Of a DNA stretch of 60,809 bases, positions 1-60,809 are shown in pieces. The number at the start of each line of letters is the position of its first letter. The first letter of the stretch is position 1. Source of the stretch: Rozella allomycis CSF55 (Eukaryota); NCBI GenBank assembly GCA_000442015.1, contig KE561370.1, forward strand, positions 1 through 60,809, in the 5' to 3' direction. The notes beneath the pieces were generated by a model, which had not been told where the DNA came from, searched no databases, and saw only the letters and a list, made by a program, of their open reading frames with translations. A program made the translations under genes and the position numbers.

Positions 1-720
1 AAAAATTTAACAATCTAAAAATAGAATTAGAAAATATCAAAAATGGATCTAATTCTGAAATTTCAGAAACAATGAAAAAAATTGTAAAAAAGATCTTCAT
101 TCTAAAAATAGATTCAAAATTTGGTGAAAGAATTAATGGAGAAATATACCAAAGACAGCATTGGTCATTTTGATTACGCTTTGGCATCAACAGGAACAAA
201 GATTGTTAGATCTTTAACCACTTCAGATTATCATTCCCCAAATAATTTTGTTTCACGTTGGTTCAATTTGGGCATTAAAGGGAAACCACCAATAACTGCA
301 TTGACTCCTGATGTCTCGTTTGGAAATTGTTGGTCGTTTCATAATGACAAGGGTGTTCTCACAATCGCTCTCGGGAAAAGTACCATCCCTACTGATTTCA
401 CCATCGATCACATCTCCCAAAATTTAACCCTAGACATTTCTTCCGCTCCTAAAAACATTTCCGTATATGTAAAATAATCTATTTATTCTTATCGCAGGGG
501 TTCAACAAGGAAAGTGACAAAGTTCTACTTTCATCTTTTATTTTCGATCCTCATTTAAATCCAACTCAATCTTTCCCTGCCTCTGTAACTTCTTTTCTCC
601 ATTAACACTTAGAACATTCTGGATAAACCCGTTAAATTCATTCAACTACAAATACATTCAAATCACGGAAACAAAGATTTCACTTGTTTATATCGATTTA
701 GAGTTCATTCAATTAAATAA
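1..720 (+). CDS. SUN-domain (Sad1/UNC-84) nuclear envelope protein, 3' part, spliced
   Basis: Motifs DYALASTGTKIV, GNCWSF, FTIDHI..SSAPK; after two short introns the frame ends NHGNKDFTCLYRFRVH, the typical SUN C-terminus. The 5' end lies outside the window. Confidence 0.9.
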
Positions 721-796
721 ATAAAAATTTATCAATTTTCATCATTCAATTAAGTATTCTTTTTTTAAGAAATTAAAATAGATTTATTTATAAATT

Positions 797-1050
797 GCAT
801 TTCCGCTTTTCATATACACTCTGACCTTAATTCTTTGGGAATCAGCCTGGGATGGAGGGAGTTCTGAGGAGAACTGTCACACCTAATCCAGTTCACCATT
901 CAAAGATGGATCTTCCAGATCGCGATTGCCATGTACATGGGCGAATGGCCTATAGACTGATTCCGTCAGAGTGACGGATCAGAGGCGGCACCAGTAAAAC
1001 CTCAGGCGGAGACTGAGGAAAGGTATACCGCGGAATAGAGTAGCTCTTTT
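797..1050. other. GC-rich, highly base-paired island of unknown nature (candidate structured RNA)
   Basis: Nested complementarity: TTCCGC 801-806/GCGGAA 1030-1035; CACTCTGAC 817-825/GTCAGAGTG 965-973; GGAATCAGCCT 838-848/AGACTGATTCC 954-964; several internal hairpins. No known RNA family recognised. Confidence 0.35.
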
Positions 1051-1072
1051 CCTGCATTGATTTCTTGATGAN

Positions 1073-3402
1073 TCACAAAATCCACTTTAATAACTGATAT
1101 TCTAGATTTACACAATCAAGATCAAATACAAGCATTAATTGGCCCTGGTTTGTCTAGCTTCAGCGTTATTTCTTCCTTAATATTACAAAACTATAACATT
1201 CCAATATGCTGTGGTGCTTCCACTTCTCCAGAACTCGCAAACAAGATTCAGTATCCAAATTTCTTTCGAACAGTTCCAAATGATAATTTTCAAGCAACAG
1301 CTATAGCCAGCTTTGTGAAAAGTAATGGTTGGAACTCTGTTGCTATTATCGCTTTGAATGACGATTATGGCCAAGGTTTAACAAACAAATTTATGCAAGT
1401 AGCCAGAGATCTTGACATTGAAGTATTGGTAAGGACATCATTCTACGAAAATGATTTGGTTGATGGTCCTAAAAAGGCGGTTGATTTAGTAAAAGAAAGT
1501 GATGCCAGAGTGGTTTTGTTTTTTGGGTTTAGCACAGAAATTGTCTCGGTGATTTTATATGCAAAGCAAGTTGGTGTTTATTCCAGAGGATTTGTATGGA
1601 TTTGCTCAGAGGGCGTAGCAATCGACTATAATCGTCTTTCTAGTGAATCGAAAAAGTTAATTCAGGGAACATTGATTTTTCTGCCAAAAGAAGGGCAAGG
1701 GCCAGAATATGATCGAATGATAACATCTTATCAAGATTCAATATTAAACACAACTTCTCCTTATAGGTTGAATAATACCTTATCCATCCCAATGCCATTT
1801 TCAATGAATTATGCTTCTTGCTTGGATCTTCTTGTTCGCGGTATTGACAGAGTATATATAGCACAGGCTAATGCGTCTTTGGATGCACTTACTAATGGGA
1901 CATATCAGGCGAAACTTAAAGTCCCATCTTCGTTTCAATTTGATAATACAGTCATAACACCAACTGGTCATGTCTCATTAGATTGGAACGGTGAAAGAAT
2001 TGGCGAGTATTCTATTTACAACGCAGGTGAAACTGATATTGTTGATGTTGCCACATGGAGTAATGGAAACGTAATACTAAGCGGGGAATTGATTACTTAT
2101 CCAGGTGGTTCAACAGCTAAACCTTTAGGAAGAATTGATCCATCTGAATTGGCTGGTTACGTTTCTTCAACAGATGGGTTTGGGGTTTTGTCATTGGCTT
2201 TGGGCATAATAGGGATTGTATTAGTCACAGTAGTCATTCTGCTATTTATTAAATACAGGAAGCATAAATTACTGGTAAGTTCAAGTTTCCATGTAAGCAT
2301 ATTCTTATTGTCAGTTCTCTATTTGAACTTTTTGCAACTTATTATTATGCCTGGAATACCAACAAGTTCATTCTGTAAAGCGGACACGACACTTTTGGTA
2401 TTGTCCTTTTCTCTATTTTATGGGAACTTGATTGCAAAAAGTGTTCGATTGTATAAAATATTTTATGTCATAAAGACGAATGGCGGAAACAAATGGACAG
2501 ATAGGAAAGTAATCTTATTTGGTTCTTTGTTTGCTATGATAAACATTATTTTAATCATTATTTGGAATACTATAGACAATCCTAGTCCTATGATCTTAAA
2601 AAGACCGGGTACTAAAGACTATTTTTGGACATGCAGAAGTCAGTCAGCCTCATTCCAGTCAACAATGTTGACAACCATCCTTTTGTATTGTGGTATTATT
2701 CTTCTTGGAAACTTGATGATGGCTGTAAAAACTCGTGGAATTCCTTCAAAGTTTCAAGAAACAAAAACTATTGGATTATCAGTTTATAATTTAGCAATTG
2801 TTCTCATATTTGCCATCCCAACTTTAGTTAGTCAAAGTCTTGATTATCAATCAGCATTTGCTATAAAGGTTATAGTCATCGCCTACTGTTCCTTTTTTAA
2901 TCTTTTCACCATGTTCCTTCATAAATTGTTCTTAATATACTCGAACACTTATAGCAGTGGTACAAGCACAAAAGGTGCACAGAGTGAAAATGTAGAGTCC
3001 AAAATGGCACAAGAAGAAATTGGCAGGATGTACAAATCTTTTAGCAAAGTTTCCCTGAAAATCACATCAGGTTTTTCGATGTTTAATGAGTATCGTTTGT
3101 TTGCACTGATCTTGAATCAAGATAGTAAAAGCATTTATCTGATGCCTTTCATGCGAGCAACAGTTGAAGATCAATTGCAGTCATCTGGCCATTGTACGGC
3201 ATGGGTTCTTCCAACGTTGAAGGTATTCACTTGTGCCAAGAACGAAGCGAGTCTTTCAGTAAATGTGGTAGTCGAGAGTACAAAATATCATATAAAGTTC
3301 AATGAAAAGGATCAATATCAGAATTGGGTTAATATATTTGAGCTTTGGCAGACCAAAGTGTCTACGGCTGATTCCTTTTCTACGAAATTATTGAATAAAT
3401 AA
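1073..3402 (+). CDS. Class C (glutamate/GABA-B-like) GPCR: Venus-flytrap domain + 7TM + PH-like tail; 5' end truncated by an N gap
   Basis: The frame is open from the N at 1072 (..ALIGPG..). VFT motifs STSPELANK.QYPNFFRT.PND and WNSVAII..DDYG; 7tm_3 motifs LIAKS.RLYKIF and KTRGIPSKFQETK.I. Confidence 0.9.
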
Positions 3403-4197
3403 AAAGATTGCTTGTTTCAAATTTAACTTTTTTCTATTTTTATTTGTTATTTGAGAATGGTTTATTTTCTTGTTTTCTTCAGAGGGNTTTACAAACACGG
3501 CAAATTGTAATTAATCAATAAAAAAGTTGATATATTTTAAAAAAAATCTATTAATGAATTTTTTCATTAATTCTTAACATGGATAGTGAGTTCCTTTTAA
3601 AAATTAATTCATCTTCTTTAGAAGACTTGACTGTGAAGAATGTTANCTTAGAAGAGACCAGTTCAACATCAAGTTCTATATTGACAAATTGTAGCTAATA
3701 GGTATAAACGGGGTTTATATTATCCCATTTTGAATTAGACCAATCAAGAATTTGTTTCAAATGTCAAGTTGGAATAAGGCAATTTTGGCCTTTAATTCAT
3801 GAATTACTTAGAAGATATATCCCTGGATTATCGATTGACGATGCTGGAGAAATCTTCTTCCTTTATTCAAATTTTCAACACCTCTTTGCTCATTTGAANA
3901 GAAAAGCATGCAAAACTTTAATTGGAGTTAAAAGATAATTAATAAAATAGAGCAAATAATCCATATGCCCATATGAAATATATCTTAAGCTGCGCTCATT
4001 TAATGAGCGAAGCTCTGAAAATCTTGTTCCAATTTTCCAGACCCAGTGAGTCATAGACTTATTTTTGACTTGAGAANAATCATTCCTTTGCTTTTTATTC
4101 GATAGACTTCCTTACATGCCAATAAAATTCCTGGTGTTAAGATATATTCTCATAGAAAACAATAAATGCCTTTTAATTAAAATGTTTATTCAAAAAG

Positions 4198-5750
4198 CTA
4201 GTCTTCTCTGACTGGTATTTTCTCAATTGCCTTTTTCAAACTTGCAGCTTCTTGTATTAATTTTTGTCTCAATTCCTGACATTGCTGCTTGAAAACCCTC
4301 AAATTTTCTTGAACTAAAACTTCACAATATTTTTGAACGCTAATATCTGGCTCTGGAACAGGCGGAGACACGACCGCATTCTTCTGAATGTTCCTTGCCG
4401 ATGCGCTCATTGGGATTTGTACAAATGGATTGATTGAAGCCCTTGGAGTGGTAAAGTCATTAGCGGATTTAATGACATTCTCTTCTATATTTACAGGTAT
4501 CGTGGCAGTTGGGACCGCTTCTTCCAAAGGAACACTTTCTATAATCAATTCCGGCTCATTTTCATTAGTTTTATCAGAAACTTTAATTTCCGTTTCATCA
4601 GTTTCAATTTTAGCAGCTTTAGCCCTTAGACCTCTTTTAGGCCTTTCATTTTCAACACTCGGAACTGCAGCCGGAATATTCCTTTCTCTTAGCACCTAAT
4701 TTCAGTACATGGAGACTTTTACTCTTCATCGCTTTGGGGGCAATTCATCTACAACTTCATTTTTCTTTTTTCTTGTTTTCCGAGAACTTTCACTCGTTGA
4801 ACTAGCTGGAATCTCGATAGAAACAGCAGAAACGGCATCGTCATTAGTTTTTTCGGGAGTTATTTCAGCATCTGTTTCCTTTTCCTTTTCCTTTTCCTTT
4901 TCAATTTCAATTATTTCTTTATGCGTTTCGGACTTTACTGCCTTTGCCTTCGAAGTTTTCACGTTTCTTCCAGTTCTTTTGGCAACTGGTTTTTTCTTCT
5001 TTGAAACTGTAGGTTTAGACTGCATTGATTCATCCTCAATTGGCAATGACTGTATTGGTTCCAAAATCGTCAAGGTTTCTGCTACTGTGTTGGCAATCGA
5101 TGCCACACCTTCATCTGTATCTTCTTGAATATTGTTAGAATGCACAATGTGAGGACAATCATGCCTTCTCTGACGATGTTCTTCCCTATTTTACAAGTTT
5201 CAATATATTTTACCAAGGATCATCGTTTTTTTCCCAGTGGTCTAATTCCAAACCGCATGCGTAACAGGCCACGCAGTCTTTCACTGTGTCGCTTGGTGCA
5301 TAATAAAACCCTGCTTCAGCCATCTGTATTATTAATGCCAAAATCGTTTACCAATTTTGTTTTGGCTTTAGTGCCATGATATTTACTCCATCTTGGTAGA
5401 AAAGTTTTTAATCTCATCTAAATTTAAAAGCTGAAATAAATCTACGTTTTCATCATGAAGGTTGATGATTGGACAGTTTGGGCTCTCTTGCTTGTGGCGG
5501 CTCCCAATGTCGTCACTTTCATCCCAAGACGAAAGCACAACATCACAATAAATACATTTAACTGAGTCCTGACTTTTTCTGTTCCCGACATAATAAAAAT
5601 ATTGCTTTGCCAACTAAAATGTAAACATTCTGAGAGTATTACAAGTTCTGGGTTAGCTTTAAATCCTTCGTTGTGAGGCCAACTAAAAGGCAAGGAATAG
5701 AACGATTTTTCACGTTCTGAGCGAAGAAACAAAACTGCCCTTGCTGGCAT
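4198..5750 (-). CDS. BIR1: BIR-domain protein (Bir1/survivin-like, two BIR repeats), spliced
   Basis: BIR1: FYY..DSVKCIYC..LSSWDESDD...H...PNC. BIR2 (5130-5340): AEAGFYY..DCVACYACG.ELDHWEKNDDP..EH....C. Low-complexity middle and a coiled C-terminus. Confidence 0.85.
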
Positions 5751-6099
5751 TTACGAAAATTACGAAAATAAACCTATTTACGAAAGCTAAAAATTAGACA
5801 TTGAAGTTAAAATTTAAACTTTGACAGAGAAAATATATAATAAGTTAAAATTAACAGTAAAATAAGATAATAAGTTAAAAATGTTATTTATTGATAATGA
5901 TATGGAATAAGGACTATTCAAAGACTTACCATATCAAACTGTTACGCGTTTTCAAAAGAAAGATTCCATATACCCCATGGCAAGGATATTCGAGCCAATA
6001 TTATATAGATTACTTCTTGAGGCATTACTTCTAGATCATGCACTCTGATGGCGACATTAAAGTAAGTTTATAAAACCTAATAAAGAAAACAACTCTTTA

Positions 6100-8760
6100 G
6101 AGCAGTAAAACTTTTTAAAGTATTTCAATGGTCGTATTTATACAACTTCTTTCCTGAAATTTCCTTCTCACTTCTATTTTTAGGCTTTGCAGCTGTGTTA
6201 TACCCATAACATCAATATTTTTGCTAGCTATGGTGAGTAAGTCGCTAAATAATAAGCCAAGTGTGAGCATTCGGATTGCTGCTCTTCAATATCCGACAGA
6301 CCTTATAATTTACATTTCGATTGTCAATACATTCTTGAAGCACAGCGGATCTGCTATGAAAATCCGCCGTATTTAATCACCACTACGTCGGAATGCGTCT
6401 GGCACGGTTAACCCCTCACTTAACAGCTGTGGCGATGACTACATGGTCCATTTCCAATGTTGTGAGCCCACGACAGTAAAAACAATTCGCAACGTATTAT
6501 CAGTCATCCAAGGGGAAATTATATTTCCGCATCGAGGTACATCCTAAGACTACTAGATTTTATATTTGTTGATGGCTCCGTACAAATTTCGCGTAATACG
6601 GAACACCCAACGACAGTTGATGGCTTAAAAATTAGGGGCAACAGCTGGAGAGACACAGTGCCATGTGTTCGGGGGTTCTGGTAATGTACTCGGGATAGCT
6701 TCCATCCATGTGTTGTCATCTGGGCGCCCCGGACTATCTCTAACATTGGCGGGAACGTCAGGAATTTTCGTAATTCCATTGAGAGCAAGCCGTGATCTCC
6801 TGTAGCCGTCCGGCCGAATCTTGTTTCTGACATTTTGTCAGTGTCATTGTTAGAAGATTCATAGTTCCAACGTTCAGACACAACTGGACGGAAGCGATGT
6901 TGAGACTTCGAAAGATTATCTTCGTCCGAACTTTCTGCACGTGTTCCAGATACTGATTGCTTCATAAACCGATTCCCTCTCATGTTAACGTCTATTATCT
7001 TGTTCCACATATTTTTGGATCCAGTTCTCTTTCACAATCCGTGTTGCGTCTAGCAGAGGGTCATTCAGTGTGGCAGTTTTAGTGACTTGCGTTGAATTTC
7101 CGTGGATTGTTGCATCGGATGTTTAAAACGGTGACGCCATGTGAAATAGTAATTTCATTGGTTGATGGGTTGAAAAGTCGACATACTTTACATTTTAAGT
7201 CATAGCCAGCAACGTAGAAGTTGGCGGGCACGCGGTCCTAGTTTCTTGCGAGCATCCATGCGGGTCTGTTCATCTAACCAATTTCGTGTCAATGCCATGG
7301 GTACAGGTGGGACCAACAATATGGAATTCAAAAATGTGTGTAACAAGCGACTCGTATGGACCTTAAACGCTAATAAAGTAGATAAAACAAAAATGGATTA
7401 TTTGATTTTAATTCATTTGTAAATAGACACACATGTGCCATTTTAATAAGCAATCCAAATTTCAAAATGCCACTTCCAAAACATCCGCCACCTATATCGC
7501 AACAACTATGGGGGCTGTTATATTGGATGTGTTGAGTTGGAAGATTAAATGTGGGAGAGACGGGAGCAAAACTGGGTTACAGACACACATGCACACACCA
7601 CTCGACACAACCCCCTGCAAATCCCTTCACATCCCATAAAGTAAGTTTTGTATTCGAGGTCAAAAAGGTATTAACTCAACATGCCAATAATCGTTTATAA
7701 AGTCCGAGTCGTAAACTCCCCGTCCGATAAATTTCGGGCAAGCTGAAGAGTCTCTATTCTTACCTTTAATTGGTACGTGACGGTTTAAATCCTTTTCCAT
7801 CATCAAAACCATTAACACAAACAAATGAGGATGGTACAGAAATTTTGAAACCATAGAATTTGAGTCACCCAAATATGACGTTAATGTCGAAAACATGGTT
7901 TTATAAATGCTGACGAATATTGCAACCTGAGATAAGCTATCGCAGGGGACGCCCCGTGATCATGTCATGTTTATTTATATGCGGGTGGGTGAACACTGTT
8001 TTGTCTTTTCTTGACATTTTGAACACATTTCTCGTAAACCTTGCGAATCGTTTATTAGTAAAATATACTCAATGAATCATGATAAAGTTCGGCTATGCCC
8101 GACGAAAATTAATTCTTAAATACAAAGATTAACAATCCACACGCAATGAAATTGAGCGCTTTGGCTTAGCCATGACTAGATCCCACTCACGGTGTTACCG
8201 AATGAGGAGATGACGGATTTGAGAGCAGAGCCATCAACATCATCTACAGCGGCAAAAACGCAGAAGGACGTTACATGATTGGGACCACTCTCTCACACCA
8301 GATAAGCAAGACTAAATGAGAATGGCACTTGCAACGTGCGGGTATGTCGTTCAGACTGGTTGACGATGGCTACTGTCGGCGATTCACCTCTAGCATGCGA
8401 CCAGGAGTTCGATATTTAATGGCATTTAGTTTTCGATCTGTCGCGTATTATGTATAATTCGGATGCACGACGAAAATACGTTCCATTGTTCCACCAAATA
8501 ATCACTATTGTGTGATGCGGCTTTGAGATGAATCGATCGCCAAAACACAGGCTTCGTATGCGTGCAATCAACACAAAGTTGACTATACTGTAATTGTTTA
8601 CATACCGCCACCCTTCTGATATGATAGCATTGACAAAGGCTCCAAATAGACAATGACGAAAGGTATTTGTTGTACACGGATTTTTTAACCCTAGTATTTT
8701 GGTTTGATTGTTTCTTTGTTCCTGAGCCATAGTTCATGAAACCCGTGTTCATTGACAATG
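6100..8760 (-). mobile_element. Heavily decayed Ty1/copia LTR retrotransposon relic (gag?-PR-IN-RT)
   Basis: Minus-strand fragments in copia order: ESGPNHVT (protease-like, ~8290), GRG.Y...FINDY (integrase, ~7700), RKKLGPRA and GYDLKCKVCRLFNPSTNEITISHGV (IN C-terminus, ~7140-7250), WMEAI..NTW..AINCRWVFRITRNLYGAINKYK (RT, ~6560-6710), KVCRILKS (~6290). Many stops and frameshifts; no LTR identified. Confidence 0.8.
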
Positions 8761-8854
8761 GCTGAAGCTGTCTATAAAAAACAACAATTTAAACACTTTA
8801 CAAAAAACCTAATAAATGTCAAAGAATGACATTGTTGTTGTTTATAAATATATT

Positions 8855-10100
8855 AATGTTCAATCGCCAATCGGTTGAACGATTTCTCAATGTTACCCAT
8901 ATAGACGCCAATGATGGCAATAACATTCAGTTTGAATATTGAGATGTTCTCATCATGTGAAATCAATCTTTTTGCTTTATCTCGCAGTATTTGAACTACC
9001 GGCGTAGCTTCATTTCAAGTGTCAATATTCTCTTAATCTTTTGCATTCCCATATTAAATAACTATTGCGTGTGTATTCAAATCTTAGGTATCAAGTGTGT
9101 TTGTAGATGCTCGTACTGAATTGAAACTGTAACTTGAATGACGTACTTACAAACCCAAATCAATGACTGCAAAGTTTACGACGTTTCTGGGTCTACAATA
9201 TCGCGTCCACAATTGGCATCGTCCTCCACGCAATCCGCCAAATTGTTGACACATGCTACTGACAAATGCATTGGTATAACAAACCCACATTTTATAGTTT
9301 CTAAACTGGTTCGGATGACCACAACCAGCTGTGTCTGCTGATCTATGTTTTCTCCCTGTTTATCCCATTTTGATTTCTGCGTACCTCTATTAATCTTATC
9401 TCTATATATATTTGCACACGTTTCACTTGGTCTTTAAAACGATTGGTTTTGAGATTTGATTACATTTACGGCAATGACGTGTATATAGTTATTCAATTTA
9501 TAAATGTCCATGTTTCTGCATCTATCCTCAGAAATGGATGACAATCAGCCATTGTTTTAAAACTGGTTCTATAATGCGAACGGTAATCTTAACCACATGT
9601 GATCGCGCCTCAATAAAATGGCACGCACCTTCACAGAATTGACCTTTGAAACCACTACCAACAGAAGCATCAGTAATGAATCTATATAGACGACGGGCGT
9701 CGTGTCCCCGTGTCCCCTGTATACTACGAAACTATCAGTAGCTGTTATATAGACTGAAATGTCCGTAACACCCATTGTCTTACATTAAGCATATCTCGAT
9801 CCTCCAACACTTTTTCAATCACTGGCGACAATGATCCTGCTATTCTATTTTTTTCAAAAGCGTCCGTCAAATTCCTATTAATCATTAACATCAATCTAAT
9901 TCTTCCACCTACAATGTTATAGCTACTTTTCTACAAATCGTTGTAGTCCTCCCTCAATATTGCCTAGTATTCCAATGTTCACGCGTCAATATTTCCTCGT
10001 TAGCCCACTCAACATAATCTCATGGCGTCATGTACGTTATGCTCCCTTGTTATCACACACTATATCATCGTACCTTCCGTATATTTGATAAACTGCCAAT
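8855..10100 (-). mobile_element. Second decayed Ty1/copia fragment (RT-RNase H)
   Basis: Minus-strand HCRW..FDG..NSRIIVA (RT N-terminus), DSFVVY..PVVYIDSLLM (YVDD region, ~9670-9740), DDANCGRDIVD and SLIWVCK..VTVS (RNase H DADW.GD / SW.SKKQ-like). By-eye match to very eroded motifs. Confidence 0.6.
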
Positions 10101-10384
10101 AGTCCTTGGAGGAGGACGAAAAAAGGACAGCCCGTTTATGATTAATAGAATTTGTTGGTGTCACTAAAATATTGCGTTCCGCTCAACAACAAAATGCGGG
10201 AGAACCAGGAATTCATCACCGGCTTTGTTTTCAATCAAGCAAATAAACATCTCAAGATGAGCCATCTGTTCGACACTAATGAAGAAAAATTGACATTATA
10301 TTAATTATAGTTTTTTATGAATATGAAGGCCTAACAGTATTTTTTCTTGACTTTCAGAACAATCAAAAGTCTAAAACGTAAAAA

Positions 10385-10466
10385 TAGTGAGAGTGGGATT
10401 TGAACCCACGCCTCCGAAGAGATGAGAACTTGAGTCACACGCCTTAGACCGCTCGGCCATCTCACC
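10385..10466 (-). tRNA. tRNA-Leu(CAA)
   Basis: GGTGAGA..TGGCCGAGCGGTCTAAGGCG..CT-CAA-GT..long variable arm..GGTTCAAATCC..TCTCACT-A; 82 nt cloverleaf. Confidence 0.93.
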
Positions 10467-10859
10467 ATTGAAAATGATATTTTCATGAGTTATTTATACA
10501 TTCGCTACTTCTTCTCACTGATCCAGTTCCTTTTAAGGTCGTCTGATAACTTATGGACTATGGTGCCATCATCATGGCGGATGGTTCAAATATGATGCAA
10601 AGGTCCTCCTTATATGATGAATTGTCTTCACTCGAGCAACAATTATTGATAAATCTGTCAGTTTTTAACATAAATCAAAGTAATTTCACTGACGTATAAT
10701 ACTAATATTCTATAAATACATATTGTTTAAAGTAAATCATTTTTATTAAATTTTGCGGAAGGTATTTGACATGTGTGTTTATACAAAATAAATTGTGCCA
10801 TATTTTAATTTAGAATATTTGGCATGTTCAATAACGCCAGTTTTTTTGTTCTTTAGTGA

Positions 10860-10905
10860 GTTACAGGTTCAGTTACAAGTCAGTTACACGCCGGTTACGA
10901 GTTAC
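10860..10905 (+). repeat. Array of five GTTAC motifs
   Basis: GTTAC at 10860, 10872, 10883, 10894 and 10901. Confidence 0.7.
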
Positions 10906-10933
10906 AAGACCAGGGTCTGAAAAGTGAGCCATT

Positions 10934-10970
10934 CGCCTTAGACCGCTGTCCATCTCATCGTTGAAAAATG
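10934..10970 (-). repeat. Degenerate duplicate of the tRNA-Leu 5' end plus upstream flank
   Basis: cgccttagaccgctgtccatctcatcgttgaaaaatg versus cgccttagaccgctcggccatctcaccattgaaaatg at 10440-10476. Confidence 0.85.
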
Positions 10971-11032
10971 TGAAACATAAACAATCATAATGTGGTTTAG
11001 AATATATAACGTTATTTTTGTAAAATTTCGAA

Positions 11033-11925
<893 letters not shown>

Positions 11926-12007
11926 ATCAAATTTATTAAACTATCCGAGAACTACATTTATTGACAAAAACGGTTAAAATATATTAAGATGCTTTTTTCA
12001 CCCAAGA

Positions 12008-12580
12008 TTACCTTTCTATCGTGACAAAATTCATAATTGACGATGTCACCCAGCAAACCATCGATGTGCCTTGAAATACTAAAGAAGACAGAAGACATGG
12101 ATCAAAAATTTCATTCTTCAATTCCAGATTAACATTATGCAGCATCAAAATAGAATTTGATATTATGTTTAAGATATCCAATACAACTTCGATGAAAAAC
12201 CTTGACTTTGCCGATGAATAGAAATAGAATGGAAATATTGATGAGACTGTAAAAAATAATGATATAATCGCAGAGGTTGCACATCCAATGTACAGTAATG
12301 TTAAGGCGTTGTGAACATCTAGATTCTTTTCCAGTGTCAATGAATGTAAATTTTTGGTTTCACTGGACAGTAGGATTATTATAGCTGCTACGCATGAAAG
12401 AAAAGATATAACTCTTAATGATATTTTTGTTCCTTGTAGAGATTTTTCAAAAATCCGCACCTCCTTTTTCTTGTCATTGATATCAAATAAAAAATCATCT
12501 CTTGTCTGAAAATTTTTAAAATTTAAGGAAACGGGACTAGATAACTCTACGTCAGAATTAGTTGTAGACGTCGAGAGCAT
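12008..12580 (-). CDS. Hypothetical 4-TM membrane protein (MARVEL-like topology)
   Basis: 190-aa ATG ORF with four hydrophobic segments; the family is not certain. Confidence 0.55.
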   Translation of the reverse strand: MLSTSTTNSDVELSSPVSLNFKNFQTRDDFLFDINDKKKEVRIFEKSLQGTKISLRVISFLSCVAAIIILLSSETKNLHSLTLEKNLDVHNALTLLYIGCATSAIISLFFTVSSIFPFYFYSSAKSRFFIEVVLDILNIISNSILMLHNVNLELKNEIFDPCLLSSLVFQGTSMVCWVTSSIMNFVTIER

Positions 12581-12643
12581 TATTGTGATCTTTTTTGTGG
12601 CTTAGCTAATTATACATGAACAAATGTATGACTATTTATAAAT

Positions 12644-13415
12644 TTATTTAACAATTTTGTTCAACTTTAAATATTCAGTGAATTCATCTATAATAACTGG
12701 CCATGCGCCCATCGGATCGTAATTGGACAGGTCTTTATCTATTGTTTCGATGAAATCCAGTAAAAGGTTCCAAGAATCTCGCGAGATACTCTTTTTATGA
12801 TTTTCTCTGACAAATGTACACCAATGTTCCAGCCAGATAAACTTGTTCGGTAATAGTAATTCCCACAGAGCAAGTGCCATGTCCAAACTAAGACTCTTTT
12901 GGCCTTCTTCTCGGCCAAAGTCAAATGAAAATTTGTAAATGCCTTCGAAATCCGATTGATTTTCTAGCTGCCTTCTCATAGCTGGAAAAGCCTCTTTCAT
13001 TTGCTCTATTGTTTCGCATCCTTTTTCGGACCAGAACCTTAGAAAATCTTCTCTTTTAAATTCACACATTTTTTGTGCATGAATATTGTATGAGAATACT
13101 ATCATGACAACATCCATAGGATCTATTTCAAGGTCGTTACAGTACTTTTCAATTCCATCTGCGAGTATGGCGTCTTCTTCAGAATCTCTGTATGTATCGA
13201 AGAGCTTTTCTAACTTTGTAGTATCTATCTTGACTTTTTTAGGTTTTTCTGATGCGAAATATTCATTGACAGCAGCGTTGAGGTTCCAGTCAAAATTCTT
13301 CAAGTATTTACGAGCAACAGATTTGCTAAGTATTAAATAATAAATAAGAGTACTTGGCTTGGGTGATGCCGATAAATTCTTCGATTACTTCTCGCTCTTT
13401 TGCAGGAGTCTTCAT
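12644..13415 (-). CDS. DCN1: Defective in cullin neddylation protein 1 (UBA + PONY domain)
   Basis: WNLNAAVNEYF, DGIEKYCNDL.IDP, GQKSLSLDMA.ALW, ISRDSWNLLLDF, YDPMGAWPVIIDEF; one short 5' intron. Confidence 0.95.
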
Positions 13416-13502
13416 CTTTGAAATTTCCAGGTTTACGAAGTTCAGGTTTACTTAAACTGACTCCACAAATGAAAATAAAAAATATTAGCAGGAATTAATT
13501 TA

Positions 13503-15539
13503 TTAATAGTTTAGCTTGTCTAAAAGAAAGGTATTTTCTAATGCCTTGTTTGAAATTGATGACATGTCGGCATGAGAATCATTCTCTTTCCACAGCCAAT
13601 GCACAAATGTCTCGACTTTGGAACTTTTGCTTAATGATTTTAACGATGCTCTTTTTTTCAATACCCATTCTTCTGCACATTTGAAGTCAACCCTTTTATC
13701 ATTCAAGCTAGCAGTGACCAATAAATTTATATCTTTTTGAGCATTTGGTTTGAAACCACGACACACAATAGGTATATTTAGAAGAGGAGACAATTCTTTA
13801 AGGTTCTCTTTATCTTTTATGTTTCTAGTTGGATCCCCAAATTCTGAATAGTCGAGCGTTGAAAGTGAATGCTTCTCATCCATCAACATAGCATGCGGAT
13901 CTAGAAATGGACACCTGAGAATCAAACATCGAAACAAAAATGGATGAAGGTTGTGCAAAGCACCTAAATTCATATATAATGAAAATTAGGTACCGAATGT
14001 GAAACCTCCTGCACTAACCCCTATCCCACACAAAGTGTTTTCGTTGCATATTTTATTTTCTTTTATTAAATCCAGTGAAACTGCCTCTAAGTCTTTTACA
14101 GAATTAATTTTGTTTTTCGTCACAGCAGATTGATGCCATGAACGACCCTTGTCTCCACCACCCCTGTTTACCAGAAATTTAACCGGTACCTTATGTGTGC
14201 TAAAGCTATAGACATTCCGTTTTGGAGCAAATGCGCGTTTTGAATTTTGAAATCAGCGTTTAGAGGAACACCGTAACAGCCATAAGCATTCAGCAATGCA
14301 CCCTTCAATGATTTTTCCAGGGGTTTAATAATAGTAACAGGAATCTCAACATCGCCGTTAAAAACCGATTTCGTTTCAATTTTTGCATTTATTCTTTTTA
14401 GATGAAATATTCCTTTTACATTTCTTTTACATCATTGAGATTTGAGACTTCTTTGGTAATGAAATTGTAGTTCATTTCAACGGGTGGGCAGATAGGAGAT
14501 TCCCAAGTAAAGTTGTAAGAAGAAGCCTCATGGTCCTTTTTACAAGAAATGAAATTATTTTACAATGTTCACCCCGGATGTTATTTTTGAAGGCACATCT
14601 GGTGTTTGAACAATAATTTTCTCTAAAGTTTCCATGTTTACGTGAACCAACCGGGGATAAGCATTAATTTTTACAGTTAACATTAAATGACCCTCTTGAA
14701 GCTTTGTTAGATCTTTACATTAAACAACTCAGCATCGTCTACAGGATTCTCTGCATAAATAGTTTCCCATCTATTAAAGTCCGTTCTAGACACTTGAAAG
14801 TCGCCCTTCTGATCACAATGAAGGACAATAAATTCATCCAAAAAAATCAAAGAAATTATTTTACTTTATAACTTTCAATGTAATATTCCCCCCTTTCCGA
14901 TAAATTCAATTTGACGGGGGTTTCCCATGGGCTATTAGCATCCACCAAACAGATCTCGTTGCTATTTCGTGTGTTTTTATGTATTAATATAAATTTCTTT
15001 TATAATTTATAAAAATTTATACATTGTTTTTGGTAATTGACACGTCAACGACAAAACAATCGTCTTTTGTTTCAAATATTAGTAAATCTTTTTCATTTGA
15101 TCCCACTTTATGTAAATAAACTTGATAGGGTTGTATCAAACCTTCTTTTTGCTTTGTATATACTAAATATTCATCTAAACCGCTCCAAACAGCATTATAC
15201 ACATTCTGGATTTCATAAGACTATATTATTTAAAAGAATTATCAGATACCTGTTGTGCATTAAAGTTGTATACGCACAAGCATTTCTTTTCATTCTTGTC
15301 AGTTGCGATCATTCCTATGTAGTTGTGCTTTGGAGAGAAAATTAACTTTTCTGTATATTTATCTTTCAACAAACGGCTACTATCAAATTTTTCTTTCTAT
15401 TAAGTACATGACTTTCTTTTACAACACCGTTATTTAAGTTAATTCTACGCAAACATGAATCAAGATACTCATATTCAAAGTGACTTAACCTTGTCTTGAT
15501 ATTGACTTTTGAAAAATAATTATCTTGCATTCTAAGCAT
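13503..15539 (-). CDS. Prolyl oligopeptidase family S9A (oligopeptidase B/PREPL-like), spliced
   Basis: LNAYGCYG, GGGDKGRSWH, GVSAGG (catalytic Ser), PFLDP, EFGDP, NDKRV (Asp), DSH (His). Confidence 0.85.
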
Positions 15540-15738
15540 TGCCTACTTTTCTGGCGATTATATTGCTACCTGAAAGTTCTCTTTCAAAGGAGTATCTATC
15601 TTGTCCAAGTAGTCCAATGAAAATTTGCAGACATCCTACAAAAATGTCAATATTATATAATACTGGCTGTTTCTTGAAAAATTTATCCAGTCTCCTTAAA
15701 AGGCGCATTTAATCCTTAAACCTAGCCACTGATAAAAA

Positions 15739-16620
15739 ATGAATTTGCTAGTCCTGCTATATCTATTATTTATTGTTAGAGCCAGCCCCATTTCTGAAAA
15801 CGATCTATTTAAAGATGTAAAAATGGTTCATACAACATCTGATTATGCCTACAAAAGTATCGTAAAGGATCTCACTCTACGTGGGTCACCAGAGTGGAAA
15901 GTGCCTAAACTTGCTAACATCAAGCTCATTTGGACAATGGTATTGGAAAAAGGACATAGGCCTTGCTGTTCCAAAATTGGATCTCGTGGAATCGACGTGG
16001 CACAATTTCTAGCAAAGGATGAGGAATTGTTTATTTATCATGTCAACACCAATCTTGGATCTTACCATACCTTTCGTAATTATATATTAGTACGTGGGCC
16101 CCGCAGGATTCGTGACTTGAAGAAGCTCGGCGCAATTGAAGGCTATGATGTTCCTCTCTGGAGCTCATCTTCCGATGAATCTCTTTTGTCATTCTTTAGA
16201 AACGAAATGCAAAGAAAAGACGATATTCCAGATTCTCATGCCAACAAAAGACTTCATCTGCATTTGGCTATCGATGCCAATGAAATTCCATTGAATCTTG
16301 AGAAGTTGATTAAAACTGCAAGTATTGATGATAAGAAAATTATACTTGACATTCATCCCGAATCAAATAAAAAAGAAAAAGATGAAATCGATAACCTAAT
16401 GAGTGCAATGGAGAAGATTGATCTTAACAAAGTTAACAAACCCGATAACCAACTCGAATCTAAAGATTTAAAGGCTGAAACCTCAAACGAGCAAGAGGGA
16501 AATAATAATGAGGATAAGAAGGTCGAAATGGTAAACAGTTCTACCTCCACTCAACGCGGACTCTTAATGCGCAAAGTAGAAGGGCGTGAACATGAAGTTG
16601 AAACACCTAAAGAGCAATAA
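15739..16620 (+). CDS. Secreted lineage-specific protein (candidate effector)
   Basis: Signal peptide MNLLVLLYLLFIVRA|SP; intronless; paralog at ~19925-20525. Confidence 0.75.
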   Translation: MNLLVLLYLLFIVRASPISENDLFKDVKMVHTTSDYAYKSIVKDLTLRGSPEWKVPKLANIKLIWTMVLEKGHRPCCSKIGSRGIDVAQFLAKDEELFIYHVNTNLGSYHTFRNYILVRGPRRIRDLKKLGAIEGYDVPLWSSSSDESLLSFFRNEMQRKDDIPDSHANKRLHLHLAIDANEIPLNLEKLIKTASIDDKKIILDIHPESNKKEKDEIDNLMSAMEKIDLNKVNKPDNQLESKDLKAETSNEQEGNNNEDKKVEMVNSSTSTQRGLLMRKVEGREHEVETPKEQ

Positions 16621-16852
16621 CTCATATCTGCATTTTTCATTACAATAAAATCAACACTAGTTAAATTGATAATTGTCTTTTTTAAAAAAATTAAAGATTT
16701 TTAAGAATTAAATAATTTAATCACATGTTTTCTTGAATGAATGTTTGTAAACTCTAATTCTATCCAGTGGACCACTAGTCAATAGAACACATTATAAGCC
16801 GTTGTGCATTGAACGGGTGTGTAAAATAAGGTCTTTTCCGCAAACAAAAGTA

Positions 16853-18182
16853 ATGAAATATTTATGTATTCAAAATGACTCTGAAATTGTAGTTAATATG
16901 ATAGTGGCTTGGTGGTTATATGATATTTCTCGGATCATTCCAGGTTTCTTTTCACCCTATTAAAGGGAACACTATAGATTGGATAAATGCGCACGAAAGT
17001 AAAATTTAAAAAAATTCAGTTTTAGCAAAACTAATTCATGGATTGAATGGAATTGAATACAATGTTCTACCATCCGGTTGCCATCACATACATAATGATA
17101 TCATTATTTCTGCGCTTAACGCTGATAACGAGGACGATGAAATTGATATTTACTACTCTATATCTCTATTTAAAAGACGCGATGTAACAAGAGACCCACG
17201 AACAGAAATTATTTACAGATCGCTAGGAGTAATTGTAACTCAATCCGCGCCTTTTGGGGCGATAGCAAAAGAATTAGAGTCTATCAATATGTAAATTAAG
17301 ACATCTACAGATTTTAGAGACATTTTCTCAGACGAAAGCAAAGGTCCGCATCTGGCGTCAATTTTTAACCATTCATATCAGATCAATGAAGACACTACAG
17401 AAAATGCGATACAAAGATTAAGCAACAAAAGAAATCTAATGGAATTATTCAAGGCTCTTTTAACACATAAGCGTGTATTGTTTTACAGTTTAACACCACT
17501 AAAAGATACCTGCATGGAGTGTAATGTACATGAATATATGAAAGATAGTGTATGCTTTGTTTAAAGTTTTCAATTTTACTCCATGTCATAACTATTATTT
17601 GTACAATGTGAGCCTTCGCGATATTCCTTTGTTAGAGAAGAGAAAATTTTACGTTGCGTGTATAAAAAATATCAATTCTCATGAAAGGCACTTCCGAGAA
17701 ATTGCTAGTTGAAAAATCACATCTATTCGATATTTTGGTTGATTGCGTTTCAGGCAAGGTCACGAACTCAATGGGCGTCACTCTCAAGACAAGACGAAAA
17801 GATCTAAAGTTTCTTGGAGCCAAAACACCGCGAACAAAAAGATTTACTATTTTTAAACAAACGAGAGTGTTTCCGGCTGATTTAAATCCATACACTAAAC
17901 TGCAGCACCAAGAAGACGAAAACTTAAGCTTAATAAGAAAGTAAGAAAGTGGTTAAAAGTTATATCAGCCAATTTCAAAAGCTTTCACTTGAATTGCTAT
18001 CATTAATGAAATTGCAAAATCACAAAACCATCAATGACAAAGTACTACGTGAAATCAAATCCCTAAATAATTCATTTGCGGATTTAAATTTCTTTCAAGA
18101 CTTTTGCAAGGTTAATAATCTTAATGTTGAATTCGACGCGAAATTGTTTAAGAAACGTTTTTGGTTCCCGCTTTGCTGTTAA
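16853..18182 (+). CDS. DENN-type protein of the DENND11/LCHN (DUF2347) family, spliced
   Basis: IVA.F.HPIKGNTIDW, LNGIEYNVLPSGCHHIHND, LFKALL..KRVLFYS; ends in WFPLCC. Confidence 0.75.
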
Positions 18183-18287
18183 AAATAAAGTACTATTTTG
18201 ATTTTATGCTTTATTGGTCAAATATTAATTAATTTGAAGAAAATCACGTAATTTTATCCACGATTTTCTTTTCATTTTTCGCTACCA

Positions 18288-19514
18288 TTATTCCGCCCAT
18301 GATGGAATCGACGCTTCAGCTTCATAGGGACCCAATTTGTATTTAAGGGCATGAAGTAGAATTGGCTTCTTTTGAACAGCGTTCTTTTTGTTACGATATT
18401 TAATCATAACTTCTGGGTTATCAGGGGCTGGATATTCAAAGTCTTCCCATTGCTCTTCGATCTCATCATTTATTATCGCAAGAGTTTCATTTTGCTCCTC
18501 GAATGTCAGTCCATTTCTTCCCATTTTCTGTCCAAAATATATTTGGTTTGCATAAATATGATCATTAACGATTGGAAATCCCAAATATTGCAGATGGACA
18601 CGAATTTGATGTGTTCTGCCTGTTATCGGCTCACAATGCACCTTTCACAAAGTACACATTTTCTTACCAAAGAGGTTCCATCATTGAAAGTTTTCAACTT
18701 GCGAAATTTTGTGACAGAAAATTTTCCCTCATCGCTTGCAAAGGCAACCTTGTCCCTAATTAGTAGTGGTTTGTCGCAAGTTATTTGATAACTATCCTAG
18801 CAAACACGTCTTAATTACCTTGGAAAAGCTCCATAAACACGACATATATACTCCTTTCTCGTCTCATTTGTTCCAAGCAAGTCAGTCAATTCCCGGCACA
18901 TTAAACTAGATTTACTAACAAACATTATTCCCGAAACCATCAAATCTAGTCTATTGACTAGTTGACTTGCGAATACATTAATTACTAAATCTAACTTCAT
19001 CCCAACCCAGCCCTTCCTTTACGATTTGTTTCAAGGTATTATACCGGTAAATACCAACCGGATGCACTGGTATTGTTGGCCATTTTTCAATAGCAATCAA
19101 GTTATCGTTTATGTATTGAACACGCAGGGAGCCAGTGAAATCTACTTCAGGTTCAGCCATCCAATGTCGATGGGTTATAATTTCACCAGACTTCAAATTT
19201 CGCTCACTTTTGCAACGCTGAAGATTGACCTTTAGTAAACCTAAGTTTGTACAAGAGTCCTTTCTATCAGTAATTAGTGATTTTTACTATATATTCTCCT
19301 GATAAAGACTTGAATTCACTTGTCGTGGCATCTTTAAGATTCTTTCCCTTCATTCTTTCTTTAACTGTGATAATATCCGTGAAAATGTAGGGCTCAATTT
19401 TCCTTTTACCATTCCAAAATGCTATTATCATTTACCATTAGAAACGCTAACTCTAATTTTTGGGTTGATTTCATTGAAAATAACTTCTTTAATCTTGCTG
19501 ATTGTTAATGGCAT
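18288..19514 (-). CDS. RluA-family pseudouridine synthase (Rib2/Pus9-like), spliced
   Basis: [21 protein letters not shown] (catalytic Asp), [35 protein letters not shown]. Confidence 0.93.
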
Positions 19515-19924
19515 AATGACATAAATTTCAAGGGGAAAGTTCAGAAAATTATCAAAACTAGTAGGAACCTAAATTAGGCAACAAAAGAAAGTAAAGAAGA
19601 ATAAAAAGAGGAATGAGTAGAAAGAGTCGGTTGAAACGCTTAAGTCGATGGTTTTAACTTTAAGAAAGAATATTTGGACGATGTCCAAACCAGACGAGAT
19701 TCGAGAAGAAAAGTATTTACTTGGATAAAGGGAATACGCAAAATTGTCTTTGAGATATAAATAAATTATTAAATCAGGGGAAGATTGAAATGAATATTAA
19801 GATTCAAGCCTGATTTACCATACCATCCCCCAGAAGTCAGGGTTTTTAATGAGATACTAAAGAGCCTACGTCTACTGAGAAGTCGATTTTATAAGTCGAT
19901 AAAAAGTTAATGAGTACTTCAAGT

Positions 19925-20525
19925 ATGAAGTTAATAAAACATCACTTCGATTTTTATAGTATGTTGTACAGTTAACTGGAGCACTGTTGCAAATGATGAA
20001 AACCTGGAGTTAGGAATTCTATGACTTGGTTTATGGCAATAACAAGAATCTGAAATTTAAAATGGGTGATGACATATCCATCTCTCGAGAATCGCTATAT
20101 TCAAATCATAAAAAATACGTCAATACCAACCTGGGTTCAGTCCACAAATTTGCAAATTATATATTGATATTTGGGGATGAAAGGGTTCTTGCATTGGAGA
20201 AATTACGCGTCATTAAACCTTCTTGTAATCCTCCTTGGCTTTCTTCGTCCAGTGAATCGCTTTGGTTGTTCTTTGCACTTGAAAGGCAAAGAATAGAAAA
20301 TATTGAAGTTCCTGAATCTCATTCTAATGAAAGCCTTCATTTCCATTTAGCAATTGATGCGAAGAGATCCCATTGAATCTTGATACGCTAATTAAAACCA
20401 CGAGTATCTTCAATAAGAAAATCATTTTTGGTATTCATCCGGATTCAAATAAAGAAGAAGATGATATGGAAAATTTAATGTCTAGCATTGAGAAAATTGA
20501 TCTAAACAAGCCCACTAAAATGTAA
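19925..20525 (+). pseudogene. Frameshifted paralog of the secreted protein at 15739
   Basis: VNTNLGS.H.F.NYIL, SSSSESL..FF..E.QR, H.HLAIDA; a 1-nt frameshift near 20365, then EIPLNL..LIKT..IHP.SNK..NLMS..EKIDLNK. The signal peptide region is also frameshifted. Confidence 0.8.
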
Positions 20526-21054
20526 AGCCCCTAAATGTGCAATGCAAATTTGATAATTATGTTTCAAAGGCCGCAGGTGGCTCCAATTTTTTTCGTCATA
20601 CGAAAAATTTAAATCAAAAAAATCCCTCATCCCACCAAAGGCAAAAGCATTACGTTTTCAGCTTTAATAAAACAGACCAAACTTTATTTAGTTTGTAAAT
20701 TGCTTAAAAAATGACCAGATTTCTTGAATGAACACTTGAGAATTTTTTCAATTGTCAATTGACGATAATGGTATACTTGAATTTTTTGATCCATCACATT
20801 TATCTGAATATTTTTAGTTCCAATATTGAAAAAATAATCAAATTCAATTAAATATTTCAAAAACCTGAGTTGATGCAAAGATCTCTTGAATCTATCGACT
20901 GACCCGGGATGATTGACCAACGCAATATTTGCCTTTATCAGCAAGTAACACAAACCTAAATGCCAAATGTTTACCACGAAAATCAATAGCGGCTTGATAA
21001 AATGTTTCTATTTTTACCATCGTCTAGGAAACTCCCCGCATTTACAAATCCCTT

Positions 21055-22034
21055 ATGACTAACATCCACCAAATACAAAAAGAGCAACGCGAAAAGATTG
21101 AAATAACAGTGAAACACCTACTTTCAGTTGTCCCTTCCAGTAGGATGCCCCAATTAGCTGTTATATGTGGGTCCGGTCTTTCCGGCTTGAGTGAGACGCT
21201 TAAAGAGCCCATTGTGTTAGACTACAAGACTATTCCAAACTTTTCAACCAACACAGGTAATTTCACGCTGTTAATGGTAGCCTAGTGGCTGGACATTCAG
21301 GAAAGCTAGTATTTGGGTTTCTGCAGAATATCCCTACGGTGTGTATGGTGGGACGCTTCCATTTCTATGAAGGACATTCGCTATTTAATGTGACCTTTCC
21401 TGTTAGAGTGTTTGCGAAACTCGGAGTTAAAGCTATGGTAGTGACCAATGCTGCTGGCGGGCTGAATCCCAACTTTAACACGGGTGACATTATGATCGTA
21501 AGAAATGTTATTTTGTTGAATTAGATAAAAGATCATATCAATATGCCGGGTTTGGCTGGAAATAATCCACTTATCGGTGTGAACCACGATGACTTTGGAC
21601 CAAGATTTCCTGCCTTGACAGATGCGTATGATGATGAAATGTCAAATATTATGCAACAATCAGCCAGAAAGTGTGGATTGACTTCGAATGTCATTAGATC
21701 GGGAGTGTATTGTTTTGTAGCTGGAGTAAAGGATTTGTGGTTTGTAGAGTAGCCTTCCTATGAAAGTAAAGCGGAAGCGAGAATGCTAAAAAGTTTTGGA
21801 GGAGATGCAGTGGGCATGTCAACTGTCCCGGAAGTCATTATTGCGAGACATTGTGGAATTCGAGTTGTTGGACTTTCTTTGATCACGAATAAAGTGATCA
21901 CCGAAGAAAAAAGTGATATTCCCAAACCTACACATGAAGAAGTATTGCAAGCGTCGCAAAATAGAGCTAGAGACATGCAAGGACTTGTTCATGAATTCGC
22001 CGGGCTATTAAAGACACAAACATTTATGATGTAA
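21055..22034 (+). CDS. PNP1: Purine nucleoside phosphorylase (trimeric type), 3 introns
   Basis: [61 protein letters not shown]. Confidence 0.97.
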
Positions 22035-22154
22035 TAAAGATCAATAGAATTTGTTATATTTTATATTTAAATACTTGATGATTTATTTAAGCCAGATAAT
22101 GATACAAAGAAGGGTCCTTTGTATCTCGCTTGAGATATTCTTTATCAATCAACG
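21729..22154 (+). repeat. Left copy of a ~400-bp direct repeat (PNP 3' end + shared 3' region + CUL4 tail)
   Basis: Aligns to 24620-24987; 22028-22154 is identical to 24861-24987 (127 bp). Confidence 0.95.
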
Positions 22155-22189
22155 GTGCAGTTATAGAACATCCCGTTGAATTAATAGCT

Positions 22190-24565
22190 TTAAATTCTTT
22201 TTAATCTTTGATAATAGGCATCCCCATAAAATGAAATGAGTTCTGGATTGCAAACGACAGCCATTTTGCTTGGTAGAGCATCATCCATCTTAAATGACCT
22301 ATCTGTGCGACATAGCATGACAAACACAAAGTCGGTTCCCTGTAAATGCGTAGTAATGGCCTGGCGCACTTTTTGATATTCAGCATCAATTAAGTTATTG
22401 GCAACCAGGGATGGAAGTTGAGATGTTTTTATCTGGAAAGTAAGAAGCAATTTCGTAGAATCAGGATCATTTAATGAGACGTACGTAAAACAATCAAACG
22501 GAGCACCAGTCCCATTTACTACACAATCACCAACAGAAAATGATGGAGCCTCGGTTATTGGGTAGCGATATGTGATGCGTCTTAATCGAATTTTGTCAAT
22601 TGAGGGAATTATAATTTCAACTTCAGATGGTATATTGATTATAGCACCCCGAAAAAATTCATGAAGAGAAATGGTTTTATAACCAAGGCACGAATACAAA
22701 GACAAGCGAAACGCAACGTAAAATTGATTAAAAGTCTCCCATTCTTGCCATCCGATATCCTTCCCAATTAAAATCTGGCTCCACAAATTTGCATATGAAT
22801 TTCCTTTTGCTCGACAAATGTGACACCAGGCAAAAATAAATGGCACTTTAACATAATACGTAAAATCATTTCTTGGCTCCAACTTTAAAAGTCCCAATGC
22901 TTCGAGATCACGAAAAGTAACATTATTTTCAACAATGGCGTGACGGTCCACTTCAATAGACAAAAATGAATACGCGATTGCCTTGGTAAACCCAGGAGTA
23001 TGCAATCTATATCTTTTGTTAATTTCAGATCGCACTTGTTGACTAATAATTTCCCAACTATTATTCATATAGTTATTTGATGTCAGGAGGGCATTGTATA
23101 GAAATTCAAAGGCGCGGCAATGACCTCCGACATCGGATATTATTTGCTTCAGTTCTCTGCCTATTGTTAAATCTGGAATTTTATATTTAAGTATACGTTC
23201 ACAAGACGTTAATGAAAGTAAAGGCAGGGGAATGTGGCATGGTGGATACATCGAATCAGTAACGATTTCGGATATCGGACCGATCACTGTTCCTGACAAA
23301 ACAGGGACAAAAAATACATCACCGGTGCCAGCCGAGGTAGTCCCAGCCCACGCAAACAATTCTCTGAATTTTATGGTGTTAAAATTATGTACCCTATTAA
23401 CCTCATCAAAGCACATGACTATGCAAGTCGTTTTCTGCCCCAATGCACTAATTAAATCACTCAACGTAAATTCTATATGGGGCCTATGTGCTAAAAATAA
23501 ACTAAAGAATTTGTAAGTGTCTTGAATTTCATATAAGATCCTTGATAGAATAATGTCTTCAATCATATTATTGGAATCTGCTGCACAAAACGCAGTATCG
23601 TTTCCAAAATTGATATTAATAAATACCGCCTTTAACAAAGCCTCTTTAAAGTTTTCTGTTTCATGCGATTCATTTAGAAATTGTTTATAAGAACTCGAGA
23701 GCTCCTGAAGAAACCTAGATTTGCCACTGCCGGGACCATCTGCAACAAACGGAATTGGGTGATGTCCCTTGTCTCTAGAACCTTTCACCCAGGCATTATA
23801 ACGTTGAGCCAAACAACTAGTCAAAACCCTAAACGAACGTTCGCGATCACAAAAAGGAAAATCTTTTCCGCTTGTATCCAACAATTCTGTAGATTTGCGT
23901 GCCATTAATGCTTTGACTACGTCGTCCAAGTGAACCTCTGCTTTGATCTTACTTTTCAAAACGCGAGACTGTGGAAACATTGCCAACAATGACGCCAAAA
24001 CTAAAATACGTTCGTTAGCATACAATTACTTTTATGATAATTATCGTCACCATCTATTAGACGAAGAAGCACAATCAAATGCTCCTCTTTCCAAGGGTAG
24101 GACCGGATTATTTCACCGGAAAGATGTTGGGCTAGTTGAGAATATAATTGTCGAGGCAGAGCATTTTTAAGCTCTTGTTCTTTTATGTTAGTTTCAAACT
24201 CCACTCTATCACCTTCAATCTTCATTAAAAGTAATGCAACATTTCGCATCAACGATTTATCAAGATTAGTAGCATCTAGATTTGCGCAGAACGTAGAGAA
24301 AAATGTGTCATGGGAAATTAGGGGCTTTACCAAAGCAATTGTGTCATTACACACGGATTCGCCATAAGCCGAAAGCATATTTTTGAGTCTGTGTTCTATG
24401 ATTTACGTTCCAAAAGAACAAATTACCGTACAAAATAAAACTACCCAAGCGGAAATCAGTACCAACTGAAATATTGAAGGAATGAAATGAAATATCATGG
24501 TCCAAGGTTTTAATTTCTTTGATGACCTTCAACAAGCTCTTACTTTTACGCGATGGACTCGACAT
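22190..24565 (-). CDS. Crinkler/RHS-type protein: P-loop NTPase + C-terminal PD-(D/E)xK nuclease-like domain (~771 aa, 2 introns)
   Basis: Walker A DGPGSGKS, Walker B MCFDEV, DVGGHCRAFE, WQEWETF, NGTGAPFD..FQIK. Removing introns 24396-24426 and 24001-24029 joins three ORFs in frame. Confidence 0.8.
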
Positions 24566-24619
24566 TTACCAGGGTGTCTTAGCCTAAACCTAAAAATAGT
24601 TTAATTTAATATTAACTTC

Positions 24620-24987
24620 AAGGATTTTTATTTTTAGAGACTAGAGTAGCCTTTTTATGAAATTGAAGCGGCAGCAAGAATACTGAAAAGTTATGCAGTC
24701 CCAGAAGTCATTATTGCGAGACAAGACAATGAGGAATTCGACTTTGATTACGAATAACGTGATCATCGAGGAGAAGAGTGATATTCCAAGAAGTATTGCA
24801 AGCGTTGCAAAATAGACCTAGAGATAAGAGACATGGGCTATTAAGGACACAAACATTTACGATGTAATAAAGATCAATAGAATTTGTTATATTTTATATT
24901 TAAATACTTGATGATTTATTTAAGCCAGATAATGATACAAAGAAGGGTCCTTTGTATCTCGCTTGAGATATTCTTTATCAATCAACG
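24620..24987 (+). repeat. Right copy of the direct repeat (decayed PNP 3' end, intact CUL4 tail)
   Basis: Eroded match to the last PNP intron and exon (tagagtagcc..gaagtcattattgcgagaca..aagtattgcaagcg), then 127 bp of perfect identity. Confidence 0.95.
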
Positions 24988-27327
24988 ATTCGATTCTCTT
25001 TTTAACATTGCTTGCATTTAATGGAAACTTTAGCATTTCAAACAGAGTTGTTGAAAGTTCAGTGTGTGATAAACTCTTTCTAGTCTTCATGATCCTAACA
25101 ATGGCAGCATCGATCTACAAGATAAACAAAAAAATTATTTACTAAGAATTGCCTATCCTGAATAACTTTTTCATTTGTTTCTTGCTGTTCTTGTACAGAT
25201 TCTTTTATTTGAATTGTGTTAATTCGAACTCTGTAATGAGCAGTTTGAAATTTCTCGTTTATTTTGAATTTATCAGATAGTTTGAACTCGATTGATTTAT
25301 CTTCAGGATTCGCTTTCATTCTAATTAATATTCTTGGTTTACAAGAACATAACGATTGGACTTGACGAATCAGTTCATTTTGTTCAATTCCCGTAGCCAC
25401 CTGAATTTGTTCTAAACTTAAAGTTTCGTTTTCATTAAACAATAGAATAACGAGGGATTGAAATAGAGAGACAATTAATTCTTTTGGCCCTAATGGAAAA
25501 TCAGCTTTAATGATGCAAGTCGACATTGAGTTTTCCCACTTTAGTTTTCTTCCATTATATTTATTTAAATAAAAATCTTTAAATATTTCTTGACTTTCAA
25601 TCATCTAATTTTAAATTTACAAAATAGATTACGTTTTTTGGAAGTTTGCATTCAGATGAAGGGTAAGTGGGCCATGTTCCAAATGACAAGACTGAAACAT
25701 TTATATCAGATGAAGCTTTAATCTTTTCAGAATACATGCGATTTTCTTTAAAGGAGGCCATAATGTCACTGGAAATGTCCATATCTTTAAACATTCCCTC
25801 CAATTTGCTTGTAAATTCTGCGCCACATTCTAATTGCTTGGCCACTAGATCTCTTACCAAGCCTCAATTTCATAATAACAGATTTTTCAACATCGATAGA
25901 TGCGCTTTTTCCAAGCAACAATCGTTTAGCCAAATCCTTTTTATAAAAGCCTTCAAAGATATCTTTCCCTTGCACAAATCTAAACAAAGTTAATGCATTA
26001 TCCAATTGAGTCTCATCATACTCTTTGCTTCTCAATAATTTATCAACAAATTTAGCGATTAGCTCAGCAGGTTTATTTTGCCTTAAATTGATAAAATATT
26101 CAAATGAATCTTTTGTTGCCAAATTAAATGAAACGTTGGATTGAAATGATGAAGAAACAATTTTCACAAGATATTCGTGGAATTGAATCAGCAGCAAAAC
26201 TAATTCATTATCTTTAGAAGGATCGCACACAATACTCTCGCCTTTCTGTTTTATAAATTTAGAAAATTCATTCTTCAACACATCAGTCAGATTTACTCTG
26301 TTGTAAATATCATAAATTGACTTTAATGTTTCCAATTCTTTATTTTTCAAAATATAAATAAAATCTTCTCCCAATCTCTCGGCTGCTTTATTTACAATCA
26401 TCTCATCTTCTACAATTTTAATTAGTTGAGTTTTGCTGCTTTCAATTAAATATTTTTCTACACGAGTTTGTTCATTTTCAAGATATTTCCAAATCACTGA
26501 TGCATACTTTTTAAGTGGAATGGCTTTATTGTCAGTCGCTTGTTTCTTATAAAATACGCGTGTTTCTATTAGTAACTTCTTTTCAAAATGAGAATAATAC
26601 AAATTCAAATCAAAAAACATTGTAACAACACCCTTCAACAATGACACATCTACAATAAAGCCACCTCTATAATCTCACGAGCGAATTTAAATTTACCTTT
26701 CGTATTGAATAGCTTGAATTATGTCATTAATAGAATTATTTAAAATGTTTCCACTTTCAACTACATTCTTTCTAAACATGTCTAACCCCATATCCCTATT
26801 ATATTCATCAATCAAATTTACCATAAAGAGTTTGGTCCTTCATTCAAATGAAGAACATACGATCTATCCAAATACAAAAATATCGACCTGATCATTGTCA
26901 TCTGTCTACAATACGTATCCCAAACACTCTTCAATTTTGTCAAAAAATCTACAGCGTTTCTAATAACCTACAAAACAAGAATTTACGTATCAATAGTTGC
27001 ACACAAAGATTTCGTATGCATCTCCACTTCAGTCATCAACTTTGCATACAATATTTTAGAATACTTTGGCGTGCAAAGAACTTCACATCCCTACATACCA
27101 ATAAACACACAACCAAACCTTATACAGCTCTTCCAAATTATACGGAATAGGTTTATGCTCATATATAGCATGTACAGCCTGCTTCAGCATCTTCCATGTA
27201 TCTTCTTCAAATGTCTCTGGCAGCGGAGGTGGGGCTATTCTCAATACTCGACACTCTTACGTTTAAAATTGCGGATCGTCAGCTTTCTTACTTTCTTATC
27301 GACTATAGGCGAAAAACGGGACATCAT
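24920..27327 (-). CDS. CUL4: Cullin-4, spliced
   Basis: N-terminal KLTIRNFK, RQNKPAELIAKFVD, GKDIFEGFYKKDLAKRLLLGKSAS.D.EK, FTSKLEGMFKDM, KELIVSLFQ, DAAIVRIMKTRK, IESLIDKEYLKRD...Y.YLA. Confidence 0.93.
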
Positions 27328-27611
27328 CGTTGTTTCTGAATTTCAAAAATTTCGTCGCCTTACCTGATATCTTAATTCTTTTAAAGGCTTGGGACATGAA
27401 AGACTAAAAGTCCGAATTTTACAACAGCAAAAAGAATTTTGACGGCATTTGGAATGTAATTGCAAACAAAATCGAAACACTTTATATTATATAAACTCAA
27501 TAACGATGCAACTAAGTCAGTTGCTACATGTTTTAAAATAGAATTTTTGTTTTAATTAGTTTTATTTAAGATTTAGTCAAAAACAGATTATTGAACATCT
27601 TTAAAAGGAGT

Positions 27612-27627
27612 GGTCTTTAAAAAGACC
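27612..27627 (-). other. Histone 3'-UTR stem-loop of H2A (GGTCTT-TTTA-AAGACC) with downstream TTAAAGAT
   Basis: 6-bp stem and 4-nt loop starting 19 nt after the stop codon; matches the canonical GGYYYTYTNARRRCC-type histone stem-loop. Confidence 0.9.
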
Positions 27628-27645
27628 TATTGATTGATATTAAAT

Positions 27646-28050
27646 TTACAATTCTTGAGATTGAGATCCAGCATTGTCTGACTTGCTCTTCTTTGGAACA
27701 AGAACTTCATGGATATTTGGAAGAACACCACCAGCAGCAATTGTAACGTTTCCAAGGAGCTTGTTCAATTCTTCATCGTTCCTGATTGCAAGTTGAAGAT
27801 GTCTTGGAACAATACGAGATTTCTTGTTGTCACGAGCTGCATTTCCAGCCAATTCAAGAATTTCAGCAGTCAAGTATTCCAAAACTGCAGCCAGGTAAAC
27901 AGGTGCTCCAGCACCGACACGTTGAGCATAGTTTCCTTTACGAAGAAATCTGTGGACACGACCAACTGGAAATTGAAGTCCTGCCTTTGATGAACGAGAT
28001 GTTGCTTTTGTTGCTGATGAAGCTGCTTTTCCGCCTTTTCCTCCTGCCAT
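27646..28050 (-). CDS. H2A: Histone H2A with C-terminal SQEL (H2A.X-type motif)
   Basis: [30 protein letters not shown]..; intronless. Confidence 0.99.
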
Positions 28051-28080
28051 ATTGAGATGAGGGTGGGTAGAAAGTCATCT

Positions 28081-28300
28081 ATATATATGTATTTTTCCCG
28101 CCAAAATTATTGATTTTTTGACAGCCAATCAGAACACAGGACCCATGTTTTTTGACAAAGATAAGTGTTTAAATAAAAAATCCGAAGGGATATTATAAAA
28201 TAATATTTTTTAAATAATATTTGCATTTTGTAGACTCTCTTTAAGTGACGACTGACAGTTCGCAATTTTGGCGGGAGAATTTTCGAAAAACATATAAATA
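28081..28300. promoter_or_regulatory. Bidirectional histone promoter: two inverted E2F-like sites, CCAAT box, TATA-like boxes
   Basis: AATTTTGGCGGGA on the minus strand at 28096-28108 and on the plus strand at 28264-28276; AGCCAATCAG at 28123-28132; TATAAATA at 28293-28300 and TATATATA near 28081. Confidence 0.75.
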
Positions 28301-28336
28301 CCCGACCCTTCCTTCCAAGCCCCATTCACACTAGTA

Positions 28337-28720
28337 ATGTCTACCGTTTCAAAAGCTGAAAAGAAACCTGCAGGAAAAGCTCCAGTAAAGGCTACCTCCG
28401 TCAAAGCTAAGCCTGACGCTGGAAAGAGAAAAAAGACCCGTCACGAAACTTATGGTTCCTACATTTACAAAGTTTTGAAGCAAGTTCACCCTGAAATCGG
28501 TATCTCCAACAAGGCTATGGCAATTATGAACTCATTTGTTAATGATATTTTTGAACGTATTGCATCAGAAGCATCAAAACTAGCTTCATACAACAAGAAA
28601 ACAACATTGTCTTCTCGTGAAGTTCAAACTGCTGTTCGTTTGTTGCTTCCAGGTGAATTGTCAAAACACGCAGTTTCAGAAGGAACCAAAGCTGTTACCA
28701 AATATACTGGTGCAAAATAA
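28337..28720 (+). CDS. H2B: Histone H2B
   Basis: [43 protein letters not shown]; intronless. Confidence 0.99.
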
Positions 28721-28743
28721 TTGGTTTCAAATTTCAATATCAA

Positions 28744-28759
28744 GGCTTTTTTAAAAGCC
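28744..28759 (+). other. Histone 3'-UTR stem-loop of H2B (GGCTTT-TTTA-AAAGCC) with downstream TTAAAGAT
   Basis: 6-4-6 hairpin starting 24 nt after the stop codon, preceded by CAA. Confidence 0.9.
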
Positions 28760-29133
28760 ATCTCAATTAAAGATATCACTTTTACTCTTATCTTATCTAT
28801 TTGGTATTATTGTCATTTTTTTAAATGTGAAGATTTCTTTGCATTGAATCTTCAAATCTTTCTTCGTTAACTATTGTGCTGGAAATACAAGTCTGTAGAT
28901 CCATAATTGGTGACAGGAGTGGCTACTAGTAGCTGACAGTGGGTATGATTTCGCAAACTTCACGGGTAGGATTTTCATGGACTTGCCGACACAATATATT
29001 AGGTTTCACCAATTAAAAATAAAGCCAAGGTATGATTAACTGTTAATGACGTATTAAATTGATAAATTTGCATCATCAAACTTTTTCCAAGGTGTCAATA
29101 TTCAGCCGGCAAGCCACAAACTTATTTCACCAA

Positions 29134-30255
29134 ATGCACGCAACTGTATATAGAAAAGATGGCGATATTCCTGTAAACAAAAAGAAAAAAGACTCAAATA
29201 AAAATCCACCGCATCTTGGTATCGTCACTATTGCTGGAGCGTAAAAACAGAACTTCCAGATAAGGTAGGTTAGGCGGAATGCTTGGTGCGACCATAACAT
29301 GCCCAATAGAAGTAGTAAAAACACGACTTCAAGTATGTTTTAAATATATTGCTTATAGTCCTCATTGCATAAATCAGCAGATTTTGCTGGGGGTAAAAAA
29401 CCCAGATCTTTTGTTTTGGCTGCCCGATCAATTAGGTAAGATTTCTATTTATCTTTAATCTAAGAAATATATACCTAAATGAAGGTTTTGGGGCATGCTA
29501 TAAAGGCCTGGGGGCGAATTTAATGGGCGTTATCCCTGCCAAGTAAGTGACTATGAAAATATTTCATCAAGAGGGATTAATTTTTGGGCTTATAACTCTG
29601 TTAAAAGATCTTTAAGTGAATTCAATAATGGAATAGAAAACACATATGTCCATTTGGCTGCTGGCTTTATTGCTGGATGTGCAACTGCAACTATTACAAA
29701 TCCGTTATGGGTTATTAAAACAAGAATGCAGGTTCAAAAACCCATTAATGGTATATTGCCTTACAGTGGGAATTGGGATTGCTTTGTAAAAATTTTGAGA
29801 TATGAAGGGATTCGAGGCTTCACAAGAGGTTTAACAGCGTCATATGTTGGTTCTATTGAAGGGACATTAAATTGGGCATTCTATGAGCATTCAAAAAAGC
29901 TAAAAGTCCCATACGTAGATAATTCCATGGGATATGTTAGTAAGTATGCTACTTGCAATTTATAGTTTTTGCAAAAGCTGCTTTATGTAAAACAGCAGCA
30001 ACTCTATTATCTTATCCACATGAAGTAATGAAAACAGCATTTTCATGAAAGGTCATTAGGACAAGGCTACGAGAGGGTACCACGGGTGGTGTTCTTCGAT
30101 ACACAGGGTTTATACAATCGACAAAGTTAATATTCAAAGAAGAAGGAATATTAGCATTTTATAGAGGACTTACTACTCATTTGTTAAGAACGGTTCCCAA
30201 CAGTGCAATAGTGTTTGTTGTGTACGAAGCGATTATAAATCATTTTTCTCGATAA
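29134..30255 (+). CDS. Mitochondrial carrier, RIM2/SLC25A33-36-like pyrimidine nucleotide carrier, spliced
   Basis: TCPIEVVKTRLQ, KGLGANLMGVIP, TNPLWVIKTRMQ, YPHEVIRTRLRE, HLLRTVPNSAI. Confidence 0.88.
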
Positions 30256-30316
30256 TATTTAATAAATATTGATTTTTCATTTTTTACTTGATGATTTTGT
30301 TGAAGGTTGTCATGGT

Positions 30317-32683
30317 ATGAAATTCTCAACCAGATTTAGTCCTTACGATGAAGACATTCGACTACAGCCAGAAGAAGAAGCAGTAGTTTAATAATTTATA
30401 ATATTTATTGTAGGCCGTATTAGATTTTATAAACGAAGTGCATGACTGTCCGCCCTTCTTAGCAGCAAAGTTCTTATTTGCTCGTAAGTTTAACATTCAA
30501 AGGGCTGTTGAGTTGTATAAAAACTATGTTGTAAATCTTTAAGGTCTTTGTAAAATTAGAAGCTTGTGAGATTACATGAATTGCAAAATGTTCATATCAA
30601 CGATGTTTTACCTTTGCTAAAAACAAAGTCGATGTATCTTCCAGGTACACGTGATAAAAATGATGCAACTCTGTTTATTTTAAATTTGAAAGATAGTATC
30701 CCCGGAGAAGCGTCGGCAGAAGATATCCTCAAGTTGGCATTCTATTTGAGCGAGGCTGCTTTGTCTAGGTATATTAAGTCATTTTCAACAATTCAGTGTT
30801 CGGACTCAAAGAAGAGGTTTTACTATTATTATGAACATGCAAAATGTCGGTTGGTCAAACTACGATACGACGTTTCAAGATTCAGCATTTAAATTCTTCC
30901 AGGTACAAAAATCAGCCCTTTTAAATAGAATAATATTCCAGCATCTATTAGAAACATTCTTATATATCAAGCGCCGTGGTGGGTGAACATGATGCTGAAA
31001 GTCACGAATCCATTTCTCAAGCAGAAAATTAAAGATAGAGTACGATATTAAAAAGCATAGGATAGATCATTATTTGTCAGAATTTAAAGGATTTCGTTGA
31101 AGAAGATCAACTACCAGTTGATCTTGGAGGTAATTTTGAATATGATCATGAAAGTTGGATAATTAACCAAATAGTAAGTGAAATGCAAATTCTTTAAAGT
31201 CCTACGAATCGAAGAATTCAAAAAGATTGGACTGGGCTCGGGGCCAGAATTTGGATGGCATTGAAGCTGAAATGATGAAACGAGAAGCCCGATCTATGCG
31301 TCGAAGAGCAGAACGTGAAAAACGAGAACATCTTCGCACAAAGGAAGAGCATAGGCAACTTGAAATAGATGCCGAGAGAGATAGAAGACGGAGAAGAAGA
31401 GAGAGACAAAGAAATGAGACAGAAACCCGATATCAATCGAATAATGTACGCCAAGATGGAGATTCTCATGCCAGCCGTGAAACAAGGAGTAGATCAAATT
31501 CCAATGTGAACAGAGATAGACAAGTTCTAGAAATGAGAGATTCAGAGCTTCTCCAAAGAAAAGAAAGGCGTCCCAATGAGTCGCCTAATATCGACAGTGA
31601 CGATTACATTAAAAGGCATCGAAGAAAGTTAAGCGAGCGAGAAAAAGTGTCAAAAGTTCTGGAGTTGGACATGGAGCCTGACCGGTCAAAAAATGAACCT
31701 GGAAAATTAAGTGGCCGTAGTTTTGATAACTCTGATGAACGTAGGCGTGAAGAAAAGTATCATGATCGAGATAGGAAAGCATCGATTAGATCTGCGGATT
31801 CAATTGGAAAAGAGCGGATCAAAAAAGACGCAGAAAAATTGGAAAAAGAAAATGAAGAAAGAAGAAGGATAGATATAGAAAGTCGTGAGAAGCTAGAAAT
31901 GGAGAGAAAAGCGGCTATTGAAACAAACAGAATAAAAGAAATTGAGAGGCACGAAGCAGCAGCCCAGAAAGTAGAGACTGAAAGAATACAAGAAGAACGC
32001 GCTAGTAGAGAGTTTGCAAGGCTAGAGGAAGAAAGAAGAAGAGAGGAACTTATGAGGCTTGAAAAGGAAGAGAGAATTAATAGATTAAGATCTCTTCGTC
32101 AAGAAAGAGAACACAGTGCATCAAGCTCTTTATCTAAAGAAAGGAGCGACAAAGTTGATGCAATAAAAGAACTGCAAGAAAAATACCAGAGTAGGCAACT
32201 CGTAAATAATGAACCAACTACTAGGGAAAGTATACAAATCCCGAGCATATCAGATAAATCTGAAATTATGGACGCATTTGATGCTTTAATCAACGCAGAA
32301 ACTAACGACAGCGAACAGAAGACAGATGAATATAAGTTTCATTTTCAAAAACCAGCCCGAACCGGCAGAAAGTTACCTAGCCGAGAAAGCTTGAGATTAC
32401 AAGAAAGCGATACATTAATGCACACTCTGAAACTAGTAAGACGCGTTTGTTCTGACTATAGGAGAAAGATCCGCAAATTCCGTTAACTCCCTCTACGCCT
32501 AATAGACAAAACAGAGATGAAAGGCTTCAAGCGCTTAGGGCTAAAAGAGAGCAACTCAAAAATAGCCAAAAGATTGAAACTAAACCCTCGGATAATTCCA
32601 GTCTAGGAGATTTCACATTGAGCGAAAGAGTTGAAAGAAGACGAAGAAGAGAAGATGATAGACTCAAAAGGCGGGATAAATAA
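30317..32683 (+). CDS. CRAL-TRIO (Sec14) domain protein with long E/R-rich tail, spliced
   Basis: AKFLFARKFNIQRAVELY, APWWV..LK...PFLK.K...R, DQLPVDLGG; the 31227-32486 exon is extremely Glu/Arg-rich. Confidence 0.8.
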
Positions 32684-32785
32684 ATATTTTGTTGAATCTT
32701 TTTTCATTAAAATAATTGCATTTCCAGCCACATTTTTAATTTGGATCCCTTGAACTTTGGACAAAGCTGGATTATATAGTAGGAG

Positions 32786-33498
32786 ATGGGGCGCAAAAAT
32801 CAGATAAAGCGGAAGTCTCAGAAAAATAAAAACAATAAAACTACTAAAAACAGAGCACTGAAAGTGGATTCTTTTGCCAAACAATTACAGAATGAAGGTT
32901 TCTCGATTATTGACATTGAAAGTGACGGAAATTGTTTATTTAGGTAGAAAACACTTCTTAATGTAACTGCTAGAGCCTTGTCACAACAATACGAGAACGA
33001 TCAGGAAAATCATCAGTTTTACAGAAATGAAGTAGTGAATTATTTGGAAGAACATAAAGAAGAATACAAACATTTTATTGAGACTGAACATGAATGGGAA
33101 GATTACATCCAGCAAATGAAAAAAGACGGAACATATGGTAAGGAATTTGATGAATTCATACAGGCGGACATTTAGAAATTAATGCCTTTTCCAAATTATA
33201 TGGAGTTAGCATTATAATTCACCAAGAAAATTTACCAAACTATGTCATTGCATGTGAAGATCAGCAAGCAAAGGTTTTACATCTAGTATACCATGATTAC
33301 GAGCATTATTCCGCTGCGAGTCCTTCAGATCCCGATGTTAATATGGAGACATTAGAAGATATTGATGTCAAAAAAGGTGCTACAAATTCTCCGAAAACGA
33401 AAATTCGCAAGGGTAAAGAGATGAAACAAAAAAACAAGTCGACGGAAAAGGACAGCAATAGTGAATTACAAAATAAATTTAACGCATTATTGATTTAA
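32786..33498 (+). CDS. OTU-domain deubiquitinase (OTUD3/Otu2-like), spliced
   Basis: DGNCLFRALS (catalytic Cys), GTYGGHLEI.AF, LHLVYHDYEHYS. Confidence 0.9.
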
Positions 33499-33566
33499 AA
33501 CAGTATTTCTAAGCCTCTACCAGGACTTTGACCGTGTGGCTTGGTACGTGAAAAAAACTCACCACT

Positions 33567-34434
33567 ATGACTTCTATGAATCCTGCACTCCCACTTGTAA
33601 AAAGCATTTTTTAATAATAATTTAGCTTATTGATTGTTTGAAAAATGTTGGACAAGGTATCAGCAAGGCTGTATCAGTTTTGGAAGCTATGCAACAAAAC
33701 AAACTTTCTACTGACGAAGAAGTGACAAAATTCAGATCGGCAACTCATATTTCTGCTCCAAGCAAAGCCTCAACTAAAGTTAAGAAAGAAAAAAAGGAGA
33801 AAGATCTTAATGCCCCAAAGAAGCCAATATCAGCATTTTTCAGATTTTCCAAAAATCATCGTGTCGAAATTGCGGAATCTCTTGGAACGAAGAATCTCCC
33901 AGAGGTTTCCAAAAAGATTGGAGAAATGTGGTATGCAAATAGTATAATAATTAATACAGGAAATCTGAAGAATACAAAGATGAGAAAGAGGCTTTGGAAG
34001 AAGAATACAAGAGAGAATTTCAACAATACGAGCAAGCTATGGAACAATACAAAAAGAATGGCGTTGTCGTTCATGTTGAAGAATCATCAGAAAAAGAAGT
34101 CGAAGAAGAGGCGCCAAAGAAAGAGGTAGTCAAGAGAAAGACTGCTGAAGAAATCGCTACACCTGTTAAAAAGCAAAAAAAGAAGGAAGAAGCCCCAGTC
34201 GTTTCAAAAAAGAAAGAAGTTGAAACTCCCAAAAAAGAAAAGGCAAAAAAGGAGGAAGACTCTAAAGCCAAGAATAAGAAAAAATTAGAGAAAGAGAAGA
34301 GAATGAAAGAAGAAGAAGAGAGAAAGAGAAAAGAAGAAGAAGAAGCTGCCAGAAAGGCTGCCGAGGAACAAGAAAGCGAGACCGAAATTTCTGTTACTAA
34401 CAGCGACTCTGATTCAGATGAAGACAGCGATTAA
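33567..34434 (+). CDS. HMG-box protein with K/E-rich tail, spliced
   Basis: KD.NAPKKPISAFFRF, EVSKKIGEMW. Confidence 0.85.
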
Positions 34435-34521
34435 ATTAAATAAAATATTTTAACAATTTATTTTCTAATTTTGTGCCCATTTAATTCAATTGTTTAATGT
34501 GTCAGAGTATGTACGTGGCTT

Positions 34522-36755
34522 ATGGATAGTGTGGCCGTACAGTCCTTAGAAGATATCAGGACTCTATTAGAGAACCAAAAAGAAAAACACAAACTATTAG
34601 AATCTCAAGTAACACAACAGTTTGTTTATATCAGTACACCAAGGCACACGAAACCTTTACCGAGTTGAGGACTAATAGTTTAAGCGAGTTAAAGCAAATA
34701 AATAAGTCATTATCTTTGCTGCATGATAAAAAGCAAGAATGGATAGAGAGCTACAAGGATTTTAAAGAGCAGGTCCGGGATATGACCGAGATTGAAGAGA
34801 CAATTAGAGAGTTACAAAAGTGGGTTTGGTTAGAGAGATATTTAGAAGCACATATTTGTCTAGGAAAGATAACGTAATGAACGAGTATTTTGAATAAAAG
34901 TAAAGAAATCGGCGATGATTTTACGATGCCGATGAAGAAGCCATTTTCCTCTCGAATGGAGGTTTTAAGAAGATTAATTAAAGTAGTGAAATCGATAAAT
35001 GATTTGAAATATTCAGAACAGCTAAAGGCACAAGGGAATAAAATGTTGAATGACTTTGATCGTTTGATACGAACAGAAATTTCTTCGTAATAGAAATGAT
35101 TGGATTTAAAAGATCGTTTATGGAGATAACTCAAAAGATTGGATGGCCTAGAATCGATTCAGAGTTTAATGAAAGTAATGAAGTTATTGAAGAAATGAAA
35201 AAATTGGTTAAAGATTCGATCGAATTTCAAAAGTAAAATTACGGCTTGATGGAATAGGAAAGAATCATGGAAAGAGAAATAACTTTGGCGATTGATGTGA
35301 TGATTGAGCCGATTAGAAAAAGATTTAAGTTTCATTTTGATGGAAAGAAAATGACCAATCGGTTAGACAAAGTAAAGAATGCTTTGAATCCATTTTTAGC
35401 CTGAATGGTTCTTATCTTTTATTTTTAATTTAATGAGTGATCACATTGAGTTTATTCAAAAATATTTGTCACCAATTTTTAAAGATGAAGGGTTTCAAGG
35501 AAACATTTCTGTAAATGAAAATTCAAATTAAAATGTTTAGAATCTATTTTTCAATAAAATTTTGTCACTTTTGAGATCTAAAATAACACATGATTTGCCA
35601 AAAGTGATGAACCATCCAGAAGTTTATTCTCATTACGTTAGAGAATTGATTCAATTCGATAATAAAATGTTGGAATCTTTTGCATTTGAAGATTTATTTA
35701 TTTCTGATTTAATTCTGAAGTCTGAAGAAAAGTTTGAAAAGTGGATTAAAGTTGAATTAGATTTTGCTTTAGGCCGATTAGATACCCTGGCCTCAAGCCC
35801 TGATTCTTGGAAAATTCGATTTCAGCAAAGCATTGAAAATGATAAAATTCCAGTTATTGCTGATTTGTTTGTGAATTTATTAAAAGCCATCACTGAATAC
35901 TACAGAGACATTCTATTCATCAACGTCAAAAAGGACATAGCCTGCAGACTTCAAAAGCCAATTATTTTTTCCTTTATAGAAAAGCTAAACATTCAAATGG
36001 ATAAATCCATGAATGATAAACTAAAAAACTTTTGCATGGTTTGTAATTCGGCTAGATTTGTTTTCGATGAGATTGAATCATGGAAAGACGATCTCGTAAA
36101 TTCTCTCATTTATAAAAAATAGTTATTTCTTTCAATTGACGAGAATGATTTTATTTTCAACGATTGTCTTTCACTGTTAAATTCAACTTTAAATCAAGTA
36201 GCTTTAGCCATTGTAGATCTTCAACTTGAGTCTTATAAATCTTTCATTAGACCATTTTACAGAAAAAGGTAAATTTAATTGAAGAAATACAAATAGGCGT
36301 TTGTCCTTTAATGAAATCGATTCACAACAATCGATTGCGGACATTTTATTGGAAATTCAAAAATTTTTAGATTCCGTTGGGCAATTTGTTGAATTCGCGG
36401 ATTTCAAATCTATATCTCGCTCTTTAGTATCCGGGATTGAAAACGACATTATTGAATTCGCCATCAATCCTTTTCATTTGAATTTTGAAGAAGCAGCAGC
36501 CTTGAATAAAATAATAGTAGAACCATTAACGTCTTTGTTTGCAAACTATTCCTCCAGATACCTCAACAAGTAACCCTTTCATTCGATTGATAAAGATTAA
36601 ATGCCATAATTCAGCTCTTAATGCTATTACCTAGTGATCCTATAATTAAAGAGATTCAAAATTCTATTGACGAGAATAATTCTTCTGAATTGTTCAAATT
36701 GACCGGATTGACTGTAGACGTTGCTAAACAATACATCCAGAAAAGAAAGAATTAA
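34522..36755 (+). CDS. RINT-1/Tip20 vesicle-tethering protein, spliced
   Basis: IEPIRKRFKFHFDG...TNRLDK|PEWFL, SHYVRELIQFD, W...ELDFA. Confidence 0.85.
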
Positions 36756-36861
36756 ATTTTAGCTATTACATCTAATAAACATTAAGTTAATTTAAATAGC
36801 AATTCATTGTAAAATTAATTTTCTAATCATTACCTGCAAAGCTGCTGCCGCAAGCCACTCA

Positions 36862-38249
36862 ATGACATTTGTCAATAACATTTTTGTCCTCCACAAAACA
36901 GGGAAATGTTACTTTTCCGGAAACTGTAAGTGAATGATTATTTACTAAGCGTAGTTCATGCAGAGCCATTAGACCAAAGGTACCACAATTCATTCAATTT
37001 CACCAAGTTTGATTACAGGTTTTACTTCATCTGTCTCAAATTTCTGTCATACATTATTTCATCAAGAGCTTCGAGAAGTTGTGGCATTCCAAAATCGTAT
37101 AATGTTTAGAGAAATCGGCGACGTAATTGTTGTACTATTAACTCACACAGTTTCTATTTATCGTTCATGCACCAATTACAACAGTGCCTTCGATTGTACA
37201 ATCATTATTGAAAACAATAGTTGATATCTTTGAAGTATTATTCTAAACTCTGATAAATTATAGTTTCTATTTGGAGGCTTCGAAGGATGGGATGAAATTA
37301 CATTGAATTTGGTAGGTGTTCATGATATAATGAAACATCAATTGGACATTGTAATGTCTGATCCAGGATCTATCATTGGCGGGATAAGGCAAGTAATGGG
37401 GTTTGAAGGAAAATATGAAGGTTACTTTGGATTTTGAAGTTTGTGAAAGGCTTGATAAATTGTTGGCGTACATGGAAAGTGTAGATGGTGTTTGTGGAAA
37501 CGGTAGCATGCTACTGTTAGGGAACGCCGTCTTGCAATCTAGATTTCCATTAACAGAAGCAAGGCTTGTAGATATTCTTTACCAAAACTTATAGATTTTG
37601 AACATTTACAGAGCGCGACCAATGGGATCATCACAATGTAGATTCTTCCCAATTTACTGTAACGGATCGTGGCAAAATTTATACTTTTTCCGAATACAAA
37701 ACTATGTTCTCGTTGTGATGACTGTCATTGACAAGTCTGTCGCCAGTCTGTTTAAAAAGGTTAATGAATTCAAAACCGCGCTGATCCAAAGTAGATTGGA
37801 AATCCCGCTAGAGGTAGAAATTGAAAGTTTGAGATTTAGGAACCGCCTGTTTTAATGAGAATGTTTGCGAAACGAGAAACTTTGGCTATGCTGTATCACA
37901 ATATTAAATCGGGGCAAACAATATTTCCTCAATTGAGAAGCGGGCCTGAAATCCAGCTGAAAGAAATCATGGATACGTTTTGGTGGTTTTATTCAGAAGC
38001 AGTGTAAATATCTTTAAGGTACAGTAGTAGATCGACCGCGAATTCAACCGGTGTCGTCGAATACTCCGTTGTGCGAGACCATTACAAATTTGTAGCAAAA
38101 CTAAATGGTGTTCATCATTTGTATGTTCTGTAATATAATTCACATTTCATTAAGACAGACTTGCAAATGATCTTGCAACAGTAGAGAATACTGAATCAAT
38201 AATTAACGATATCTTCAAAAATACAATACAGCGCTTTGAAAAATCATAA
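36862..38249 (+). CDS. Probable multi-longin protein (Mon1/HPS1/Fuzzy family), spliced
   Basis: Longin-like N-terminus IFVLHKTGK..F, followed by beta-rich segments. The family is a by-eye guess. Confidence 0.5.
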
Positions 38250-38273
38250 AATAAAATATTTATGTTTTTAATT

Positions 38274-38597
38274 TTATTTCTGTTGCATTGCACCTTGATC
38301 TTGAAATTTTTCCGCAATTATTAAGCTTAATCTATTGCTGAAATTCAGCATTCTTTTAGCGCATGAATTTAAACATTTCCCCTTTTTTAATGTTTTTTAA
38401 TTCATACCTCTTTTCCGCTTAGGGCATGGGATGTGAAATCGTTAACGCAATCCTTGAAACATGCACTCACTGTGTTAAACATAAAATTTTCTAGTTGCAC
38501 TCTCTTTAGAGATTTTGAAGGGATCATTTACTTGTTGTTCTTCAACTACTGATAATAGGTGTTGACGTTCAGACTCTGAAAGATGAGAAAAATCCAT
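38274..38597 (-). CDS. TIM9: Small Tim chaperone (Tim9-like), 2 introns
   Basis: Twin CX3C motifs: CFKDCVNDFTS..LS..E and CLNSC. Confidence 0.85.
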
Positions 38598-38651
38598 TTG
38601 GAAATTGTTAATCGATAAGCCACAAAATTGTAATGAAAACATGAATGAAAA

Positions 38652-40004
38652 TTAAATTATAGTATGTTTATTGATAGACGGGAATGGTTCCTTTTGACTG
38701 AGAACAAGAAATTGCCGTTCATGAGACAAATAGCCTTTCATCAAATTCTACTCAAACATTATTCATCAACTTACTTTGTCTATTAAATTGCAAAGAAGAC
38801 ATTCCACTTCATCAATATTCACATTGTATTCGGCTACTAATAACGCTTTATTGATGGAGGAAAACGGTATTCTTGAATTGCATCCTAAAATTTGGTATGT
38901 TTTGAGAAATAATTGGCGATAAACAACTAATGATAATTTTTCCCAGATGAGGATGGTTCCTATTTTTGAGAAGAACTTTTCTGTTTGAAAATTGGTTAAA
39001 TATTCTTGAAACTTGTGAAGCTTTCCATGATGAAGGGCATCAATTAAAGGCGCATACAATTTTTCCATTCCATAACGTTTTAAAAGTGCCACTGATGGCC
39101 TCCTTCCAAAGAAAATCATTGTAGGAATTAAGAAATGCAAAATTCTAATCTTGTTCTTAATGCATGATTTTTGACAATGATAAAATGCATATTCAAAATC
39201 TTCTTTGGCTTCACCATATTTTTCATCAAGAAAAGCTAATTGGGCCGTGTAATATTTATAAGCGACGCGATGAGATTTCGGAAAATCTTCAAATGGAGGC
39301 ATTTTTGAATTTGATATCGCTCTCAAAACTGAAGTACACAAATTTTGTTGCTTTAATCGAAAGTAAATTCGAAACAACTGGTCGATTGCTTTGTACGCAC
39401 CGATTTTACGAGAATCTTCCAGCGGGTTGCGATCAGTTATGCAAAGTACAAAAGTCTTGTTCAGTTGTCTAGCTGCGTCCTCCATCTTTAGCGCCTTTTG
39501 GTTACTTTTAATCAATTCCTTGTCAGCCTTTTTCATAGGGTTAATATGCATACCAAATCAGCGAGATGAATCAAGTCATTATTTACTGAAAATAGGAGAG
39601 GTAATAGCGCAGCATTGAGGGATTGGGCGATATTATGCAAGCCTCTATCATAATATAAATACAAAATTACGTTGAAAAGGAAACCCACTCTTCATATGCG
39701 TATGTATATTGAAGTCTTTTAAACAGGGTTTTTGCTTTTTTCCAAGCGTGAACAGTTTCAGCCCATTCATCTGACAGTCCAGATATCGACATATCATTTT
39801 CCTATCTCAAAAAATTTAAACCTTTACATGATAATTTCCCTCAAGTTTAAATATTTCCACCAGTTCCTTCACATTTAAATAAGAAATGTGTTCGTGCAAA
39901 AACATTACGAAATTTCCCGGAATAATTGAATTAGTTGTAGTTAATTGGCGGATGGCTATTTAGTTTCCCTAATAGAAAATTGAATTCCTTTAATAAATAT
40001 TCAT
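38652..40004 (-). CDS. PCI-domain protein PCID2/Thp1/Csn12-like, spliced
   Basis: LFRIYFRLKQ.NLC..V, H.V.YKYY, NK.RIL..LIP, DEVECLL.NLI.K..KGYLSH, VLS.KEPFP. Confidence 0.9.
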
Positions 40005-40324
40005 AGAATTCTAACAGAATTGACGCTGCATGAATTTGTGAAAATTACAAAGTGGGGCTATAAATTTTTGAAAAGTCCACCTACCCTGGTACAAAAATTT
40101 TTAGGTAAGACACCTTAACATTTTCAACTTTACTAAAATGATGATAAACACAATGCTACTAAACCCAGCTCATTGTGAAATATAATGAACGTACTTTATT
40201 ACTATCTGAAGCTTTCAACTTTACTTTCATTTTCATGAATATATCTAACCGTAGATTTGCAAAGGCGTTCAAGTTAAATGAATTTAAATAATAAATGTAA
40301 ATTAATATATCATCTTTATTTTTG

Positions 40325-42105
40325 TCAGTTAAGACACGAACGTTTCATTATTCTTAAGCATTCCAAGGAGCACAATTCATGCTGGAAGGGAAACAAATTT
40401 GCGGATTGTCCGTGGACTGAAGCATTTTCAATAAAATATATCGGCTCCCCCAAAAATGGCATAGAACAACATGTGCATTCCAACTGCTTCAAAATAGAAT
40501 TTCTCGCAATGACGGGAATTTTTGTTTCTTCCATAAAAGTATGCGAGGCTTCATCATTCTTAGGCGTTCCAGGTGGTGTAGAAGTGACGTCTTTTATGCG
40601 GTATTCATTCTTCTCCAAAAACTTCTTGATATGATCATGATCCGGGAAGCCAAGCTGACCATTACTTAAAGATATTAATTCAGATAGTTCATGAGAAGAA
40701 TATCGATGAATTGATTGAGGGTCTTGGTTAAACATGTTATCTAATCTAATAAACTGTCTTGCGAGGTTCGTAGCTGTAATTTCTTGCAGCTTGCGTAAAG
40801 GTTGTCGGATTTTTATTGAGCTAGATGCAAAATCGTCATCATCAACAACCATGACTCCTTTAAACCTTTTAAATGATGCAGGAAAATGCTGAATTGGATT
40901 CCTGGAGACATAAACACCTTGAAGATGCTTTAAACGACCAAGTGATGAAGGAACTGATGTCAATTTGTTGTTAGAAGCGTATAGAACTGCAAGTCTACGG
41001 CATTTACCAATCTCTTCCGGAATCGAGCCAATTTTATTCTCTGATATATTTAATGCAGCTAGATTTTCCATGTATCCGATTTCGCCTGGTATTTTCTCAA
41101 TCGCATTTTCAATTACGGTAAAAGCAAAACATTTGGTCAAAAGGCCAATAGACTCTGGTATTTCAGTCAAGCGATTTCTTCCAAAAGATATTGAACGGAC
41201 AGTGCTACTCCAACCTCTTAAGACTTCGTCGGGAATATATTCAACTTCATTATTACTAAACTGAACAATGCTAATTGAAGTCCATCCAGCAAGTTTCTTT
41301 GGAATATTTCTTATTCTATTCCCTTGACACCGAAAGTCCTTTAGATTTTTCAAATTACCAATGCTTTCGGGTAAATGTGGCAAATTATTTGCAGAAATGT
41401 CAAGGAACTCTAATTGAGCCAAATCTCCAATAGACTGGGGTAGGCTATTTAGGTTGTTTATAGATAGATTAAGCCATTCTAAATTTACCAAATTTCCAAT
41501 TTCTTTTGGCAACTCTTCCAACTCATTAATACTCAAGTCTAGCATTTTTAAATGAACACATTGCGTAAGATTCAAAGGAAAGTTTGTGATTCTGTTCCTT
41601 TCTAAATGTACGTATGTAAGTTCTTGAAGCAATCCTATCTCGAAAGGTAGTTCTTCGATTTCATTAGTATCGAGAATGAGTCTGTTCAACTTTTTGCAGT
41701 TTCCAATTTTGGAACTAACCCTTCGAATGCAGTTTCTACTAGCATTAAGAATCAGAAGATTTTCGTAGATTGATATATCATCAGAAATTTCGCTCAAAAA
41801 ATTGTCATCAATGTTGATTTTAGTAACCTGCTTCTGTAATCTGGTGATGAAGGATTCTCTGCATAAAAATGTGGGAAAATTATGGATGCTCATCTTGATA
41901 GATTGTTGTAATAAATCTAAAGTTTTAAGGCCTTCATTCTTCACATTTATTGTTTTATCAAAGTCTAAGTTTAATAATTATTAAAAGCATTACCTTCCAA
42001 TAATTTCGTTACAGCTTCAAAATGTTGTCGTGTCACAAAGAACTTGTTCTTAATTGATCTTTCACTTTTTGAGCTTACCGAAAACGTTAAACTTGCAGAA
42101 ATCAT
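40325..42105 (-). CDS. Leucine-rich repeat protein (SHOC2-like repeats) with Cys-rich C-terminus
   Basis: About 13 LxxLxLxxNxLxxLP repeats; C-terminal CTCC...CSLEC; probable short 5' exon. Confidence 0.88.
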
Positions 42106-42350
42106 TTAGATGTCGCAAATTTGCCCCTGTTTTAAAATTGGCACCTTGCATCTAAAAATACTTCACTTGATTGCATAATCATAACACACGTGAACTTCTG
42201 ATTTCTGTAATTACTATGTAATATGTATAAAGTTATCTTACAACAAGAATGAGATCGTGAATATTGGTGTGGGCGAGATTTTTTTGTAAATGAATTATTG
42301 ATTTGATAAATTTCGTTTGAAAAACAAAAGTAGCTTGGAGACAGTAAAAT

Positions 42351-42983
42351 ATGAACGCTAATGATTTTCAATCTTCAAGCTTCCTTTCATATTGTTGGAA
42401 CCAGGATGAAAGTATAGAAGAGTCTGATGGACGTTTTAAGGCTACAAATTATGATAGCATGTCTATTGACGACATGATCGAAGAAATGAATTCAGTTCAA
42501 ATAATTAAGCAAAAGTTATTGATAAATATGCTTTCCACAATCAACGATTTAGACTCTCTAATTTGTAAAGAACATAATATAAAGCAATTCCTACATGAGA
42601 AACGAAAAGATCTATCTGAAAATTTTGGAGGCTGTAAATCCAATGATATTTTGAAAGATATTGAAGTGATGAGAAAAAGAATACTACATGAATGCAAAGA
42701 AATTTCAACATCAGCTCTTCATTACAGGAGCGATGGGTTTTCGCCTGAATATCGAAGATTTCTTAATAGAAAAATCCCTAAAGCTAAACATTATTCAATA
42801 ATGACTACTAGTAGACCTAATTCGGGGATGTTAGATAATAAAGACGATACAACCGAAAAAGTGCGAATGGTGGATGTACCTATAAGTATTACAGATAAAA
42901 GGAAACTTGGTAGTGAGAATATTGATTTTGGTCAGAGTGTTACCAATGGTAATTTATGGCTTAAAACGAGAAAGAATATTTGA
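42351..42983 (+). CDS. Hypothetical protein with coiled-coil
   Basis: 210-aa ATG ORF with no recognisable domain. Confidence 0.5.
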   Translation: MNANDFQSSSFLSYCWNQDESIEESDGRFKATNYDSMSIDDMIEEMNSVQIIKQKLLINMLSTINDLDSLICKEHNIKQFLHEKRKDLSENFGGCKSNDILKDIEVMRKRILHECKEISTSALHYRSDGFSPEYRRFLNRKIPKAKHYSIMTTSRPNSGMLDNKDDTTEKVRMVDVPISITDKRKLGSENIDFGQSVTNGNLWLKTRKNI

Positions 42984-43316
42984 AGACTTCACGAGATGCT
43001 AAATTACAGACTACGAGCAAAAATGGCCTTCCAAGTAAACTAATTCGTTGCAAGACACATTCTATTTGGCGTAAAACGACAGCCATGTGCGGAACCAATC
43101 CCAATTTTTAGAATATCAAATCTTCAATAAATTTCAAAAAGATACTCTTTAATCAAATCCAATTTTGAAGGCAATGATATGAGCTAAAGATCAATACGAC
43201 AATACCATGTGGCAAAATCATTGAAATAGTTTGAATCCCTTATGCGTTGGTACGGGGTACCATTCCATTCTCAAAATTTCCCAACAACCCTGGTACCTAG
43301 CCAAAGAAAATCAGAT

Positions 43317-43896
43317 ATGCATTCACAGCATCTAATACCCCCTATAGTACACAACTTGACAATTCTCAAATAGAATTTTGGCATGGTCGAAGAAGATATA
43401 TATAGGTGTGGTGTTCCAAATGAATTGAACTTTCCTTTTCTTGAAAAACTAAGACTAAAATCGATAATATATTTGTCTTCCGATGAACCTACGTTGAAGC
43501 TTCAAGTAATACTTTAAATGCCTAGTAATTGCAATTTGCAGATGAGCTTAACATCAGTATTCATCATTTGGGTAAAGCTCTGGTGAATTCTTCAGAACCA
43601 TTAACCGAAGAAGTAGTTATTGATGCCCTTCATATACTATTACAGTCAAGCAACCATCCTGTACTGCTAATGTGTCAGATGGGGAGGCATCGTTCAGGTA
43701 TTTACTGTCCATGATTTCTAACTGAGGTACTATTGTTGGTTGTCTACGGAAACTTCAAAAATGGAATTTAACGTCAATTTTTGAAGAATATAGAAGATAT
43801 TCTGGTTCTAAAGTGAGAATGTTAAACGAACAGTTTATTGAATTGTTCGACACTGATTTAGTACGAGTCCCTAACACTCCACCAGCTTGGCTTTGA
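43317..43896 (+). CDS. Oca/Siw14-family (plant-and-fungi atypical DSP) phosphatase, spliced
   Basis: LIPP.NFGMVE..IYR, NFPFLEKL.LK, HPVL..CQMGRHRSG..VGCLRKLQ.W, EQFIELFD. Confidence 0.92.
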
Positions 43897-43927
43897 TATA
43901 CTATGTATCATTTAAATGTAAATTAAT

Positions 43928-44648
43928 TTATTTGATTTTGAATTTTTCTTTCCCATATTCGTTTATAACGCAAATTGCATCTAGGTCGCGAAAGAATTCA
44001 TTGTAATCTAGTCCAAACCCTATGACAAAAACATCGGGAATAAGAAAACCGACATCTATATTTACAAATATTAAAACTTACAATGTGGAACTACTTCTCT
44101 TTCGGTTTGTAGTTCTTTCCACAGTAATGTCGCTATTAGACACTTGTAAGGACCAAGTTGATTTAACATTTCACAAAGAACTTTCATAGTTTTTCCTGTA
44201 TCTATTATATCCTCGACAACTACCACAAACTTTTATGTCGAATTCAAAGTCTTTACTTTGTCTTTGATTACATTGGATGGCAGCTCCCCTAAAATTTGAA
44301 CATCGCCTGTCGATACATCGTTATGATAGCTTTTCATCCTTATAAATTCCATGATAACTGGAATGTCGGTAAGTTTAACTAGCTCTTCCATAAGCATGGA
44401 TGAAAACCTAAATGCACCCTTCAGAACTATGTCTTTAATATCATAGTATTACCACAGACTAAGGTGATTGCTTCAACATTTTCTGGCAATTCATTTGCTA
44501 TATTTCGTGCGAGCTTAGATACTCTATTGCGAATCAAACCCGGAGGGATAAGGACACTCTGAATAGAGTCAGAATATGCATTTGGAATATCAAATAATGA
44601 CTTGTCATAAACTTTGTCCGCTTCGATGGCCTCAAATTTTTGTTTCAT
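43928..44648 (-). CDS. HPRT: Hypoxanthine-guanine phosphoribosyltransferase, spliced
   Basis: [64 protein letters not shown]. Confidence 0.95.
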
Positions 44649-44680
44649 TCAGAATCTTGGCAGAGAAATTTCTCAATTTC

Positions 44681-45760
44681 ATGAGTTCTTTAAAGGACAC
44701 ACTCCAAGCTGAAATAGAGAAAAAGAGAAAGTTATTACAAACCGTAGCACCCGATAAAAAATACGTAAAACTTTCGGAACTAGAAAAGTTAAGAGAAAAA
44801 GACAGTCAGAAAAAGAGGCCAGTACAGGTAGAAAAATGTAAGCTAATAATACAAAGAATCTACATGATGAACAAGTGGAAACTGAAGAGGATGGTATTCA
44901 AATACAAATCCCGAAAAGCACACTAAAAGAAGAAGAAATCATATCAAGATTAAGGGAATTAGATGAGCCCATTCGGTTATTTGGTGAAACTGATTTTGAT
45001 AGGCTGAAACGCCTAGAAGAACGCGAAAATAGTTCTCACAAGTCTTCCAGAGAACTAAAAAATCTTATTGAAAAGCATGCCTTGGTGGAAAATGAACGTG
45101 ACCAAACAGAAGAAGAACAGAATAAACTTGATAAAATGAAAAAAGAGTTAGATTCACTGATATTCATGACAAACAATTCTAATGTTGATTTGGCAGAGTT
45201 AATGACTGAAGAAACAACAAAGTTACGATTCGCTTGCTCGTTATATTGTAAACGACTATTGCTTGAGTGGAAATACGATTTGGAACGCATGCCAGAAGAA
45301 GAAAAAGAGTCAAAAGATGGAAAACACAAATTTTTCGTATATAAACAAGCAGAAGAATACATCGCGCCATTTTTCGAAAGAATGCGAGATAATGTAATCT
45401 ATATTTTCTATTATTATATCAGAAACTGGCAAAAGATGTATTGTCAAACATTGCTCAAATTTTTTATAGTTTGAAAGAAAAGGATTACGTTAAAGCGTCG
45501 TTCGCTTACCTTTTACTATCACTTGGGAACGCTGCCTGGCCTATGGGTGTAATGGGTCCAATAAATTTAAACGAAAGGCACGCTAGAGACTTAATTGAAA
45601 CTCACCAAATAGCTCGTAATGCTTATTGACCAAAAACATAGATGTATTGAATGACGAGGCTCAAAGGAAATGGATTCAAACAATAAAACGATTGATCACC
45701 TATGCGGAAAACAAATATCCTTCAGATTATGTACCAAAAACGTTGTTTATACCTAAATAA
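44681..45760 (+). CDS. PRP18: Pre-mRNA splicing factor Prp18, spliced
   Basis: LRELDEPIRLFGE (SFM motif), YL.LSLGNAAWPMGV, VLNDE.QRKWIQ.IKRLIT. Confidence 0.93.
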
Positions 45761-45790
45761 AGAATATCTTAATCTTTAAGTTAAATTTGT

Positions 45791-46084
45791 TTATTGCTCT
45801 GCAGTTTTGGGCAGCTCTAAACCAACCATTCTGGCTGTTTTCTCGATTCTTTCTTTGCTGTCAAGGTTCAAGTATTTGTAATGAGTATTTAAAATATTTC
45901 TATATTCCAATTCAGCTCCAAGATACTCTAAAATCCCGTTTAGTTTTGGATAGTCAACTTTTTCATCAATGATGCAGGATTCAATAATTCTTCTACCAAT
46001 AGTAATCGAAGCAGACCTGTCGAGAGTGCTATGCTGTAGAAGAATTCGGTATAGTTTTCGAGAAATACCAAGGAAGGATGACAT
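45791..46084 (-). CDS. FMC1-like mitochondrial ATP synthase assembly factor (LYR family)
   Basis: N-terminal LYR.LL and C-terminal E.IEKTARMVGLELP. Confidence 0.7.
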   Translation of the reverse strand: MSSFLGISRKLYRILLQHSTLDRSASITIGRRIIESCIIDEKVDYPKLNGILEYLGAELEYRNILNTHYKYLNLDSKERIEKTARMVGLELPKTAEQ

Positions 46085-46162
46085 TGCAAAATTTTGGAAA
46101 TGGGTCAATTTTGGACCTTGATAAATTTAATAATATAACATTTAATAATGTAAACAAGGACA

Positions 46163-46234
46163 TCTTCGTTAGTACAGAGGTGAGTATCTCCGCCTGTCAC
46201 GCGGAAGACCGGGGTTCGATTCCCCGACGAAGAG
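46163..46234 (+). tRNA. tRNA-Asp(GTC)
   Basis: TCTTCGT..CT-GTC-AC..GGTTCGATTCC..ACGAAGA-G; 72 nt, followed by TTTT. Confidence 0.95.
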
Positions 46235-46330
46235 TTTTGCTAAATTTTCATAAAGCTGTGATGTCCACATACAATGAAAAATGCTAATTGCGAATGCAAT
46301 AAATAAAATAGATAATGTTTATTTAATATT

Positions 46331-47713
46331 TCACCAAAGAAACATGTTAAAATATTTGACTTTCAAAGGATCGTCAGATTGAAATTTAAACAAAATTTTT
46401 CGCACTTCATCAAATCCTTCTTCAATTTTGGGCTCTACGTATGTGTTTTTCATTTTATTATAGACGATTGAGCTTATTTTGTTTGCATTTTGTGTAATCT
46501 TTTTTAGAATGCAAAATCTAATTACCACGCGTAATGCGTTCAAATGTTTATATAAACTTTCTTCGACATCAAAATGGAAGCAGCGAATAGAAATTCTGTC
46601 ATTTATTCGCTTAACATTCTCCAAGTACTCTTTTCTTGAATCAATTGTTAAGTTGGTATTATCGATCACTACAGATTTCCCTTCTTCCAAAGACTTCTTT
46701 AAGAGCGCTAAACACTTGCTTTTGGTTTTCAAAGTATCCTTTAATGGCAACCATATTATTTTACTAAATTTACGTGAACGTAATCTGATAGATTTGAACG
46801 AGCAAAATTTGTTTTCCCAGATGCAGGGAATCCAACTAGAATGATAACCTCCTGCGATTGTGAAAGCAAAGGTGTATTTGAAGGGATATATAACACTGAT
46901 CATTAATTAAATATATAAAATACCTTCAGGATTCTTAAACTTTTGTGGGTTAAAATTCTTGAACTTGAATGGCGCTGGATTTTCATTCAAGAAGTACTCC
47001 TCGGGAGTCTTAAACTTTAGGCCTGCATTCAAGGCAAACTTTCTGATAAAACCTTTTTAATCATCATACCTATCCGAGTCAGAAAAATCAGCCTTCTTGC
47101 CTGTCTTCCAACCTTCAGGCCTGCCAGCGGCATCCCCAACGTAACAACAATCTTTGAGATTGATCTTATCCTCAAAAAATGATTGAAAGTATTCAAAAGC
47201 ACCGGGTACCGGTTTGCGAAAAACATCGTAATCTGTCGCTGCAAAAATTATTAGAGGAATTCCAATCTGGAATAGACTCAAAGAGCTAAATTACGGACAA
47301 TGAGAATAAATGACATCTTCTTTTGAAATCAATGCACTTTTTTTCATTAGAAGGATCTAATAGACCACTTTGATTCGAAAAGACTACTATTAATGTCCTT
47401 TTACAAAGAAAACAATTCTATACTTTTCCTCACTCAATTCTTTCAACTTCCTTGGGACGATTGAATGCCAGTATTCCCAGTCTTCAGAATCTTTGTGAAA
47501 CTTTCTAGCATTTTTAGGTTTCCACAACGTATGATCAAGGTCGAAAAATGCAAATTTTGAATACGGTTTCAAAAAATCCTTTAAAGGTTGTGCGTCAGAA
47601 GTATATACTAACAGACTCTTGTGAATCACCCAGTTATTTTCAAATTCCGATTTAGTCTTTTTAAAGGTCTTGGATCCATCATTTAGTTTTCGTTTGGCAA
47701 AAAAGTCACTCAT
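46331..47713 (-). CDS. PNKP: Polynucleotide kinase 3'-phosphatase, spliced
   Basis: FDLDHTL, SNQ.G, FRKP.PG, YVGDAAGR...DFSDSDR, GFPASGKT, VIDNTN, P...EGF. Confidence 0.95.
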
Positions 47714-47749
47714 GAAAATTCAGGAAAACAAAATTTTGAATTTATTGAT

Positions 47750-50700
47750 TTATAGTTTGTTTTTGAACAAGATCATAATACAATCCTTTCAGATTTAATA
47801 GTTCGTCATGATTTCCTACTTCGACAACTTGGCCGTCTTTCATTACAAAAATGCAGTCACTGTTCTTGATGGTGGAAAGGCGATGGGCGATGACTAGAGT
47901 GGTTCTCCCTTTAGATGCTTTATCTAATGCTGCTTGAACAACTTTTTCCGATTCCGTATCTAGAGCTGATGTGGCTTCATCTAATAATAAGATCTTGGGG
48001 TTCTTTAATATCTATGTAATTTTGCTGTAAACTTAAACTTACTGCTCTGGCAATTGCAATGCGTTGTTTTTGTCCTCCACTAAGCTGTGTTCCCTTCTCA
48101 CCGGCATAAGAGTCATATTTTTGTGGAAGCGATTCTATGAACTCGTGAATATTTGCATTCTTTGCCGCTTCTACAATTTCTTCCATTGTTGCATTTTCTT
48201 TGGCGTATCCAATGTTATCTTTTATTGAACGCGCAAACAGGACTGGCTAAACACTAAACAGATACAAATTTTCTTACCTCTTGGCTCACAATGCTCATGA
48301 TGGACCTTAATTCTCTTATATCTACTTCATTGACTTTCTTAGCATCTATTTTTAGTTCTCCTTTGTTAATATCATAGAAACGAAGAACAAGTTGTAAAAT
48401 GGTTGATTTTCCGCTTCCGGAAGATCCCACCAGTCCTATAGTTTGGCCTTGCTTTACATCTAAAGAAACACTCTTAAGGACTGTTTGTTCAGGTCTATTA
48501 GGATAGCGAAAGGTAACCTTTTGCAAATTGATGTTTCCCTCGGGATTATCAAGCTTACTTCCCTTAGACCCTTCAATCTTCGGTACGCTATTTACAATTT
48601 CAAAAATATTATTTGTTGAATCAATCCCCTTTCTAAAATTAGGAAGGAAGGCGGAAGCTTGACCAAGCGCGAGTGTCATGAAGAAAACGCTTTGGATTAC
48701 AATATTCATGTTTTCAAAAGTTATTTCACCATCCGCTACAACGATCGCTCCATAGTAATAAGAGATTGCATAAACAAAAAACTGCATCGCTTGAGAAAAC
48801 GCAACTCCGAATGAACTGATGTAGCTTGATTTTATGTTTAACATGAAGGGCCTTTTCAAAGCTTCATGATATTTTTTAAGAAAGTATCTTGATTTATTCA
48901 AAGCAGTAACTGTTCTAACATTAGAAATTACTTCCCCTGCAATATCTGAGGACTCTTGATAAATCTCCTTGTTATTGCTTGATCCTATGTTCGCTTTTAC
49001 TTCAGCAGCAATGCCAACTACGTACAATGGAAGTGTACAGAATAATACTAAAGCCTTTTAATAAAGGATATGAATGTTTACGAGTTTCCAACCATTCACT
49101 AGTGCAATAACTGCACCTAGAATTGTATTGACTAGAGCTTGAGATGCTTGGCCTAAGACACTTCCAACCATGCTTTGAACTATTTCTGCTTCACTTGACA
49201 ACTTGGAGGTTAAAATAGATGAAGCATGTTCATCTTGATCAAACCACTGAACATCTTGTTTCATCATTGCACGAAAAGACATTGAACGTAATTTGGATGT
49301 CAGAGAGTACCCAGATATTTCAAACATGCTATACTGGAGAAAATTGCATACACCAGATGCAATTCCCAGAAATACAAAAACTAGCGCCCAAAAACTAATC
49401 TCGTCAACAACTCTGGATCTGTTGGTATCAAAAAGAATTGCTAAAACTTTGCCAAAGTACAATGAAAACAATGGAAAGAGAACTCCTAGACCAGAAGAGG
49501 CTAAAAATCCAGCCAACAAATAGGCCCAGTTTGGTACACTTAGCTTGCTTATTTGAAGAAGGGCATTTATCTGTTGAGATTTTGATGGTTCAGGGTGTAT
49601 ATTTGGATTTCTACTCTCAACAACACTTTTTGAAGTATCTTGTACAATTTCTTGTTCCTTGCTTACTTCTCTAGTTTCATCCTTTTCTAAACGCTCCATG
49701 TTTGACGCTAGTGATTGCGCAGATACCAAATCAAAGTAGCGTCCTTTAAGCCCGAGCAATTCTTCGTGTGTACCCTTCTCCATTATATTTCCATGCTCCA
49801 TAACAACAATCATGTCTGCGTTTTTGATGGTACTTAATCTATGCGCAATAATTAAAGTTGTTCTTCCCTTGGATGCGTTATCCAACGCGTCTTGAACAAT
49901 TTTCTCTGAATTAGAGTCAAGAGCCGATGTCGCTTCATCAAGCAATAAAATTTTAGGATTCTTTATTAATGCCCTTGCGATGGCAATTCTTTGTTTTTGA
50001 CCGCCTGAAAGCAACATTCCTCTTTCTCCGACCTCGCTATCGAGAGACTTTGGCAATTTTTCAATAAATTCTAAAGCATTCGCAGCCACGCACGCTGAAT
50101 TTATTTCTTCAACAGTAGCATTTTCTTTTCCAAAGGCGATATTTTGCTTAATAGAAGTTTTGAATAAAGATGGTTCCTGACTTACAATCCCAATAGTCTC
50201 GTGAAGCCAAGATAGATCCAAATCCTTCAAGTCCGTTCCATCTACTAATATTTGCCCCTCTATAGGATCGTAGAATCTTTGAGCAAGTTGTATTATCGTA
50301 CTTTTACCAGATCCAGATGTTCCACAAAATGCAACAATTTTTCCAGCTGGTATCTGCAAATTTATCCCATGCAATACTTCAATATCCGGTCTTGAAGGAT
50401 AAGAGAATTTCACGTTCTTAAACTCAATGTTTCCCTGTAAATTTTCTATTCTTTTCCCAGAATTTGACATCAAATCAATCAACGGATTTCTTTCAATTGT
50501 ATTAAATACAAAGAATGCGGCACCCTGTGCATTCCCAAATGCAGATATATAAGGGCCCAAATTACCTAAAGAAAAGGCACCAATAAGAAACGCGAAAAAT
50601 ACGGTGACAACGTTGCCGCCAGAATAGATACCATCTGAAATTAAAGTGGACCCGTACCATAAGCCTAATGCGATAAATGCGTATATGAAAAATCCAACCA

Positions 50701-51625
50701 TAGCAAACCCAATGCCTGATAGAAGCGCTCTCTTCACCCTCGCTTTCAGTGAATTTTTAAGAATTTCATCATATCTGTTAGCTTCTTTTTCTTGAGCTTG
50801 AAATGCAATGACTGTCCTGATTGATGATAAAACTTCAGAGGCCAAAGCCCCAGCAGCCCCATAACTCTTTTGACTTTCTTCAGTAAAGCTCGAAATAACT
50901 TTTGCCGTGACACCTAAAAACCCAACTAAGACAGGTATAGCTGCAGTCAGCACCAATGCCATTTGCCAGCCTATTACGCCTTGAAAAGCAGATTACCTTT
51001 AATATATGCCACCACAAACCCAGATATGAATTGAGCGAGATAAAGCAAAGTCAGAGCAACTTTTTCAGACATCCCTTCTTGAATTAGATAAAGATCCCTG
51101 ATAACAGAATAAATATTTATATACCCGCCTAACCGCGAAGATAAATTTCCTGATTGCTGTGAATCATGCCATCCCATGTCTTGTCTGAGCAATGCCTTCA
51201 AATATAGCTCCCTAATTCTCTTATTCTGTCGTTCTCCTGATACTTTGAACATAAGTATTCCAAAGTAACCTGCAAACAAGACAGATATCCCAAAAAGTGT
51301 AAAGATTAAACAATAATTTGAAATGTTTGTTTGAAATTCACTCTTTGATATCAATCTAAATGAAAATTTCCCGAATTCCTCCAACACGCTGCTCAAATAG
51401 AAGAAAAGGAAAGGATTCAACGCACCTTTTCAAGAATGGAGGAATATCTTTACCACAACCCATTGAAAGTAATGATCCGAAGAAAATCAAGCATTTGTCG
51501 ATTCCATCGGCATAACGGAAGAGAGTAATGAATCCTATTTTTTCAGTTTTCTTCTCTGTATCCTTATTTAGCTCCTTCGAAGCTTGTTGTCCTCTTTCAA
51601 TGTCGCTCATTGCGGATGACGTCAT
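47750..51625 (-). CDS. Full-length ABCB/MDR1 (P-glycoprotein) transporter, spliced
   Basis: Two TMD-NBD halves; GTSGSGKST and [23 protein letters not shown] twice; LDEATSALD. Confidence 0.97.
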
Positions 51626-51838
51626 GATGTGATTGAGAAAACAAATAAACAATATTTCAAGATTTGACCTGTGAATTTTGTTTATTCTAATCTATATTTG
51701 AACCTATCGAAATAACTGGATTTAACCTTCATTTTTGTAAACAGTTATCAATGTAAAAATCATATCATTCTTAATTGCTTATAGTTATTATTATATTAAA
51801 GAGTGAGAATATCTTTAGCATATTAATGTTGTTTTTTC

Positions 51839-52722
51839 ATGAGACGCCACAAAATGAAGCCATATATTTATGACTGGCTAACCATATTTGTTTTAGGTGT
51901 TATCGGGATTGGCTTGCAGTTTGTAACTCCTAGAATAAGATCTATTCCAATAAATGATCCAAGTATATCGTACCCCAAAACGGAGAACGAGACTGTTCCG
52001 CCAATATGGCTACCAGTAATCCAAATAATATACTGCAATAGTTCCTATCTGTGGTTTTCCCCTTATGTATTATGACGTTTATCATATTTTTTAAGAGGAA
52101 AGTAGAGTTTAAGACTATCATTTTTCGATACATGCTCTGTAATTTGGTATTGAAATGTGAATAGATTTATTCTTGGCAGCCCTGATTAACCTGATTGTAA
52201 CAGATTTTATTAAAGTATGATACTAATTTTGAAGATATATAGAACTATTTTGGCCGCTTACGCCCTGATTTCTTGAGTAGATGCATTCCAATCCAAGGAA
52301 CAAATCCAATTGAATGCTCTGGAAATCCAGAATCTATAATAGAAGGGCGAAAGAGTTTTCCTTCAGGTCATACGTCAAGTAAGAAATTACCTTATTCTTG
52401 ATAGTCTCATTTCAAGGAATGACATGCCTCGCTTTATTTATTATTACTGAATATGAACTATTTACGTCAAGGAAACCACTTCACATTGTAGTAGCAGCAA
52501 TTGCCCCTTTCTTTGTGAGCATTTTTGTTAGCCTTTCCAGACTTGTAGACTATAGGCATCATTGGCAAGATGGTACACTTGACAAATCTTTTTGACATAG
52601 TATTGATTGGTTGTTTAATTGGAATATTTACTTCCTTATATTCCTATTATAGTGTTTATCCAAAGTCAAATTCCATAGAGGAATCTGTTAGGGTTAATGA
52701 GGGTCCGTATTCGTCGGTTTAG
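51839..52722 (+). CDS. PAP2-family lipid phosphate phosphatase (Dpp1/Lpp1-like), spliced
   Basis: K..FGRLRPDFL.RC, RKSFPSGH, SRLVDYRHHWQD. Confidence 0.93.
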
Positions 52723-53385
52723 ATCACAAATTTAATAAAGTACTTTTATCTCAATTTAGAATTTCACTTCATGGCTCAAAACGAATCTTTAACAAAACAA
52801 TAGTCAACACAAGCTATTAGTTAATAGTTACAATTCGCGGCGCTAATTATTGACCTATCTAATATGTTTGCTATTTCTTGAATGAGGATTTAATTCTTTA
52901 ACAAGTATGAAATTGTTAATTTTAAGATTTAAACTAGGAAAATGAGTTATAGGAATAAATTCGAAGAAGCGGAGTTTAGAAACAGCTTCATTTCAATGCA
53001 AAACAAAGGCCTCAATACATTCACATAATATCAAGATTAAAATAACATTTTTTCTTCTTACCCTGGTTAATAAACTACCGAATAATCAAGGTTATAATAC
53101 AACATGGGAACCTCTGTGGCAGGCTGGCGAAAAGACAATTATCAACATCCGCTCGGACAAAGAAAATATTCCATTTAATCTTAAAGTGTTGATACTGAAT
53201 TCTCGAGTCGAATTGTGCTTTGGATTCGCCAATAATCGTATCACGTAGATTCCGCACTCATACAATTCCATGTCGTAGGATTCCGTAATTAATTCTTTGT
53301 ACGAGAGGATTTTGATATTTGTGGACTTATTGTAGAATGTTAATGGCTCGACTCTACCTGAGAACAATAGACTTTTCTTTGCTAG

Positions 53386-54566
<1,181 letters not shown>

Positions 54567-54718
54567 AGACAATTTTAATTCAACATAGTGCATTGGTATC
54601 TGATATATTATAACCCTTACATTTAAACTGCTTTGATTTGAATTGATATCGCAAATCTATGATAGTTTTGGGTGCATTTGACTATAAGAAGTTAATATTA
54701 ATCTACAAAAAGTGTTTA

Positions 54719-56388
54719 TTAAGATTCATCAGTTTCCATTTTAGAATCTTCAGGTAGATCGTCGGGAGAGCGATTTCTTCGAGAGCTCGTTGATCTTTTG
54801 TTGACTGATGAGCTCGGTCGATAAGCTCCATCGTCTCCATAATTCGCGTCATCCTTTCTCCTGAATCTTCCGTTTTCTTCAGTGTCAGAATCAGAAAATT
54901 CTTCGTCTGGAACAATCCTTTGATCTTTTTGGCGGGCTAATAAAATAAACCAAAGAAATTTACTCGTATTTCTTTTATCTGGGTCTTCTTCTTCATTATC
55001 AGATTCATCAAAGAGATCGTTAGGGACTTGTTGAAGTTGCACTGAAGGTGAAAATTGAGTGTGTCTTAAATTTTCAATGATAATTGATCTAATAAAAACA
55101 AAGAAATATTTCTACTTGCATTTTTCCAAGTACTCTCTCGTATTTAAATTGACCATGTTATTTGGGGGAATGTCCAATCGATATTCAGGTCCAAAATATT
55201 CAAAGTATTCATTGTATGGAAGAACAAATATTAGAAGATTGATTATTTTACCTTCGTCGATTTCAGTATCGCAAGCAAGCGCCGTCTCATATGTCCACGT
55301 TCTCGAGACATTTCTAATTGTGTAGCCTCCACCACCAAGCATCATCAAAGGAACATTAAATGATTTTAAAAATTTAACACAATTTGCATGTCCTTTCATA
55401 GACAAGTTAAAGCATCCTAATCTATCTCCAGCAAGAGAATCAGCCCCTAGTTGTAAAACAACGGCCCCTGGTCTAAACCATTTCATCACATGCTCAATAA
55501 TCTATAGTTTAAAATAAACATGATATTATTACTGGTTCAAATATACTTTTGTAGGACCAATCATCAATTCCATCACGTAGAGGGACATTCACGGCATAAT
55601 TCTTTCCAAGTCCGAATCCTGTATCCTGTTCATTAAAGAATAAATTTTATACCCTAATGTCACCAGTACCAGGAAAAAACTCTCCGTATTTATGAAAAGA
55701 AACTGTCATGACTCGATCAGTGGTATAAAATGCTTCCTCCACGCCATCGCCGTGATGAACATCACAGTCAATGTAAACTACTCTATTGTGATATTTCAAC
55801 AGCTCAAGTATTCCCAAAACAATATCATTCACGTAACAAAATCCTGACGCTTCCTTTTGCTTGGCGTGGTGAAGTCCACCTGCCCAGTTTACAGCAATAT
55901 CAGCCTGTCCACTATTCAGCTTCTGCGCACTCGCTACATCTGTAAAACCAATTTATAATACCTATAGATCCACCAGCAGAGATCTGGCAAAATTCATACA
56001 GGCCAGTAAACACAGGACAATCTTCTCCAACATTAACTAGTCCCTATTTTCATGGTTTATTACATTTATGCAATTGTTTCGTATAATCAGACATAGTTTC
56101 TGGTGTGATCCTTTTAAGAAAATTAACATATTCATCAGTGTGAAAACGAGTCATGTCCTCCGCTGTCGCTCTGGGTGGCCGCTATGTTATTCAGAGCATT
56201 TTGGTCTTACAAAAACGTCCATCTTGGAATACAAACCATAGTTGATCAAAAGGGAGTTGGTCATGCGGATACGATGTGGTTTCATGGGATGTCCTGGCCC
56301 ATAGTTGTAATGACCTACATCAGCTAGCTCAACTTGACACAATTGAATTACCATCATAAAAATAAGAGACGCGAGTTTTTGACGACAT
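54719..56388 (-). CDS. RPD3: Class I histone deacetylase Rpd3/HDAC1, spliced
   Basis: [61 protein letters not shown]. Confidence 0.98.
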
Positions 56389-56544
56389 GGGTAACGCAGG
56401 GGATTCCCTAAGCCACATAGAGACAAAGAAATGAATACATTTGTCTGTAAAAAATATATTTCAGATGAAAATATTTTTATACAAAGATCACAAAAGTAGA
56501 CTTGAACCATACAAAAGGGGCAACGGCGGGGGTTCCTGTAACAA

Positions 56545-57252
56545 ATGTTGTTCTACATCCTCGCTCTATTTATTGGTTTGTCTGTATGTGACGATGGAAA
56601 TCCTTTCCAGATGCCTCCTGGGCTAACGATAAGAAAATGTCGTCAAAAGGGCACAGTTGCAATTACAATCGACGATGGGCCCAAAGGAGGCATGATTCCG
56701 GTTCTCAAGTTGCTTGACAAGAAGGAATATCGCTCTCACAAAGTCACCTTTTTCGTTACAGGCAAATCAATGGATGAAATGGGCAAGAACGATTCAACTT
56801 TTCTCATGAAAATGGCACTCAGAAGGGGGCATGAAGTAGGACACCATTCTTACGAGCACAAAAGCTACGTTGATCTATCTCACGATGAAATGAAAGCGGA
56901 TTTTCTAAAGATGGATGCCAAGCTGGGTAAAATCAAGGGCACTTCAAAGATATTCAGGCCGCCTTATGGGTACATCAAACAATCAGTTTTCGATTTCATA
57001 AGAAGCCAAAATTACCATATTATTGGATGGACGCAAGATACCAACGATTGGAAATACTACGACAAGGATGATTATGTGCAGAAAGTGATGAAAGAACTGA
57101 ATGAAGAGGTGAAGAAAAAGTCGATTGTGTTGATGCATGACAATGACGCCAAGTCTGCTGAGGTTCTTGAAAAGATTTTGAAGTTGGTCGACAAGGCGGG
57201 CTATAAATCTACAACTGTTTCGAAATGTCTTGGAATTGACAAGGAAAAATAA
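56545..57252 (+). CDS. Secreted CE4 polysaccharide (chitin) deacetylase
   Basis: Signal peptide; TIDDGP, HSYEH, RPPYG, DTNDW, LMHD. Confidence 0.95.
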
Positions 57253-57458
57253 AATCTGTTTAAATTTATCCATTATTCCATTTTGTTCATTCCGATAAAA
57301 AACGTAAAGATCTAATCATATATACCGATGACAGGTCCTTCCTTTACAATTAGCAATATCAAATCCCTGCCACTGTCACACCTCCAAGTACATCCCATAA
57401 TTTGACATGCTACGACACCCACCTTTAAAACCCACCCATCATCTATAAATAGCCCAAA

Positions 57459-58154
57459 ATGTTCCTCCCCAACCATCTCCTCCTCCTCCTCATTCTCCCA
57501 CTAGCCACCACGCAAACATTCCTGCCGCTTGGCCTCACAATCCGCCGCTGCCAGCACCCCAAAACGGTCGCCATAACCATCGACGACGGACCGTCTTCTG
57601 GCATGTCCCCAATCCTCGCCCTCCTGCAGCAGTACCGCCCACACAAGGTAACCTTCTTCGTAACCGGCCAATCTCTCGCCACCACATCAAATTCCACAGA
57701 TCTTGTCCGCACAGCGATCCGCCGCGGGCACGAGATCGGGCACCACTCGTACGCACACGGCAACTATGTAACGATGGCGGATGACGATATGCGTGCTGAT
57801 TTTATGAAAATGGATGCTGTTTTGAAGGGGATCAGGGGAACGTCGAGGCTTTTTAGACCGCCGTATGGAGAGATTGATAGAAGAGTGTTTGAGTTTGTGA
57901 GGAGTAAAAAGTACCATGTTGTTGGATGGTCGATGGATACGAATGACTGGAAGTATTATGAGCAGAGTGATTATTTGGGAAAGGTGATGGAAGAGCTTGG
58001 AGGCAGGGCAAAGTCAAAGTCGATTGTGTTGATGCATGATAGAGATGAAAAGTCGGCGGAAGTGTTGAAGGAGATATTGGAGTTGGTGATAAAGACTGGC
58101 TATAAAGCGACGACTGTTTCTAAATGTCTTGGAATCAACATGAAAAACAAGTAG
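57459..58154 (+). CDS. Secreted CE4 polysaccharide (chitin) deacetylase, tandem paralog
   Basis: Signal peptide; TIDDGP, HSYAH, RPPYG, DTNDW, LMHD. Confidence 0.95.
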   Translation: MFLPNHLLLLLILPLATTQTFLPLGLTIRRCQHPKTVAITIDDGPSSGMSPILALLQQYRPHKVTFFVTGQSLATTSNSTDLVRTAIRRGHEIGHHSYAHGNYVTMADDDMRADFMKMDAVLKGIRGTSRLFRPPYGEIDRRVFEFVRSKKYHVVGWSMDTNDWKYYEQSDYLGKVMEELGGRAKSKSIVLMHDRDEKSAEVLKEILELVIKTGYKATTVSKCLGINMKNK

Positions 58155-58276
58155 CAACAGAATGGTCAACTCCATAAATAAATAAATAAATCTATTTTAA
58201 CCATACATTATATAAAAATATTATTTTAACCATACACTATACAACATAATCTATCTCAATGTTTCTCGTTAATTTA

Positions 58277-60809
<2,533 letters not shown>

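Follow-up and report, generated by a model that had tools for sequence, protein, structure and literature searches.

The Crinkler/RHS-type (CR) gene on contig KE561370.1 of Rozella allomycis CSF55 is flanked, in the assembly, by two copies of the tail-to-tail junction between the genes for purine nucleoside phosphorylase (PNP) and a cullin-4-like protein (CUL4), and the two orphan gene ends that accompany it have decayed to very different extents. Our tentative explanation, to which we give somewhat less than even weight, is that this duplication was left behind when breaks in the host DNA were repaired, in two steps of different age, rather than being a target-site duplication made by a transposase. 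The analysis concerns one locus, read from the assembly sequence; "the window" denotes the whole stretch of 60,809 nucleotides that was analysed.

Layout of the locus

A sequence-only reading of this DNA had proposed that the PNP/CUL4 junction occurs twice around an insert of about 2.45 kb holding only the Crinkler-like gene, that the flanking duplication derives from the target, and that both host genes are intact, all of which agrees with the features in Table 1. The two copies (the right one spanning 24620-24987, 368 bp) give the top of five self-matches when the window is compared with itself by blastn (21745-22154 against 24642-24987, E = 5e-93), and the 127-nt block that they share is the only exact repeat of at least 33 nt in the window. 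Apart from the 2,376-bp CR coding span, the insert has 35 nt on the 3' side and 54 nt on the 5' side; it is thus almost nothing but coding sequence, without other mobile genes, between long (>30 bp), unique, target-derived direct repeats. Its ends match one another over at most 7 nt in inverted and at most 6 nt in direct orientation, so that neither the terminal inverted repeats (TIRs) nor the defined ends of Class II transposons are seen, and several near-identical genome copies, a further trait of that class, were not found at the protein level or in the window DNA. Homology beyond the junctions is not significant, either to the right of 22154 (p = 0.2-0.36) or to the left of 24620 (p = 0.57-0.77); a candidate extension of CUL4 homology into 22155-22190 was rejected on the former values. 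Elsewhere in the window there are other local duplicates (16042-16430 and 20119-20509; 56932-57248 and 57831-58147), and the Rfam matches are two tRNAs only, distant from the locus.

Table 1. Positions of host genes, junction copies and CR gene features in the window
Feature	Position	Strand	Remarks
PNP (purine nucleoside phosphorylase)	21055-22034	+	intact, 298 aa; PF01048
Left junction copy	21729-22154		426 bp; end of PNP intron 3, PNP exon 4, 52 nt between the genes, final 68 nt of CUL4
127-nt exact block, left	22028-22154		letter-identical to 24861-24987
Orphan CUL4 tail, left copy	22087-22154	-	22 codons including stop, undecayed
Unique insert	22155-24619		2,465 bp
CR (Crinkler/RHS-type) gene	22190-24565	-	771 aa; public model ROZALSC1DRAFT_26724, 694 aa
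PD-(D/E)xK-like (REase-fold) domain	22193-22618	-	predicted; D at 22493-22495, QxK at 22427-22435
STAND/ORC-Cdc6-like AAA+ NTPase	22781-23893	-	helical/winged-helix extension; Walker A 23717-23737, Walker B DE
CR intron	24001-24029	-	29 nt, GT-AG, common to both gene models
N-terminal header region	24031-24393	-	no recognised family
CR probable first intron	24396-24426	-	31 nt, GT-AG, 771-aa model
Decayed PNP tail, right copy	24620-24867	+	directly upstream of CR start
127-nt exact block, right	24861-24987		intergenic piece and functional CUL4 tail, stop 24920-24922
Cullin-4-like gene	24920-27330	-	apparently intact, 5' end not fixed

The four PNP exons (21055-21256, 21286-21497, 21525-21725 and 21753-22034) are separated by three GT-AG introns of 27-29 nt, and the spliced frame is open throughout; PNP has a single Rozella match, P0183. 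Splicing of intron 3 at 21726-21752 restores the GPSYE motif, which all 11 of the named fungal PNPs compared contain, and the repeat therefore does begin within an intron. The upstream end of the right copy likewise resembles PNP intron 3, not the end of exon 3. The right-hand gene is cullin-4-like by its best PDB matches (CUL4A/B, E = 1e-49, versus 5e-24 for CUL3); its neddylation domain is complete in Pfam, to position 63 of 63, and an open frame of 670-740 aa can be built with 7-8 short introns, which is a weak test.

The exons of the 771-aa CR model lie at 24427-24565, 24030-24395 and 22190-24000. The public model has its first intron at 24276-24350 instead of 24396-24426, the latter being the sole frame-keeping candidate of three first introns from the ATG at 24565. 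Either model has two GT-AG introns, as the sequence-only reading had it, and these, together with the PNP intron 3 sequence carried in the repeat, support its claim of a DNA-level event; a processed retrocopy is rejected on the same two grounds, the introns of the CR gene foremost. The GC3 of the gene (0.33) falls inside the range of seven in-frame neighbours (0.27-0.38; an eighth, read out of frame, was left aside) and thus does not point to a recent foreign origin. Between 22030 and 22200 the minus strand has a single AATAAA, which sits in the left CUL4 orphan; this orphan probably serves as the 3' end signal of the CR gene, and the decayed PNP tail, directly upstream of the CR start, probably holds a putative CR promoter.

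The CR protein and its suggested self-mobility

Structure models and residue conservation support the assignment of the protein as a CR NTPase with a REase-like domain, that is, an AAA+ ATPase joined to a PD-(D/E)xK-like predicted nuclease. The NTPase model (pLDDT 90.5) matches 2qen in VIA with Z 17.7 (rmsd 4.5, 290 aligned) and Cdc6/Orc1 2qby with Z 12.8, and Foldseek returns ORC/Cdc6/CED-4 at E of about 1e-7; the Walker A lysine is kept in 41 of 43 homologs and the Walker B aspartate in all 43. For the REase-like domain (pLDDT 92.0) the top VIA match is 1y88 (Z 7.2, rmsd 3.0, 94 aligned; MspJI follows with Z 6.1), below the VIA caution level of 8, with PD-(D/E)xK-type nucleases making up most of the top 20 rows. 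The top three Foldseek matches are MspJI (E 1.4-2.7e-3), and the catalytic-type residues are retained in nearly all of the same number of homologs (D 42/43, Q 40/43, K 40/43). PDB sequence searches with two alignments found nothing for the CR core, the matches of one alignment being HhH tails of distant relatives.

The protein carries the UniRef label Crinkler (CRN) family. Pfam finds nothing for exon 1, exon 2, the whole public model or the 611-aa CR ORF, and lists neither a Crinkler/Ubl (PF20147) header nor, with it, the Ubl header and LxLFLAK motif of classical CRN effectors; PADLOC finds none. The header has no relative among 181 fetched homologs and gives no more than weak, low-recognition matches in Atlas; a SAM-like reading of it was rejected, a two-sequence profile having found nothing. 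Among relatives, Pfam places a Crinkler header on 2 of 43 and 8 of 50 N-termini (two samples) and ankyrin on 1 of 50, the others being unassigned; N-termini are thus swapped, in keeping with the variable headers of CR proteins. In a quick-method tree of 43 rows the protein groups with the other Rozella paralog and two further proteins (SH-aLRT 99). The nearest same-strain paralog is only 43% identical and the protein cluster has one member, so that at the protein level there is no recent or close donor paralog. Searches for relatives in prokaryotic genomes gave 106 pattern matches, none confirmed, and those in plasmids and phages gave none.

One reading of these properties is that the CR gene is a self-mobilising element, its nuclease cutting about 425 bp apart and so producing a long target-site duplication in one step. 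The Walker A/B and D...QxK residues are intact, the insert is compact, CR NTPase-REase modules have been reported to be linked to transposable elements in prokaryotes (PMC5289972), and two ATPases that act in transposition, TnsC (Z 12.1) and MuB (Z 11.1), are among the fold relatives of the NTPase. However, the latter rank below archaeal ATPase, NLR and ORC matches in VIA, the insert lacks element ends, the closest paralog in the strain is distant, and no strand-transfer enzyme was found. Neither fold search, with the NTPase and REase-like regions folded, has an integrase-type domain among its matches, and DDE, HUH and tyrosine-recombinase domains are likewise missing from the Pfam and fold lists, although absence from a list is not exclusion. 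PD-(D/E)xK enzymes cut DNA and are not known to join it. With the unequal decay described below also standing against it, we regard self-mobility as highly improbable.

Unequal decay of the two orphans

The decayed PNP end of the right copy, which the sequence-only reading had recognised, is substituted at 23 of 212 coding sites (15 nonsynonymous) and carries six deletions and three insertions, whereas the left intergenic piece and CUL4 orphan differ at 0 of 120 nt (Fisher p = 2.4e-5; for the CUL4 tail alone, 0/68, p = 1.8e-3). That reading had noticed the CUL4 orphan, which is indeed present, but missed that it has not decayed: identity is exact over 127 nt, and an event-free gap of this length among 36 uniformly placed events has a chance of 7.5e-5. 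One staggered cut followed by neutral decay predicts equal decay of the orphans and cannot explain this pattern; the earlier suggestion of a single event through widely staggered cuts by the gene's own nuclease is therefore unsupported in that form. The deletions in the PNP tail show 0-2 nt of microhomology and are uninformative.

Two steps of repair would account for the asymmetry. In the first, old step, PNP intron 3 would have become fused to the 5' end of the CR gene, so that a PNP tail lacking a promoter was left beside the working CUL4. This tail would then have drifted to about 11% substitutions and nine indels, tolerable since PNP either survived on other chromosome copies or had been duplicated by the same event. 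In the second, recent step, an intact PNP-CUL4 junction would have served as the template for repair synthesis, which copied the end of PNP, the intergenic piece and then 68 nt of CUL4 before being joined 35 nt behind the CR stop; the left copy would accordingly be young and match the working CUL4 end exactly. Such an arrangement would persist since neither PNP nor CUL4 is damaged and the two orphans would supply the CR gene with a 3' signal and upstream DNA. The nuclease of the CR gene might conceivably have caused the breaks. R. allomycis has been reported to be triploid, with shared heterozygous SNPs (PMC6784888), so that intact templates and shelter exist.

Besides the asymmetric decay, the lack of significant homology past either junction, of TIRs and of a recent paralog all favour the two-step account, and repair is known to produce duplication together with templated insertion (PMC7025897). 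On the other hand, it requires two rare events at one locus. If the template was an allele, drift would be expected to have made the alleles differ in the intergenic piece and at the seven four-fold sites of the CUL4 tail, barring a recent exchange on the CUL4 side as well. The mismatches at 22012 and 22027, moreover, fall in the last indel-free block of 153 nt and also fit a conversion tract.

This last point bears on a doubtful but still sizeable alternative, in which the whole 426-bp target duplication arose in a single repair event that took in the CR gene as a templated insert, and gene conversion from the working CUL4 end followed. Conversion, aided by selection to preserve the left copy as 3' signal of the CR gene, would keep the last 127-153 nt identical, while indels would isolate the PNP orphan from it. 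This requires the fewest events, the duplication covers both stop codons and leaves the host genes whole, as in bacterial restriction-modification (RM) insertions, and its size fits the top of the RM range (417/423, 384/412, 388/397 and 368/393 bp; PMC2853133 Table 3). High identity starts directly after the last deletion (21987-22001), and the only AATAAA downstream of the CR stop on its strand lies in the left copy. The uniform divergence of both repeat copies that marks a single event was not observed, although later conversion could restore the one-event reading. In toy simulations of one event, the asymmetric pattern, in which the PNP part decays and the rest stays unchanged, arose in none of 2,358 runs without conversion and in 10 of 5,209 with it, at best 1 in 64; here conversion tracts stop at indels and are steady and short, with no single late long tract. 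Even at half the mutation rate, to allow for selection, P is about 0.002 for 0/120, a value slightly off in that the indel rate was too high (nine events divided by 282 instead of 306 nt). Identity also extends right up to the junction's final base, a position at which conversion would have no distal homology.

A local origin would likewise yield two junctions of different age. A block that began in PNP intron 3, included CUL4 and ended with a CR gene lying to its right would have been duplicated in tandem; later the first CUL4 copy would have been largely deleted and the CR gene of the second block lost, the CR gene having moved only locally. No distant donor is needed, which fits the absence of a close paralog, and the window does have other local duplicates. 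However, it contains no CR remnant elsewhere (tblastn to E = 1; blastn), and an extra clean loss is required; we consider this history very unlikely.

The linear layout could also be an assembly path through the 127-nt exact block, here called R. An integrated copy gives the graph PNP-R-insert-R-CUL4, but so does an empty site accompanied by a free circle of 2,833 bp, a tandem array or a mosaic of triploid haplotypes; R exceeds the k of 21, 33 and 55 used in the single-cell assembly of this strain, has no exact rival in the window, and the strain is polyploid. Nevertheless, such a graph can hold both junctions only if both occur in real molecules, 4078-60809 is free of N, the CR and PNP proteins are each found unchanged on two contigs (possibly not independent assemblies), and collapse would hardly erase a divergence of 7-11%, a shared 55-mer being kept in 2-11% of trials. 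We judge this to be unlikely. The value 127 is a common assembler k, but the single-cell assembly used the k values above, and its agreement with the repeat length is taken to be a coincidence.

Comparison with known systems

In the part of Zhang et al. (2016) relayed by PMC5289972, CR proteins comprise a variable header, a STAND/ORC-like P-loop NTPase, a helical region and a REase-fold domain. The Rozella member has the same order of NTPase, helical region and REase but no Ubl/LFLAK header. The literature searched contained no description of flanking target duplications for this family. For the multiplication and movement of Crinkler-type genes, hitch-hiking on helitrons and TIR elements has been proposed, whereas self-mobility has been suggested by domain ancestry only: the Crinkler-like AACRNL genes of teleosts spread on hAT/mariner elements (PMC12957317) and Phytophthora CRNs are helitron-associated (PMC5289972). 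In contrast to both, the insert described here has no such element or TIR.

Transposed Arabidopsis genes also have flanking direct repeats, for which circle excision and reintegration was proposed (Woodhouse et al. 2010, PMC2869330), and wtf drivers lie between 5S rDNA repeats (PMC9562144). These resemble the CR locus as members of fast-turnover families between target-homologous direct repeats. There, however, the repeat usually pre-exists at donor and target, whereas here it is single-copy housekeeping sequence, and at least one illegitimate junction is therefore needed. Cycles of templated insertions, in which insertion of a distant segment accompanies re-replication of a host segment (Li et al. 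2020, PMC7025897), give the same A-X-A topology by template switching, but these are somatic cancer events with both copies of the same age, unlike the differently decayed copies at the CR locus. The locus provides a compact, datable scar in single-copy housekeeping sequence; if it alone shows a long flanking duplication, it is an ordinary repair scar.

The closest precedent, by analogy, is the insertion of bacterial RM genes with target duplications of up to 423 bp, attributed to double-strand breakage (Furuta et al. 2010, PMC2853133; also Nobusato et al. 2000, as cited there). In both cases a lone nuclease gene lies between long, unique, target-derived direct repeats without other mobile genes, and the RM repeats often cover start or stop codons, so that host genes survive. 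The CR locus differs in being eukaryotic and intron-bearing, in lacking a methyltransferase, in having an empty site inferred from two copies only, and in having one decayed and one identical end where RM repeats are 86-100% identical throughout. It is a long shot that CR NTPase-REase genes act in eukaryotes like selfish RM cassettes, through nuclease breaks, repair insertion with long target duplications and repeat-driven cycling. If they did, recombination between the 127-nt copies would free a 2,833-bp circle with the whole CR gene, its borrowed promoter and 3' signal, and leave an intact PNP-CUL4 site; the circle could re-enter empty alleles of the polyploid nucleus, cycling itself would hold the 127-nt block identical, and CR genes would have a homing-like, transposase-free route. 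The size and gene-sparing layout of the CR locus are the same as those of bacterial RM insertions.

Duplicated PNP/CUL4 junction and host genes

In a blastn comparison of the window with itself, the tail-to-tail PNP/CUL4 junction is present twice, once on either side of the Crinkler/RHS-type NTPase-nuclease gene (CR gene). This match is the strongest of 5 self-hits (E=5e-93) and bears out the ~400-bp flanking duplication described in the sequence-only reading. Pfam identifies PNP (PF01048) on one side of the CR gene and a cullin (PF00888, PF10557) on the other; the best solved relatives of the cullin are CUL4A/B (E=1e-49; CUL3, 5e-24). The assembly sequence contains no N near the locus.

After splicing, PNP has an open frame of 298 aa. 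Intron 3, as placed in the table, restores a GPS(Y/F)E motif present in 11/11 named fungal PNPs, and the resulting model outscores the public one against all 11/11; the public model (P0183, 301 aa) appears to be mis-spliced at this intron, with loss of the conserved GPSYE motif. The start of the right copy resembles PNP intron 3 and not the preceding exon, and was therefore copied from unspliced DNA, confirming the proposal of a DNA-level event with PNP intron sequence inside the repeat. CUL4 has a normal end at 24920, and a frame that stays open over its full length can be constructed, a weak test; with the open PNP frame, this agrees with the claim that both host genes are intact. Because AATAAA overlaps the stop codons of both genes, the sequence suggests that their 3' UTRs are very short and lie inside the 52-nt intergenic piece.

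Features of the locus and of the surrounding window
Feature	Position	Strand	Evidence or remark
Left junction copy	21729-22154		blastn self-comparison
Right junction copy	24620-24987		blastn self-comparison
PNP intron 3	21726-21752	+	
AATAAA at PNP stop	22032-22038	+	
AATAAA at CUL4 stop	22082-22089	-	
Identical 127-nt block, left copy	22028-22154		
CR gene ORF	22190-24025	-	
CR start, public model	24378	-	
CR start (ATG), alternative model	24565	-	
Class C GPCR-like ORF	1072-3402	+	ANF_receptor + 7tm_3; 776 aa, no introns in that stretch
tRNA gene	10385-10466	-	Rfam
tRNA gene	46163-46234	+	Rfam
DCN1-like gene	12644-13384	-	UBA + Cullin_binding
293-aa protein	15739-16620	+	hydrophobic N-terminus; no Pfam family
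Paralog of 293-aa protein	20116-20519	+	frameshifted near 20362
Divergent histone pair	27646-28720		H2A on minus, another core histone on plus
Polysaccharide deacetylase	56542-57252	+	chitin-type
Polysaccharide deacetylase	57453-58154	+	chitin-type
Low-GC stretch	59001-60000		GC 21.6%, strong skew; in ORFs 58527-59822 (-) without curated Pfam match

Elsewhere in the window, the 293-aa protein and its paralog 4 kb downstream, directly ahead of PNP (55-68% protein identity), make up a second local duplication with decay, without a CR gene. The deacetylases form a tandem pair (DNA 71% identical). The DCN1-like gene, a cullin neddylation factor, lies ~12 kb from CUL4, probably by chance, and the two tRNA genes are the only Rfam matches in the window.

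The CR gene and its protein family

The insert comprises 2,465 bp: a coding span of 2,376, 35 nt past the stop and 54 nt ahead of the ATG. Its ORF is 100% identical to ROZALSC1DRAFT_26724 (Rozella allomycis CSF55), found on 2 contigs. Two GT-AG introns occur in either gene model, as first described. The public model removes a 75-nt 'intron' that is in frame and stop-free; the alternative, longer model has a 31-nt intron and seems to fit better with the surrounding introns of 27-31 nt. The sole minus-strand AATAAA beyond the CR stop sits in the duplicated CUL4 end, so the gene may use signals borrowed from flanking duplicated DNA.

Among 50%-identity representatives, phmmer returned 424 relatives at E<=0.001; those with names belong to Rozella, chytrids and Mortierellaceae. 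In Atlas, the neighbouring clusters are eukaryotic, and Crinkler makes up 45% of one. The 611-aa ORF model (pLDDT 90.5) matches STAND/ORC-type AAA+ ATPases, with 2qen at the top (Z 17.7, rmsd 4.5, 290 aligned) and further matches to NLR resistosomes (Z 15.9-13), Cdc6/Orc1 (12.8), TnsC (12.1) and MuB (11.1); Foldseek agrees. Folded alone, the last 142 residues (pLDDT 92.0) give modest matches, mostly to PD-(D/E)xK nucleases (Z 7.2 for AF1548, 6.1 for MspJI, 5.1 for FokI; Foldseek E=1.4e-3 for MspJI). The CR protein carries the conserved Walker A K (41/43) and Walker B D (43/43) and the nuclease-type residues D (42/43), Q and K (40/43 each). Headers of relatives vary, the Pfam Crinkler header occurring in 2/43 and 8/50 scanned. 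Together, folds, residues and varied headers indicate that the protein fits the CR NTPase+REase class summarised in PMC5289972, with predicted activity, and uphold the original assignment of Crinkler-like NTPase plus restriction-endonuclease-like domains. Its own header has no match in Pfam, Atlas or relatives, and a classical LFLAK-header CRN was rejected on this ground. In a distant family branch (8/50 scanned: P0049, P0088, P0120, P0127, P0143, P0153, P0170, P0176), a ComEA-like helix-hairpin-helix DNA-binding domain is appended at the C-terminus, which supports DNA as the family's target.

Unequal age of the orphans and origin of the locus

The two orphans, the PNP tail on the right and the CUL4 tail on the left, differ in age, a point missed in the sequence-only reading. 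In PNP exon 4, 23/212 aligned sites differ between copies (15 nonsynonymous, 8 synonymous; 3 fall at codon position 1, 8 at position 2 and 12 at position 3), and the PNP part of the repeat has 6 deletions and 3 insertions, a pattern that points to neutral decay of the right copy. The next 127 nt, spanning the intergenic piece and the entire left CUL4 orphan, are identical (0/120 versus 23/212, Fisher p=2.4e-5; p=1.8e-3 using the 68-nt CUL4 tail alone); a 127-nt gap among 36 events placed uniformly has P=7.5e-5. Similarity just past either junction is weak and not significant. The originally proposed one-step insertion, through staggered cuts by the gene's own nuclease, conflicts with this divergence, which includes indels on one side, and is highly improbable. 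Local tandem duplication followed by loss is improbable.

We tentatively favour host DNA repair in two steps of different age. In the old step, the 5' end of the CR gene would have been joined to PNP intron 3, orphaning the PNP tail; in the recent step, a templated copy of an intact PNP-CUL4 junction would have been joined beyond the CR stop. We infer the repair pathway and a role for ploidy; CSF55 has been reported as triploid, with heterozygous SNPs common to different libraries (PMC6784888). Against this reading, two events are needed at one site, and the simulation is crude. This toy forward model of one event (16 parameter sets) gave the pattern in 0/2,358 decayed runs without conversion and in 10/5,209 with steady short-tract conversion. 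The latter count weighs against a single event with long target duplication followed by conversion and selection, which we consider unlikely but credible: the identity block starts only a short way from the last deletion, which conversion would predict, and this counts against the two-step reading.

The block is the sole exact repeat of at least 33 nt in the window and exceeds k=21/33/55, so an integrated copy, an empty site plus a 2,833-bp circle and a tandem array would give one graph; that the linear layout is merely one assembly path among these seems rather improbable. Restriction-modification (RM)-like selfish cycling through that circle and empty alleles is a long shot. Protein-level tests, and flanks from 1 locus, gave no sign of self-mobility. 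There is no terminal inverted repeat, since the two ends of the insert share inverted matches of 7 nt at most, and no second copy within the window. The protein's cluster has one member, the next same-strain paralog being 43% identical; 3,328 candidates yielded 7 matches, none named Rozella, and no closer short fragment. No relative occurs in the prokaryotic genomes, plasmids or phages searched.

Comparison with known systems

The structure is real, the family member ordinary and the scar of a known kind. When RM genes insert in bacteria, they are described as duplicating long stretches of the target (the largest being 417/423, 384/412, 388/397 and 368/393 bp); these duplications often span start/stop codons and are ascribed to double-strand breakage (PMC2853133; Nobusato 2000 cited there). 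Crinkler-like genes have been reported riding hAT/mariner elements (PMC12957317) and helitrons (PMC5289972); among the open-access papers listed for Crinkler genes and for Rozella, we found no report of such a flanking duplication at a CR gene. Genic direct repeats often flank transposed Arabidopsis genes (PMC2869330), and 5S rDNA repeats lie on both sides of wtf drivers (PMC9562144). Tandem duplications can reportedly arise from paired nicks. Cycles of templated insertions reported in cancer genomes have the same topology as the CR locus (PMC7025897).

Follow-up and report, generated by a model that had tools for sequence, protein, structure and literature searches.

The window analysed here is a 60.8-kb stretch of DNA from Rozella allomycis CSF55, a parasite of an early-branching fungal lineage, in which reading of the open reading frames (ORFs) reveals a divergent pair of histone genes. 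The H2A gene (27646..28050, minus strand) encodes a protein of 134 aa with Pfam matches to Histone_H2A_C (5.9e-18) and Histone (1.1e-16), and the H2B gene (28337..28720, plus strand) encodes a protein of 127 aa that matches Histone (1.9e-21). Both genes are intronless, as an earlier note on this DNA had claimed: the ORFs are uninterrupted, and the Pfam matches confirm that they encode histones. The H2A product ends in SQSQEL, which we take to be an H2A.X-like ending of the SQ-E-hydrophobic type. The two genes share a divergent promoter (28093..28279) with the inverted pair TTTTCCCGCCAAAATT (28093-28108) and AATTTTGGCGGGAGAA (28264-28279) and a CCAAT at 28125-28129; TATA-like boxes lie beside it at 28080-28089 (minus strand) and 28293-28299 (plus strand). 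These motifs are presumably E2F-like, CCAAT and TATA sites. No H3, H4 or H1 genes were found within the 60.8-kb window, and the direct examination covers these two genes. A second H2B gene of R. allomycis CSF55, histone H2B.1, which is 94% identical, is located on another contig. The X9 metatranscriptome contains only pieces less than 95% alike, all on coding parts and none on the UTRs, and is silent on expression and 3' ends.

Each of the two genes is followed, in the sense orientation, by a hairpin with a perfect Watson-Crick stem of 6 bp and a loop of 4 nt (6-4-6). The H2A stem-loop, GGUCUU-UUUA-AAGACC (27612..27627, minus strand), is separated from the stop codon by 18 nt, with the stem starting at +19, and the H2B stem-loop, GGCUUU-UUUA-AAAGCC (28744..28759, plus strand), by 23 nt, with the stem starting at +24. 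The stems differ at positions 3 and 4, through two double, compensatory changes. Thus, both the hairpins about 20 nt past the stop codons and the compensatory stem changes reported in the earlier note are borne out. The GG...CC stems and UUUA loops of both genes include a G-C second stem pair and a U at loop position 3, the positions treated as diagnostic in the main text of a preprint by Zhao, Bond and Ni Leathlobhair (October 2026; bioRxiv 10.64898/2026.10.14.759114), which describes the stem-loop/SLBP state in early-diverging fungi and names R. allomycis.

A search of the whole window with the Rfam model RF00032 (Histone3) yielded two matches only, both directly 3' of the histone genes, with scores of 30.4 bits for H2B and 28.9 bits for H2A, and no third match at E values up to 10. 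With the whole window as search space, the respective E values are 1e-4 and 3.6e-4; with a 1.6-kb stretch, they are 2.7e-6 and 9.5e-6. Neither hairpin reaches the gathering score of 34. Perfect 6-4-6 hairpins are common in the window (62 on both strands), and only these two combine a GG start with a U-rich loop. Both are contained in the minimum free energy (MFE) folds of the 65-70 nt flanks. The fold energies are unexceptional (z of -1.2 and -1.7), as hairpins so short and rich in A/U would lead one to expect, and we give them no weight. The hairpins are very probably genuine elements of the SLBP type, and SLBP binding is predicted for both.

Downstream of the hairpins, the two genes share an identical octamer, TTAAAGAT, which occupies positions +8 to +15 counted from the end of the stem. 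On the H2A side, the octamer (27597-27604) is followed by GTTCAAT, and the resulting element (27590..27604, minus strand) forms the end of a block common to variant and paralogous copies; on the H2B side, the octamer (28767-28774) is followed by AT, which gives an element at 28767..28776 (plus strand), and overlaps an ATTAAA at 28766-28771. Given that H2A continues with GT and H2B with AT, the joint motif is TTAAAGAT-R-T. In each gene, its AAAGA core covers +10 to +14. Stem and octamer are separated by 7 nt, ACTCCTT in H2A and ATCTCAA in H2B, and these spacers are equal at 2 of 7 positions, so that the differing intervening bases pointed out previously are confirmed together with the octamer itself. 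An identical same-register run of at least 8 nt within 40 nt after the stem arose in 0.27% of 200,000 flank shuffles and in 0.10% of 200,000 random pairs from the window, that is, with a chance of about 0.001-0.003.

These figures bear on the possibility that the hairpins are real but the octamer is functionless, being either a coincidence in A+T-rich DNA or a leftover of duplication or gene conversion. Two sequences are compared here, and the chance of a shared run rises to 2.6% once the register may slip by as much as 5 nt. Furthermore, TTAAAGAT is common in the window, with 21 sites observed against 9.5 expected. The idea that the octamer marks 3' ends throughout this genome was considered and rejected: the other 19 sites are coding or intergenic and have no common context, and none of them is preceded by a hairpin. 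The combined pattern of hairpin and octamer has no matches in prokaryotic genome contigs. The low same-register chance speaks against a functionless octamer, and the 3' flanks of H2A and H2B are not mutually homologous, so that a common origin does not account for their having the octamer in common. Altogether, we consider a functionless octamer improbable, also in view of the paralogous copies and of the downstream elements of other organisms described below.

In DNA contigs of paralogous copies, the similarity spans the hairpin and the octamer and ends 3-7 nt later. On the H2A side, the match to diverged paralogues ends at 27590/27591, past the motif, in contigs from X4, X5 and X6, and the 30-mer 27590-27619 is the exact junction between a variant copy in X4 and the reference unitig. 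For H2B, matching stops at 28777 (X4) and 28780 (X5). In one X4 paralogue of H2B, the match runs from 28744, the first base of the hairpin, to 28777 only; an unrelated 20-nt UTR precedes the hairpin, and the sequence after 28777 is unrelated as well. The diverged paralogues are about 83-90% identical in the coding region, and the alignment still includes the octamer, with unrelated sequence to either side, which argues against the octamer being functionless; among the contig differences listed, the only part of the conserved block with proven identity is 27590-27619, in X4. The match boundaries could mark where a duplication or gene conversion stopped and not the limit of a selected region.

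For comparison, we used a set of 80 metagenome H2B loci, the best matches among which are 59-84% identical, with no close relative of Rozella. A stem-loop is present in 45 of these loci, and AAAGA occurs within 30 nt after the stem in 15 of the 45, first at +12 to +19; in 11 of these 15 loci, the first AAAGA starts at +12 to +15, most commonly at +13. By comparison, AAAGA is absent from the 30 nt preceding the stem in all 45 loci, and of 32 loci lacking a stem-loop, 2 have it in a matched stretch. On contigs with at least two stem-loops, such as L073, L071, L074 and L054, the genes have an AAAGAG-like core in common, displaced by 0-3 nt from one gene to another. Exact same-register runs of at least 8 nt are rare in the histone clusters of other organisms (3 of 37 pairs), so that known systems do not require exact spacing; the same rarity can be counted in favour of a functionless octamer.

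A purine-rich core at a short fixed distance, shared among histone genes, is thus present in the two genes of this genome, and the candidate octamer fits the expectation for a histone downstream element (HDE) in both core and location. This fit to elements found elsewhere is a further argument against a functionless octamer. The Rozella elements differ from typical ones of the comparison set in that the AAAGA core starts at +10, which is 2-3 nt nearer the stem than the commonest position (+13). The expected cut and the element would therefore lie unusually close together.

The resemblance to the metazoan signal (RF00032/RF00066) includes the 6-bp stem, the 4-nt loop, the GG...CC ends, and pyrimidines in the 5' arm opposite purines in the 3' arm; the G-C second pair, a loop with U in positions 1 and 3, and an A directly following the stem; and the placement of the hairpin about 20 nt past the stop codon of intronless core histone genes, followed by the AAAGA core. 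The Rozella signals differ from the metazoan ones in their A/U-rich stems, which score 4-5 bits under the Rfam threshold, and in the 3' flank, which is ACUCC or AUCUC in Rozella, whereas the metazoan consensus after the stem is ACCCA.

Hexamers resembling polyadenylation signals (PAS) are also present. Counted from the stem, ATTAAA in H2B and TTTAAA in H2A begin at +7 and overlap the octamer, and H2A has an AATAAA at +46; no AATAAA is found within 200 nt in H2B. TTTAAA is not among the two standard poly(A) hexamers. The A+T-rich window has a PAS-like hexamer every 620-750 nt or so, and finding one close to a particular site therefore means little. The overlap of these hexamers with the octamer suggests an alternative in which the stem-loop is a real SLBP site but is followed by ordinary cleavage and polyadenylation 10-30 nt further on; the shared motif would then be a PAS-like (A/U)UUAAA or part of a U/A-rich efficiency element, and in the finished mRNA the hairpin would be closely followed by a poly(A) tail, which might be short. 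We regard such polyadenylation as less likely than U7-type cleavage, and as the most probable of the alternatives considered here. The identity of H2A and H2B continues past the hexamer (GAT, then R-T), which a hexamer does not need, and the AAAGA core resembles the downstream core of other stem-loop-bearing genes.

Data from other organisms add to the case for polyadenylation. According to the main text of the preprint (bioRxiv 10.64898/2026.10.14.759114), histone loci of the Cryptomycota, the phylum that contains Rozella, are mostly classed as SLBP-SL-PAS, and poly(A)-tailed stem-loop histone transcripts are reported for H2A of Allomyces macrogynus and H4 of Catenaria. Among the Amoebozoa, transcripts of Physarum polycephalum unite a stem-loop, a purine-rich, HDE-like downstream stretch and PAS-like hexamers, as in Rozella; the Physarum study reports SLBP and LSm10/11 in this organism and states that U7 RNA was not found (PMC8600027). 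The two cases differ in that introns are frequent and both transcript forms were assayed in Physarum (PMC8600027), whereas the Rozella pair is intronless and is examined here as DNA.

With respect to trans-acting factors, the main text of the preprint reports SLBP, LSM11, a FLASH-associated domain and a predicted U7-like RNA for R. allomycis (bioRxiv 10.64898/2026.10.14.759114). That prediction makes the earlier statement that U7 RNA has been described essentially only in animals out of date. In the same text, LSM10 is not reported for R. allomycis, and LSM10 together with LSM11 is said to be found in no fungus; in its Discussion, a recognisable U7 system is argued to be largely missing from fungi and the canonical U7-dependent complex not to be generally conserved there. 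In the Results, the first part of the Discussion and Methods sections 27 and 33, HDEs are defined as downstream 'AAA' or 'AAGA' motifs only, and these parts do not describe the identical octamer, the fixed +8 spacing or the implied anti-HDE sequence, which the supplementary figures may contain. In the 60.8-kb window, we detected no match to RF00066 (U7) at E values up to 10. A scan of the window for an anti-HDE combined with an Sm-like site and a hairpin, as proposed in the earlier note, returned 5 weak matches, none of them convincing and two inside the histone promoter. The missing U7-like RNA is uninformative because the window is a 60-kb piece of the genome.

The limited conservation of the U7-dependent complex in fungi is also what favours a further alternative, namely, that hairpin and octamer together form some other DNA or RNA signal, such as one for termination or pausing or a site for a protein other than SLBP, with no link to U7. 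We consider this very improbable: the hairpins carry the specific SLBP determinants and match RF00032, they are transcribed in the sense direction, their distance from the histone stop codons is the canonical one, and SLBP itself is reported in R. allomycis.

With these alternatives weighed, the best explanation, which we hold at about even confidence, is that both genes carry SLBP-type 3' stem-loops, each followed by a putative HDE-like motif UUAAAGAU(R)U with AAAGA from +10. In the most likely mechanism, the hairpin of the nascent transcript would be bound by SLBP, and the downstream motif would pair with a U7-like snRNP through a 5' AUCUUUAA-type sequence. A CPSF73-type nuclease would then cut between the hairpin and the motif, a few nucleotides after the stem, and the product would be a replication-coupled histone mRNA ending in the hairpin. 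Our confidence in the full U7/HDE cleavage reading falls slightly short of even; its inferred parts are the base pairing, the position of the cut and the lack of a poly(A) tail. More tentatively, R. allomycis might possess a working, compact form of U7-type histone pre-mRNA cleavage, the first in the fungal lineage, with mRNAs devoid of poly(A). The 10-nt element UUAAAGAU(R)U, which starts 8 nt after the stem and some 3-4 nt after the expected cut, would in this case pair with a U7-like RNA carrying 5'-A(Y)AUCUUUAA-3'.

Hairpin-ended, tail-less histone mRNAs were long held to be an animal speciality, to which some algae and protists were added later; to our knowledge, they were long taken as lost in fungi. 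The joint presence of the hairpin, a guide-RNA site and the factors in the fungal lineage would date the complete machinery back to the ancestor that animals and fungi share. If the compact form of cleavage is real, the RNA-guided 'ruler' predates the split between animals and fungi and works at a shorter distance than in animals; Rozella would offer a small genome for asking what the minimal histone 3'-end system is. The feature observed here is real, and its kind is essentially already known. Stem-loop retention was surveyed in the 2026 preprint (bioRxiv 10.64898/2026.10.14.759114), so that the main inference is already in print as a computational prediction, and the general evolutionary point is already made in its main text. 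Of the candidate SLBP/U7 processing put forward in the earlier note, the genuine histone stem-loops in a fungal lineage and the HDE-like octamer stand, whereas the predominance of stem-loop plus PAS loci among Cryptomycota, as classed in that text, tells against U7-dependent processing. What the present locus adds is a falsifiable prediction, that AUCUUUAA lies near the 5' end of the predicted U7-like RNA of this species, and a second one, that the octamer follows 8 nt after the stem of the remaining histone genes.

The two 3'UTRs also resemble each other upstream of the hairpins. The element AAATTTAATATCAA (27634..27647, minus strand), upstream of the H2A hairpin, and the element AATTTCAATATCAA (28730..28743, plus strand), which abuts the H2B hairpin, form an inverted pair and are equal at 12 of 14 positions, with the H2A element located 6 nt further from the stem.

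Two intronless histone genes, detected as open reading frames and confirmed as histones by Pfam, are transcribed divergently in the window: H2A at 27646-28050 (minus strand; 134 aa) and H2B at 28337-28720 (plus strand; 127 aa). The G+C content across the whole window is 33-39%, and the closest named relatives of H2B in a protein search, like those of the protein encoded by the open reading frame at 22190-24025, belong to chytrids and other early-diverging fungi; the window is DNA of a cryptomycete and so belongs to a lineage that branches at the base of Fungi. A second H2B of R. allomycis CSF55, named 'histone H2B.1' and 94% identical, is encoded on another contig.

In the mRNA sense, a short A/U-rich leader separates the stop codon of each gene from a perfect hairpin with a 6-bp stem and a 4-nt loop, GGUCUU-UUUA-AAGACC in H2A (stem from +19 after the stop) and GGCUUU-UUUA-AAAGCC in H2B (stem from +24). 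Positions 3 and 4 set the two stems apart, each pair there being changed on both sides. Both hairpins have a G-C second pair and a U at loop position 3, features regarded as diagnostic of recognition by SLBP (Zhao, Bond and Ni Leathlobhair, bioRxiv 10.64898/2026.10.14.759114, 2026; hereafter, the preprint). The window contains 62 perfect 6-4-6 hairpins, counting both strands, and only these two combine a GG start with a U-rich loop. The Rfam model Histone3 (RF00032) matches them with 30.4 bits (H2B) and 28.9 bits (H2A), at whole-window E of 1e-4 and 3.6e-4, and has no further match at E up to 10 in the 60.8 kb; these scores are below the gathering score of 34, so that neither hairpin passes Rfam's own threshold. 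The hairpins are present in minimum-free-energy folds of the flanks, and the fold energies of the 65-70 nt flank stretches are not exceptional (z of -1.2 and -1.7). Both hairpins are very probably SLBP-type elements. Upstream of them lies a second 3'UTR element, AAATTTAATATCAA in H2A (27634-27647, minus strand) and AATTTCAATATCAA in H2B (28730-28743, plus strand), alike at 12 of 14 positions; it adjoins the stem in H2B and is located 6 nt further off in H2A, where TCAATA resembles an inserted partial repeat.

In both genes, the octamer TTAAAGAT occupies exactly positions +8 to +15 after the stem, and the 7-nt spacers between stem and octamer are alike at only two of seven positions. Re-reading of the sequence agrees in every detail with the earlier note, which had reported the hairpins, the octamer spacing and the spacer difference; its description is thus correct throughout, and the feature is real. 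A same-register identical run of at least 8 nt within 40 nt after the stems arises in 0.27% of shuffles and in 0.10% of random window pairs (200,000 of each), climbing to 2.6% if a register slip of up to 5 nt is permitted. The octamer is also overabundant in the window, with 21 sites on both strands versus 9.5 ± 2.9 expected from dinucleotide-preserving shuffles, none of 100 of which reaches 21; the other 19 sites are scattered in coding and intergenic DNA, none after a hairpin and with no common context. An origin of the downstream motif by chance, or its service as some other signal, appears unlikely.

For comparison, a metagenome scan with H2B yielded 80 loci from diverse eukaryotes, 59-84% identical to the query and with no close relative of Rozella among them. 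A simple rule, which asked for a second pair of G-C, six pairs with G-U allowed and a U at both loop position 1 and loop position 3, no more than 200 nt from the stop, identified a stem-loop in 45 of the 80, a few of them doubtful, such as loci L012 and L019. AAAGA occurs within 30 nt after the stem in 15 of these 45 loci and over the same length ahead of the stem in none; among 32 loci that lack a stem-loop, the matched stretch contains it in 2. The first AAAGA after the stem starts at +12 to +19 (+12 to +15 in 11 of the 15). In the 17 contigs with at least two stem-loops, an AAAGAG-like core is common to the 3' sides of different genes on one contig with a shift of 0-3 nt (contigs L073, L071, L074, L054 and L060), and exact same-register runs of at least 8 nt are uncommon, being found in 3 of 37 pairs (at least 6 nt, 11 of 37). 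These counts and this recurrence indicate that the Rozella octamer has the core and nearly the position of the classical downstream element, although it lies 2-3 nt nearer the stem than the commonest position in the comparison set.

The preprint, dated 16 October 2026, covers the same ground and reports that SLBP and stem-loops are generally kept in early-diverging fungi. In R. allomycis, it describes stem-loops 3' of every core histone, at a typical distance from the stop of about 26 nt, together with SLBP, LSM11, a FLASH-associated domain and a U7-like snRNA predicted with RF00066 at no less than 23.34 bits. The kind of feature and its presence in this species have therefore already been described, as a computational result. 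The main text of the preprint, as examined, accepts any 'AAA' or 'AAGA' downstream as a histone downstream element and does not contain the identical octamer or its spacing. No other paper tying SLBP to Rozella or to early-fungal phyla was found in the literature searched. Earlier surveys describe stem-loops and SLBP from protists and algae (PMC5054213; PMC8600027, Physarum).

The best-supported interpretation of the Rozella 3' module is that it is a retained ancestral one. Its hairpin and octamer are the parts seen directly in the DNA. SLBP, reported for the species in the preprint, as are the other factors, would bind the hairpin; a U7-like snRNP would pair with UUAAAGAU(R)U, where H2A has G and H2B has A at position 9 of the element, either of them able to pair with U; and a CPSF73-type nuclease would then cut inside the 7-nt spacer. 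This pairing, the cleavage and the lack of a tail are what we infer, and we put the reading of the downstream element as a site of U7-type cleavage at just short of an even chance. According to the preprint, LSM10 together with LSM11 was found in no fungus, a recognisable U7 system is argued to be largely absent from fungi, and Cryptomycota loci are mostly of class 'SLBP-SL-PAS'. The main alternative, a stem-loop combined with 3' end formation by polyadenylation, is a lesser but real possibility: stem-loop transcripts carry poly(A) tails in the sister lineages Allomyces and Catenaria (preprint), the octamer overlaps ATTAAA (H2B) or TTTAAA (H2A) at +7, and H2A has AATAAA at +46, with none within 200 nt in H2B. 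However, the identity between the two genes continues past the hexamer (GAT-R-T), and the A+T-rich window has one such hexamer per 620-750 nt. Under U7-type cleavage, the U7-like RNA of R. allomycis is predicted to carry AUCUUUAA, and the other histone genes of the species to show the octamer at 8 nt past their stems; these predictions are what value remains in the locus, as a sharp, cheap test.

Further H2A/H2B copies are visible in assembled DNA contigs of four sequencing runs aligned on 27450-28950. At least three copy classes (identical, about 97% alike and about 83-90% alike) are present in runs X4, X5 and X6, so that the pair represents a small multigene family or diverged haplotypes. 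In the diverged paralogue, about 10-17% of coding positions differ (36 of 333 letters in X4 record 5; 61 of 361 in X5 record 13). At its H2A end, the match stops at 27590 (X4, X5) or 27591 (X6), 6-7 nt past the octamer, and the sequence is unrelated thereafter; at the H2B end, it stops 3-6 nt past the octamer, at 28777 (X4) or 28780 (X5). In one X4 H2B paralogue, the 20-nt UTR, which runs into GGCTTTT, is unlike that of the window; this copy matches from the first hairpin base, 28744, to 28777 and is unrelated beyond. The second 3'UTR element is thus not universal. A closer X4 variant joins the reference unitig at precisely the 30-mer 27590-27619 and beyond 27590 carries at least 9 substitutions and at least 6 indels in about 100 nt. 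Going by the differences listed, these endpoints delimit, in each diverging copy, a conserved 3' module from the hairpin through the octamer plus a few bases, the boundaries of which could be the ends of duplication or conversion tracts; the roughly 97% variant of the H2B flank remains similar up to 28950 and is uninformative on this boundary. One contig with both paralogous genes has an intergenic stretch of 317 letters versus 339 in the window.

The shared promoter contains a 16-nt inverted pair, TTTTCCCGCCAAAATT (28093-28108) and AATTTTGGCGGGAGAA (28264-28279), 94% complementary, with each arm about 15-20 nt upstream of a TATA-like box: CATATATATA for H2A (28080-28089, minus strand) and TATAAAT for H2B (28293-28299). 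The 12-mer CCCGCCAAAATT occurs in the window only at the two arms (chance expectation, 0.27) and is similar to the E2F-type TTTSSCGC site; if E2F-like, the pair would fit S-phase control of H2A and H2B in a lineage that keeps E2F. A CCAAT box, GCCAATCAG, lies between the genes at 28125-28129, and its flanking by TATA-like boxes on either side is presumably an animal-like histone promoter layout. The H2A C-terminus SQSQEL (27646-27663, minus strand) is an ending that we take to be of the H2A.X type, SQ-E-hydrophobic; hence the 'canonical' stem-loop-bearing H2A may also serve as the DNA-damage variant, as it does in yeasts.

Elsewhere in the window, the open reading frame at 22190-24025 (minus strand) is 100% identical to the hypothetical protein ROZALSC1DRAFT_26724 [Rozella allomycis CSF55]; it has no Pfam match, carries the UniRef name 'Crinkler (CRN) family protein', and has a same-species paralogue (43% identical) and relatives 35-44% identical in chytrids and many environmental contigs. 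The open reading frame at 1072-3402 (plus strand) encodes a protein of the class C GPCR type, which combines an ANF_receptor ligand-binding region with a 7tm_3 domain; receptors of this class are not commonly known from fungi outside early-diverging lineages.
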